From Microthyrium microscopicum (lineage: Eukaryota), in contig MU004243.1 in NCBI GenBank assembly GCA_010405405.1, positions 553,340-617,339 on the forward strand: DNA of 64,000 nucleotides. Reading direction: 5' to 3'. Position 1 is the first letter of the stretch; the number at the start of each line of letters is the position of its first letter. Positions 1-64,000 of this stretch are shown one piece after another. The translations under genes were made by a program, and so were the position numbers. The notes under the pieces were generated by a model. The model was given only the letters and a program-made list of their open reading frames with translations. It was not told where the DNA came from and did not search any database.

Positions 1-979
1 TCTTCTTCACGGATAGCGACTTCTTCAATTGGAACGAAGTTGGGGTTGGTGAGGATGTTGCGGAGGTTGTTAAGGACCATGTCCATGTCTTTGCCAAGGA
101 CATCGAAGGAGATGACGGGCGGATTTATAGAGTTGCCCATTTGGCTATCTTCTTCTGTTATGGCATCGGGGACTGATTGAAGGCGTTCGGCGTTTTCAGG
201 GAGACCTTGGAGCTCTTTGAGAGTAAGAAGTGTGCTTTGAACAAGGCTGATGAGATTGTCGTTTTCGTCGCTTAAGCTTTGGCTGAGCTGGGTTAAGAAC
301 TCTGTGGTCTCTTGATTCAGACTATATGCCGGATCGTGAACAGCCATAGCATCTTGGCTTTTGGAGTTCTCGCTCTTGACACCTGTAACACCTGGCTGAA
401 TCACGATAGCCATCCCCTGCGCTGAGCGGTTGCCACGCTGTTGTGTTGTCAAATGTGATTTGAGCTTCTGAATTTGCAAATCGCGTTTCCTTACATCGTT
501 TGCGCATGCTGCACGTATCTGACCCACAGTAGTTTTCAGTTTCGCCAGCTCATCCCGAAGAGCGCGAGCCGAAGCTTCGGCAGTCTTTGCAGCACGGGCG
601 GCGGCCCGTTCTTGTGTTTGACATTGAACGAGTTGACGGTTCAAATCGTCAACTTTGATCTGGAGGCGGTCGATAGAGGTAATGTTCGAGGTCGATTCGG
701 TACGAAGGGTTCGGATGGTCTGCGCGAGGGTTTCTCGCTGTTCCTGTTCTCGCTACAACTTGTCAGCCACGCCCGACCTGATGATCATATGAAACTGACA
801 TCTCGCCTTAGTATCATGTCATGAACGAGGTTGATGATTTCAGCCAGTGTTTGTTCTGTCCCCCCTTCCGCCTTATGAGGTCGAGCAAATTGGATTTGTT
901 TCCCATTTCGAAGCAAGCCGCGTGCAAGTAAAAGGTTGTTGAGGTAGGTTGACGCGGTTTTCAAATTGACTGTGTCCAT
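1..979 (-). CDS. Afadin/alpha-actinin-binding (ADIP/Msd1) family coiled-coil protein, NIMA-interactive TinA-like; 3' end runs off the window
   Basis: N-terminus MDTVNLKTASTYLNNLLLARGLL...IINLVHDMILRRD. Intron 753-799 (GTCAGT..GCTGAC..TAG) joins in frame to the coiled-coil REQEQRETLAQTIRTLRTE. Family recognised from memory. Confidence 0.75.
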
Positions 980-2183
980 AGTAATAGCGATGGCACTCTT
1001 ATAGGAAGTGCTTGTCGTCAGCCGAAGATGGATCCTTAATAGGTGGGGTTGATGCTGGAGTACAATGCAGTCAACTGGTTGCTTGGACGTGAGCGTGATT
1101 TTTGATTTGTTTACAAAAAGCGTTGCTGGGGAGTGGTACAGTTTGAGGACTAGCGCCGCGATTGATAAGATTTGATGGAGAACGCGTTTCGCGCGTGGCC
1201 TTAGCGTGGCATGAAGAGCGCCACAACGCTAAGAAACGCCAACGATCTAGCGCTTCCTCGATTTCACATCTTCATCCAACTTCAACTCATAATACGTTTT
1301 GATGCTGCCAACCCCGAAAGCAATTGGACTCTTACTGACAGATTGAGTACGATGTCATCTAGAGGCGTCAATAAAAGGATTCAGGATGAAAGATTTGACA
1401 CCACCCTTCAACTTCAGTTGTCGAACCATCGCGAAACTACGCTCACCACTCTGATGGCAAAGATACCTAGTTGAGACTGACTTAGCCTTCGTTACTCATT
1501 TGCAAACAACTTTAACCACTTTATCCCGTAGCATGAACATCTAGGAGGCTACAATTATCCATATCGCTGTCCTATACTCCGACATCCATCATCTACATAC
1601 ACATACACCTACTATCTTTGGCAGCGAACGCGAGAAATGTTGCCAAGTATGCAGGTCAATTTGCAACCTATTCCACTTATTAGACACCAGGCAAGCCAGG
1701 CCTAGAAGCTCATCGCCACGGACAAATGAAACCCCGCATATAGCCCATTCACCGCATGCCCGGTCGAGGTCATACTCGTTAGCGCCACTCTATTCCAAAC
1801 AACGCCCGCCTACCCAGATTCTGGTCAGAAAACGTGCCAGCCATGGCCTACCCGGTTCGGAACATAGTCTTAAAGTTCCCTTGTCCCTTCCTTAAACCAA
1901 GTTCCTATCCAATATAGTTTGCTTGGCACACACCCGCGTATTGTCGAATTGTCGCACATTCAATGCAATATGATGAGAAGACATCGGAGCCAGGTTCAAA
2001 GCAAAAAACAGTTCTCGGAATACCGAGGAACTTTTGATTTTACGGCATCAATTGCCAAAATAGGTCCTAACTATGAAGGATACTAGTCAATACAAGAAAT
2101 AAAAACAACATCAGTCAGCAACATCAGCCAAACAGTCAATCTCAAGCAGCACCAAGCTGCCTGCATGGTCTTACAACCATGAT

Positions 2184-3282
2184 TTAGTGCCAGGTGTTGA
2201 CATTGGGGTGCTTGTCGCCATATCGCTCAGCCTACAGAGCTTGTTAGCTTTCGCACTGCAATTCTTTGGACGAGAGATTACTTACGCGGTGCTCGTCATG
2301 GCGGTACTTGTCTTTATCTGAGTACGTCTGTTGTTTATCATTTTGATAGCGATTCTTGTCTGTTAACCTGTTAGTGATATGTCCAATGACGCGAGCTTAG
2401 GAGCCGGACCCTTGTTCAGCTCGTTCCAGTTGTGGTTTTGACGGTCGGACTTGATCTCCTAGGCTTTGTTAGCTCAAGATTACAGACAGAGCGTGTTAGA
2501 CTTTTCAAAATCAGCTCATGAAACAACCGCATACGCCATCGCATTCGATGGCATCCATAGCACTCGATGGGAGCCATCGAATCTGATGGGCGATACGATA
2601 AGTCGATTTCATTGAATATCATCAAGAAGTATTGTTTGACACGGTGGAATCTTACCTTGCGGTCTTGCCTGTCAGCGCGGTAATCTCCTCGCAGCTGAGA
2701 TTTGTCTGTAATTTGTCAGTATAAACTCCTGTATAAGATGTATGGAGAACTCACCCTGGTGGACGCGATGCTCGAGGTTGTCATAGTGCTGTTGCTGTTG
2801 GCGAGGAGTCCGATCTTGGTCAGCGGCAACGTCACGCTTGGTGTGGACGTTGGGGTGCTTGTTGGCATATCGGTCGGCACGGTGTTCGTCGTTGTGGTAC
2901 TTCTCTCTGTCGTTGCGGAGCTCTTGCTTATCGTTATGGTAACGATTTTTGTCTGTTAATCGTTAGTATAGCCGTGACTCAGAGCCACCGCCGCAGGCAT
3001 CAAGTGGCGCAAAATGAGGATCAAGGCACCTTTATTCAGCTCGTTCCAGTTGTGGTTGGCACGGTCGGACTTGATCTCTTTTCTGTCCTGGCGATCAGCA
3101 CGATGATCTTGGCGCAGCTCTTGACGGTCGCCTTTGACGCGGTTCTCAAGATGGTCATAATGTTGTTGCTGTTGGCGAGGAGTGCGATCGCTGGCGTCAG
3201 TAACGGCGGCTTCAGCTGGGAGAGCGAAGGCTCCAGCGCAGAAGCTGAGGATAGCAAGAGCGGCGAACTTGGTAAGCTGCAT
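2184..3282 (-). CDS. Secreted protein with two ~93-aa charged repeats separated by a Kex2-type KR site (KEP-like)
   Basis: Signal peptide MQLTKFAALAILSFCAGAFA. Exons 3282-3030, 2952-2755, 2705-2656, 2458-2410, 2359-2286, 2231-2184 splice in frame, and all five introns have CTRAC and YAG. Both repeats start DRTPRQQQQHYD; the linker is HTKR-DVAADQ. Confidence 0.85.
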
Positions 3283-6200
3283 GATGATTGATTGAATGAA
3301 TGAGTGTGTTAAGAGAATGAATGAATGAACTGGATTGTTGAGCTGATGATTTCAACTTGATCAAGGAGAACGGTGCCTTTTATACACGATGCTCTCTTAC
3401 CACTACTGACTTTGGCACAGTACCGAGCTTCAAAGTGTAATGGACGCATATGAAGCACAAGAAGATATTGCCGTGCATGGGCAACTTCCGATCTCATGGT
3501 CTCGATGCTGCGTCAATCTATCTCATGTCCAGTAAAGACTGTCGAAAGCTCAGCGTTTCCCAGAATCGAAGGATACGGTACGCTACCATGTCGTCACATC
3601 ATTGTTCCAGGCATGTCATGTTGGATTTCTCCGCATCGTGGTAGCTAAATTTGGCATGAATTTAATGTTACCAAAGGACAAACTTGGCTCTTGATCTCCG
3701 ACAGGTGGAGTGAACAAGACTTCTTCCGCCTAGGCGACAACTTGGCACTTTGAAAGTTCCCTGTCAGCATCGCGAAATAATTATCTTGTTGAAGCAACCA
3801 AGAACCAGGAAGCTTTGCGACATTTCGTGGCCGGTAAGATGGTCCGAGTTCGACTTGACGTCTAGGCTCATCCAATATCCGGGGAACTAGCAGTGAATCA
3901 AGCCCGAGCGAGACCATATTCTCGGTCGACATAGATTACCGGAGCTCTTTTACCCAAGCGCTTGTTGCAATGACCTTCTTTTGTTTGGTGACGACTAAAC
4001 TCTGATCGGACGACATACTAACACACACGTCTCGATTCAGGAGATATTCTTGATGCCACGGTTTGTAGGCATGACATTTGCATAACCGAAGTAGTTTATG
4101 CAAAATTCTCTTCATGTCCAGTCTATTATGAACCATAGCCATTGCCAAGGCAGATAATATTGTGTTCGGTGTCCAGACCTGATCTTGGAATCTTGGTGCC
4201 AAGTTCAATATATTAGGTTGTTGGCCTTTTGCAGGAAAAGCATGGTGTATGAAGATGCCCTGGGACTGACTATTCCGAAGCCATGGTCCCCATGAACTAC
4301 TTGGAAAACACGGTCATTGGAGGAAACACGGGAAATATTATTCCGGTGTTGTCGGAACATCTCTCGTCCCTGTGAATAGATTGAATGTTGCTAATTTAGG
4401 TCATCTGTGTTTCCGGCCGCTCCATATTCTCAGGATTCTGATTAATCTCGAGCCTTTAACCCTAGTAACGAAGCAATCTTATCGCATCTTGACTTTGCTT
4501 GTCTTACCTTGTGATGCTTTAACATCTCTTGTCGTCGAACCTCTAGTTCTTTTCATTTCTTGTCATGAGTATTAGAGAACAGATCATGTCTTGTCAATTC
4601 TTATCACTTGTTCCAAGACTATTTTGCCTTGGCTCGTGAAATCGAGTATAAAAGCCCATGAACTGGTAGTATTTGCACTTGAATATATCAAGATCGCGAT
4701 TTCTCGCCATATCATCTGTGAAGGTTGAGTGTGTTTTCTCTCAGGGGCTGTATTTTGCGTTTCAAATTGTGCTGTCTCGTCCCTCGGCCATCAGCGAATA
4801 TTCTTGCTGTTGCCACTTTTCTGATAGCTTATGCTTTGAGCACGTTCTATTATATTGCATCGGCATTATGTCACCGTTCAAGTAAGCCGCAGTTAGCCCA
4901 GCTGGTGATACTGTATGTATGTGGAAACATGAGCAGGAGGAACTCAATATCTCCACCAATATATATCTTATTGCCTGCCAAGATGAACTTGCCAAGCTGC
5001 TGATAGCACTTTATGACCAACAACTTGGCAGTTGGTAGAACTCTGGTTATATCACAGGGTGTACTAGGATTGGGAAAAAATCCTTCAGATCACTGTTAGC
5101 AGCTGCCTTGTTCTATCGCTAATCTATTTTGCATAGCCATGAAGCATTATTGAGAAACAGCTTTGACACGCGCAAAATTAACAACCTTGATCATACTGAA
5201 AGCCAAGTCGGATGTGCCAATGCGATCATTTTTTTAACCTCTCTACCAGCGTAGTTGTTGGGACTAAATGACTATATCTTTGGTTTTGGTTGCGAAACAT
5301 CCAGCCATGCAGGACGTGTCGGCTGTTCTATATTTGCTCCAACACATCGTCTTATAATTTTACACACCCAAGGGGAGTCGCCCATCAACAGCCCGAACTG
5401 CGGAGATAGGGATCGAATTCGGTTTGATGGGCGTGTTATATTATGGAGCATGGTGATTACCCCATAGTTGAGGCCTGTATTCATGTTTAGACCGTTCAAT
5501 GCTAGTCACGCTGGGGAGATATCAACATTGACGGTCAACACGAGCTTGTAAGTTCTAGGAAAACATAGCCCATATTTCGAAAAAATTGTACTTGAATTGA
5601 AACCAAGTCATGTCTTCTTCTACTCGAGCTGACGGTATCCTCGCAAGTTAGACTTCGCGACATGAACCAGGTATTTACTAGGTACCTACTCAGGTATTTG
5701 TGGCCACCATCTCTTGTCATACAAAGTACAAAGTAGACATATAAACTATTCTTGGAGTGTTTCAGTTCATTTTCTTTCTTTAAGTGTGTCCTTGAATACT
5801 CGAATGTAACAGGTTGCCAACCATGAACAGACAATATGCACGTCGATGAAATCGGATCATAGCAGTCTGCTCGTAACTCATTTGGACCGGAGCTCGGAGT
5901 AGACTCGTAGTTGTTCACGTGTTCGGGAGGCCACAGTCGGCCAGCGTGGAACAAGAGAATTTGGCCCTTGTGCAGGCAATACTTTAGGAAATACTGCGCA
6001 GTGACAACCATCGTATCTGGATGGTTCGTAGCGTTCCCTCAGACATCCACTTTAGCAACTTTATTATAACCATCATCCGCAGCAATAGAGAGCTAGTAGC
6101 ACACATAGTGGAAGTCGAAGGCGTTATCTTTGCGCATCGGGTGAACGAAATGACCAAATTTTGGCACCATACAATTTGCCCCTATATATAGAATAGAAAG

Positions 6201-8560
6201 CACCATTACCAGCTTATCAACCCCAATAAGCCCGATTACGCTCTCTTTGATCCAAATAGATAGTGCTTGATCTGTTCAGCATAACGCAACAAGATACGTC
6301 ATGTCTTCTTCTTCTGGTCGTCATGTTGTGTAACAAGCCAGGTCGTTTTACGCCCCGTGGGATGCAAGCAAGGAACGAAGTCAGAATCTTATTTAAACGT
6401 CACTTCAAAGGGCATATGTCTATCGTTGACCAAGGTGCACAACTAAAACTCGTGGCATTCCAAAGCTTCATCACCTTACGACCATTGATCTACGTATGTA
6501 ATTAGTCTATGGATATTGGATTCAAGTAGAACATAACTTTCCCACCTCTTATCGCTCTGGCCCAACTACATGATAACATAAGAACCTGTTCTTGATACGC
6601 TATGTACTTACCTTAATCGTGAAGAAAAATTAATAGGTAAACAAGACTAATAACCTTATTGAGATTTACATAGCTGATATTGAAATCCAAAAGCTGCACA
6701 CGAAAACTGCGCACGGATTTGCCGATAACCATGGATTGAGCCATTTGATAAAGGTAATAAGAATGGTCTTCGCCCGATGTATATCATGCTATAACTGTGT
6801 CTTGGTTTCAAGCACTTAACGTATACTCAATAACACTACTCAGCGAATGTAGTTATGGCTAGCCTTTCGGTAAAAATTGTACAGGACACCCTAGTCTTTG
6901 CTCTACATGGAGGAAATCCTTTGACACATGCATCATTTTATGGATCAGGTGTTTCATAATTCTCAGAATTGTCGGCAGTGGTATTCTCATTTTCGTCTTG
7001 GTTTCTCTCTTTCCTCCTTCTGCTTGGATTGGCGTGCCCAGCTTCCGGGTCTGACGACTTCCGATGCGGATAACAAATCGAGATCACACTTAATGGTAAA
7101 TACTCTGGATTCGTTCTTGAAGCATGGTATGATATTTTAAGGCCCAAATCGTGCGGCTAGCGCGCTCGAATAGATATCATGCATCAAACAATTGTTCGAC
7201 AAATAAGTTTAGCGATGCGGGCGGCTGCTCCCGTCGGATTAGAGAAATATCTGTCCCTTTGTGTTTGCTGATTGTCGAATAGAATTTAGACATCTGCAAG
7301 TGCTGTCAGCTCCACGTTGTGTTGTCTGAAGTCACTTACTCCTATTGGCCTACTAGACGAACACGAAAACCAAATTGTTGGAGTGACGATGCATTGCGAA
7401 ACCATTATTAGAGGCCACCCTTCCATATCTTTTTCGATTTACCCGACTTGGCTCGAGTTTCGAACTCGAGTGGATCAGTTCCCGGATAGAGGACGTCGGA
7501 TGTAGGGTACATACCTCTATTATCCTCGGTGCAGGATTTTGCTCGCAGCGGCTACATAAGCGGCAGGGCATTCGAATGAGCACCTGGATTTAGTTGGATC
7601 GCCAGCTTGGATGCTCTCAACCTGGATGCCTACCAACATCGAAAGCATTTCAAGAGGCTCTTATAGGGTCGCATGTAACATGAGAGGCTCTCACTTGCAT
7701 CTTTTCTCATTTGTCCGTTAGATTGGCGCCCTTGTCATTCAGGAATCCTTTCGGCGGAGCACAATCGCTTCGATCCCATTGCGTCAAAACGAGACTGAGC
7801 TGGGCGGCAAAAAGACAACAGGTTGCATAGATCTAGTTAGACATGCCTATTGAGGATATTATGAATCAGACTACTACCTAGGATTGCAAGATTGGACATG
7901 AAACTTGCAATAAGACTCTAATTCAAGTTTGTGTTCTCTAAAAGCGATTATCGACTCATTAAGAACGGTGGCGAACTGAAAACTAACATACTGTCAGAGT
8001 AGAAAGAAGAATATCAATCCTGTTTTTGATGGGCCTGAACAACTACAGTACGAAACAGGGGCCATAAGCGACGAATGTCTCAATATGGCTCTTGATGAAT
8101 GGTTTCCTACTCGTAAAGTAGTGCATTCAATCCTTCTTTTGCAGTGTAACCACCAGGATTTTCAAGAAAAATACCCCTACCAACCAGAGTGGAAGATGCA
8201 CCAACACGGTTTCAGAGCAAGGAATTATGAAAGACCCTGTATCAATGACTATGCAATCAAGACTGTTGGATTCTGCAAGCCGAGCGGGCCTTCGCCTGAA
8301 TATGGGATTCCTTTACCGACGTAGCGGTTGACCAACAGAATATGATCCGCCGAAAAGCTCTTGGAAGGTCCAGAAGTTGAATTATGCGGCCAGATGTCAG
8401 ATTTAGAATGCGGCCAGGCACTGCTCACTTAAAACGGTAGGCACGAGAGTAATATAAAACCCGCTTCCATCTACTGCATTCTCTGTTTCCCATCGCCTTC
8501 TCCTTTTACCATACTCTTCACCAGTTATATCAATCAATACTCAGCTAACTTACTCTCAAA

Positions 8561-8927
8561 ATGTCGGGCGGTGGGCACAATATGTTCCGTTGTCGATGCT
8601 GGGAGGAAGGGAAGGATCACTGTGGGGGTGATGCCGCTTTGGTCCATCAACGTGGTGATATTTGCAACGCATGCCGAGTGAGTTGTTCGGTATTTCTTCT
8701 GAGAACCTATCTACTAACACGAATTTAGGCTCGAGGTTGTCCAGATCGATTCGCAACCCAGCAAAGTCTGGTGACAAGACTAGATCTTCTAGTAACTTAG
8801 CCACTGTCTCTTTTCACTTGTCAGAATACTGATACCAACTTAGCCTCATGCTGTGGAACATACTCTTTTTGCCACAGTCGAATCATATGGAGATGGGGTT
8901 AGTTACGCAGTTACGCCAAGCTTGTAA
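8561..8927 (+). CDS. Small Cys-rich protein (putative zinc-binding), absent from the ORF track
   Basis: TATAAAA near 8454, CT-rich leader and CAAAATG start. Exon 8561-8677 encodes MSGGGHNMFRCRCWEEGKDHCGGDAALVHQRGDICNACR. Intron 8678-8728 (GTGAGT..CTAAC..TAG) leads to ARGCPDRF... The gene stops at 8800, or at 8927 if intron 8792-8843 is used. Confidence 0.6.
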
Positions 8928-10469
8928 TGAAGGAAGGGACCAGTTGTCTTACTTTGAGCTTTGATTTTGAGTTGAGTTAAGCATAGGGGTTGGAGGCTTC
9001 GTTCATGCCACGACAACAATTGCGAGGTCTATCGTTCATAATATTCCGGTTTGTCATTTCATAGTCAATGTCATCAATCATCATCAACTTATGACCTGTG
9101 TACCTGACACAGAAATTCCTTGAAATCTGCGCCGATGATTCCATGAAAAGTCTTCTTGTCAAAATCAGCGTCCGAGCCGCCTAAACCTTGTGGTATTCTC
9201 TCGATGCTTGTTCACCCGGGCTCATGACCATCTTAAAACTATTCGCATATGGGTTTGTTGTGAGAGGAGCAGGGTTAAAGTGACCAGGCCCCCATTCGAT
9301 ATTCACAAGGGTCCGAATCCTTAAGCGCGCGCAGACCGGTGTCTTTTACGAGTTCTTCTGCTTGAAGTGGAGCTTTCTAAGTCAGTGATAGGCCATACTG
9401 TCTTTAAGGTTTCGCCCAGCGCGTTAGTTGGAAAGCAGGCTCAGCGTTCATGAGAGTGGACTGAGCACTCGTATCCAAAAAACCAAAGAAGAAGCCCGAC
9501 TGTCACCCTCAGCATAATCCATAATGATTGTTTATTAGCGGACCGGGTAGCACAGCCTCTCTGATTTGGCGAAGCGAACGATATCGCTTGTAGCGCGGCG
9601 TCTACTCCCGGGGTTTTCCACCAGGCTCAGAGTCAAGGTTCAACGTGGTTCTTCTTTCATGGAAGAAATAGATTCCGGCGAATTGCAGAGGGCGGTCGGC
9701 AAGATCCATCATGCGGAGCATATAATAATCCTTGAGTTCCAAGAGTGTGGTGTTGTTCAGTGACCACTGACCTTCGTTGTATCATCGAGGATTTTAGGTT
9801 GTCCGACCACCATAATCCTTCGTCCTTCAGCCCCCATCGCGACGATTCGCCAATTCTTTGAATTGAGATTGGCTGTATTCAAAATTTCTATACGAGCACA
9901 ACCCTGAGTATAGAGTAGGTTGGAAAATGCAAAGGTGACGATAGGAGTGCTCCATTGGCTGTTGGGCATGTTATAAGCCCGGAAATTTCCTTCTGCAGGG
10001 TCAACAGCTGCTGGGGAAGCACAACTTACTACTTGAAGACTTCAACCATGCATAAGAAGCTGTCAGTTGGCTACATTTCGCGGGGTGAAGGTCATGCAGA
10101 AAACTACGTGGCTGCGTAATGCCGTGCCTCAAGGGGTCCGGCACTCATAGTCTTTTATTGGTAGAATCGTTTACTATGCAGCATTACCTCTCTAGACCGT
10201 GTTGGAGCCTTGGAGGCCACCTTGGTAAAAACCAACTGGCAACAGGCATAATTCATATCAGATTTATAGGTAACGCCACACAAGCAGTTGTTTTCCCATC
10301 CATTGAATCAGGATCATCAGTTGCTTTTCCACCTGTTGGATTAGGATCATCAGATGTTATCCTACCCTGCTGACAACTGGTAGATAGTTATCTTTGGTGT
10401 GCATCCTCTAGTAGAAGAAGAATGAAGTAGTAACGTAACAACGCAAACATTACATTTCATGAGAGCAAA

Positions 10470-11681
10470 TCAGTTTCCTGATCCTACCGGTCTGTTGCTT
10501 TCCCACCCTGTTAGAAACTGGCAGAAATTTTCACCCAGCTGCTCTAGAGCATAACCACCTTCCAGAAGGATTACACAAGGAAGCCTTGCGATGATCTTCG
10601 ATGCGGTTATTTTACGCGCTATGCGAAAATAATCGTCCGACTCAAGCTTGAAACTGCCCAACACATCCAGGTGAAAAGTATCGAAGCCCATGCTCACTAC
10701 CAGATATTCGGGCCGGTATTCTTCTACTCGCCTGAGAGCAGTTTCCAGTAGTTCCAGGTATGCTTCTGCTGTAGATCCAGCTGGAAGAGGTAGATTCAAG
10801 TTGAAGCCTTCTCCCTTTCCTTCACCCTTTTCGTCCACATGGCCCGTAAAGTAGGGATATTCATCTTGTCCGTGAATACTCACATAAAGTACTGAAGGAT
10901 CCGAGTAAAAATATTCCTGCGTTCCGTTCCCATGGTGGAAGTCAATGTCTAAAATAGCAATGTTGGGGCTTGCTGCCGCTGACCGCCTCTTGTGCAGCCG
11001 TTGCATGGCAAGTACCGCGATTACTGCATTGTTAATGTAACAGTAGCCACCTGCCATTGACGTCGTACAATGGTGTCCTGGTGGTCGGCAGAGCGCAAAC
11101 GCGGTCAAGCTGCTGCTCGTAGGCGCTGCTGCATGGTCGTCTCCAACACCAACAACCCCAACGGCTCCATTGCTGCTAGCCTCATGGCCGGCGGCAAATC
11201 TGGCCGCTTCAACGGCAAGATTTGCACTCGCTAAGGCCGCTTTCCACGTGTCTTTACAGATGCCTGCGCTCATGTCAAAAGCGTAAAAACCCGCGCGTGC
11301 AAAAATGTCCTTGGGAGGCTCAGCTAACCTCGCCGCAATTGTGCGGTTGCGCGAGAGGCGATGCGAGGGAAAGCATTCGGGAAGTATCGTGTCGGTGGGT
11401 TCGAGCAAGCCTTGCTCGATCCATGCTGCATGCGCCGTCTTAAGATGGTGGAGATAGTCACTATCATGGCTGTTGGAAAGGAGATCCAGAAGCAGGGACC
11501 CTTCGCCAACGGCTTCAGGGTGTTCTTCAATGTTTAGTTGGCGGACAGAATGCTGAGTTTGTTCCAGTGCGGCCAGGATGATCGTTATGCGTTCTGGTGA
11601 TTCTAGGGCCGGCATAAGCCGTGATCCTAATAACTCGACAGTTTTGTGAGAGAGGGTTGTGGGATCCGTTAGTATCAACAT
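10470..11681 (-). CDS. Histone deacetylase superfamily, acetylpolyamine amidohydrolase (AphA-like), intronless
   Basis: RPPGHH, GGYCYINNA, LDIDFHHGNGTQ, SIHG, GEGKGEGFNLNLPL, SMGFD and LEGGY motifs. Confidence 0.9.
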   Translation of the reverse strand: MLILTDPTTLSHKTVELLGSRLMPALESPERITIILAALEQTQHSVRQLNIEEHPEAVGEGSLLLDLLSNSHDSDYLHHLKTAHAAWIEQGLLEPTDTILPECFPSHRLSRNRTIAARLAEPPKDIFARAGFYAFDMSAGICKDTWKAALASANLAVEAARFAAGHEASSNGAVGVVGVGDDHAAAPTSSSLTAFALCRPPGHHCTTSMAGGYCYINNAVIAVLAMQRLHKRRSAAASPNIAILDIDFHHGNGTQEYFYSDPSVLYVSIHGQDEYPYFTGHVDEKGEGKGEGFNLNLPLPAGSTAEAYLELLETALRRVEEYRPEYLVVSMGFDTFHLDVLGSFKLESDDYFRIARKITASKIIARLPCVILLEGGYALEQLGENFCQFLTGWESNRPVGSGN

Positions 11682-12303
11682 TTAGCTGGCGTGGCAACAA
11701 ATGCAATGGCGCGAAAGCACCACGGCACAGTCGATGAAAAACGATCCGAAATGTCTTTGTGCCCGCTTTCGGGTCGAATTTTGGTGGCTGGGGGAAGCTG
11801 CTTTCCCCTCATAAAATCGGGATTGAAAAGTGGTGCTTTGGGCATGCGTGAGAAGATATTGCAATAGCATAATCGGATTGAATTTACCATTTACGTATAT
11901 GCGAGCAGTAGCACGTTACCAAAAGAAGCATGGAATGTAAGTGTTTTTGGACACTGATATCAAAATTGAGACCTCCACACTTCTAGGAATTGGATCGTCT
12001 CCATGAAGTATGTAGAGTTATTAAATTTGTGGCTCTTCCTGTTCTAAAATAATTAAGATACTAGGATGTAGTAGAGCATATGTCTTGCCATATTGTCATT
12101 TCCTTCATCTGCTACCTTTCGTCTAACAACTTTACCAACATGTACCAACAAACACCTATATCCATCTAAACCTCATCCTCATCCTCATCCTCATCCAACC
12201 CATCCCCCCCTTCCCTCCCTCCCTACATCCCCAAAAAAAACCACCCTCTCCCAAAACCAACTATCTTCAACCCCTCCACACTTCCTCAAACACGCCAGGA
12301 GCC

Positions 12304-12310
12304 AAAAAAA
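12304..12310 (-). terminator. Pol III oligo-T terminator of tRNA-Pro
   Basis: T7 run 3 nt downstream of the discriminator base. Confidence 0.8.
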
Positions 12311-12313
12311 TTG

Positions 12314-12456
12314 GGGTCTTGCCGTGACTCGAACACGGGGCCTCTTCCAAGATCGGGAAGTAAAATACCCTAAGGAAGAATCATACCACTAGACCACAAG
12401 CTGCAATAAGTTAGGTTTATGTAACGAAAAGTAGGCCAGAAAATTTAGCTTACACC
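12314..12456 (-). tRNA. tRNA-Pro(AGG) with an 18-nt anticodon-loop intron (12350-12367) and a 53-nt spliceosomal-type intron in the acceptor stem (12401-12453)
   Basis: Spliced sequence: GGT|CTTG TG GTCTAGTGGTATGATT CTTCC TTAGGG|T GGAAG AGGCC CCGTG TTCGAGT CACGG CAAGACC C. Acceptor, anticodon and T stems are all perfectly paired. Confidence 0.88.
12401..12453 (-). other. U2-type spliceosomal intron inside the tRNA acceptor stem
   Basis: GTAAGC donor at 12453, CTAAC branch point at 12414-12410, TTGCAG acceptor ending at 12401. The 53-nt length matches mRNA introns in this window. Confidence 0.85.
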
Positions 12457-12504
12457 GCAGTTGAGAATCGACGATTTTCAAGGACAAATATTGCCTGTTT
12501 TTAA

Positions 12505-12511
12505 TTATATA
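12505..12511 (-). promoter_or_regulatory. TATA box upstream of the split tRNA-Pro
   Basis: TATATAA about 50 nt upstream of tRNA G1; the surrounding sequence is AT-rich. Confidence 0.45.
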
Positions 12512-13142
12512 ATGTAAATTTCAAGCGTTACAAACTTGGACTTGAGTGGGCAGATATGGGTTTCTAGAGAGAATTTCGGAGCTGTCAAATATAAGAGCAT
12601 TAATTAAATTATTTAAATAGGTGGTCAATGGCAAAGAAATACCTAAATTCAGCGCGTAGTCGCCCAAGGGTACTCCTGGAAGCAAATATCGAGGAAGATT
12701 GTTAAATTATGTATAGATCCTCGGTTCAAGAACAGGCGTACTGCTCGATAAGGAACTCAATATCTATTTCCCGCGAGGTAATAAAAGGCTGTAGAGCAAG
12801 ACCAATACCGTGATGAAATATTCAATCCCGTATCAAGAAAGAAATATAATAGAATAGAGGACAAACACACATGTGAGATGAAGCAAATTGAAATCACAAA
12901 TTATATCATTACAGGCTACTCGCTAAATCTATATTACATTGGCCATCAGAATTGACCATTACCGTTACCAAAACATATACCCTTTTTTGTTCATGTTGAG
13001 TTGACTGCAAGCCGCAAGCAAGTGAAACGAACACTGCATTGTGATGAGGCAAGCCTGTAAGCATGATAACTCTAAAACTTAATTAATGAAAGCTTTGCTG
13101 ACTTGATTTCTTCTTGACGTGATCTTGACCAAGGCACGAACC

Positions 13143-14815
13143 TCAAATCATTGCAGCCATGGCGAAAGCAAGGAACAGAGAAGCCAGAGACAGTTGCATC
13201 GAATTGGCTGAGCCAAGATATGGCGATGGAACAGCTGGTGTGTTTGTGATATTTGCAGTCGCGAATGGGTTCTGAATGCTCGTCTTTGTAGCAGTGGTGT
13301 TGAATGAAGTAGCCGGGATGGTATTTGTATGAGTGGACACGGAAGCTGTCGGGTTGGCAGTATTGACAGGAGAGATCGGAACTGGAATTGAACCGTATCC
13401 AGGAGGAGGAGGTGGAAGATTGATAGAGGTGGAGGTCAGAGTGATGGTGCTCCCACTTGAGCTGGTAGGGCGAGTCAAGGTTATTGTCTTGGTCTTACTG
13501 ATAGTGTTGGTCAACGTAGCTGTGGAATCCTGATCTGGTGGTGTGGCAATTGGAGACACTGGAGAGGGCACCGGGATCGTCAAAGTGGAGGTGGAGCTGA
13601 TGGTAATTGTTGAGCTGCCTGGAGAGCTGAAGATCGGGGAGACTGCGGAAGATGGGACAGTCACGGTGATTGTTGACGATGAAGCCGGAGAGCTTGTCAC
13701 GGTGATTGTAGACGATGACGCCGGAGGAGAGCTAGCCACAATACTTGAAGAGGAGGATGGCGAATATGCTGGAGGGGGTCCATAGCTCTGAGGTGGTGGC
13801 GGAAGAGAAAGCACGGTTGAAGAAGATGATGCTGGTGGTGGAGGAACCGCTCGACTCGATGTCACCGTGGGATTGGCAGTTGATGGCGACGAGGCCGGTG
13901 GTGAGAAAGCTGGTGGTGGTGAGGAAGCTGGTGATGATGCAGCCGGTGGTGACGACGGTGAGGATACTGGTGGTGGAGGTCCGTAGCTCTGGGGTGGTGG
14001 AATCGCCGGGCTAGATGTTGCCGTAGGGTTGGCAGTTGATGGCGACGAGGCTGGTGGTGAGAAAGCTGGTGGTGGTGAGGAAACCGGTGGAGAGAAAGCT
14101 GGTGGTGGTGAGGAAGCCGGTGGAGAAGATGCCGGTGGAGATGCAACTGGTGGTGATGTTGGCGATGATACCGGTGGCGGAGGTCCATAGCTCTGTGGTG
14201 GTGGAAGGACTGGGCTTGAAGTAGCCGTTGGGTTGGCAGTCGATGGAGACACAGTGCTGGAGACAACCGCAGAGCTTGGCACAGGCGGAGGCGCTAGGAT
14301 CGACGAAGGCAACGAGAAGCTTGGAGAGAAGCTCTCAGTGGCCGAGGGCTTGGTCACAGCAACACTGGAAGTGATTTGAGTCTCTGGGCAGATGGTGGTA
14401 ACCTTTGGAGTGGTAACCGTGATGACAGTGGTAGAAGAGCCGGGACAATTGGTAACGGAAGAAGCACAGCTAGTGACAGTGAGTTCCGAAGTCACGTAGT
14501 AAGTTGAAGTAGTGATCGGAGCATCAGTATGAGTGACAGTCATGGTGGTCATTGAGTAAGCTGGCGCGTGTTAGACTTTGCCCAGACTATCAAAACATGA
14601 CGCATCCGGGCCAACTTACAGGCAATGTTGTCAGCCCAGCGAGGGTTGATGCCGGCGTGTTCGCGATCATTGAGAACACCACCTCCACGAGGGACATAGG
14701 CAGCGTTGGCCACAGACGCGGCTTCAAAGAGTTAGTTGGAATGTTTGTACACAAGTTGTTGGTGGAGGCATGACGTACCAAGGCCTACAACAGTAGACAG
14801 CTGAAGAGCGAGCAT
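13143..14815 (-). CDS. Ser/Thr/Pro-rich, probably GPI-anchored cell-wall protein
   Basis: Two 5' introns give the signal peptide MLALQLSTVVGLAASVANA. It has a TVTSCASSVTNCP motif, repeats PPPQSYGPPP / TANPTATSS / SSPPPAFSPP, and a hydrophobic C-terminal tail after YLGSAN. Confidence 0.85.
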
Positions 14816-15856
14816 CTTGTTCAAGATGGTCAAGAAGTTAGATGAATGGAAAAGAAGTCAGGGCAAAGGCTTTTGGATGGGATATCTTGGAACAGGTTGA
14901 AGGTGCTGAAGGTAGGTTGATGTAGAGGAAACGAAGGACAGAAGTTGGTGGAGAAGAAGGAAGAAGAAGACAAGATGAACGCTGAGCGAGCGAGTGAAAT
15001 AGGCAGCGTTGAACGGCAACCAACCGGAGCAACGGCAGCAATCAGCTTCCGACCCGCCAATTTCCCCGGTAACAGAAGGAACTAACTGAGTAAAAGGCAG
15101 GAGCGGGCTGGGACAGATGGCAGGAGCGTGGTGATAGAGAAGGAGCGGGTTGGTGTCTAGGAAAGTAGTGAGGAGAGCCTGCCTGATGTAGAAGGTGCGG
15201 ATGACTAGACTGAAATCCAAGGGAAAGCACGATATAGACGCTGAGCTACTTATTAGGAATAGTAAGGTATGACCAGCAAGACAGGAGCACTGAGACCAAG
15301 ACTGCTCTGCACTGTAGTACTCAGTACTACACTATGCCATGTGCAGTTGCTTTCCAATGGCATAGTATCAATCCGAAGACTGACAAGTCTGTGAATCCAA
15401 CAACAACAAGACAGCACTAGCCAGTCTCGACCGCCAGTAAAACTTGGCCATTGAAAGTGTGGCAACACAGTACCGGCGCGCTGGCTGCGAGAATTCCTGG
15501 CAAACGAAAACGAGAGAATGGAACGGCAAGACAAGCAGACGGGTAATTTCTGTACAGAAAGTTTGATCAATATTGATAAACAGGACGGGTATCTACAGGC
15601 TGCATCGCGCATCTGGCAGGCATTATCAGCGACTGGAGTAAAAACACGACATGTATGGTGACACCCGCGAATGGTGGCTTACCTCTAATTTCCCTGGCAG
15701 TTGTGCTTCTAGAAAGACCCTTCCTCAGGGCCAAATGAATGACAGCTAAGTCAACGCCTTACCAGCAAATCAATGACCGGCAAGTTGTAGCGTGCCTGAA
15801 GTACAGTATCGCCTCACTGTTTTCGCCATGAGTTTTGTTGTCAATTGCGATTGTTA

Positions 15857-18800
15857 CTACTCAACAGCCACTCGTCTACAGTGTGGGCAGCCCTTGCTAG
15901 CAATCGTCTTGATCATCTGTGCATGTGCGACCTTGGCGCCCACGCTTCTTGTAACTCCGATCTCTTCATCCGCCGAAGAAACCACGAGCTGCTTCTGTAG
16001 GCTTTGCGCCGTGGCGATGGCTAGTTCATCGTCAAGCGTCGTTATTATGCAAGAAAGGTGGTAGATATGACCACAAGCAAATCCAATCAAGATATCCTTG
16101 TCTGCAATTCCATTAGTATGTCACAAGATAATCAGTCATCTCAAACAACTTACCATCAACCATGAAGGCCTTTCTACACCGTACACAATGCCCTGGTTCT
16201 GGTGGCCGATGTGACGGTTGCTCTTCTTCTTTTGCCGTGACTATTTCTTGATCACCTTTAGTCGTTTTAGCATCCGTAGTCGCAACTTCTTTTTCTCCAA
16301 GCACGTCAAATTTGACACCTCTTTGCCGACCGTTGCGTAGAGCTTCCATGCCCCCTGCCACCTCGCCTCTGAGTACTCGGGCGACTCCTTCGCTAATGCT
16401 ACCTTGGATTTCGTACTCTCTGACCATTCGCCTGATACCATCACGGAGGCCTTCAATTTCCAGCCCCTCTGGGATTCGTCGGACAAGCTTGATAGGATCA
16501 ATTGCTGTGCCAACCTCTTCCAATAACCCTTTGATGAACCCCGGCTTGTCCATGGAGAATTCAAGTAGATCATCCCATAGCTCGGCATCTTCCTGTTCTT
16601 TGGCAAACTCAATAGCGAATCTGACATCACCTAATGAACTGATAATCAAACCCAGTGCTCGCTTAGTTTGACCTGTTTGTGACAACAGGTAAACTAGCTC
16701 CGGAAAGTATTGTTTTTGTTCACATAGTGCTGTGGCTTGCTCGTACGAGTAACTCCTCGATTGTCGAAGGAAATCCATGAGATTGGTGCGATCATAGTCG
16801 GCAAAGAGAGCGACCGCCAAGTCACCAAAATCTTCCACAGCCATACGACCTTCAGATTGGAATCGCTGACTACTGAATCGATGCGATTTTGTGTCTATAG
16901 TTCCGTGACCTTTCCATAGTGCGCGGAAAAAGAAAAACAGGAATGGTCGATATTGATTGCCTTTCGCCTGGATCTGCTTCACAACCTTGTCTGGCTCTAT
17001 TGCTCCTTTGATGGATTCTTCAACGAGCATGCGTACGGCCTCCGTAATATTTTCTTCCAGTTCTGCTAAATTCGCGGACACTAGTTGATCTCGGGAGACC
17101 CTTAGCATCAAAAAGCCAACTACATCTTCAGCTATTGATTCAACCAGGTGATATTCGCTGATCAGATCCATTGCAGCATCGGCATTCTGCAGTTTGATGT
17201 AGCATCGCAGAGCTTCCTTTGGGCGACCATCGGCAATATAGAGTTTGGCAAGAGCGTCGAGTAATATTCGCCAGTCTCGGCCTTGCACACCATCCTGAAT
17301 AGAATCTTCACTAGCATCTCCATCTCCAAGTCTCTTTTCGATGGCTGCAGTGACATGTCCAATGTTGAAAAGCTCTGGCTCCCAACTATCGATCAAATCT
17401 TTGAATCGAATGCGATCTCGAATGATATAGTGACCTAAGAGCCGCTCGTACACAATGGAAGGTATTCGAGGGGTTGTCGGCTTGTTGGGGATATAGGGTG
17501 TTATTTCGTTGAACCTGCCGGCTTGTGCAAATTTCCATACCCAGTGCTCCCATCGAGGTGATGCTCCAAGAACTTTCCCAGCAGTTTGACCTGCATTAGC
17601 CCAGTCGTCTGCTGCAACAAGTTGTTGAATCCAAAGATCACCAATTCGGCGAGCTTCATTTTCAGTCGCCCTTTTCTGATTTTTGGTTGCGGAAAGGGTA
17701 GTTTGAGAAGCCGAGTCATCTGCGAAAAAGTCTACCAAGCTCTGCCGCTTTAAAGGAGATGCTGAACCATTACCGTCCTCGATGGAAAAGTCGTCGCTAG
17801 ATGTGGCAATGACTTCAGGGTGATCCTTCACGAGCTCCCAAGCCTCTTTGTATTCTTCATGTTCCAACAACCATTGTAGATGGTCTGCAAGATCTCTTTT
17901 GAGGGCTAAGACGCAATCGTAGGGGCTTTGCACAAATAGTTTGAGTCCGGATGTAGCTGACAAAGGAACCGCTTCGAGGGAAGGATTGCGAGAGGGCGAA
18001 GCTCCTGGTACTTTGCTGAGACTACCTTGGCGTGTAGCAGGGGATGCAAATGCATTATCACCACTTCCAGTACCACTGCGTATACTGGCCGCAGAGCTGA
18101 ATATTCGAGTTGCACTAATGCTAGCATCCCAGAGGCCTCCACTAAAAGCTTCCAAAGCACTTCGTTGGACAGTGCTAGCTATTGGAACAGTTGGCACGAA
18201 AAGAGTCCCGAGATGATAGTCCGCGGCAGAAAGCGACTCATAGCGACTCATTGTCAGCGTGTCAACATCGACTTCTTCTTTGGAATTGACATCAATGAGT
18301 CTGAGCTCGGGCGATAGTCCCGTTTGACGATGGTGAACACCTCTTCTTGGTGTTGTTTGAACCATGACTGGAAGAGGTTTGTCTTCGTCGTCTCGAGTTC
18401 TATATGCGAGTACAGCCAGTAATGAAGGTGTGTAGAGAGATACTCCCGACACTATACAATCATCAAAAAGGAGACTATGAAACATAAGTAAAGATAGTCC
18501 GTCCAGGATTATAACTTACTGGTGGAGAATGGAGGCGCTGCCGCTTGTTCGTTTAGAATTGTCCCGTCCAGCGTTGTGTTCAGCCTTGACCTGGACGACC
18601 CACACAGTATCTCCCCATCCTATGACCAATTTTTCTGACCTCTTCTTTTTATTCACCACGGGCGTTTGGCGAGCTGAATGTAAGGCAGAGAGAGCGTTAC
18701 GAGCAGGAGTTTCGGGATGACCACCATTCGTGACCGAAGGCTCATCGTCGCCAGTTTCAAGCGATTGATCATCAATCCACTCAGCACGTGCTTTCCATAC

Positions 18801-19999
18801 CCCAGCCATGTCTTCCCATTTTGCTCGATTTGGCCGATCAATATGGCCTATTCGATTCCAAGCCAGTTCCGAATCACCGCTTTCGAGGTGGGAGTTCGTG
18901 CGCATAATCTTGACTCCTTGTTCATTCACCCACACGACAAACTTGCCAGTGTGAGACCATTTGATCACACTGATGGGACCTTCACCGGAATGAATTATTC
19001 GATCGGATCCAGTATTTGTGCCCAGGCCAATGCTGTTGAGCCAGCCGGAGGCCGCAGAAGACGCCAAGTTAGTATTTGCTTTGGCACTCACGCCTGATCT
19101 ACCTCCAACTGTGAGTATCAAGTTTCCTGCCAGCCCACCAGAGAGATATGATCGATCATTTTTATAGTCTTGAGATAGTGCCACGGCCGAAACTGGCCTG
19201 GAGAAGTTTCGAATAGTGACATCTTTGTAGTCAACCAGGTTCGCAACACAAACATGGCCGTCAATGGAGGATGTGGCAATATAAATGGCATTAGATGGAC
19301 TAGCAGGTATGGGATTTTGTCTCGGTGTCGCAGGAGATGGTGCTGGCTTCGAATCGGGGTTTTCCCTTGCGGGAGATGAAGTAGGCGCATCACTGTTTGG
19401 AAGTGGTCGGGGAAAATCTGTTTTCAGGCTTGAAAACGGGAGTGGAAAAGGAGAGACGGAGACTGCGGTAACGCTAGCAGAATGCGCATTATAGATCTTC
19501 AAGGGCTGGAAGGTTGGCATAGATAATATCGCCTGTAGCTAATTAACGATGACCATTTCAGGGACATGTATTCCTCTTACTATGTTTCCATTGTGAGTGC
19601 CTATGATCTAAAGAATAATTCAGCATCGGATCGAGTTTGACTTGTATAGAAATATACCATTTTATCTCCGCCGACCAGGAAACTACTTGTCGCATCTCCA
19701 TTTCGATAAACAGAACTCAATTTTCCGGTGAGCCTGTGGTATTTGAGCCTGGGCTCTTCGTCGGCGCTGTCATTCTCCTCTGCGCTGTCGTCATCCTCGT
19801 CCTCTCCCTCCAGAGAGACATCTTCGTCTTCGGGCGCATGATTGCGCGGAGTTTCTGAGACCTCTTTTTTTGAAGACTCGATGGGCTTGGAGCCCCCGGT
19901 CGTAGTCCGAGAAGGTGTTATAGGAGGGCTTGAAGGCGTGGGCCTGGTGGGTGATCTGGGAGACTCTTCGGGTGTATCGTCATGAGGCTCTGTCGCCAT
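15857..19999 (-). CDS. VPS41: HOPS complex subunit Vps41
   Basis: EEPRLKY..L, GTHNG micro-exon, WD40 region, clathrin-repeat region (ELVYLLSQTGQTKRAL, LWDDLLEFSMDKP), and a C-terminal RING (C..C / CGHIYHLSC / CPHC) across the last intron. Confidence 0.95.
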
Positions 20000-20386
20000 G
20001 GCCGGTATTAGACCTACCTGCCTTCGCTGGGGAGGAGGATTTGCAGCAGATCGACATCTAGAAAGACAACATTCATAGCAGCACCAACAAGTAAAGCGTG
20101 TGTGGAAGAGAGGTTTGGAAGGAAAAGAGACGCGACAAGAGACGAGACGAGATGTAACTCGTTGACGTGGAGAGGATGCAGCTCAAGCTCCAGCTCCAGC
20201 GCAGAGAGTGCTGCCGCCTGCCGAAACTGCCATCCATGACTTGGTCATAGCTTCATTTTTTTCCATCTCCAAGTTCCAACTCGCGGCAATCCTCAGGACA
20301 ATACTACACACCAGCATTACTGAACAATTGAGTCTTGTCGAAGCGGCGTATCTTGATATCTCGGTTCGAGATGCCCAACTGTCTCG

Positions 20387-21839
20387 ATGATCCCCTTTCG
20401 ACTATTGTCAGCCACTACTCACCGCGCTAGGCCACGACCATCGATTCTGATCAACGCTTTGAGAACGGCTTCTATTCGGCCTTTTGCTGCGAGCTCGACG
20501 AATTACAAGAAACAAGATAACAATCAGGTTGATATTAAGAAGGATGCAGCCCAAAAGTCAAGATTGTCTCCTACGAAAGCCTCGCTGAGGAGGGTATCTC
20601 TCGAGGCGCAAAGATCAAGATTGATTGTAAATCGGGCTGGAAGACGATTCGTTGATCCTGGTGTTTCTATAAAGGTGTTTTTGATATAGCTGCCAATACG
20701 TCTATGCTATGGTTCTTGCTAACAATGCGCAGAAAGTCGCTGCATACTGCGCTGCTGAGAAGTATGACATCAATATCGCTTCTCAGCTTTTGAGAGATCA
20801 CGGCTTCGACGTCGACCCCTATAATACTGGACTGTATCCACAAGTGATTCACATACAAACTCCGATACTATTGACGAGCAAGCACACAGCTGTCAAGGAT
20901 CTCAACAATGGCTCACCAGGCGATGTCTTTGTTTTCCCATCTGGAACCTTGGTCGCATGGAATGTACCCGATCGTACTGCTCTTGCCATCGTCGAAAAAG
21001 TCCTTCCTCCGGCAACCGTCAATTCTCATTCGGGTTATGTCGAAATTGAGAAAGAAGATCTAGAGTATATTGAGGATGTTACGTCGAGTCGTAGTGATAT
21101 CGTTGGAGACACTGTGGTCTTGGGTATAAAACCAGATTCAGACACAGCTATGTCATCCAACGTCGAAAAATTACCCGCTACATCTCAGGCTGCTGTTGAG
21201 GTTGATACAATACTCGCGAAAATTGCATTTTCGTCCGGATTAGCTAGATCCACAAAGCTTGCCGTCCTCGAAAGACTGACCGATGCCTATTTTGAATCTA
21301 CGCGATCAATTCCGTTACTCATGTCAAAGGGAACACCTCTTCCAATCAACAAACCTCGAGTATTACGAAAAGTTTGCGAATTGCTTGGTTTTGGCTCGCG
21401 ACTCCCGTTCAGTCGACCATTTATCTTACGGAAAACCGGCGAGCTGCTCAGTATTCGCGCTCAATTGAATCTTTACAGTGAACTGACAGATTCACTTCCT
21501 GATCTTTTCTGGGACAGTCGGCATGAGTTAGGACTCGAAAACTACTACGACCTGGTCGGGCGAGCCCTTGATGTCGGTGTTCGCATCAAAGTTTTGAACG
21601 AAAAGATAGACTACGCCCAAGAAATTGCCAGTGTTCTCCGGGAAACCTTGAGTGAGCGACACAGTCTCCGTTTAGAATGGGGCATCATCATCTTGATTTT
21701 TATTGAGGTGGTTTTTGAATTTACGAAGGGAACCAAAGAACATGGGGAAAAAGACGAACATAAGCTCCTAGAAAGCTTACTGGAGAAATACTTCCAGAAC
21801 AAAGCAGATGCCGAACAACAAGAAAGCGTCAAAAAATAA
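20387..21839 (+). CDS. RMD1/RMND1 (DUF155) family protein, probably mitochondrial
   Basis: Arg-rich presequence and one intron. Motifs AYCAAEKY, VFVFPSGTLVAWN, AFSSGLARSTKL, PDLFWD, RIKVLNEKIDY and RLEWGIIILI. Confidence 0.9.
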
Positions 21840-24778
21840 CACGCCTCAGATCTAACATCTAGCAAACTCCACTCCGAGCTGAACAAAATGAGTATTAATA
21901 CTCCCCTCAACCCAATAATTGTAGCGTCAGCCCATGGACTTGAATCAAGCCGGAATGTAAATAACTTTCGTAGTATTTTCATCATTCAATTGGTGCATTG
22001 ACGTCCCCTTATGTCGACAAAACGGCACCAATCGACCGGTAGCGAACATCGGTATCTCAAGAGAGATCTGGGGCAAAGCTGATTCGTTTGACCAAGCGCC
22101 ATGAAAAATTGCAAGAGATACCCGCATCTCGGTGCAAATAGAAGCGGTAACTCCCTAGTCAGATATAAGGGGGCGAGATTACTTACGGGACTCGCATAAA
22201 TTGTTTGGCTAGTATGGTTCAATCGCACCTCGTGACGCAGCAGGGCTCGTTGTCTGGCTTCTGTTTGTTCTTCTGGAAAGAAGGTGTTTCTCTTTAGTGC
22301 CTTTGCACGTTCATAAGTAAAACACTTTCTGTGTCACAGAATTATGTGCCTGGCGGTCCACATACTGTATAGCTGCGCCTTTTCCTTTCTAGTTGAGTCG
22401 ACCCTTTCCATGGTAAACTGTTCTGGCTGAAGGATCTACTGGATCAAATCCGACGGCCTGACAACTTGCTTGGACCTTATCTTGCTATGCAGCTCGACAG
22501 TACCACTATTCAAAGGCCACGAGACCAACACAGTTAACCATGATATACATCTGTATGAGCTTCTTTACGAGGTAATGCTGCAATCATGGAGTAACTCCAT
22601 CTTATCACTGAGTTCTCCCAGCCGGACAGTTTGCGACATCGGATGCTTTGCTCTGTACCTATGTAGCTCAAGCAATAGTCGCATAGAGTGATGTAAAGAT
22701 TCAAAAAAGGCGGCCTCTTGAGCATTTCGCTTTCGCATTCGAATGGGAATCAAGAATCAATAGCAAGGACTTGTGGGCCCGGGCACCTATTGCGATTACC
22801 ATTTTCTAGACCGTTCCATTCATTTTGTTATCATATTTGTTTTATGCATCTGACTTGAACCATACAAAGACTTGATATGCGACATTCTAAACATGCTACA
22901 AAGGTTGGATATGCACAATTGACCATGCACGCGTAAGATCCCAGCTTCGGAATGAGCCGTAACCTGTGGAGAAGAAGTGCATCTCAGCCCTGCGATCGTT
23001 CCGGGGTAGAATAGTGTCTGGAACACTGGTCTGCCCATGCCTGCTCTTGGTGGTTAGCTTGGCATGATCAAGCTTGCTATCTCGTCCTCGCGATGACTTT
23101 CGAAGTATTGAGATCCACGGATCCATACCTGCCGGGCCATGCAGATTCTACGGGCTTTTTTGTCTCGCGGTGCAATGAATTTCCGCGCCTTGTCTTGATG
23201 CTTTTTCATGACCAGCCAAGCCAGCTTTTCAATTCACTTTACACCGCACAACTCCATGGCTAAGTGCGAGAGTAACGTTGATAAGGGAGTTGGCACTGGC
23301 ATAAGTTTGACATGATATCCAGAATTCTCCGGCAACAGATCTGTAGCGCGAAGAAAAGAGGAATAGGCTGTAAACAATTTGGATGTGGGGGATTCCGTCA
23401 AATTGTAATATATTCTTCCATCTTCCATATTACCAGTAACCTGTTACGATGGGAAAGTGTTTCAACAGCGCGCGCCCACTGAAGTCCCTGTCAAGGTTCA
23501 TGTCCCTCCAACCAAGTGTCGTCCTATCTCAATCATCTGTAACTGGAGGATGACTGCAGCTGCCAGCAGGGCATCAGTCGTTATGGTGGTACGCGACCTC
23601 GCCTCCATTCGAATGGGTTTGTGACTTTGTCCCACTGTGTACACTGTACAGTAGGCGGTGAAACGAATCATATTGACAACAGCAGAGGGCTTTGGCGTTC
23701 CTTTAAACTCGACCTCTAAACTAGATCGCGCCCCCACATACGCCGCATCAGTAGAGGGACCAATTACATTTGACATATAAGGCAGTAGATCAATCATACC
23801 TGTTAGATCTTAGTCCCTCATACATTTAGCTTTTACAAGTAGAAATGTAGCTCAAGGAGTAGTTTCCCTGCCCCCCTTTAACCCTGTAAGTAGAGCCAAG
23901 GAAAATCCTCAAGGCATACAACACGTTCGGTCCACCCGGTTACATATCAGCCCATAGCCAGTCAACGCGTACTATTATCCATGGATTGATATTACATCTA
24001 GTCTTGGCACCCTTGAGACTATTTCGTTCCATTTACGACGAAAAGGTAGCTATTCACATTGAGTGCTGCTCCAAATTTACCGTGGTTCCGCGCTACCTAT
24101 CTCCATATTCTCCACACCCGTCAAGGATTGGATCGTAAGGCACCCTAGCACTTTGATCCTCGGCCAAACACTCAGTGCGAGTATTCACTGTCTCTTGTCC
24201 CCTGCCACGATCTATGGCCCACGCCGCAATCTTGCTACAGTCCTCCAACTTCTAGTCTTCAATCTGAAGCCGCACTCTCTCGTCAACCTAACTTCCTCCA
24301 TAAGCAGCCGTTTGGTGACCCTGATTCTCGCCATCACACGTCTACAACGCGTCGATCATCCTCGTAGATCGTTCACAACATACATCTATCTGATCGTACC
24401 GTCTTTGCAACCAACAAGTACCCATTCTCTGGTCCCGCGCCCTGAGTCCTGTGAACACTGTGACTGGAGGCTCTGCTGTTTATACTCTGGTGGAGAAACA
24501 GAAGCAGTATCACATCAACCAAACACCTGGATTCCGCAGGCCATGACATAAGTGCCATTGAACTTTTCCACGTGGTAAAACATTTAGAATCCGTCTTGTA
24601 TAGTTCGGCAGTCTGTCAGGACAACGCCGATCGGAGCCTCGACTCAACGCTTTATCTAAGCAGTAATAGACATACCCGGGACATTCCATTTGGTGCTGGC
24701 TTCACGGACCTCTACTATCAGCAATCCACGATCCACCCGCCGAAAGAATCACCGGATCGATCACTTTAACCCTTCTAG

Positions 24779-27536
24779 ATGGATACGAACACATTCCTGC
24801 GCCTTGCGCCTCCACACGAAGCCGCTTCAACAACACAAATCCTCTCCAGCTCGCCTCGAGTGGACTCTCCACAAATGGGCGCACCTCAAGTACTTCGCGA
24901 TATGAACCGAAGAAGATCACTCAGTGGCAGCTATGGCCTACCTCCAAAAATACGACGACGGAATCGCCTAATCACATCGTGTCTGGAATGTCGTCGGAGG
25001 AAGCTCAAGTGTGATAAGGGTCATCCATGTGGAAACTGCACAAAGTTTGTTCGGGATTGTGTCTTCCTCGCGCCAGCTCTTGATCCGGCCGCCCAACTCA
25101 AACTTGCTGAGATTAAAGAAAAGATGGGCTCCTTGGAACGGACTTTGGAGGAAGATGTGGCTAAACGGGCACTTGGAGAACAAGGGCGCATGCACATGCA
25201 TCAAGGATCTAGCAGTGAAGGCGAGGCTACTGGCCCCGAGGACGAGAAGGATTTGGAGCCTACACCTCTGGCTTTCGAAGATGCGACTTACTATGAGGAT
25301 GCTGATGACGACTTAATGGACCTTGGAATTCAAATTGGAAAAATGAGGCTGACAGAGCGCCTGGGAGGTTTGGTACGGCCAAAGTTGGCATTCGAGGTAA
25401 GATCAATGACCCTGACAGTAGAGCCTTTTAACTCACATCTTCGCTAGTTGAGTCATGTTATGGACGACCGTCAATCGAATATCAGAAGTGAGCTGAAAGA
25501 TTATCAAAACATTGCCTCTGGTCTCGACCAATCTTGCAAGGAGTCGACGAATTTCGTCGCCCCTAGCAAGGATTTTACAGTTCCGTCCTCGAGTTTCTTC
25601 TTTGCTGCTGAGCCACAACGTTCTTCCTTCATGCAATATCTTCCCGCAAAGCCAGTAGCGGATCGTCTTCTGGAACAGTACTGGGAAGCAGTACATTACA
25701 TGGCACGAGTTGTGCATCGGCCAACATTCGAACGGCAATGGGCGCACTTTTGGGAGTGTGTTCATGTTGGCGTAGAGCCGGCGGCATCTTTACAAGCACT
25801 GGTAATGGGCACGATGCTTTCTGCTGTCATTAGCATGTCGGAGCAGGACGTAGCATTCGAATTTGGTGCCGTCAAGACACAACTCCTAGACTCTTTCCGG
25901 CAAGGAACAGAGAGCGCTCTTTACAAAGCCAACTTCTTACGCACGACAAAGCTGCAAACTCTCCAAGCTTTGGTATTATATCTTGTAGGTTATAAACTGA
26001 CTTGTTTGGACCACCTACTAACAACAACAGGTTGCCCTGTGTAGACGAGAGGTATCCCGCGCGCACTCGGCACTAACAGGAGCAGCTATTCGACTAGCCG
26101 AATGTATGGGTATCCACAGAGATGGCACTCATTACGGCCTATCGGCGGTGGACGTACATGTGAGAAGAATCGTCTGGTTTCAGCTCTGTTTCTTGGATAT
26201 CCGCACATGCGAAGCAACAGGACCCCGGCCACAAATACACAAAGAGGATTATGACACCAGATTACCCCTGAATGTGAACGACATTGATTTGGAGGGACCA
26301 AACCCACCAACTGAAGACTCGCACCAATGGACAGACATGACCTTTACATTGATACGTTTCGAATGTAACGAGAACCACCGATACCTCTGGCGACAGCGGC
26401 CGCGACTCGAGGACAAATCTATGTCTCTTACCAATGTCCTCAGTAGAGTCAAGTCGTTTGTTGAGGGCGCCGAGCAGAAATACATGCCCATGCTCGACAA
26501 AAATATTCCCATCCAATATATGACTATGCTCGTCTTTCGCCTCCTCACCCTCCGCAGCTATGTCATGATCCTCCACCGCTACGCCACAACTCCAACCCAA
26601 CCTATGCCCGAACGCTTGCGGAAGATTCTACTCAGTACTGGCGTGCAACAAGTCGAATGCGCCATCATCGTCGAAACAGCGCCAAGTCTCAAAAGCTGGT
26701 CCTGGAATCTCGGCACCTTCCACCAATACCACACCGCTATTCTGCTACTCGTCGAGCTTTACGCCACTCCGGAACGCTACTTTGAGGATCGCATTTGGGT
26801 CTGTCTCGACTGGGTCTTTGAACTACCCGCCAACCATACGCGACGCGAAAAAGCCCGACTCGTTTTCGGCGAGATTGTACAAAAGACGGAATATTTCCAC
26901 TCGCTACGTCGTATCCGCGCACCAAAAACTGTCGATGATGAGATCCGAGTTGTCGAACGTAACAAGGAATACAGCGCCGCGAATCCATCACCAACGACTT
27001 CATCTTCGGCGAGCGAACATACGACTGCGCCGACCAGTGCGGCGAGTGATCAAAGCCAGCATGGCAGCCCAACGAGTCCACGGAAACCAAACTTGCTGCG
27101 CGAGCGAGGCTTCCCAGATCCAATTCCGAGTATGGAGTTTAAGAACTTTACTTTCCTGCCTGAAGTCCAGTACTATAGCATCGCCGCTGGTCGACCGTCG
27201 GCAAGCCCGCAAAGTAGTGACTACAGCACGAGTGCAGCAACTGGTGCGGATCATCCTCAACCTGCGCAGGACATGGAGCTGGGAGCATGTAACCTGCCTG
27301 CGCTGAACAATGCAACCGCAATGAAGGTTGACATTGACTGGGTACGTATCTGCTATAAGATAGAAGACATAATACTAACCAATTAATAGAATGAGTGGGA
27401 TAAGCTGTTCCCGCCAGATGTGAACCTGACGGATGTGCCGCCGCCCGAATTTAGCATTCAGCAAACAGCGGATGGATATCTTGCAAGAAATGGAGGATTT
27501 ACGAATGGGCAGAATGGGCAGAATGGATTTCATTGA
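24779..27536 (+). CDS. Zn(II)2Cys6 transcription factor with fungal-specific TF domain
   Basis: SCLECRRRKLKCDKGHPCGNC..C cluster and MGIHRDG..RRIVWFQLCFLD. Three introns; the last exon is NEWDKLFPP...GFH*. Confidence 0.92.
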
Positions 27537-28043
27537 GGAACATGCCCTTTATATATCAGTTGAGTATGTCCGTCTAGTAGTAAGGACATGTATAAAGATG
27601 CTACGCCATTATGTATTAGATATTGAGCATTAATTACGAACAGCAACAATCGCATTGTACTCTTGAACTATATCAGATCAACCATGACGCGTTCCTATTT
27701 CGGCGAGGTACAGAAGGTACCTTGAGCTAAGGCATGCTACCTGTTAGGTGAGCTTTAAATACACCCGTCCAAAAACATTCGGGGGTGTTGCATTTGCGAG
27801 ACCAATCACGGGCAATCTGCGACAGTTCTACAGGTCTGATCAAATAATACCTGTGTAGAATGCTCATATCATAAATATTATATCGGAATGTTTAAGGAAA
27901 GCAAGCCTAAAAACTCATGAACAGCTTTCGGACAAGTTAGAATAATTCTGTCGACATCCACAGATTTTATTCCCGTTCTCCAAGACCCTGAGTTCCGGCA
28001 AGGCCTCACTTCTCAAGGATCACAACATCATCCTTCGCGCCTT

Positions 28044-29048
28044 ATGGGGGATCTTAACAACACTAGCGCGGCTCGAAATGTCATTCTTCTTGAACCCGAT
28101 GCTGCTTATTCAAACATGTCTCTGGCGATCTCCGAGCAGGAAGATACCTATGACACGCGGATAAGATATCGGCCCTTCCTCCTCTCTCCCAGCATTGCTC
28201 AGAATGATTGGATAGCGAACCTAGAGCTCAGCACAGCATTGCAGATGATGAATGCTCATCTGAAAACACCTGGCAAAGAAAGAATCAAGATCTTAGTTCT
28301 ATATGGAAGTTTAAGGCACAGGTGGACAAAATCAGACAAGTCCCGTTACCAAATCGCTAAAACTCAACAGATCATATTCGCGCCTGCTAGCATATGAAGC
28401 CAGCCGGATCTTGTTCCGCCTTGGCTGCGATGTCAGAGTATACAATCCCTCTGGACTTCCCGTCAAGGACGACGTACAGCACAATCACCCTAAGGTCCAA
28501 GAACTTCGAGAGCTGAGCAAATGGAGTGATGGACATTGCTGGATATGTCCCGAGCAGCATGGAAATCTGGTATGATGCAAGCCCAAAAGCAGCACAGCTA
28601 TAGCAACTAATCTTCCAAGACCGCGGTCTTCAAGAATCAAATCGACTGGATCCCTCTCAGTACAGGCTCCGTCCGACCTACACAAGGTCGCACCCTTGCC
28701 ATCGCTCAGGTATCTGGCGGTTCCCAGTCTTTCAACACAGTGAACAGCCTCCGAATCCTGGGCCGCTGGATGCGGATGTTTGCAATACCAAATCAGAGCT
28801 CGATACCAAAAGCGTATACTCAGTTCACGGGAGAGAACGAAGCCGAAGGTGGCAGCAGGCTAATGCCTAGTGATAATCGAGATCGTTTGGTAGACTGCAT
28901 GGAGGAGTTGGTCAAGTACAGTATCATTATGGAACCACATTTCAATCTTTTTGGAGATAGATATAGCGAGCGTGTTGAAAGACTTGCCAAACAGGAAAAG
29001 CTGGCACAGGCTGCTGCAGCAGCGAAGGTGCTCTCCTCGTCTTCATAG
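28044..29048 (+). CDS. arsH: Arsenic resistance protein ArsH (NADPH-dependent flavoprotein, methylarsenite oxidase type)
   Basis: [79 protein letters not shown] and DRYSER; two introns. Confidence 0.95.
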
Positions 29049-29279
29049 GCCATGAAGGTCCTGCTACTAGACACATAGCGAAAATTTCCAAGCAAGACTT
29101 CTCACAGTGCTAAAATGCAGTGCAAAATGACCAACAATGGGCGTCACATCAAAGTACGAAATGCTTCTAATACGTTGCCTTCACCTCGCAGACGAGCGAA
29201 CAATGGCTGCAGATAGAACTACAATTTAACGGTACTTCTCAAGTCTACCTAAGTACATTTGCGGGCGCTAGGCTCCAAT

Positions 29280-30802
29280 TCACTTCTCACCAGAGAGCAG
29301 CGAGTCAAAGACAGTAGTCTTGACCTTGGTCTTGTCTAGGTCCAGCACAGCTTGCACTTCGTCATCTATATTCTTCAAGAATCTCTCCTTGTCCCACTTT
29401 GGTTGCCAGCCAAGTCGATACGCATTGACAGGCACGAGCTGCCCACTATATCATGCGTTAGGTTTTGATTTCTTGTCCATGATGATGAATGCTTACGAAG
29501 TGGTTCCCATAGCTCGCAGAAACATACGTGGAAATCCTAGGTAGTCTGCTGCCACCTCATCGCTAGGCCAGAACGGTGTTTTAGGCTCTTCCACAAGCCC
29601 GCGGGCATACAAAGCCTTAGCAAGACCGTCCATGATTTCCCACCAACCCACTGTATGGGCTATTGCAAAATAGTAGCCATCTTTACCACTCGGAATAGGA
29701 GTTCCTTGCAGGATTCTCTCCGTAAGGAGACCATAGAGTGCTACCAGATCGGAAATATGCGCTGTGGGCGGATTCTGTAAAGTAGGCAGAGCGTTAGTAC
29801 AGTATACTGAAATCCAATTATGTTGCAATTTGGTGTCTCGGTCTGACGTTCATGTTGCTCTCAATGCAAAAACTCGTTTGGGACTTACACCGTCTTTATC
29901 GAATTTATAGACAACTTTGTGCGCAATGCCGGATCTGATATGTGCTGGGATATTTGCAGACAGCTTCTTCCACTGGCCACTGCCTCTTCCGTCTATTGAC
30001 ACATAAGCTCGGCTTCATTTGGGGGAATTTCGGGGTGTCTTTCAGGGCACATACAGACGAATGGTAATGCAATGTTGATGCTCGTAACACCCAACGTTTG
30101 AGCTAGTTCAACGACGAGGAGATTGGTCTTGTCAACATGTTAGAAGAGGCACGTTCACGAGGGGCTTTGGACGAGGGAAGTGAGAGACTTGCCTTTCGAA
30201 CCGGATTCTGGTCCCCCATTTCCTTCTCCTTCTCAAACAAGGGATCCGTATCCCGAACTTCCCCATCCTCCCAGCCGACCTCAGGAGCAAACAAGGTGGT
30301 GACAGAGGACTAAAATCTCATCAATAGACCAACAGATAAACAAAGGGCAGAAATACTTGCGTGTATGAAATATGTCTCCTTTCCACTTATTTCGCGGTTC
30401 CGACCAAGGCCTTTGATAAGGTGAGAAGCGAGACGGGAATCCATGGAGCTCGCTGTGTGAATAACAATATCGACTAAAGCAATGTGAGTCGTCTTTACGA
30501 ACTTGTCCAAGAAGCCTGTCATGTTTACATACTCTTATTGCTGACTATAACTTCCATCACGGCCGTTTCGTCACTGAGATCGACTTTGACCACATTGACA
30601 CCCAATTTTGACAAGCTTTGGCTCTGTTCCTCCGATCGAACTGCGGCGCTGATATTCGCTGCCTTGATTGGGCCAGCTGTACGTGATATGAAATCCGCGA
30701 CAATTGAGCCTCCGCTGTGAATGTGTTAACTGAGTACAACAATATGAATGGTGCGTTGTACATATAGCCAGCAGCGCCGGTGATGAGAATGTTCTGACCC
30801 AT
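29280..30802 (-). CDS. NAD(P)-binding Rossmann epimerase/dehydratase-like (atypical SDR) protein
   Basis: NILITGAAGY.GG, VIHTAS, HISDL..LY, GYYF and LGWQP. Multi-exon, with two GC-AG introns. Confidence 0.85.
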
Positions 30803-31218
30803 GTTTCTAGATTTTAGAACAGGAATTGCATATCTTGTTGAGACGGAGAGTTTTCTGCCTGCTGAAATAAGATCAGCTCAAGCTACTTATAGTCCAACTT
30901 TATAAGGTCGAAAAGGTCAGGAGGTTGGCCTTTGCCCCGTGAAATCTCCTAAGAATTGCGCGTGTCTGATTGTCAGAACGAAGCCGACGGCAGAGCCGCA
31001 GAGGTATCACGATCAGCCTTGTCAGCCTTGTCTTGCCTGCCTACCAACCAATCAGTGAAGCCCTGGGCTCTCGCCGGAAATCCGCGCGAATCCGTAGTGG
31101 TACGTGCACCGCATGTGTTATTGATTCGTTCCCAAACTCATTGCCATTATTTAATACAAGAGGTATACCGTTCATGGCGAGACTATGGCTAGTATTCTGC
31201 CAGGACGCTTGATCATCG

Positions 31219-33653
31219 ATGGAATCCCGCGGGGAGAATAGCAATGGGCGATCAAAAGGCCGACCACCAATAGCTCGTCGCTCAGTAAGCTCAAGTCCAG
31301 CTACGTCGCGTCCTTGGTATCAGCTAATTCTGATGGATGAAATAGTGCGATCAGTGCCGTACTCGGAAGGTGAGCTTTTTCGGTGTTGCAATTCATCCGT
31401 CGGAGAATGAACATTAGGAATTAACCGATTATCGTTGAGCAGATTGGCTGTGATAGAGGGTCACCTTGTTCGAATTGTGCGTCAGCCAAACTCAATTGCA
31501 CCCACAGCACGGTTGCATCCAGTGCAACGATTCCAAAGCAGAGAGTTTTGATATCTGCGCAATAGTAAGTCAGCCTGCAGCCCTCTTGACCGTGTCGCCT
31601 TCTGCTAAGCTGCTAATGTGATTCTGCTGTCAGTGAAAAGAAAATCGATGATATCGCGAGGAGCATCGATGGCATTAAGCTTTCTCTACAGGTATTGGAC
31701 GCGCCCTCAAGTAGAAAATCATCTGAGATTGGCTCTATAGGGCATCTCAGTCAAGTTAGATCATCAGCGCCTCTGACTGAGCCTCAATCCAGCTCTACGT
31801 CTAGCGGTCCAACTGTATGGGATCATTCTGCTCATATAATCGATTTTATCAAAATCATTGTAGAAGACATCGGATCAAGAGATGACAGGCCTCAAACGAG
31901 CAAAGTTCTCTCATCGTTGAGGAGCCTCGTGCAAACTCTAGAGGGTCCTGCTGCCGTTCGAGCCTTGTTGTTCCCGGAGGTCAAGGCTGTAGAAGTCCAG
32001 GCAGATCCTCCCATGCCCCCTTTGGAGGCTGTTGTGGCGGTTTTGCGTTGGGTTAAGGGTGAGTTTCTGATCACGATATATTAGTACTTCTCTTTAACGC
32101 GGACGTTAGATCACGAGTGGTGTACTAGAATCAAGTGGTTCTCTCGAATACTTCCGCGTCAGAAGTTCGCCGACATCTGCCGGAAAGTATACTTCGCATT
32201 GGAAGATTATAGCGAGATAGATCTCATAATCGCCAATGGGTACTTGTCTTACGTATTCTTTGAACAAGTGGTGATATCCGGTCATGAAGGATACCGACAG
32301 TACTCTCAACTTTGTCAGACAAACTTCCAAAATGCTCTTTCCCGGCTTCCAATACTTCTACCAACATCCATGGAGACTGTTGCTGCGTTGACCCTCGGAG
32401 TACGTATGCTGCTGCGATAAGGTGTCATTCTGTAGATCTCCGCTAATGCTAACCCAAGTCGTTCAATGCAATCGAGAATTCCAAAAGCATGGCGGCGTGG
32501 AGATTCATTTCCGCTGCCTTGGATCTCTGCCAGACACTAGGATATCATCGCCTACGCTTCCCGGGAAACCAGGATCAGGATGAGGAACTACGAACTGCCC
32601 AAGAACGTCTGTTTTGGACTGTGTATAAAGTTGAGAAAGGACTTGCGCTCCAGCTTGGCAGATCGTCTAACATCTGCGACACTGAGATCACGTTGCTATC
32701 CAATGCAGACGAGCCACGGTTTACCAAGATTGCAAAAATTCAGGGCAAAGTTTACGATCAACTGTACAGCCCAGTAGGACTGTCTCGATTAGACATTGAA
32801 CGCGGTTTGATGGCAGATGCACTCGCATCGGACTTACGAGAATTAATCAATCAGACAAATATCGAGCTTTTCGAGTCAACCTCCGGTCCAACTGACGGGG
32901 AAGCGTATGCTTCTAGCGGTCAGTCTATCAACTCTGATATCGATCCGATGCGTATCATTTATTTGCAGTGTGATCTGGTCTCCCAGTCTTCATTACTTGC
33001 CTTGATACTACGGGCCGTTCCACCCATACCAGGCTCTTTAAATAGTGTATCTGATGAATGTATTACGGTTGCGCGTAATGCTTTGGACATACATCAGCAA
33101 TGTATGACGATGGTTCGCGCTTGCCGAAGCGACCCGTTCATTGTAGTAAAGTACATCAACTGGTGAGTGCTTGCTTCCCATATGTTTCCTGTTCCTACAA
33201 GTTCGAAATGACTACTTTCTTAGACTGACTCTTCAAATGAACAGTGCAATTATGCATGGCCCATTCGTACCATTCAGTATTCTGTTTACCCACGCTGTGA
33301 AGCTTTTGGATGTCCGCGACTTAGCGCGCTTAGAAGACTTTGTGGCTTCGCTGCGACCTGAAGCAGCCTGGCCAGAGTCCATCACACATCCATATAGACT
33401 GTATGGGTTGCTTTGTCAGGCTGCACGACTCTACTTTGATTTGAGTTCCCATTATTCATTCTCTGACCCGGTCTTGACTCAAAGCCAGCCTGATTCCACA
33501 GGTGAATTCGGATTCGTGGGCTTTGGAATAAGAGCTGGACCTACCACAGATGACACGATGGAGACTAGCAATCCTCAAGCGGATCGGCTGAGTGATTGGT
33601 ACTATGGCAATCAGCAGATCATGAGCTTGCTAGATGAGGACGTGATATTTTGA
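31219..33653 (+). CDS. Zn(II)2Cys6 transcription factor, divergent from the SDR gene
   Basis: The cluster CDQCRTRK|IGCDRGSPCSNC...C is assembled from micro-exons; later LCQTLGYHR..RLFWTVY. Confidence 0.88.
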
Positions 33654-34011
33654 AATCCGATTTATCTTTGCGTACTGAAAGCTAGATCGCGATTTCACAT
33701 CAACTTGTTCTATGGAGGTACTCTATAACTTATACATACACACGAATGAACTGGTGGTGCTTCTGCACATATCTTTTCACAAAATTGGCCGCCGATTTGA
33801 TGTCTTAAAAGTTGATATCCGGCCCCCTGGTAGCTTGCTAAAACTGCAGATGGACCTCCACTAAGATCAAGACCTCTCCCTGTCGGTCACGTCAATACCG
33901 TAGATACTATCTAACAGTGCGAAAGAGCTTTCATCAACCTCAACAAACAGCTAATACTCCAGTCCAGCTCTACCTCCTTCAGCAATCCAATACCTCAAAA
34001 TCTAATGTGCT

Positions 34012-34974
34012 ATGCCATCATCGAAAGAATTGAGCCACAGGCGGGGTAATAAGACGAAGGTAATCACTCGCTTTGATGATAAGTCGGACGGCCATGATCA
34101 GACGTCAGACTGACCTCGGAAACAGGCGTCTGACCTTGAGCGTATGCGAAATAACCAAAGACGCTCGCGCGAAAGAAGAAAGGAGTATATCGCTGAACTA
34201 GAAGCAAAGATACAGACTTACGAAGCACTGGACAATCAAAGTTTCACTGACCACAAGATCCAGCTTCTTTCCCAAGAGAACGACACCTTGAGAAAGCTTT
34301 TGGACTCTATTGGACTTGGTAGAGACTTCACTTCGGCATATCAAGATGCGTCTAGAATGGCATTGAGCATGTCGAATATCACGACACTAACAAGCCTCTC
34401 GACAGAGCTGAAAGTTGCGAACTGTTGCCAAGCTAAACCAAGTTCGCCTTCTCCAAGGCCTCAGGTGGGTATATCTCAGGGAACACAACCTTCTCATCTA
34501 GCTAATGCTTTCTAGGAATGCGAAAAGTCAATTTCAAGTGAAGAAATACAGGAGGTAGAGCCTCTAGAAACGTACATCAACCTTGGGCCCATTACATCTT
34601 CCTTGGAAAATACAATGAACCCCTCTCATGCTGTGAACACTTTTTCATGGGATACCCCTTTCGACGACTCCGACTTTCTGGGCGAGAGCGCAATATCAAC
34701 ACAGCCTCAAAAGTTTGTAACAAAGTCTCCAGCTCCTGTTGTAGACCAGCCGCCTTCAAATAGTACAGCATGCACAACAAGCTCGCTGAAACATGAAGAT
34801 ACCACTCTATGTTCAGTTGCATTTTCTCTGGTCACAATGAGTAATCGAAAAGGGCACAATATTGCAGATCTAGAGTTGAAATTGCGTATTGGATATCATT
34901 ACGAGCATTCAACATTCGAAGGATGTCGAGTGGACAACAAAATCTTGCTTGCTGTTCTCACAGAGATAATTTAA
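34012..34974 (+). CDS. bZIP transcription factor with Cys-containing C-terminal domain
   Basis: Basic region ERMRNNQRRSRERRKEYIAELE and zipper ENDTLRKLL; C-terminal TTLCSVAF...GCRVDNK; two introns. Confidence 0.88.
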
Positions 34975-35232
34975 GGCAAGTAGACGAAAAAAATCAATAT
35001 AGATTGTGATATTGTATTCTGAGCTACCTGAACACTGACCATTCTCGTGATCTACTTGGTTTTCTAGCCGGCCAACCAGTCGAATGTAAAGGCCTGGATT
35101 GCCTCATATCGGCCACTTTTCCCGCATAATTCAGATAACGAGGTTTCGTACAGTGAGTACACCCAGCCATGATCTTCAAAAATTACTTGTTTTGTCATGG
35201 CGGATTTGCGATGCCAAGATCCTTGCCTGCGA

Positions 35233-35300
35233 TGACATCTCGCAACGACATCTCGCAGACATCTCATGGCGACACTACAATGACATATCCAATGACACAC
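35233..35300 (+). repeat. Six degenerate GACA(T/C) direct repeats upstream of arsM
   Basis: gacatctcgcaac gacatctcgca gacatctcatggc gacactacaat gacatatccaat gacacac. Confidence 0.7.
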
Positions 35301-35463
35301 CAACAAATCTCCTATAGATAAAAGACTTGCGTCTCTGAAGGCTAGCTTTTCAAGTAGTGAATTGCAACCGAAACCCTGCAATTCCGAACTTTTCACACAT
35401 CTGTCCTCCAGTAGTCCACTCACAGTCACTGCAACTTATCACGACGAAAATAAACCCGCAACT

Positions 35464-36569
35464 ATGAACAGCAGCAATGAGATATACAACAAGGTCCATG
35501 ACCACTACGGCTCTCTTGCTCGAAGTGCTCAACCTGCAAACAGCAGCGCAATCGCCAAAGCCTTTGGCTATTCCGCCCACGAGCTCGAGAGCATCACATC
35601 AGATGCCAACCTTGGAGTCAGCTGCGGCAATCCTCTGGCAATTGCCAGCCTAACCCAGGCAAGCATTTTATCCAAACACTTCCTATCGACCATTGCAGAC
35701 TGACTATTCATACAGGGCGAAACCGTCATCGATCTCGGCAGTGGCGCCGGCCTCGACGCCCTCCTCGCCTCCAAAAAAATCGGACCAACAGGCCATGTAT
35801 TCGGCATCGACATGAACAAAGTACACAACCCTACATCTACAAACTCGGACTAACGAAGAACCTCCAGGACATGTTAGCCCGAGCACGCAAAAACCAAGCC
35901 CAAACCCCCGAGGCCACCAACATATCCTTCATCGAGTCAAAAATCACATCCGTCCCCCTAGAAGACGATATCGCCGACTGTATCATCTCCAACTGTGTAA
36001 TCAACCTAGTCCCTGAATCCGAGAAACCCACCGTCTTCGCTGAGATGGGCCGCTTGCTCAAGGCGGGCGGACGAGTCGCCATCTCTGATATTTTGGCGCG
36101 CAAGCCGTTGACTGGGGAGTTGAGGGATAGCGTCGCTTTGTATGTTGGGTGTGTTGCTGGTGCGAGCATGGAAGGTGATTATGTGCGCTGGTTGAGGAAG
36201 GCTGGATTCGATGGTATGTGGGCCGGCATTCTTGATGGTTAAACATCAGCTGATAGGGAGTAGATATTACGATTGTTGATGCGAGGAGTGATTTGAATGT
36301 ATATGCTGACTTGGCACAAGGACCCAAGGCAGATATTTCTGGATGCTGTGTGCCATCTGCTGCCACAGATTCCGAAGGACAAGAGGCGGCAGGCGGGTGT
36401 TGTGCACCAAGTAATGCGGTTAATGCTAGTGAGCGCAGTGCTATGGTGGCAGGAATTGAGCTGAAGGATATCGATGTTAATGAATGGGCTGGTGAGTGAT
36501 GCAACATTACTTCGAAAAAATATGCTGACATAGAAAGGTTCTTTCAAGATTTTCGCTGTCAAAAAGTGA
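35464..36569 (+). CDS. arsM: Arsenite S-adenosylmethionine methyltransferase
   Basis: [28 protein letters not shown] and YVGCVAGA, plus C-terminal GCC..GGCC. Four introns, the first GC-AG (35659-35715). Confidence 0.93.
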
Positions 36570-36878
36570 TTGTTGAAACACCTCCGAAGGCCTTGAGAGA
36601 CCCAGTACGTTGTTTTAAGGAAGACCTTGGTACGGCTGGTCGCTGCTGTAGGCACCTATCGCCTCAATTATGGAGTCAATTTCACGATTGACTAGTCTAC
36701 CTTCAGCATATGCTGCTCACTGGCTTGGGGCAATGAGTGGTTGCCAGAGCCTTATACTGCGAAGTTAGCTCTCTCCAAGCCACTACATGCTTTGAGTCTA
36801 ATAATACAACATCACATCTCACATACGGCCCCCCAAAATCAGAGAACATAAGATAATATATTACAATAACTACCAATC

Positions 36879-39800
36879 CTAGGTCTGAACAACCATCTCC
36901 TTCTCCAACTCGCCATCATCCCCCTTGAGCGCAGCAGCTTTCTCCATTTCGGCTTCAACCACCTCCTTCTTCTTGCCTGCTCGTTCAAGGGCACCGATAT
37001 ATGTCTTGTATTTGACATGTTCGCCCGTCAAATAATTCGCCCTTCTCGTCCAGTTCGTCAACGCCTTGGCTGCATTGCCATGGCGGGCTGTGAACGCGTT
37101 GGCCATGTGTGGCCGCACTTCAGAGTGATGCGAAAACTCTTCGTCTAGGGAGACGAGGTAGTCTTCTAGCGCGGACTTTTGGTCGACTTCGTGGAGTTGC
37201 GATGTGTTTACGGAGTAGGCGGGTGGTCGCCATTCCGAGAGGTGAGCGCGGTCGCCGGGGAGGGTGAGTGAGGTGCGTGAGGCGTGGCTGTTTGAGAGTG
37301 AGGCGTGTGAGGTTGAGGAGCCAGGTCGTGTATGTGGTGTGGACGTCGGCTGGGAGGATTGGCCAGGGGACGAAGTGTGAGAAGTTGATGGTGGGTGGGA
37401 TGAGGAGGAGAGTAGATGATCAGACCAGCCGTATTCTTCGCTCGAGACACCACCGATTAGGGGTTGGCGGGACAGGCGGGCGGACCAGTAATTTACGGTC
37501 CATGTCCATTCTTCGGCAAGTTCAACCGAGTTGACGATAAAGGCGTGGATTTCGCCAGTCGGTAAGTGTAGGTACCAAGTGAGTTTGTCGCTGGCGCTGC
37601 GGCTCTTAAGGTCGGCGACGGCCCACGTTTGGCGGAGAGTAAACTCTCCTAGCTCCGAGGCATTGTCTTGCCAGTTGCCACCACCGACGACTTTACCTGA
37701 GTTACCAGACGAGCTGGATGGTTTGTTCTTGTGCTGGCGGAGGTGTCGAAGGGCGGATTTGCCTGAGGTCGACTGGGAGCCGGGGAAAGAAAAGAGGCGC
37801 ATGCACCCCTTAGATACGACGGCAAAGATTTCTACAGGCCGATTGCGCTCTTTGTGACGTTTGCCGTTGGTCCCTGTCCATTGAATGTGCGTGAGGATAC
37901 CTTCCTTGGCCCACGGCGCTCCCTGGAGCTCGAGATCTTCGTTTTCTAGTAGCGGGATGGCGCGACCTTCGAGATCAATCGAGTCGGCGGACGAGGCAAT
38001 GTTATCGGCGGCGTTTTCCTCGCGAATTATTTTGCGAGACACGGCGTTGGCAAAGCCAATAGGCGCAAGACCACGCGTCCATGTGCCGAGTGATTCAACG
38101 CTCATACTCGTCTGTGTCTTGCCAAAAGAATGCTTGGTAAATGTGCTTGCGGCGGGTGACCACATGCTCCCGTCATCGAGACTAGTTCGAGAGGAGCCGA
38201 ATGTAAAGGTCGAAGATGGGTACATGCGAGGTCTGTTTCTCGATTTGGATGCAAACCGACTTTGAGATGAGCGCATATCACCAGGTCGTCCGCGGAATGA
38301 AGCATTTTCTGAGGGCGCCTTACTAAGAACAGATGGTGTCCGACGCAGCGCAGAGGCAACAACAGAGAGTGTAGCACCCGATTGTTGACGACCGCGAGGT
38401 AGTTCACTGGTGCTGCGTTCATTGGAGCCATGCAGCGGTAAGTGAACAGTTCGTATCGAAGTGTAGAACTCTTTGAGAACTGTTTCCACTTGCGCCTCCC
38501 AGCCTTTCATGCTGCCTTCCCATGGCGCATTGACCAGGATATTGCTCCCTTCGCCTTCCGGTGGCCCACCTTCACTGTCCGAGCGGGTTGGTGGGAGTCG
38601 TGAGAAACGATTTCGGTTGACGATGACATCGAGAGATGGTCGTTCGCCTTGTGCGAATTGAGGTGTCAAAGGCGTTGACGGATTGTCTGTAGAGAGAGCC
38701 CCTCGATCCTGTTTCTGACGTTGACGAATGGTCTCTGAGTTCTCCACTGACGAATCTGCTACACTACGCAATGTCGGGAGGGTATTTTTGACGAACTGGC
38801 TACGAGTCATTCGCTGAGCTGATTCGGCAATATGGAGATCGGTGTTGAGCATGAGTAAAGAATAGGCAAGAATATGGACGACATGCTTGTCTTTGAAGCC
38901 ATGTGCAGGGTTGGCCTCGCACCACCGATCGGAGAACGCGTCTATAACCCGATCAAGCTCTTGACTTTCCGCTCGTAGGATCAGTCTTGTACACAGTTCT
39001 CTGAACGAAGCGAGTATGTTTGATCCAGTCCAGTCGTATAGCTCCATGTATGCATGGCGCGTCCGAGCATTTGGTGCAGCATTTTGTCCAAGCCAGGCAG
39101 CTGCCGATGATTTTGTGATGTTCGTTTCATCACCGTCATAGATCTGTTGAGCCAGTTCGCGATCTTGATCTGTTATATTTGATGCAGAGCTCATGTCGAC
39201 GTTCTTCGCATCAATCTGCACAATTGGTAGACTTTCGACCGAGTGGAATATATCTTTGTCATTGTCTTCCTCAAAGTCAACGCTCAAAGGTTCTGAGAAA
39301 AGGCCATTGAAGGTCTTGGCAGTTTCAGACTGCTGTTTGGCTCTTTCCCCAATCTTTTCTTCAGAATCGGAAGGTCGCAACCAGACCCGGTTGTTACGCG
39401 GAGGCTGCGGCGACGAGTGAGAACTATTCGCCGACTCTTGCGGTATGAGAAAGTCATCGTCAACGTCTAATTGAGGGCGAGCAGCAGTGCCCGAAGACAA
39501 TGAGCGATGAGCAGAGTAAAATGATCGATCGGAAATAGGACTGAGGAGAGGACGATCGTTGGATGATGTTCTGACCGATAATGATAGATGATCGCGAGAC
39601 GTTGGAATGTGAACACCTAGTGACGAAGCTTTTTTCGGCACTGGGGCAGGCCTTGAAGGCATTGGAGCTTCTGAGTGTAAGGAGTCAACAAGTGTTGAAC
39701 TCTCATGAGTGCTGTCATAAAAGGATGTAGATGTATCTAGAGTTGGTGACGATGAGGGTAGATCACTAAAGCTTCGTGTTGGGAGTTGACGTGAGTCTCC

Positions 39801-41459
39801 ATCTTCGCGAGTACGGATTGCACCTGAAGCTGATGCTATTCGCGTGGGACCCGAATTGCCTAGTGCTTCAGCTTGCAAACTAGCATTATTACTCAATGGA
39901 TTCATAAGTGGAGAGCTCTTTTCGCTCAGTTGAGAGGCAGGGACATGACCATGTTTGGAGCTGTCATTGGAAAGATATGGTGCCATGACATTACGCAAAC
40001 TGTAATCCTCAGATCCTCGAAGACCGGGCATCAAATTAATCTTGTTTACAGCGGCATGTTGAGGAGGTTGCTGGGGTTGTTGAACTTGTTGGGATTGTTG
40101 GGTTGGAAAGTTCAGGGGTGGTACAGGGGGTATTGCATCCATATTTTGGTCAATTGACCGTTTGCGATGCCGTCGAAAGAAGGATGATGATGATTTTCGT
40201 AAAGTGTGATGCTGGTTGACGTTGTCGCCTCTAGAGCTGCTATCTGCGCCCTGAGTAGGAGGCCGAGATATAGACTTGTACGAACTCGAGCTATATTGCT
40301 GCGACGGCTGTGTTCTTGGTCTTTCTGATGTAGTGCTGGATGTCGCTGGAGGTTCTTCTTCCTTTTGGTGCTTTGAGCTGCCCCCAAAAACGCGTCGAAA
40401 GAATCCCGTCTTCTCTTTCGGTGCATGAGCAGGTGGCGAGGGAATTGACTTTAACCTGCTGGCAGCCGTAGGGCTAGTCACGGCCGACGGAACGGAAGAA
40501 GCAGATGTAGAAACAACTTGAGCATTGCGCAAATTATTCGTTGCGGATACAAACTGTCTAGCCTGATCCATGATAGTGGACGGGTCTTGATTAGGATTGC
40601 CATTTTGTTGTTGAGCGGCTTTGCTTTTACGAAAGGTTCTTGATGACTTGACACTATTCTGCCGTGAAGGTCCCTTGCGCGGTGTTACTGAAGGAGGAGC
40701 AGTCGATGAGATTGAGTCCTTGTGCCTCCTAGGTCCTCCTGGTATTGTGGGCGTCGGCGCAGCATCGGCATCATCATAATCGTATATCTCAGGCTCTGGA
40801 CTTGAAAGTGGTGGAGGGCGAGGAGCGCGCCTTGATGTGTTTCTCAGTCCGCCATCATGAACAGAAGTATCAAAACTGGCACCGCGAGTAGGTACATGCA
40901 CCATCGGCGAAGCATGTCCGCTCAAGACTGGGACAGCGCCCATGTCTTTATTGGAGCCATTGCTAGTCTTCCGCGCGTGCTTTGAGCTGGATCTTGTAGG
41001 GTATGGCATTTCAGCCTCGGTAGCATTCGGGGCGAGTGCCGTGGACGGAGGAAACGAGTTTGTATTTCGCGATCGCGCGGCGTCTGGGGTTCGGGGAGTA
41101 GGGACAAGCGGAGCATTGGCGCGTGCCTGGGCGTGGTATGCGCTGTACTTGCTCGCAATGTCGTCGATGTTGGTTGTCTTGAGCTCAGAGTATGAGGAGG
41201 AATGGCTATGAGCACGGGTAGGCTGTCCGTTGGGCTGCGGTGGTACAAGATACGGGTCGGGATGGGTAGAGGTAGGAGGGACAGGTTGGACAAGGTTTGG
41301 ATCGAAAGTAGAGGGAAGAGCAGCAGAGGGGTCACCAGGAAAGCCAGCCAATGATAAAAGCATAGAATCGACAACACTGTAACGGGTGAGTTGTACAGAG
41401 AGGTCGTGCGAGTCGCGATCTCGTGGCCGGTGAAGAACGTCGGGAGGTCTAGTGTCCAT
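36879..41459 (-). CDS. Sec7 + PH domain Arf guanine-nucleotide exchange factor (Syt1-like)
   Basis: Sec7 motifs LRAESQELDRVIDAFS and ILAYSLLMLNTDLH. PH region GAPWAKEG ... VNYWSARLS. Single 1526-aa ORF. Confidence 0.9.
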   Translation of the reverse strand: MDTRPPDVLHRPRDRDSHDLSVQLTRYSVVDSMLLSLAGFPGDPSAALPSTFDPNLVQPVPPTSTHPDPYLVPPQPNGQPTRAHSHSSSYSELKTTNIDDIASKYSAYHAQARANAPLVPTPRTPDAARSRNTNSFPPSTALAPNATEAEMPYPTRSSSKHARKTSNGSNKDMGAVPVLSGHASPMVHVPTRGASFDTSVHDGGLRNTSRRAPRPPPLSSPEPEIYDYDDADAAPTPTIPGGPRRHKDSISSTAPPSVTPRKGPSRQNSVKSSRTFRKSKAAQQQNGNPNQDPSTIMDQARQFVSATNNLRNAQVVSTSASSVPSAVTSPTAASRLKSIPSPPAHAPKEKTGFFRRVFGGSSKHQKEEEPPATSSTTSERPRTQPSQQYSSSSYKSISRPPTQGADSSSRGDNVNQHHTLRKSSSSFFRRHRKRSIDQNMDAIPPVPPLNFPTQQSQQVQQPQQPPQHAAVNKINLMPGLRGSEDYSLRNVMAPYLSNDSSKHGHVPASQLSEKSSPLMNPLSNNASLQAEALGNSGPTRIASASGAIRTREDGDSRQLPTRSFSDLPSSSPTLDTSTSFYDSTHESSTLVDSLHSEAPMPSRPAPVPKKASSLGVHIPTSRDHLSLSVRTSSNDRPLLSPISDRSFYSAHRSLSSGTAARPQLDVDDDFLIPQESANSSHSSPQPPRNNRVWLRPSDSEEKIGERAKQQSETAKTFNGLFSEPLSVDFEEDNDKDIFHSVESLPIVQIDAKNVDMSSASNITDQDRELAQQIYDGDETNITKSSAAAWLGQNAAPNARTRHAYMELYDWTGSNILASFRELCTRLILRAESQELDRVIDAFSDRWCEANPAHGFKDKHVVHILAYSLLMLNTDLHIAESAQRMTRSQFVKNTLPTLRSVADSSVENSETIRQRQKQDRGALSTDNPSTPLTPQFAQGERPSLDVIVNRNRFSRLPPTRSDSEGGPPEGEGSNILVNAPWEGSMKGWEAQVETVLKEFYTSIRTVHLPLHGSNERSTSELPRGRQQSGATLSVVASALRRTPSVLSKAPSENASFRGRPGDMRSSQSRFASKSRNRPRMYPSSTFTFGSSRTSLDDGSMWSPAASTFTKHSFGKTQTSMSVESLGTWTRGLAPIGFANAVSRKIIREENAADNIASSADSIDLEGRAIPLLENEDLELQGAPWAKEGILTHIQWTGTNGKRHKERNRPVEIFAVVSKGCMRLFSFPGSQSTSGKSALRHLRQHKNKPSSSSGNSGKVVGGGNWQDNASELGEFTLRQTWAVADLKSRSASDKLTWYLHLPTGEIHAFIVNSVELAEEWTWTVNYWSARLSRQPLIGGVSSEEYGWSDHLLSSSSHPPSTSHTSSPGQSSQPTSTPHTRPGSSTSHASLSNSHASRTSLTLPGDRAHLSEWRPPAYSVNTSQLHEVDQKSALEDYLVSLDEEFSHHSEVRPHMANAFTARHGNAAKALTNWTRRANYLTGEHVKYKTYIGALERAGKKKEVVEAEMEKAAALKGDDGELEKEMVVQT

Positions 41460-43286
41460 GATTGAGTGGAGAAGCGGAGGTTTTTGGGACTCGATGGGCT
41501 GGTTTATGGCAGGCGCCGCTGCGATCAGGAACGAACAAGTTTTAGTTCTGGATCGGGCCCAAAGTCATGCAAGGTTCTTTAGGTTGAAGCAGCAGCTTCG
41601 ATGGAGTCTTGAGTCTTGGTGAGGACTGGACTCAGTTGAGCGGAGAGAGGTGCGCGCGGTACCAGACAAGTGTGGGTGGATAGAGTTAGACAGGCCAGAG
41701 CAGCGTGTGAGCGCGTGTATGGATCCAGGGGTGGCACGCAGATGGGGCGGCGGTCAAGCACAAGTAGCGGACGCCAAGCGCCAGAAAAAGAGGGCTAGTT
41801 TTCGGTAAAAGATGAGAAAGATTCCCAGTTTCCCAGATCGACAAGTTGAAAGTTGGTAAAAGTCTAAAGGGAGAAGATAGGGTGGGATTTGGATTTGCAA
41901 GGTGTGAAGGAGAGACGCGTGAGAAAGGGAAATTACTCTAGTGTTCAGTTAGGGTTGGCTTGGGCATAAGATACCAAGTACATGATGTTTGAAGATCAAT
42001 GCAGTATAAAAAGATTAGAGGCTTAAAGATTTGACGTGTTTTATCTGTTAGTACAAGCCGCACATTCAGCAAGGGAGATTGAGATGGTAAGGATAGAAAG
42101 GGAGTTATCTCCTGGGTTGTACCGCCAGGCGCTTCTGGTGGGCGTTGTTGAAGGAGGCGCCATCAATTGCGACCTGTGAGGCTGTGATCTCCATCATCAA
42201 TTGAGGGAGTGAAGGTCCGGAAGGAGGATCAAAGTGGTTGAGGCGGAGAGTCATTTGGATGCATAACCCAATCAATGAATGCATCTGATATTGACGACTT
42301 GAAGGTCGCAAATCAGAAAGCGGATGCAAAATCTGGGCGTCTTGAAATCTTCAATTGAGTTGGCACAACCTGCAAACTAGCCGGCTGCCCCTGGCTAATT
42401 GAGTCTGTTTTAAACCCTTTTAGGCTTGGCTTGAACTAGTTATCGACATGTGGCGTTGAATCTTGGAGGAAGGTACGCTTGTGCGGTAGTCATTACCGTA
42501 GTGGGATGCATAAACGTGCCAATCCAGGAACGCTCCTTCCCTTCCTTTTCTTCTCCTGCTTCTTGAATCTTCTTCCAGCTTTCGTCCCTTCCATTTTTGG
42601 TCTTGAGTATTCTTTGCTCATGCCTGCATTGAAAAGGAGCTTCATCACCAGCACCAGCAGCAGCATATACCGCGGCTTAATACAATTGATCACATTGCCT
42701 CTAATGGTCACGCGCACATATCGCTTCTTATCGCCTATACATTCTGATACTGAATTGCTGCTGCCTCATACAACTTAAACAATCCCCACTTCTGCCCCGC
42801 TTCCTAAAACATCAACATCACCAAGCAAGGGACTAAGAATCATACAACCTCCTTCCCTACATCTGCCCCCTTTCGTCTACATACTTCACCGCTTTTCGTC
42901 GTGTGACTACAATACGCTTCACAAAACTAATGAAATACCTCAACAGGATACATCAAGATGTTTCATTTTCCACACACCATCCAGCAGTGCTCTACTTACT
43001 AGTACTATAGACTATATCTTTATCTACTTTGTCGGCCGAGTGAACCTTCCAACTTATGAAACATTAACCAAAGGATAGACTTATCATTCATCAGACATGA
43101 TCACTAATACGGGTTCTCTCATATTCAATTCAACCAGCAAGCAATCGTACAATAACATAGCTCACTCATTTCTCTTCAGCATAACATCCTTCAATACTCA
43201 CTCCGTCTTCCCAAACTTATTCCTCTCAACATAACATTTCCCAATAGGTATCTCCCCAAGCACCATCACCAATATAACCACCACAT

Positions 43287-44333
43287 CTATTTCTTCTTCC
43301 ACCTCACGCCACCCACCCACCCAACAAACCTCCTAATATCCTCCCTCTCCTTTAACCTCTCCACAGTATGCCACTCCCTCGCCAACTCCTCATTACTAGC
43401 AACCCGATGCACACACCCATGACAAGCCCAACACAACCCTACATCTCCATCAGCCCAAACCGCCTCTCCTCACAACTCCGAGAACACTTACAAGCAACTT
43501 TATTCAACTCCCACTCCTCATGCCACCTCTTCGCAATCCCATGCACTGATCTCGGTATCAAATGATGATATGTCAACGGCACCCAATCCCTGTCACACAA
43601 TTCACACGCACTTGCGCGCGTATTCGCCCATGTAGGTGGCGGCGCGGCGACTGCGCGGATGTAGGCTGGTATCACGGAGACGAGGAGGTCGTTGGCGGTG
43701 GGCAGGGCGTAGGTGGTTAGTGTGTCGGTTAGGTAGGCGGGGAGCGTGTTGGTGAGGGCGTCGATGGTGGGGGAGTCGGCGGTTAGATGGGTGGAGAGGT
43801 AGGGGGTGGTGAGGGTGGGATTGGTGAGGGTGGTGGAGTAGGTTAGGGTGCGTAGGTTTGCGGGGAGGCTGGAGAAGGTTTCGATGGCGATGTACTGGTG
43901 GTGGTTAGTTGGGGAGTGGAGTTGAAGGTAGGTTCGTGGGTTGTGAGATGGTGATGATGTGGGTTTTGAGACGGTGATACAATGCTCAAATGCCATTAGC
44001 AAAGAAGCAGCCCATCTTGCTGGCATATGGGCTGGCTGAGCAATGAGCATTGATACAATACCCCTTCGAGTATCCTGATGAGCTATATACTCGGCACAAA
44101 ACGGATACATGACATCTATATTATCAGGAACCACATACCTCGATAAAGTCAGCCAGGTCCTCAGTCGAATTATCAGAAGAGACTTGAGAAGTGACTGGAG
44201 TTGGATTCAATTTCGAGCTCCGTTTTTTTCTTTTCGTCTTCTTTTTTTTCTCGTCGTCACGTTGTGTCCATGACACAATAACCTCAGAGATACAGTCTCG
44301 AAACACCGCTAAATTATCTTGATTGTTGCTCAT
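43287..44333 (-). CDS. Conserved fungal HNH-like zinc-binding protein
   Basis: Introns 44138-43895 and 43491-43439 join DLADFIE|YIA.ETF and CELCDR..LTYHHLIPR..NKVA|WLCWACHGCVH. Confidence 0.8.
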
Positions 44334-47233
44334 TTTGAGTTGTGGGAAAGGGCGCTGTGTTTGGAAAGGGTCGTCATCGACACTTTTACAGTATTCCCCT
44401 CCTCAGGTCGATGATGTTGCGTTCTTTAGTTACAGCGGAATCAACACAGTCCTATAGCAGAAGGATAAACTGAAAGAGGAATAGGTGGCATTGCGAAATC
44501 CCCTCCAACATCACCGCTGCGGTGTCCAAAAACAGTTATTGCCAGATCGTAGTACCAAAACATAGAATAGTCCCTTCTAGCAGAATCGCCAGCCTGCCAA
44601 GCCATGCGATATCAAACCATTGCGATCGGTTACCGCCATAATTGTGAAAAAGTCCGATCAATACGCACGTGAGTTATACGATATCCCGATAATCCTGGCC
44701 GGTGATTATTCAAAGAGTGCATGGCTACATCCTGCTGCAAATCTGCATCTCAGCCTCCCACTCTGACAGATTTGCAAGGGAGGAGTCAGCATGGACAAAT
44801 ATTTTGGACCTGCGGTATCGTTTGCCAAGTTTTATTTTGGGAGATGGGCTTTTTGCTCTGCGCCTACTACTGCTCTGCGCACGGCTTTGAGATTGGTATT
44901 TTCATCATTGAAATGTTGTCCTGAATTGTCGTAGTGAACTGTGAGTGTGACACTGCCAACGTGCGTCTAGTGGCTAGCGGGACGGTTGACAGGCGCCATG
45001 GTTTAGCCGTTGTCACGGAGGGAGATGTTTCATGCTTTGAGTAGTTGGATGAAATGATTGCGGTAGTTGTAAGAAAGAATCACTGAGATAACAATGAAAT
45101 GTGCGAGATTTTGCTACATACAACCTACCTTATGGGGAGTATGAAAAAGTGGCCTACGAACTCCGAAGTGGGAGTATCAAGGGAGTAGCTATGGCGCGGC
45201 AGAGCAGTGGGGCACTCGCCAGTTATTGCTTTCCGACAGCACTTCATCTTGATCCCTTCAACCTCACTTCTTGCAGCCTCCGAGTCGCTACCATCAAAAC
45301 CAATGGCGCTTCACGCGCAAACCGACAAAGATAATTTGTCAATGTTCGACCACCTTCATAGTAGGTACCGATAGAACGGTGACGAGGAAAAAGCATCATA
45401 CGCGGTCAGAGAAAGGGCCAACGGCTAAAGCTACAACAACCCAAAATGGACCTCCCTTTCTATCCCTGGTCAAAACGTCTCGCTTGCCAGTCCGACTGTC
45501 CAATAGAGAATCGATCAAGGGGCAAATTGCTCGTACTGACCTCTTTTCTGGGCTGTGGACGATACAAATCCTTGTACAATGGCACATCCTAGACCAAACA
45601 CTTATGCAACTGTCAACTTCGGCTGCTGGACCGAACCAAAACTTCTGCACTCAAGATCTTTTCACGTTGTCGCTTAACGATCGGCTTGATGCACACGCTG
45701 CACTAAGCCTTGAAGACCGTTGTGAGACCATCATTCTAGCCTGGTCCGGGGCGACGTTGGGCTGATACTCTCCTGCTTTCTTCACTCTTGGGGTTGTGAG
45801 GCTTGCGTTTGGTCGTTGCCCTTTCATCCCTTCCCATGCACGCTTGTTTATCCAGTTGAATGGTACCGGAATTTCTCTATCCTTTTCTTCGAGTCGCGGT
45901 TTGATAGTAACGGCTGTCAGTGCCATCAATTGCTTCTGCAAGCCATTGTGTTTCAAACCTCGAGTTCATGAGTCTTGAGCTACACATGGCTGCAGCTTGT
46001 CAATCGGCCGCCTCCAGACGCCACCACCTGCCAAACGTCCTCCACGATTCCTCAATGCACACCTGTCAAACCAGGATATCTGCATGCTTTGGGATTTTCT
46101 CGTGCATGCAGAAGAGCTGTGACTAGAGTACGATATGCCTCTTGTTTCTAGCTTTTCGGATGTCTTGCCGATCATCCGCCTGCAAACCTTTACCCAGTTC
46201 AGATCATGTGTGATTTTGCTCCTATCACTAACTCATTTGACAGGCTAAAGCTATAGCACAAAGTTTCGTCAAAGACAACTGAAAATAGCAGTGTGCAGCG
46301 GTTTGTAGATCTGCTTTGCGCGGCGTGCGCGGATAATGCTCACGTCCGACGTCTGTCATCATATTTATCAAGTCACATTACTTGACTCGACCTGAAACTG
46401 TAGAAAGGGAGAACAAGCAAATCTGGTTAAATTCGGACACTTCTCCTGTCATTCAAAACGAGAATAAGTTTTAGAAACCCTTTGGCCGGTAAGAGGCTTT
46501 GCTTCAAGTCACCGTTATCACAGATGGCTTAGAACACTACTGCATGTCAACCAAAATGGATACAAATCAATCACTCCGGGGTTTATCTTCAAGGGTTGAT
46601 GCAAAACTAACACCATACACCTGGATCCAGAACAAATGTCAAGGGTCTCTCTTAATACTGGTTGGCGGAGAATCCGAGTTCAGAGACACCAAGCTCTTAT
46701 CCGAATCCGGTATCCTGGTCAGCCATTCGGTGGGAAAGACCTCAAAGAGCAAACTTGCGACAGTAGATATTCTCACCTTCCGTAAAGTCCGACATTTCTA
46801 ATTTCGTAATAATCCATTCTACGCTATTTGGACTTTCAATTGGCCGCACTAGTGCCATAAGCAGGACTTTTGCTTAATGCTGACATCTTGCTAAGCCACG
46901 CATTTTCTAGAGCATGGCATGTCAATCCTTTCAAAGCCTCCAACGTATCAAAACAACATGGAAAGGTACAATTAGTCTCTCCACCTTATATATCCGCTTG
47001 CCAACTCCTTGATAAAACGCCTGTCTACAACAACTAGCAAGGAAAACTGCTATCTTCCATTCGGTTTCTGTTAGTCTCACTTCTCTCAACGCCACTGTTT
47101 AAACATACAACATCTCCCAAATTTGCATACTCGCCTACGAACCCCCCTTGCAAGGAGCCCGTTCGAACCCGGCTCCACACAGCAACTCGCAGTCTCGTAG
47201 CGAGAACAGTACAGTAGTTATTGGGCCACATAT

Positions 47234-48224
47234 ATGACTTGCGAAATGTCGTTCTGTGCCTTTCAGTCTCCTCTACCTTTTCCGTTATCTCTCCCTCATC
47301 ACGAGTCCATTCCCATAAGGCTCCCCTCTATAGACTTTTTCTCCTCCCCAGAACTACCACCCACCCCACCGGATTCGCTGCCATCATTGTCACACAACAT
47401 GAATCCAAACGGTAGCAGGATACCGTACTCTACATACCCATCACAAGGCTACCTCCCACACAGCCAACAAGTGCCTAGCGACGCATACCACACTTCTCTA
47501 CCATCTCACCAACTACCCCAATGGAGCCATCCTCAGTACAACACACAAGGCTATGAAGTCCCATCACAACCATCCCAACAGCCGCAAATGTGGCTTCCCA
47601 TGCCACTAATGCCCACCCACCAACTCCAACAACATTCGCCATACGACCACCACCACCATCACCAGCAGTATGCCATGCACTCACCCCTCAACGACTCAGG
47701 CACACGTACCGAGCGGTCTCACAGCTTAGCCACCACATCCATATCCTCCGGCATACCATCGCCCGAAGCATCACCGCGCACTGGCCCACGCGCAGAATCA
47801 CCAGGCCACGCAGATCTCAACATGTACGGCTTCATGAACCCAGAAGGCACATGGAGCTGTGCATACCCAGGCTGTACGAGCCGCGCAGTGTTTACGCGCG
47901 GATGTGATCTTCGGAAACATCATAAGAGACATACGAAGAGCTTCTTTTGCAGATATCCGGGCTGCTCGCAGGCGTCGGGCGGTGGGTTCTCGAGTAAGAA
48001 GGATTTGGCTAGACATGAGGCGAAGCATAATCCGGGGGTTGTTTGTGAGTGGGGTGGTTGTGATCGGATATTTAGTCGGGTGGATAATATGGTAAGTTGA
48101 CGCTCTTATTTTTGAGATGATTTGTGGGAGTGAGTGCTAATAGGTGTGACAGAGAGATCATGTTAAGAGGATACATCTCAAGAGCCATCGTAGTCCTGGG
48201 AAGGGCTCATCGAGTGCGATGTAG
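47234..48224 (+). CDS. C2H2 zinc-finger transcription factor (three fingers)
   Basis: CAYPGC..HHKRH, CRYPGC..HEAKH and CEWGGC..RVDNM|RDHVKRIH across an intron at 48092. The start could instead be 47399. Confidence 0.9.
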
Positions 48225-49439
48225 ATGTGTCAAGTCGAAGTGGTTTAATGAAGTGGTTGTACTATCAAAGATGGCTATTGTTCACATCAATTCATAGAAG
48301 CATCAGGAATCATTTCCGCGGGTTTTTCTTATTTTATTTGTTTGACATCAAGCAGCATTAGCATGCACAGCGGATGGAGTATTTACACCATTTTGGGATC
48401 ACAAGAATATCTTGAGATCTCAGGAGGGAAGCATTATCATTATTTTATCATCATATAGGGGCACAACTACAATTTAGCCCAAAGCCGACCAAATTTCGCT
48501 ATAAACAGCAAAAGCTTTGGTAGAACAACTCAAATACTACACAAGAGTCAAGAGAAACAAAAATCTTAATCCCCAATCTCGGTATTACCGCGACCATGCC
48601 TAATTCTGTTCAACCTACGTGTTCTGTCTCTCGCTTCAACTTCCAGATTCTCACACGCGATATCTCCGTGCACTAACTCATTCCGGTTCAATGAGCTTTT
48701 TTGATACCATAACATCATCTCCCTGTCTTGTCATCTTCAACTTTTAACTAGTTACAGTTTACCTTTTTCGCCCCTTGATCCCCAGTAGTGACTGTACCTA
48801 TTCTCGGGCATCTCCCAGGCTAATATTCATGCACTGTGAGCAATGCAACAACAGGGGACCCAAGAGCCCATCCTCCCAACACAGGCATCCCGACCGTCGA
48901 TCCGGCAAGGCTGAGCAGCCTCGTCACTGGCTGTGTGGAGTGGGGGACGTTTTTTTGGGGGCACAGACTGGTTTGCCTTTTGAGTTTGACAAGGTAGGGA
49001 TTCCTGGTATTTTATGCCTGGTTAAGAGGTTCCGGTGCTTTTCGGCGGAGGAGTTAGCGTGCTGTCAGCAATAAGTCAGATGGCAGAGCCTCCGAGGTAG
49101 CATCTATTGTGTCGGAGGTTCGGGGTTGGTGGGTTGTAGGCTGTGGGGAGATACGTGAAATGGGGCTTGGCGGGTTGGGTGATGTGGGTTTATTTTGGTA
49201 GGATGTTTGATGGTGATGGGTAAGCAGGTTGGCTTTTATAGACTTCGGGATGTTGGGTATTGTGTTGTTGGCATCACAGCCTTGCAGGGATCGGGTGGCC
49301 GATGAAGTTCATTGTTGTTGCCTTCGTTTGATCCATACCTGGAGGTTTGGTTGTGGTTTTGGAAATGCGGCATCAATGAGTGAGAATAGATTTTTGCCAT
49401 TCGCTAGACACTTACTTATATCGTGCCACAATAGCTACC

Positions 49440-49665
49440 TACCATAGCGCGCGAGGGGGACTTATACAAATGATCGTAGGGGAATCTTAGGCAAGAACGA
49501 ATCACTTCAGCATGTTATGATTGTTTTTATTCTTCATAATTATGCTTTCATCATCGTAACAATAATGTCTGCATAGCTTTAATTAGCAAAGGGGGAGAAT
49601 TAGTAAATTTGTGTACTAAATCCTCATACGATGATTTCTATAACTCCCCCCTCCACGCTATGGTA
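49440..49665. mobile_element. MITE-like element with ~50-bp imperfect TIRs and TA target duplication (Tc1/mariner type)
   Basis: Left end TA|CCATAGCGCGCGAGGGGGACTTATACAAATGATCGTA. Reverse complement of right end TA|CCATAGCGTGGAGGGGGGAGTTATAGAAATCATCGTA. AT-rich non-coding interior. Confidence 0.75.
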
Positions 49666-50382
49666 CTTGTTCGACTTAGAACAAATAGCAGGCCATGGTT
49701 CTTGTGGTTTCGACAAGAACCAAATGTCGCGATAAGACATATCCACAACTTCAGCGGCTCGAACCTATTGAAAGGGAAATGAAGAGACTGGAAATGACAA
49801 TTTTAGTCTCTGAAGAATGAAACAGCATGTTCATGATTTTGAGCGAGATTGGTTGAAGCCGAAGAAGCCGGAGAGGAAAAAGGATACATGAATACCACAA
49901 AGAAGAGACGCTTCGGCCCCTATAGACTTATCCTACTAGATATTAAGCAGTGTATTCCAGAAGGCTCGAAGAGATCGTGAAGGAATGCAGATCAAATCTT
50001 CGGTTCTCAAGATGAGGTATATTTCCACCTCAAAAGCAAAATGCAGGCAGTCACTGGCCACAGGTTGACCTCAATGACCTGAAATGAGTTTGGAGGTGGT
50101 TTAGTTCTAGCCTTCTTAGCATTTACTACCTCCGCGCGAAGGTAAGAGGTTGTCTCTTTCACTGCCGGCGCAAGTGATGCGCCTACCTATCCTCGACTAC
50201 TCAGTCAACCGCCTTCGTTCCGATTGTTATAAGATCTCCAATCTCTCATAACACCTCTTACAAGTCCTCATTACATATACTTCCCATCCTCCTCTCTAGT
50301 CCTCGAAGAATCAGATCATCCTCCACTTTGTTTCAGCTTCTCAGCAAACTTCATCTGGTACGCGACGAGTCCCATATTCGAA

Positions 50383-51926
50383 ATGGCCGATCGTGCACCA
50401 GAGAACGGACAGCCAGAGAGCAAGCAATCATCCTCTGATCCCGGACTAAATCATCAGCAACTGGTTCAACTTTCGCCTCACGCTACTGTAACTCAACTAT
50501 CTCCACCTCAACTTACGGCGCCTATTTGGAACGGTCCTAAGTCGCCTACTGGGCTCAGAAATGCAGAGCGTTCTACAGAGGAGAACCTTTACAATCTCTT
50601 GGATTGGCCTCCACAGGCACCCGATGTTTCGTTGTCAGATATATTCAAAGCTGCAGCCTCAATGCCAATAATCGGACGTGGGGGTACGAGTATTGTGTAT
50701 AACTATAATGGCATGGCGTACAAAAACACCGACGAGCAGGAATGGGGCATGTTTATGAAAGCCGGAGATTGTGCGATTAAGCCAATAGGACAGGTCAAAA
50801 AGATAATGAAGGGTCCTACAAAGCCCGGAATTCGCCAAGCAGGATCCGTCGTTACAAATGGTATTCTCATGGAGCTTGGAATGCCTTTCAAGAGCCGAGA
50901 AGTCCCAGACGAGCAACTCGAGGCTACAAAGAATGAGCTCATATCATTGATTCAGCGACTACACCAGGAACAAAACATGATTCATGGCGATATTAAGCCC
51001 GAAAACTTCATTCGGTGTCAAGACGGTAGAATACGGCTTTGCGACTTTGGCTCTGCGAGATCGCTAGACGGAGACTTGAATCTCGACGCCTGGGAAGGTG
51101 ACGGAGGAACTGAAGGGTTCGTACCTTTCAATCGGAGTATGTTTGATGGGGCCACACCACCAACTCCCGAATGTGTAAGTACTGATTGAATGACTCATCT
51201 TGTGTTTCCCTCAGTCTTGAGAGACTTCCGACCTAGCGGTTCCAATTTTGCTTGCCTTTAGCGAAGACGATGAAGTTGCCTTCTGGGCCAATTTAGGTTC
51301 AGAGTTAACGAGCAGAAAACCTTACGCTAACAAACCTTCAGGATATGTGGGCATTGGCAATGGCGATCTGGGAGATGTATACAAAGAAAAGCGCTCGGAG
51401 CTTCTATCAGGAAAATCCAGATAAAACCGCTGAAGATCTCTATAGGGAACAGGCGATGGTTGACATTGACTTGATTCAAGACCAAGCTACCCGTCGATTG
51501 GTTAGACGGATGCTAAATGATGGTGGTGCGCCACTGAGAGATGACACTCCACCACCGGAGTCTACACTGCCACCTGAGGAAGAAAAGCTCAACAAAGACA
51601 TCATCAACAAGGGTACTCGGGAGTCGTCTGGCCTCGTAGAAGACACACCCGATAAACCTGTCACGGCACTCGCTGAATCTGAGGATATCGTCGAGAATAT
51701 CGCTGAGGACTTGACCGAGCCTGTGGAATCTATGCTTACGCCAGCCGCCAAGCGTAAAGAGCCTGACAGCGACGCTGCTAAGCACTCTGCAGAAGCCATA
51801 GCTGAGCCAGCTGCCAAGCGGATGAAAATCAACAACATCGATGCTCACGTCTTTGGCATTGAAAAAGCGATTTCTGTATCAAACGAGCCAGCCAAACTAG
51901 TCGCGGAGACACCCGTGGTGGAGTAA
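50383..51926 (+). CDS. Divergent protein kinase-like protein
   Basis: GRGGTSIV, AYK, HGDIKPENF and DFG. Intron 51175-51341 joins to DMWALA (subdomain IX); acidic tail. Confidence 0.85.
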
Positions 51927-52613
51927 TCTATGTTAGCGAGGTCCCGTCAAATCAGCAAGCTGCACAAGTCGTTCTGGCTGGAGCACCCGCAGACGATGCG
52001 CCAATGTTGTCGTCCTGAACTTGAAGATGAACATCACCAGAGATGAAGCGTTTTGTGCAGGCGAGAGTTTGACCGCAATGGTGGTGACAGATACCAGGTG
52101 GAATGGTGCATGTTCAGTGAACAAAGCGGCAAGGAAGCCAATGATATTGACTAATGGTCAACGATGTGGAACTTAAGCGCGATATAAACTTGCTGAGGCA
52201 CTAGGAGTAATGCGCTTTAGCTAACAAATCGAAATGTTACTGTTGTTGCTCTCTCACATGGTGACTACATCAATCAGGTACTACCTGGAGCAGTTGTATT
52301 CGTATAGTGTTGCGCTAAGCTATATGGTTCTTTCCCAGATAATGAACTATCCGATGACCTGATGGACTTGATATACCGATATAAAGGTTGTAAGACTCAG
52401 GACTTGCGACATCTCAACGATGGGATGAAGTTGAAAGGCAAGCCTTCGCTGAATTAGGCAGGAGTATGCGGTACAACGCGACGCGACGCCAGTTGTTTTT
52501 TCATGTGGGACAGAGGTGCAGTATACGACGTCTTTGTATAGAAGCTGCTTTTCGGTAATTCATGTTGATTGCGTATTCACTAGTGATCTTCGGCTAGGTA
52601 GTCTGAAGGCACC

Positions 52614-54475
52614 ATGAGCGCTATGCATTCCGCGCTCAGAATCCGCGAAATACAGCTACTAATCATAGATCAAATAGTAGGGGATGCATTCGAAACGAAC
52701 GAAAAACTCAATTTAAGCCAACATCGCACTGTACTCTCATTTGCCTTGTGTTGCAATGATTTTTGGCGAGCCGCATTGCCAACATTATGGAGAACAGTGC
52801 CTTCACTCCTGTCTGTTATCAAAACCTTTCCTTCAACGCTATGGGAAGATGTCGAATCGCAGTTGATCCGCGAGCCACAAACACCCATCTATGAAACCTA
52901 CGACTTATCAGAAAATGACTCTATGTTTGCCGATGACGATGTTAGTCACCTGGACTATCAGCAGTATCAATTAGTGAGCCAAGCACTTTCGTTGGCTAAC
53001 TTAGTTCAAAAATACTGATATAATCCCAGGTTTTTATACGGGACATCAACAAAGAAGACTGGTCTCGATTTCAAGCGCACGCACAGTACGTTCGTAAGCT
53101 TACTCTCGTTCAAGGTGTTCAGGGATTTTCCTTAACAGATCATGAGCTCACCCATCCACGGATCAATGACAAGGTCTTCGGGCAGATGGCCAGATGGTGT
53201 CCAGCTACAAACTGGTTCCCAAAGCTAGAAACTCTTGTTGTTCCTTCAGGCACACACTTGGATCTGCTACCTGCGCGTAGCTTGATTCATAGTAACGTCA
53301 AGTCCTTTGTCTGGAATTCAACTATGGCATTCGAGGCAGAGGACGAATATGATCAAGAGGCGCAGGCATTTGCGGACATTCGAAGGGAATCTGCGCTCAA
53401 AGGCTTTCTTGACACACTCTCCTGGCTATCACCCAACCTCAGTACAATAGACATCACAACTTACAGAATTGAAAACTACGTCGCTCCTATGGTCAATCTT
53501 CTCACGAGTAGAAAGATCGAGAAGCTAAAACTTTGGCATAGGCCACTAGAGGACGAAGAGCTTATACTGGCTATAGCTCGATCGCCATTGCGCTTGCTTG
53601 CCTGCGGGCTATCAACTTCGATGGCCTGGTATACTGTGGTTGGACCTCGCGGAGAACTGGGTATGCCTAGTCTAACATCTGCCACTTTGATGGTCGCCGA
53701 CTTGGTCATCATTAGCACATTCTTGTCAATCCTGGCCAATGCGAATATGCTTCGCGTCCTGCAAGTCTACTGTAAACACGAGCCATCGTGCAAAGAATTT
53801 CGAGATTTCCTGGACTTTGAGATCAAGCGCACGGAGCCCCATCAGCTTCAAACCTTTCACATGATGAGGGAATCCGCATTTGGTCGCGATTACTCGCCGT
53901 CGAGTATTTCAAAAGCCGAAAGGCGTCGATTGAGGATTTCATTGACGAACTTCTTCTCATCTCGACCGAGCTTGACGGACGTTGCCATACAAGGCATACC
54001 ACAGGCTTTTATGGAATCGATCGACAGGGGTCTTTTAGAGCAAATCACCTCTTCGCTCCCTCGCATAGAAAAACTTGATTTACGGATATATGTGGAACCT
54101 CATGAACAACATGAAAAGCACCTAGACCTAGGGGACGTTGTGCGGCTATGCAACTATCGCCCTAGTCTTCGATATCTAGCACTCTCTGGAGTTGACTGTT
54201 CCAAGATTCCATCGAAATCTTTCCCAAAAGTCAAACTTCGGCATCTAAGACTGGTTGGTGCGTATATCGATCAAGGTGAAGAAGAGGATTTTGTCAGGTT
54301 TTGCATCGACTATTTACCTCTTCTTGAATATATCACAAGTCCACCATGGAAATTGGGGGAACAGTGGACGGAAATGGCAATTCGCGAGTGGATATCTATA
54401 AGTGAGAAGCTACCTTGCTACACACCTAATTGCTTGAATGATCAAGAGCGACTGGATGAGAAGGAAGAGGAATGA
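52614..54475 (+). CDS. F-box-like / RNI-like LRR protein
   Basis: MHSALRIREIQLLI..FALCCNDFWRAALPTLWR, then an intron, then DWSRFQAHAQYVRKL and repeated LxxL segments. Confidence 0.7.
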
Positions 54476-55272
54476 AATAATAATAGACGTGTCGAATTGA
54501 GATTCAAATCCAGAATTTGAATACTTCTACAGCTGGGGCCTCGATATCTGGACGTGTAGATTGAATCGCTCTCTCTGTGCAACGACTTTATCAAACAAAT
54601 AAGGGTTTCAAAAAAGATGCTCGTGTAGTGGCTTACTTCAGGCAGCCATAGTCGCTCTGCACAAGAGGATCTTGACACTACGTTCAATTTGTGCGTACAT
54701 GACAACGAGAAAAATAACCGGGTCACGCATCGTAGTGAAGGGGGTAGCAGGCCTAGAGTAGATAGCGTCTAGTATCGGACATTGTTGACAGCCAAAAGCT
54801 ATGTGTAATGAATATGAACTGGACGCAGCCTTGCTGCCAACAACAATTTCTCTTCCCAAACAGCAATCTGCATGTACACTTCATAAGCAAGTCACTCCCG
54901 GGTAGTGTTAGTATCAGGTCTCTCAAGAATTTATCAACCCAAACTCGCAAGCGGACATATGGAAAGCTGGTCGCGAATTCATCGTCATCGATTGGAAGCC
55001 ACATCGGCTGAGTGTTGTGAGACGTCTAAGCTCAATTGCATACCATGGCAGGTCACCCCGAAGGAATCTCCATGTTCTCCCGCGAGCAGGAAAAAGAATT
55101 CACTAGAGCTAGTCAACGAAGAGGAATATTGAGTGGACGGAATGTGGAGGGAGCTGCTGTGTTTGTTCAAAGGTTTTGATGATTTCATTGATTCTCAAAC
55201 AAGCCTGATCATTGCCAGACGATGCATAATTTTTCATCTAACCCATCAACCGTAACTCCCAAAGCTAGTCGT

Positions 55273-55947
55273 CTAGAACTTGTTGAACTGCTTGACCATT
55301 TTGCCAGTTCGAGGAAGCACACGGAGGACGTTGAATCGGACCTAATCCCAGGTTAGTCGACATATAAAATTCTGACATTCCTTCATAAACATACAGTCTT
55401 GCTCAATGGCCGACATTGACCAACGGTAACGCGATCGCCTTCTTCCACACGGAACGCTGGACTGACGTGGGCAGCCAAGTTCTTGTGACGCTTCTCGTAA
55501 CGGGCGTATTTAGGAATGAAATGGAGGTATTCGCGACGGATGATGATGGTACGGTGCATCTTGGCGGAGACAACGACGCCGGTGAGGATACGACCGCGGA
55601 TAGAGACAAGGCCGGTGAAAGGGCACTTCTTGTCTGTATAAGTTGTTAGTCCCTCCTTTTGTCCATTCAATTGCGCGCGATCGCATGCGCATATCCAGAA
55701 ACCATACCGATGTAAGAGCCATCAATGGCAGTCTTGGGAGTTCGGAATCCCAAGCCAACGTCCTTGTACCATCTTCGTCCTCCCTTTCCAGCACGCTTTG
55801 CTTTGCCAGCGGTAGCCTTGTGGTTGAGGAAGATGTGAGGTTGTTTCTGTCATTCGGTTAGAACCAACCCTCCACTAAGCTCCAAAAGTGCGATTTCGAA
55901 CGGACCTGGAAAGCACGCTCACTTTGGACAGTGAGTTCGGTCGCCAT
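55273..55947 (-). CDS. RPS11: 40S ribosomal protein S11 (uS17)
   Basis: [33 protein letters not shown]..|[27 protein letters not shown]. Confidence 0.98.
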
Positions 55948-56300
55948 GATTGTGTTTGTTGAGTATCAGGCGAATTGGGTGGATGGCGCTGTTTTTCGAA
56001 ATGACCTTGACACTCAAATTCGTCAAAGTGGTTGGAACAAGTGGGAGGTGCAGAGCAGTGGGCCGGATTAACTAATAATCCGGCGGCAGGGATCTGGACT
56101 CGGAGTTTCGGGAAGGAGCTTCGGATGCTGGTGGCTGGGATCTTTCCGTCTTGGCACATGGCTCAGAAACGCTAGTCTCAACTGGGTAACCTTGTAAACA
56201 AACATCAATCGCCTCCTTCGTCTCAACAAACCGCGGGTCTTCACAAACACACTGACGTGCCAAACTTTCCAACTTCAGTCGTGGTTCCCAATTTCTCACC

Positions 56301-59300
56301 ATGATCGAAAATTCGGATAAAGAAAATATGCCCGAGGTCATGACCCAACCTTTAGGCAAACTGGGATTGTCACCACTACCTTCAAAGCCTAAGAAGCTAC
56401 GAAGTCGCAGTATGGGCCCCTCAGAACAGCCACCAGCACTAAAGGAAGAACGACAAGCAAGACGCCAGGTGAGTAAACGCGTACTTATGTTTGTTTCTCA
56501 CTAACATTCTGTATTAGACCATGATGCTGCCTGCAGTCAAGTCAATCCTCAGCTCCTCAAAGACCGGCGAACAAGACGACGCGGCAAAGCGAAAAGCTGC
56601 CCGACGAAAATCTCTAGCAAATAGACGAGTCTCCTTTGCACCAGACGCTACATTACATACATGGGACGTTGTGGAGTACATTCGTGATGCTACAACAAGT
56701 TCCTCAGCGTCATCGGACGCCGAGCGACGCGCTTCTTCCCTTTCACAAGCATCATCTTTCAAGTCACCAGAACCTGGCACTCCGAACTTGAGACTAGACT
56801 CGGATGGCGACGCGACAGATGCTTCCGTGTCTCCTGAACGGTCCAACGCGAAATCAAAACAAGGTCGAAAGCGACGAAGCTCTGGTATTCCGCCTTTAAA
56901 CTTCAATAATCCAGATGACATGCTGTCCTCTAGCCCGAACAGGCAGATTTCTCCAAGCAAGGGCGAAGAGGCGGATGGAGACCTGGGAGACGCGACTATG
57001 GATTTGGATGATGATATGATGGCGGCTGCTACGGACGATTCTACTTCATCTAGTGCAAGACTGGATAATGCATTACGAGCTGCAGAGCAAGCCGCACATA
57101 CAAACAAACTGACTTTCTCGCCTCAAGATGACGGAGGTGATCAAACTATGGATCTTGCAAACGATGAAGTCACCAGCGCATTTGTGCCATGGTTCAATAA
57201 GAATCGACGTGGCTCAATGGCAGCTCCGAAGATGTCTGTGCTCGAGGACCAGGAAAATATGGACCCATTTGGATCAGCAGCACCATCTACAGACCAAGAC
57301 GCTGGTGGCGACACGAGCGAGGAAGACGCCACTATGGATGTCACCACCGCGTTTGGTGGTATTATTCGCCAACAAAAGCCTCCACCGTTTATACCGGCCG
57401 ACCAGACTCTTAGTTTGAAGCGGAAGCGCACGAGTATGAACATGAGCACAATTACCGACAGCTCTGGAAGCCCCATGCGTCGACCTTCTTCTCGACGTTC
57501 ATTATCTAGAAGACAATCGGTCGCGGAAGAAGACACAGTCGGAGGTGCGACCATGGACTTTACAGTTGCAGTTGGTGGAATTCGTCAGGTAGCCGAATCG
57601 GCACCAGTTGCAGAAAATACTATGGCCTCGGAAGGCTCTTCTCTTATGGATATGACTATGGACTTTACGATGGCTGTTGGTGGCATTAAGAAAGCACCAA
57701 ATCCATCGAATGCTTTGTTTAGCCCTGAAAATACGGATCTACTCGAGGACATGAGCATGGAATTGACCGAGAATCTTGGAAAGGCATTTGCGAATACTGC
57801 TGCTCCTAAGACTCCAAGCCCAGCCAAGGTTGAGACTCCCACAACAAAGTTGCTGCCTCCAAGCGTGACTATTGACCGACCTTTGACGCCAATTCGGGAT
57901 TCTCCCTCTGATTCTCCACGGGCGAGAGGCTCATCTCCCCGACGATCTTCGCGCAAACCCCCACGAGACAGCTTTAGCCCAGGTGATCTCGTTGGGGAGC
58001 CAAAGACACCAGAACAAGCACTCGAACGACAACCGGAACGAGCGCCGCTACAAGAAATTCAGCTGCCTCCTGCACCGGTGTTCAAGGAGAAACTGGTAGC
58101 GGCTAGTCCTCGCATCGTTGCTCCCAGTCCGCTTCGACAAATGCAATCAATAGATGATGAAATGACCAATACGCTTCAATTGAACTTGGATCCACAGCAA
58201 GCAAAATCATCGCTGTCAGATACTCTCAAGTTGCTGCTCACTCCCCGAAAAGAATATCTTCCATCTCCAGCGCTGGCTCCACCAGCTGCTCGAGCGACTC
58301 CCAAGCGTTCCTCGCCTCGAAAGATTGCAACACCCAAGAAACTGGGAACTCCGAAGCGATCGCTAGAATCAGTCAACCGGGGATCATCGCCTCGCAAACG
58401 CGTACGCATCGATGCAACTCCAAGCCCTCAAAAGCTTGACCGAGCGAACGACGATGAAGGGGAAGAGGTGGATCCAATCAGTCTCCAGGAGTTTCTGAAC
58501 ATGACCAATATCCGCTTCATGGATCTCACAACCACAAAGCGTCGTGCAACGGGATTCCCGGGTGCCGATGCCATGCTGCAAAAGGCCTCGGAGCCTAACT
58601 TTGAAGAAAATGATCAGTCTATGGAGAACCAAGTCGCTGCAGCCGTAGCAGTTGTCCCCATGCTATCCATGTATCAACACGTAAGTACAGCCCAATCGCA
58701 ATTTAATCTCCAATGCTAACTTTATAGTCATGTCACGAAATGAAGTCCTACATCTCCAGTGGTAGGATAGAGATCAAAAACCTCGAAGCCGCAGCTCTGG
58801 AATCCCAACCACCGCTATTCCACGACTACGCCAATGCTTCTCTCTCCGAACGCAACATCATCGATTCGCAACTTCGTGATCTGAAAACCAATGCTCGTCT
58901 CCAAAGCAAATCAGGTTGGCACTCTTGGCGCGCTCAACTGCTAAACGATCTCAAAACTGGCTTGACCTCAACTGCTTCAGATCTCGAGCGCGATGATGCC
59001 CTCCTCGCGCCCGTGGAAGCCGCCTTCGACCAGGTACTCCCTGACATGTTCCAACAGGAATCATCTCTTCAAAGCACCCTTGACATGCTCCAAAAGCGCA
59101 AAGCAGATGCAGACAACAACACTGGTGCTGATCTCGACACAGCGCGCGAATCCCTCACCGCCACGAAATCCACCCTCCAGCAAAAACAGGACCTCCTGGA
59201 ACGCCTACAAGCCTCCCATGCCGAAGCCACCACTCGCCTCGACGCAGCACAAAGCTGGAAAACAGAGACCGCAGCCGCCATCAAAGAAGCAGACCGCATC

Positions 59301-60038
59301 AGCGAAGAATGCCGCGGCTGGTCCACAACCGAAGTCCTCGCTCTCCACACCCGCGTCTCCGCCCTGCAATCCCGTCTCAACTGGTCCTTGATCTCAGCAG
59401 AGGGACCATCAATCACACTCAAACATGACTCCCTCCAATTAACCATCCATCCACGCTCCTGGATCACCAAATCGAACACCCCACCCTCCGATGCGACTAA
59501 TGCGCCCATCTCGCTGTCCTACATCGGGCCGGAGGATACAAATGCTTCGGTCGCGACGGCACGTCGATTCTTCATCCAGCTTCTCCGCGCACACGCACAT
59601 GCCCTGCCGCAGGCGCAGACGCCTCTGACCTCGTTATTGGCGATGTTGAAAAGTGGCTGGTCTCTATGCACCCGCGTCCTCGCAGCCGTTCAATCACTCA
59701 GCCTCAGCGGTCTTGTGGATGTCTCCATCCAATCCGACTCGCGTCTCTGCTTAGCCGTCAGCTTGTTTCTACCGAGTCTAGAGACTAAGGTGCGCGTCAA
59801 CTTTGGCGTTAGTGTTCACGTCTTGCCCGGAGCTCCAGTGGAAGGCAATGTGAGCATTGAAGCAACGGTCGTGTATGGCGAGCGTTACGCGGAGGATAAG
59901 ATGGCTGGCTTTTTGGGACAGTATGTTTCTGATGGCAAGGTTGGTGATGTAGAGGAGGTGCGGAAGTGGGTTGATGGGGTGGAGGCGTTGAAGGCGAGAT
60001 TGGTTGCGACGGGACGAAAGGGAGTACGGAAGGAATAG
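56301..60038 (+). CDS. SPC105: Outer kinetochore protein Spc7/Spc105/KNL1
   Basis: KSIL and RRVSF PP1-binding motifs, MELT-like repeats (MDVT, MDFT, MDMT, MELT), ISLQEFLNMTNIRF, and a coiled coil plus RWD-like C-terminus; two introns. Confidence 0.93.
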
Positions 60039-61383
60039 TGTTAGGTTACGGTGATGGGTTCATGATTGAATGACTTGTTGACTTTGGCGTTTGCATGCGG
60101 GTTCTTTGGATGGGATGATACCAGGGAGTCGGTACTTTTTAACTTCAATTGATTGTGTTATGATTTCGATTTGATCTATCGGTTGTGTGTATCGAGGGCT
60201 TACTTCAGCCTTGCCTGGCTCCCACAAAACATCTCGTTCGGCACCATCTTGCAAAACCAACGACGCAAAAGTAGCATACAGATAACCTCAGTTATCAATG
60301 AAGCTACCTGTAGTCTACAGCATATGGTGTTAAATCGACTGTCTGCCAGCACCAAGTCCTCTCAGCCAATAGGATTCGCAAAATCAACATCAAGTACATC
60401 AGGCTGAGAATGACGTGACAGACAACTTTTTTATTTTATTTTCGGTACTTGACGAATTTGACGATTTGTTGTAACCATCATCCATCATCCACTAGCCTTC
60501 AACTGCTTGGCCTAGTCCAAAATCTTAAGGTCATTGGCCAACGGTGGCGAGACTGGACACCATTTGCAGATGGTGGGCTCAATGGTTGAGCACGCAATAT
60601 CAAGAGTGGTTTAATAATCGCCTTCTTGGTCACTCAATGCTCTTGTGATTACCACGCCATAGTTGAAGGCTCGTGGGATATAAAAGCAGGGTTCCTTGAT
60701 CATTGTTGGTGTTTTGGATCTACTTCTCCCATTGTGCTCTTTGATATTTCGCTTATACCCAAATACCCATTTCGAATTATAGACCTTGCTGGTAAGTGCT
60801 ATTGTTTATTTGCGTTCTTTGGGGGATGCCTTTCATTCCACAAACTGCAGCATTCGCTACACTCTCGATGGAGTCGGAGCAAGACTGGTGACATCTTGAT
60901 ATCATTCAAGAAACTGGGTGCTACTTCTGTATATTGTGGTCGCCGTTCATCAAATATGGCGATGTTGGAGGGCAACATGTCCGAGGCTGTTTCGACTTGC
61001 CTTGAAACGCGCCTTCCTTGTCAAAAAGTTGTCAGAATTGGGAGCCCCTCCCTCGCAATTGCCCTTTTCCCCGCGTTAGTGGCCGCTGATTGAGTGGCCA
61101 TTACCATTTTCAGCCTTGCTCTGGTCGTTCTTTCTCTGTTAGCCCGATGGTGTCATTCTCGCCGTGGCATCATTCCAGAAAGTCGTAACCACCTCGCCGT
61201 TCACTTTTTGCGCGCCTTGCTTTCAAATCACCTAATCCCAGTGGCGATCTTCGGTTTTCACACTCCATAAAACCTCATTCTAACATCCTCCGCTAATACA
61301 GTTCTCATCCTCACTACACAAAATCCAACCACCAACTTCATCACCAAAAACACACTTACAAACACAACTACACCACCATCAAA

Positions 61384-62138
61384 ATGTCTAACTCCGAAGA
61401 ACCACGCGCCGCACCCCTCCGCCTCGGCACCATTGCGCCAAACTTCCAAGCCGAGACCACCAAAGGCCCAATTGACTTTCACAACTTCATCGGCGACAAC
61501 TGGGTCGTTCTCTTCTCACATCCTGAAGACTACACACCCGTCTGCACTACCGAACTCGGCGCCTTCGCCAAACTCGCTCCAGATTTCACCGCCCGCGGTG
61601 TCAAGCTCATTGGATTGAGCGCCAACACCATCGACAGCCACGAAGGCTGGATCAAAGATATCAACGAGATCTCACAGACTACCCTCGACTTCCCAATCAT
61701 CGGTGACAAGGAACGCAAGGTTGCGTTCGCATATGATATGTTGGACTATCAAGATGCTACCAATGTAGACGCCAAGGGCATCGTAAGTTCCTCCATGTAA
61801 TTCAGACGGTGGATTCAAGGCTAACACGCACCAAGGCATTCACCATCCGCTCAGTATTCATTATCGACCCAAAGAAGACCATCCGCACCATCCTCTCCTA
61901 CCCAGCCTCCACCGGCCGCAATGCCAACGAGGTTCTCCGCATCGTCGACAGCTTGCAGACTGGCGACAAGTACAAGGTGACTACACCCATCAACTGGGTG
62001 CCTGGTGACGATGTCATTGTCCACCCAAGCGTCAAGACTGAGGATGCCAAGAAGATCTGGCCCGAGATCAACATCGTGCGCCCATACCTACGATTCACGC
62101 CACTGGCTAAGGAGAAGGTTGGTCCTCAGAAGTCGTAG
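61384..62138 (+). CDS. PRX1: 1-Cys peroxiredoxin (Prx6 subfamily)
   Basis: FSHPEDYTPVCTTE and YPASTGRN..EVLR; one intron. Confidence 0.96.
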
Positions 62139-64000
62139 ACTGGTTGCAGATGCGATGAATGGAAGCAATTGCTGTGGGCAATAACCTGCAAAAGAGCACA
62201 TTAGACGATAGGAGGAGAGACGAAGAAATCATGACTGTTAGCGTACTCTTCCTACTACCTGCTGTAGGTAGTTAAAATACATAAAATGTACCCAAGAACT
62301 GCATAAAACGTAAGCCTCGCGAGGAGTCTGCATTAGCGTGAAAAGAAATGATACATATCATGCCATCCCGACTGAAGATTATATCATCGTAGATGTGTTG
62401 TGAAATACATTGAAAGTGATTGGTCCACTTTTCTTTTCCAATTATACAGCCTACTATTACTGCGACCCTGCGATTACGCAGCTAGCCGAATGCAACAGTG
62501 CTTTTGTATCCAGTCTTAGTAGGCATACCTTTAGGAGCTTAGGGGAATTGCTGATTCCGAGTATTTGGGAACAAGTAAAGTTTCAAAGACAATATTGAAC
62601 GCTCAAGAGGCGTTTTGCCGACAGTCTGTTTCAACTGATCCTCGAGTTTGTGAACGAGGCCCCTGGATAACAGCAGCAAACTGTAAAAGCCGTCTAGGGG
62701 CGTTGTGTGACCGTGATGGTTTCTCTGGTGTGATGGGGTTGGAGATACTCATTGGGTATACGTATTCATACCAAGAGCCAAAGAATTGCCATCATATCAA
62801 TTGGGCTTTCAGCTCATTCATTAGTGCAAGTGATGAGGTTATTTACAAAACCCGGGTGTGAGCAATTCCCTCGTGGAGCTATCGTTGGACTTGCAGAATC
62901 GCATGGGGTTGGCCACGAGGTTTTTTTGGTGTGTGGGGTAGGTACTTATATTTTGAGCCTGGGACAAAGAAAGCATGGCAAGTTTCCTGCAGACCCTTGA
63001 GCCCCTATGTTCGCCAAAATTGCAGGTATATCGTTCGCGAGGCCATTTCGGGCCGTGAGGCCGTTTGAGTACCTACGGGTATCTGGGTTCTAGTACATGA
63101 CCTCATGGCAATGAATCGTTCTCATAGTCGGCCTCGATGGCGGTAGATGTTAGTCACGGATAGGGCGGGAGGATTCGTATGTATGATATACGGTAGCAGC
63201 CCAAGGAACAGGAACGGACAGTCGACTGGGTTACTTCAAGTATCCAGATTGGGTGAAGTCTGGATTCTGGAACACCGGCGTGGGAGAGTTCGCGGTGTAC
63301 AAAGAGTGTGATTGGAATGCCGCGGATGTCAACGACTCAGGAACCACAAGCAAGCTTGAGCGACTCACGGACATTTCGCGCTGCTTGATTGGCACGCCTC
63401 TTGGGACTGGGGCACCACAGGCACCACGCTTTGCCCCAAGGTTCCAAAACCGCCTTGGTATCTTTCAAGTAAAAAGTCGAGCCAGAAAACACATCGTAGC
63501 AGCTTCATAATCTTGAGCTGTTCTGCTGAAATCATTGACAGAGTTCTTGCAGCACGACTCTGAGATCTTCGTATCCTTTCTTTGCTTTCTCACGCGCTAC
63601 GTTCCGCTGGTGGCTGCTGGCGATCAAATTGTCCTACTTGTTCCGGGTACTTTGCGCGCATCACCAGGCGGGGGACTGCTTTTGTCGTTTCTTCTTTCTT
63701 CATCTCCCGTTGAGACTCGCGTCTCCCTCAGCTTTTGCTCGGAAAGCGAAGCGCATCAGACCTTTCTCATCAAGCATCCTGCGCGCTGCCGGCTGCCGGC
63801 TAGTTGATATTTGAATCCCACAAGCTGCTGGGAGCTATCAGACTCGAGTAAGTACCTTTTTCATGTGATCTTTTTGGATTTCGCACCAGGCTCCCGGGGT
63901 TTCTTTGCTTTTCTTGGTTATTGTTTTGTTGGAAGCAGAGTCGAGTAGGTCAGCGACAAAAGGCAGAGATGCAGGACCTGATGGGCCCTGGTACTTTTTT

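Follow-up and report, generated by a model that had tools for sequence, protein, structure and literature searches.

Spliceosomal introns in non-coding RNA genes are known from snRNAs, U3 and rRNA. The U6 introns of S. pombe and other fungi resemble the locus described here in that a GT...AG intron with a branch site lies in a small Pol III non-coding RNA gene; many of them look like species-specific insertions, and they are proposed to have arisen through reverse splicing and then reverse transcription (PMC5855946). The introns of Rhodotorula U1, U2 and U5 and of ascomycete rDNA are also of mRNA type and reside, as here, in abundant structured fungal non-coding RNAs; those of U1 and rRNA show that the host RNA need not be near the active site (PMC5855946). 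However, Pol II or Pol I transcribes these last hosts, which include no tRNA and no gene with an additional TSEN-type intron. In the passages concerned, the review of U6 names spliceosomal introns in U6, U2, U5, U1 and rRNA genes, and none in tRNA genes (PMC5855946), and the relevant part of a 2025 paper assigns spliceosomal introns to Pol II transcripts and tRNA introns to the tRNA endonuclease (PMC12530127).

Other known systems resemble this locus at the acceptor stem. Archaeal tRNA introns of the bulge-helix-bulge (BHB) type at position 3/4 interrupt the stem at the same point, and their removal must precede 5' trimming, as it would here. BHB introns at position 3/4 occur also in red-alga and nucleomorph tRNAs. 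In mitochondrial tRNA 5' editing of the Thg1-like kind, the genes encode mismatches in the first three pairs that need correction, as here (PMC4284800, PMC3061083, in the parts that deal with this editing); in contrast to this locus, the process belongs to mitochondria, involves no intron signals and does without an upstream exon.

The window (the whole stretch of DNA analysed, 64 kb) comes from the nuclear genome of a eukaryote whose GT-AG introns are short; its introns and genes suggest a filamentous fungus. On its minus strand, positions 12456-12314 hold a tRNA-Pro(AGG) gene with a run of seven T as terminator, a normal 18-nt intron in the anticodon loop and, within the acceptor stem, a 53-nt insert of spliceosomal type. 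The features of the locus, in the direction of reading, are as follows.

12505..12511, minus strand: TATATAA, 49-55 bp upstream of tRNA position 1, of putative function; the sole evident candidate for driving a start before exon 1
12454..12456, minus strand: exon 1, GGT, tRNA positions 1-3, following the leader ...CAACTGC; its partner in the stem, after deletion of 12401-12453, is ACC at 12317-12315
12401..12453, minus strand: insert of spliceosomal type, 53 nt, between tRNA positions 3 and 4 (motif and ARAGORN analyses)
12453-12448, minus strand: donor GTAAGC of the 53-nt insert, read from the sequence
12440..12447, minus strand: AT-rich TAAATTTT within the insert, 44-51 bp upstream of the A box; candidate seat of TFIIIB under the tauA ruler model
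12414-12410, minus strand: branch motif CTAAC of the 53-nt insert, with the branch A 10 nt before the insert's 3' end
12403-12401, minus strand: acceptor CAG of the 53-nt insert, read from the sequence
12368..12400, minus strand: tRNA positions 4-37, i.e. the remaining 5' acceptor strand (position 4 begins at 12400), the D arm and the anticodon stem
12396-12386, minus strand: A-box region in the D arm (sequence and ARAGORN structure)
12371-12369, minus strand: anticodon AGG (sequence and ARAGORN structure)
12350..12367, minus strand: ordinary TSEN-type 18-nt intron after position 37 (ARAGORN i(37,18); one base further reads identically)
12314..12349, minus strand: tRNA positions 38-73, i.e. 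the 3' anticodon strand, variable loop and T arm (sequence and ARAGORN)
about 12335-12325, minus strand: B-box region in the T arm (sequence and ARAGORN)
12321-12315, minus strand: 3' acceptor strand (sequence and ARAGORN)
12314, minus strand: discriminator C (sequence and ARAGORN)
12304..12310, minus strand: run of seven T, Pol III terminator, 3 nt past the discriminator

When the locus is read contiguously, the 5' acceptor strand pairs at four of seven positions, the mismatches being C-C, A-C and G-A; with the insert removed, ARAGORN draws an acceptor stem of seven Watson-Crick pairs out of seven, in a cloverleaf with conserved D and T loops that the seven T follow. Both counts had been given in the initial annotation, and the sequence and the drawing bear them out. 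The annotation had also expected that a tRNA scanner would probably call the intact locus a pseudo-tRNA; ARAGORN missed the unspliced locus with its defaults and found it at one of six thresholds (only -ps95), against all six, up to -ps110, when 12401-12453 was removed in silico. No decay is seen in the gene: as the annotation had further stated, the other arms, the A and B boxes, the anticodon-loop intron at position 37/38 and the terminator are intact, and so are the three splice signals. A search of Rfam gave no match at gathering scores in the whole window, nor at E values up to 10 in 12200-12600.

The tRNA-Pro(AGG) is the only credible tRNA that ARAGORN reports within the 64 kb. When introns are allowed, the program also proposes a tRNA-Lys (398-nt intron) at 39882-40373 and, if the threshold is relaxed, a tRNA-Pro(TGG) (921-nt intron) at 18094-19109, within Vps41; both are probably false positives. 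A CATCCT hexamer microsatellite followed by C-rich tracts occupies 12158-12230, just past the tRNA terminator.

The insert was compared with the introns of the genome by means of two motifs: a loose one (GTRAGY, with CTRAY 3-25 nt before YAG and a length of 40-120 nt) and a strict one matching the quality of the candidate itself (GTAAGY, CTAAC, 45-70 nt). The window contains 37 matches to the loose motif, where 200 dinucleotide shuffles of it give 24.3 +/- 6.8, and 12 of the 37 (11 donors) join long open reading frames, with lengths of 47-114 nt, mostly 47-82; the 53 nt of the insert fall inside that range. Its GTAAGC donor, of the GTRAGY type seen in the window's own introns, also starts the frame-joining intron 29446-29496. 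The strict motif was found seven times, from five donors including that of the insert, whereas 100 shuffles averaged 0.33 matches and never exceeded 3, an enrichment of about 20-fold. Of the four remaining donors, two belong to introns that join long open reading frames, and a third is flanked by 37 and 471 open codons. The probability that a loose motif ends at one given base is 1.8e-4, and falls to about 2e-6 if it must also be preceded by GGT (200 shuffles); by our own arithmetic, the probability that a random 53-mer shows all three signals (donor, branch and acceptor) is about 3e-6. The initial annotation had pointed out the GTAAGC...CTAAC...CAG block, which is indeed read at 12453-12401, and had judged the GGT before its donor improbable by chance on top of the splice signals; these statistics agree with it and give good support to its central claim of a spliceosomal-type intron whose removal rebuilds the stem.

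The intron appearance could also be fortuitous, the insert being filler DNA or the remnant of a small mobile element in a dead tRNA copy. That the loose motif is common makes such a coincidence easier to accept, and we are dealing with a single locus and, in effect, with a single genome. We nevertheless regard a non-intron origin as rather improbable in view of the enrichment of the strict motif and the rarity of a 53-mer with all three signals, to which the structure of the insert ends is added. Introner-type elements often bear short inverted ends, according to the part of a study that describes them (PMC12730881). The ends of our insert show no direct repeat of at least 6 nt and no inverted repeat (two 6-nt inverted repeats lie elsewhere than at the ends), the two junctions share no base by eye, and no second copy is present within the 64-kb window, where the best other match is 10 nt. 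An insert of transposon type was thus rejected for want of a target-site duplication and of terminal inverted repeats, and one from a repeat family within the window for want of a second copy. An assembly artefact was rejected as well, because the identical contiguous insert recurs, with 0 differences, in contigs from three runs of two studies (X3 and X4, from one sample, and X5, from another). In all, contigs of four runs were compared with the window; X6 gave no match, and no contig showed a junction at the insert.

A non-canonical intron of the TSEN type calls for a BHB, here taken as two 3-nt bulges with the cut sites and a 4-bp helix between them. No such structure could be drawn in any of the four registers, in which the offsets of the cuts sum to 3 and are never equal, and this kind of intron was rejected for the lack of a symmetric BHB. 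In this respect, the insert differs from the BHB introns at position 3/4, and it carries spliceosomal signals instead. In the sole helix that adjoins both cuts, the leader and exon 1 pair with the final seven insert bases, and the fold of the precursor is no better than that of shuffles (z = -0.26). On the minus strand, CTGCGGT (12454-12460) can pair with ATTGCAG (12401-12407) over 7 bp, two of them G-U; such a pairing would join both splice sites and is not significant by the fold z-score. Both the non-canonical TSEN-type intron and the transposon footprint are therefore unsupported, since there is neither a BHB nor a repeat at the ends.

We count the 53-nt block as an intron because of its rarity among shuffled and random sequences, its restoration of the stem and its genome-like signals: by every sequence criterion of this genome it is one, placed to the base. 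Summed over the readings weighed here, a spliceosomal type and origin of the insert are very probable on the grounds that the strict motif is enriched, that the other types of insert failed and that the sequence was found independently.

The tRNA itself was compared with other tRNA-Pro(AGG) genes, using tRNA positions 8-37 (12396-12368) as the query in a scan of metagenome contigs. There were 51 matches in 40 loci, identical to the query over 12396-12368 and all from distant eukaryotes. Both ends were in view in 49 of them: the contiguous acceptor stem pairs 7/7 in 47 and 6/7 in the remaining two, and none of the 49 needs an insert removed. The acceptor stem of our locus was not found among the 51 matches, which include no close relative. 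Collections of genome contigs and of viral contigs, searched with two patterns each, gave 0 matches. One metagenome contig, from an AT-rich eukaryote, bears a dense tRNA-Pro array in which eight tRNA-Pro(AGG) matches (overlapping loci L038 and L039) lie on both strands within about 4 kb, each preceded by a similar upstream block.

The explanation that we place first, and to which we give about half of our confidence, is that the copy is young and probably crippled; we infer its origin, its start site and its loss of function. A nuclear tRNA-Pro(AGG) gene, intact in all other respects, would have gained a spliceosomal-type intron exactly between its nucleotides 3 and 4, by reverse splicing and subsequent reverse transcription and recombination. 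This origin is proposed because the insertion is base-perfect and without target duplication, as that route predicts. We know of no precedent for reverse splicing into a tRNA. For the introns of U6, U2 and U5, reverse splicing is the origin put forward in the portion of the U6 review devoted to them (PMC5855946). Unlike U6, the host here is a tRNA, a molecule outside the spliceosome, and proximity to the catalytic centre cannot explain the insertion. A second difference from U6 is the position of the insert, which separates the start site from the A box and should disturb initiation by Pol III.

The starts of tRNA transcription lie some 10-25 bp upstream of the A box. In the present locus, position 1 is 60 bp upstream of the A-box start (12396) and exon 1 is 58-60 bp upstream of it, a spacing that departs from the one expected of an active type 2 Pol III gene. 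[quoted passage not shown] TFIIIC should then place TFIIIB on the insert itself, where the AT-rich TAAATTTT at 12447-12440 is at about the right position. The basis for this placement by distance is the tauA ruler model, as outlined in the section consulted of a study of budding yeast (PMC11724288), and it may not hold for this fungus. A transcript with an internal start lacks the GGT exon and the 5' splice site and is therefore not spliceable; it would mature, if at all, to a tRNA with three unpaired acceptor positions. For splicing to yield a normal precursor, transcription would have to begin upstream of 12456, as the TATATAA at 12511-12505 might bring about. The crippled copy was ranked first because an internal Pol III start would omit exon 1 and the donor.

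Such an internal start could also be followed by repair, if the three mismatched 5' nucleotides were replaced by templated 3'-5' addition, in a Thg1-like manner. The mismatches fall exactly in the first three acceptor pairs, which is the known pattern of 5' editing in the portions of the two reports that treat it (PMC4284800, PMC3061083). However, this gene is nuclear, and the repair would leave unexplained a correct GGT before a textbook intron, whose chance expectation was given above as about 2e-6. Furthermore, to our knowledge ascomycetes have a Thg1 specific for tRNA-His and not enzymes of the repair type, and we consider this explanation most improbable.

Some observations run against the crippled copy. 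The intact gene and splice signals fit function as well as youth, judging from the sequence; a canonical TATATAA lies upstream of exon 1 and could possibly serve there; and fungal Pol III transcripts can be spliced, as S. pombe U6 is (PMC5855946). The gene could then be functional: a precursor started upstream would be spliced by the spliceosome, and the restored stem would let RNase P, RNase Z and TSEN finish the maturation. The gene would then be the first tRNA gene to need the spliceosome for its maturation, with splicing of 12453-12401 preceding RNase P and TSEN, a proposal that we find unlikely and yet by no means far-fetched. It draws on the perfect restoration of the stem in a gene whose other tRNA elements are intact, on an insert indistinguishable from the genome's own introns and on the TATATAA 49-55 bp upstream of position 1. 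There is also the precedent of S. pombe U6 as a spliced Pol III transcript, fungal U6 genes having up to four introns according to the U6 review, as far as its account of them extends (PMC5855946). Splicing has been demonstrated for S. pombe U6, whereas the insert in the tRNA-Pro is known here from DNA sequence. The promoter geometry weighs against function: exon 1 lies past the start position given by the tauA ruler in the passage that defines it (PMC11724288), and the insert offers an AT-rich element of its own at about the right distance for an internal start. The initial annotation, which had proposed maturation by the spliceosome and then by TSEN, overlooked this obstacle.

The tRNA gene sits in a 1.4-kb spacer, and its neighborhood is as follows.

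10473-11681, minus strand, the same as the tRNA: gene of the histone-deacetylase family, which starts at 11681
12008..12057, plus strand: candidate 50-nt GT...AG intron (GTATGT...AG), absent from the X5 contig
12058..12597, plus strand: probable last exon of a transcript antisense to the tRNA (X5 contig, insert unspliced)
13146-14570, minus strand: Ser/Pro-rich gene with no Pfam family
16116-18515, minus strand, the same as the tRNA: Vps41 gene

The spacer is bounded by the Ser/Pro-rich gene and by the deacetylase-family gene. The former is an open frame of 475 aa with an extreme content of Ser, Pro and Thr, SSPPASSPPPAFSPP-like repeat units and a strict-motif intron (14561-14619) at its 5' end; the product is probably a cell-wall or secreted repeat protein.

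X5, a run from another study and with another organism label, was only guessed to be RNA. Its single matching contig (2371 nt) is collinear with 12058-12597, with 0 differences and 0 gaps and with the 53-nt insert retained; the alignment skipped 12158-12230 as a repeat. To the left of 12058, the end of the contig equals 11978-12007 and joins directly to 12058, and 12008-12057 is absent. Most simply, X5 would be RNA, and a plus-strand transcript that is spliced would cross the tRNA gene in antisense, although a 50-bp deletion in the DNA of the X5 strain would give an indistinguishable contig. The suggested plus-strand transcript, 11978-12597, diverges from the promoter region of the deacetylase-family gene and shows no long ORF started by ATG. 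That the sole contig of this probable RNA run keeps the insert might be held against a functional gene, but the contig probably represents the opposite strand and contigs drop rare forms; on either reading, it says nothing about the splicing of the minus-strand tRNA precursor.

The same contig bears on another way of splicing the insert, namely as an intron of a minus-strand Pol II host transcript, with the tRNA cut from the spliced host RNA. Either a non-coding RNA or an extended 5' leader of the histone-deacetylase-family gene that starts at 11681 might act as the host. The TATATAA at 12511-12505 stands before exon 1 at a Pol II-like spacing, the deacetylase-family gene lies downstream on the same strand, and the X5 contig is unbroken from the region of that gene to 12597 (its left end being estimated from the contig size). 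However, the only splice visible in the contig (12008-12057) has its GT...AG borders on the plus strand, which makes the RNA plus-strand at least in part, and the 53 nt are retained there; in addition, the tRNA gene has its own seven-T terminator and box elements, like an ordinary Pol III gene. We take a Pol II host to be improbable, and the young, probably crippled copy continues to be our first explanation.

We found no spliceosomal intron in a tRNA gene in the literature searched, whose coverage was incomplete, and absence from print is unproven; the initial annotation had likewise known of no described case. What is known is the presence of spliceosomal introns in non-coding RNA genes, and what is new is the tRNA as a class of host. 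Introns of non-coding RNA genes are the main natural evidence for intron gain by reverse splicing into RNA, and a tRNA host would extend this evidence to the most abundant Pol III transcripts. As tRNAs are outside the spliceosome, the case would also bear on what decides where new introns land. If the gene is functional, one small RNA would be processed by both eukaryotic machineries of intron removal, which would overturn the textbook division between the spliceosome for Pol II transcripts and TSEN for tRNAs, and tRNA scanners would systematically miss such genes. If it is a dead copy, it would still be a rare and datable fossil of an event of intron gain.
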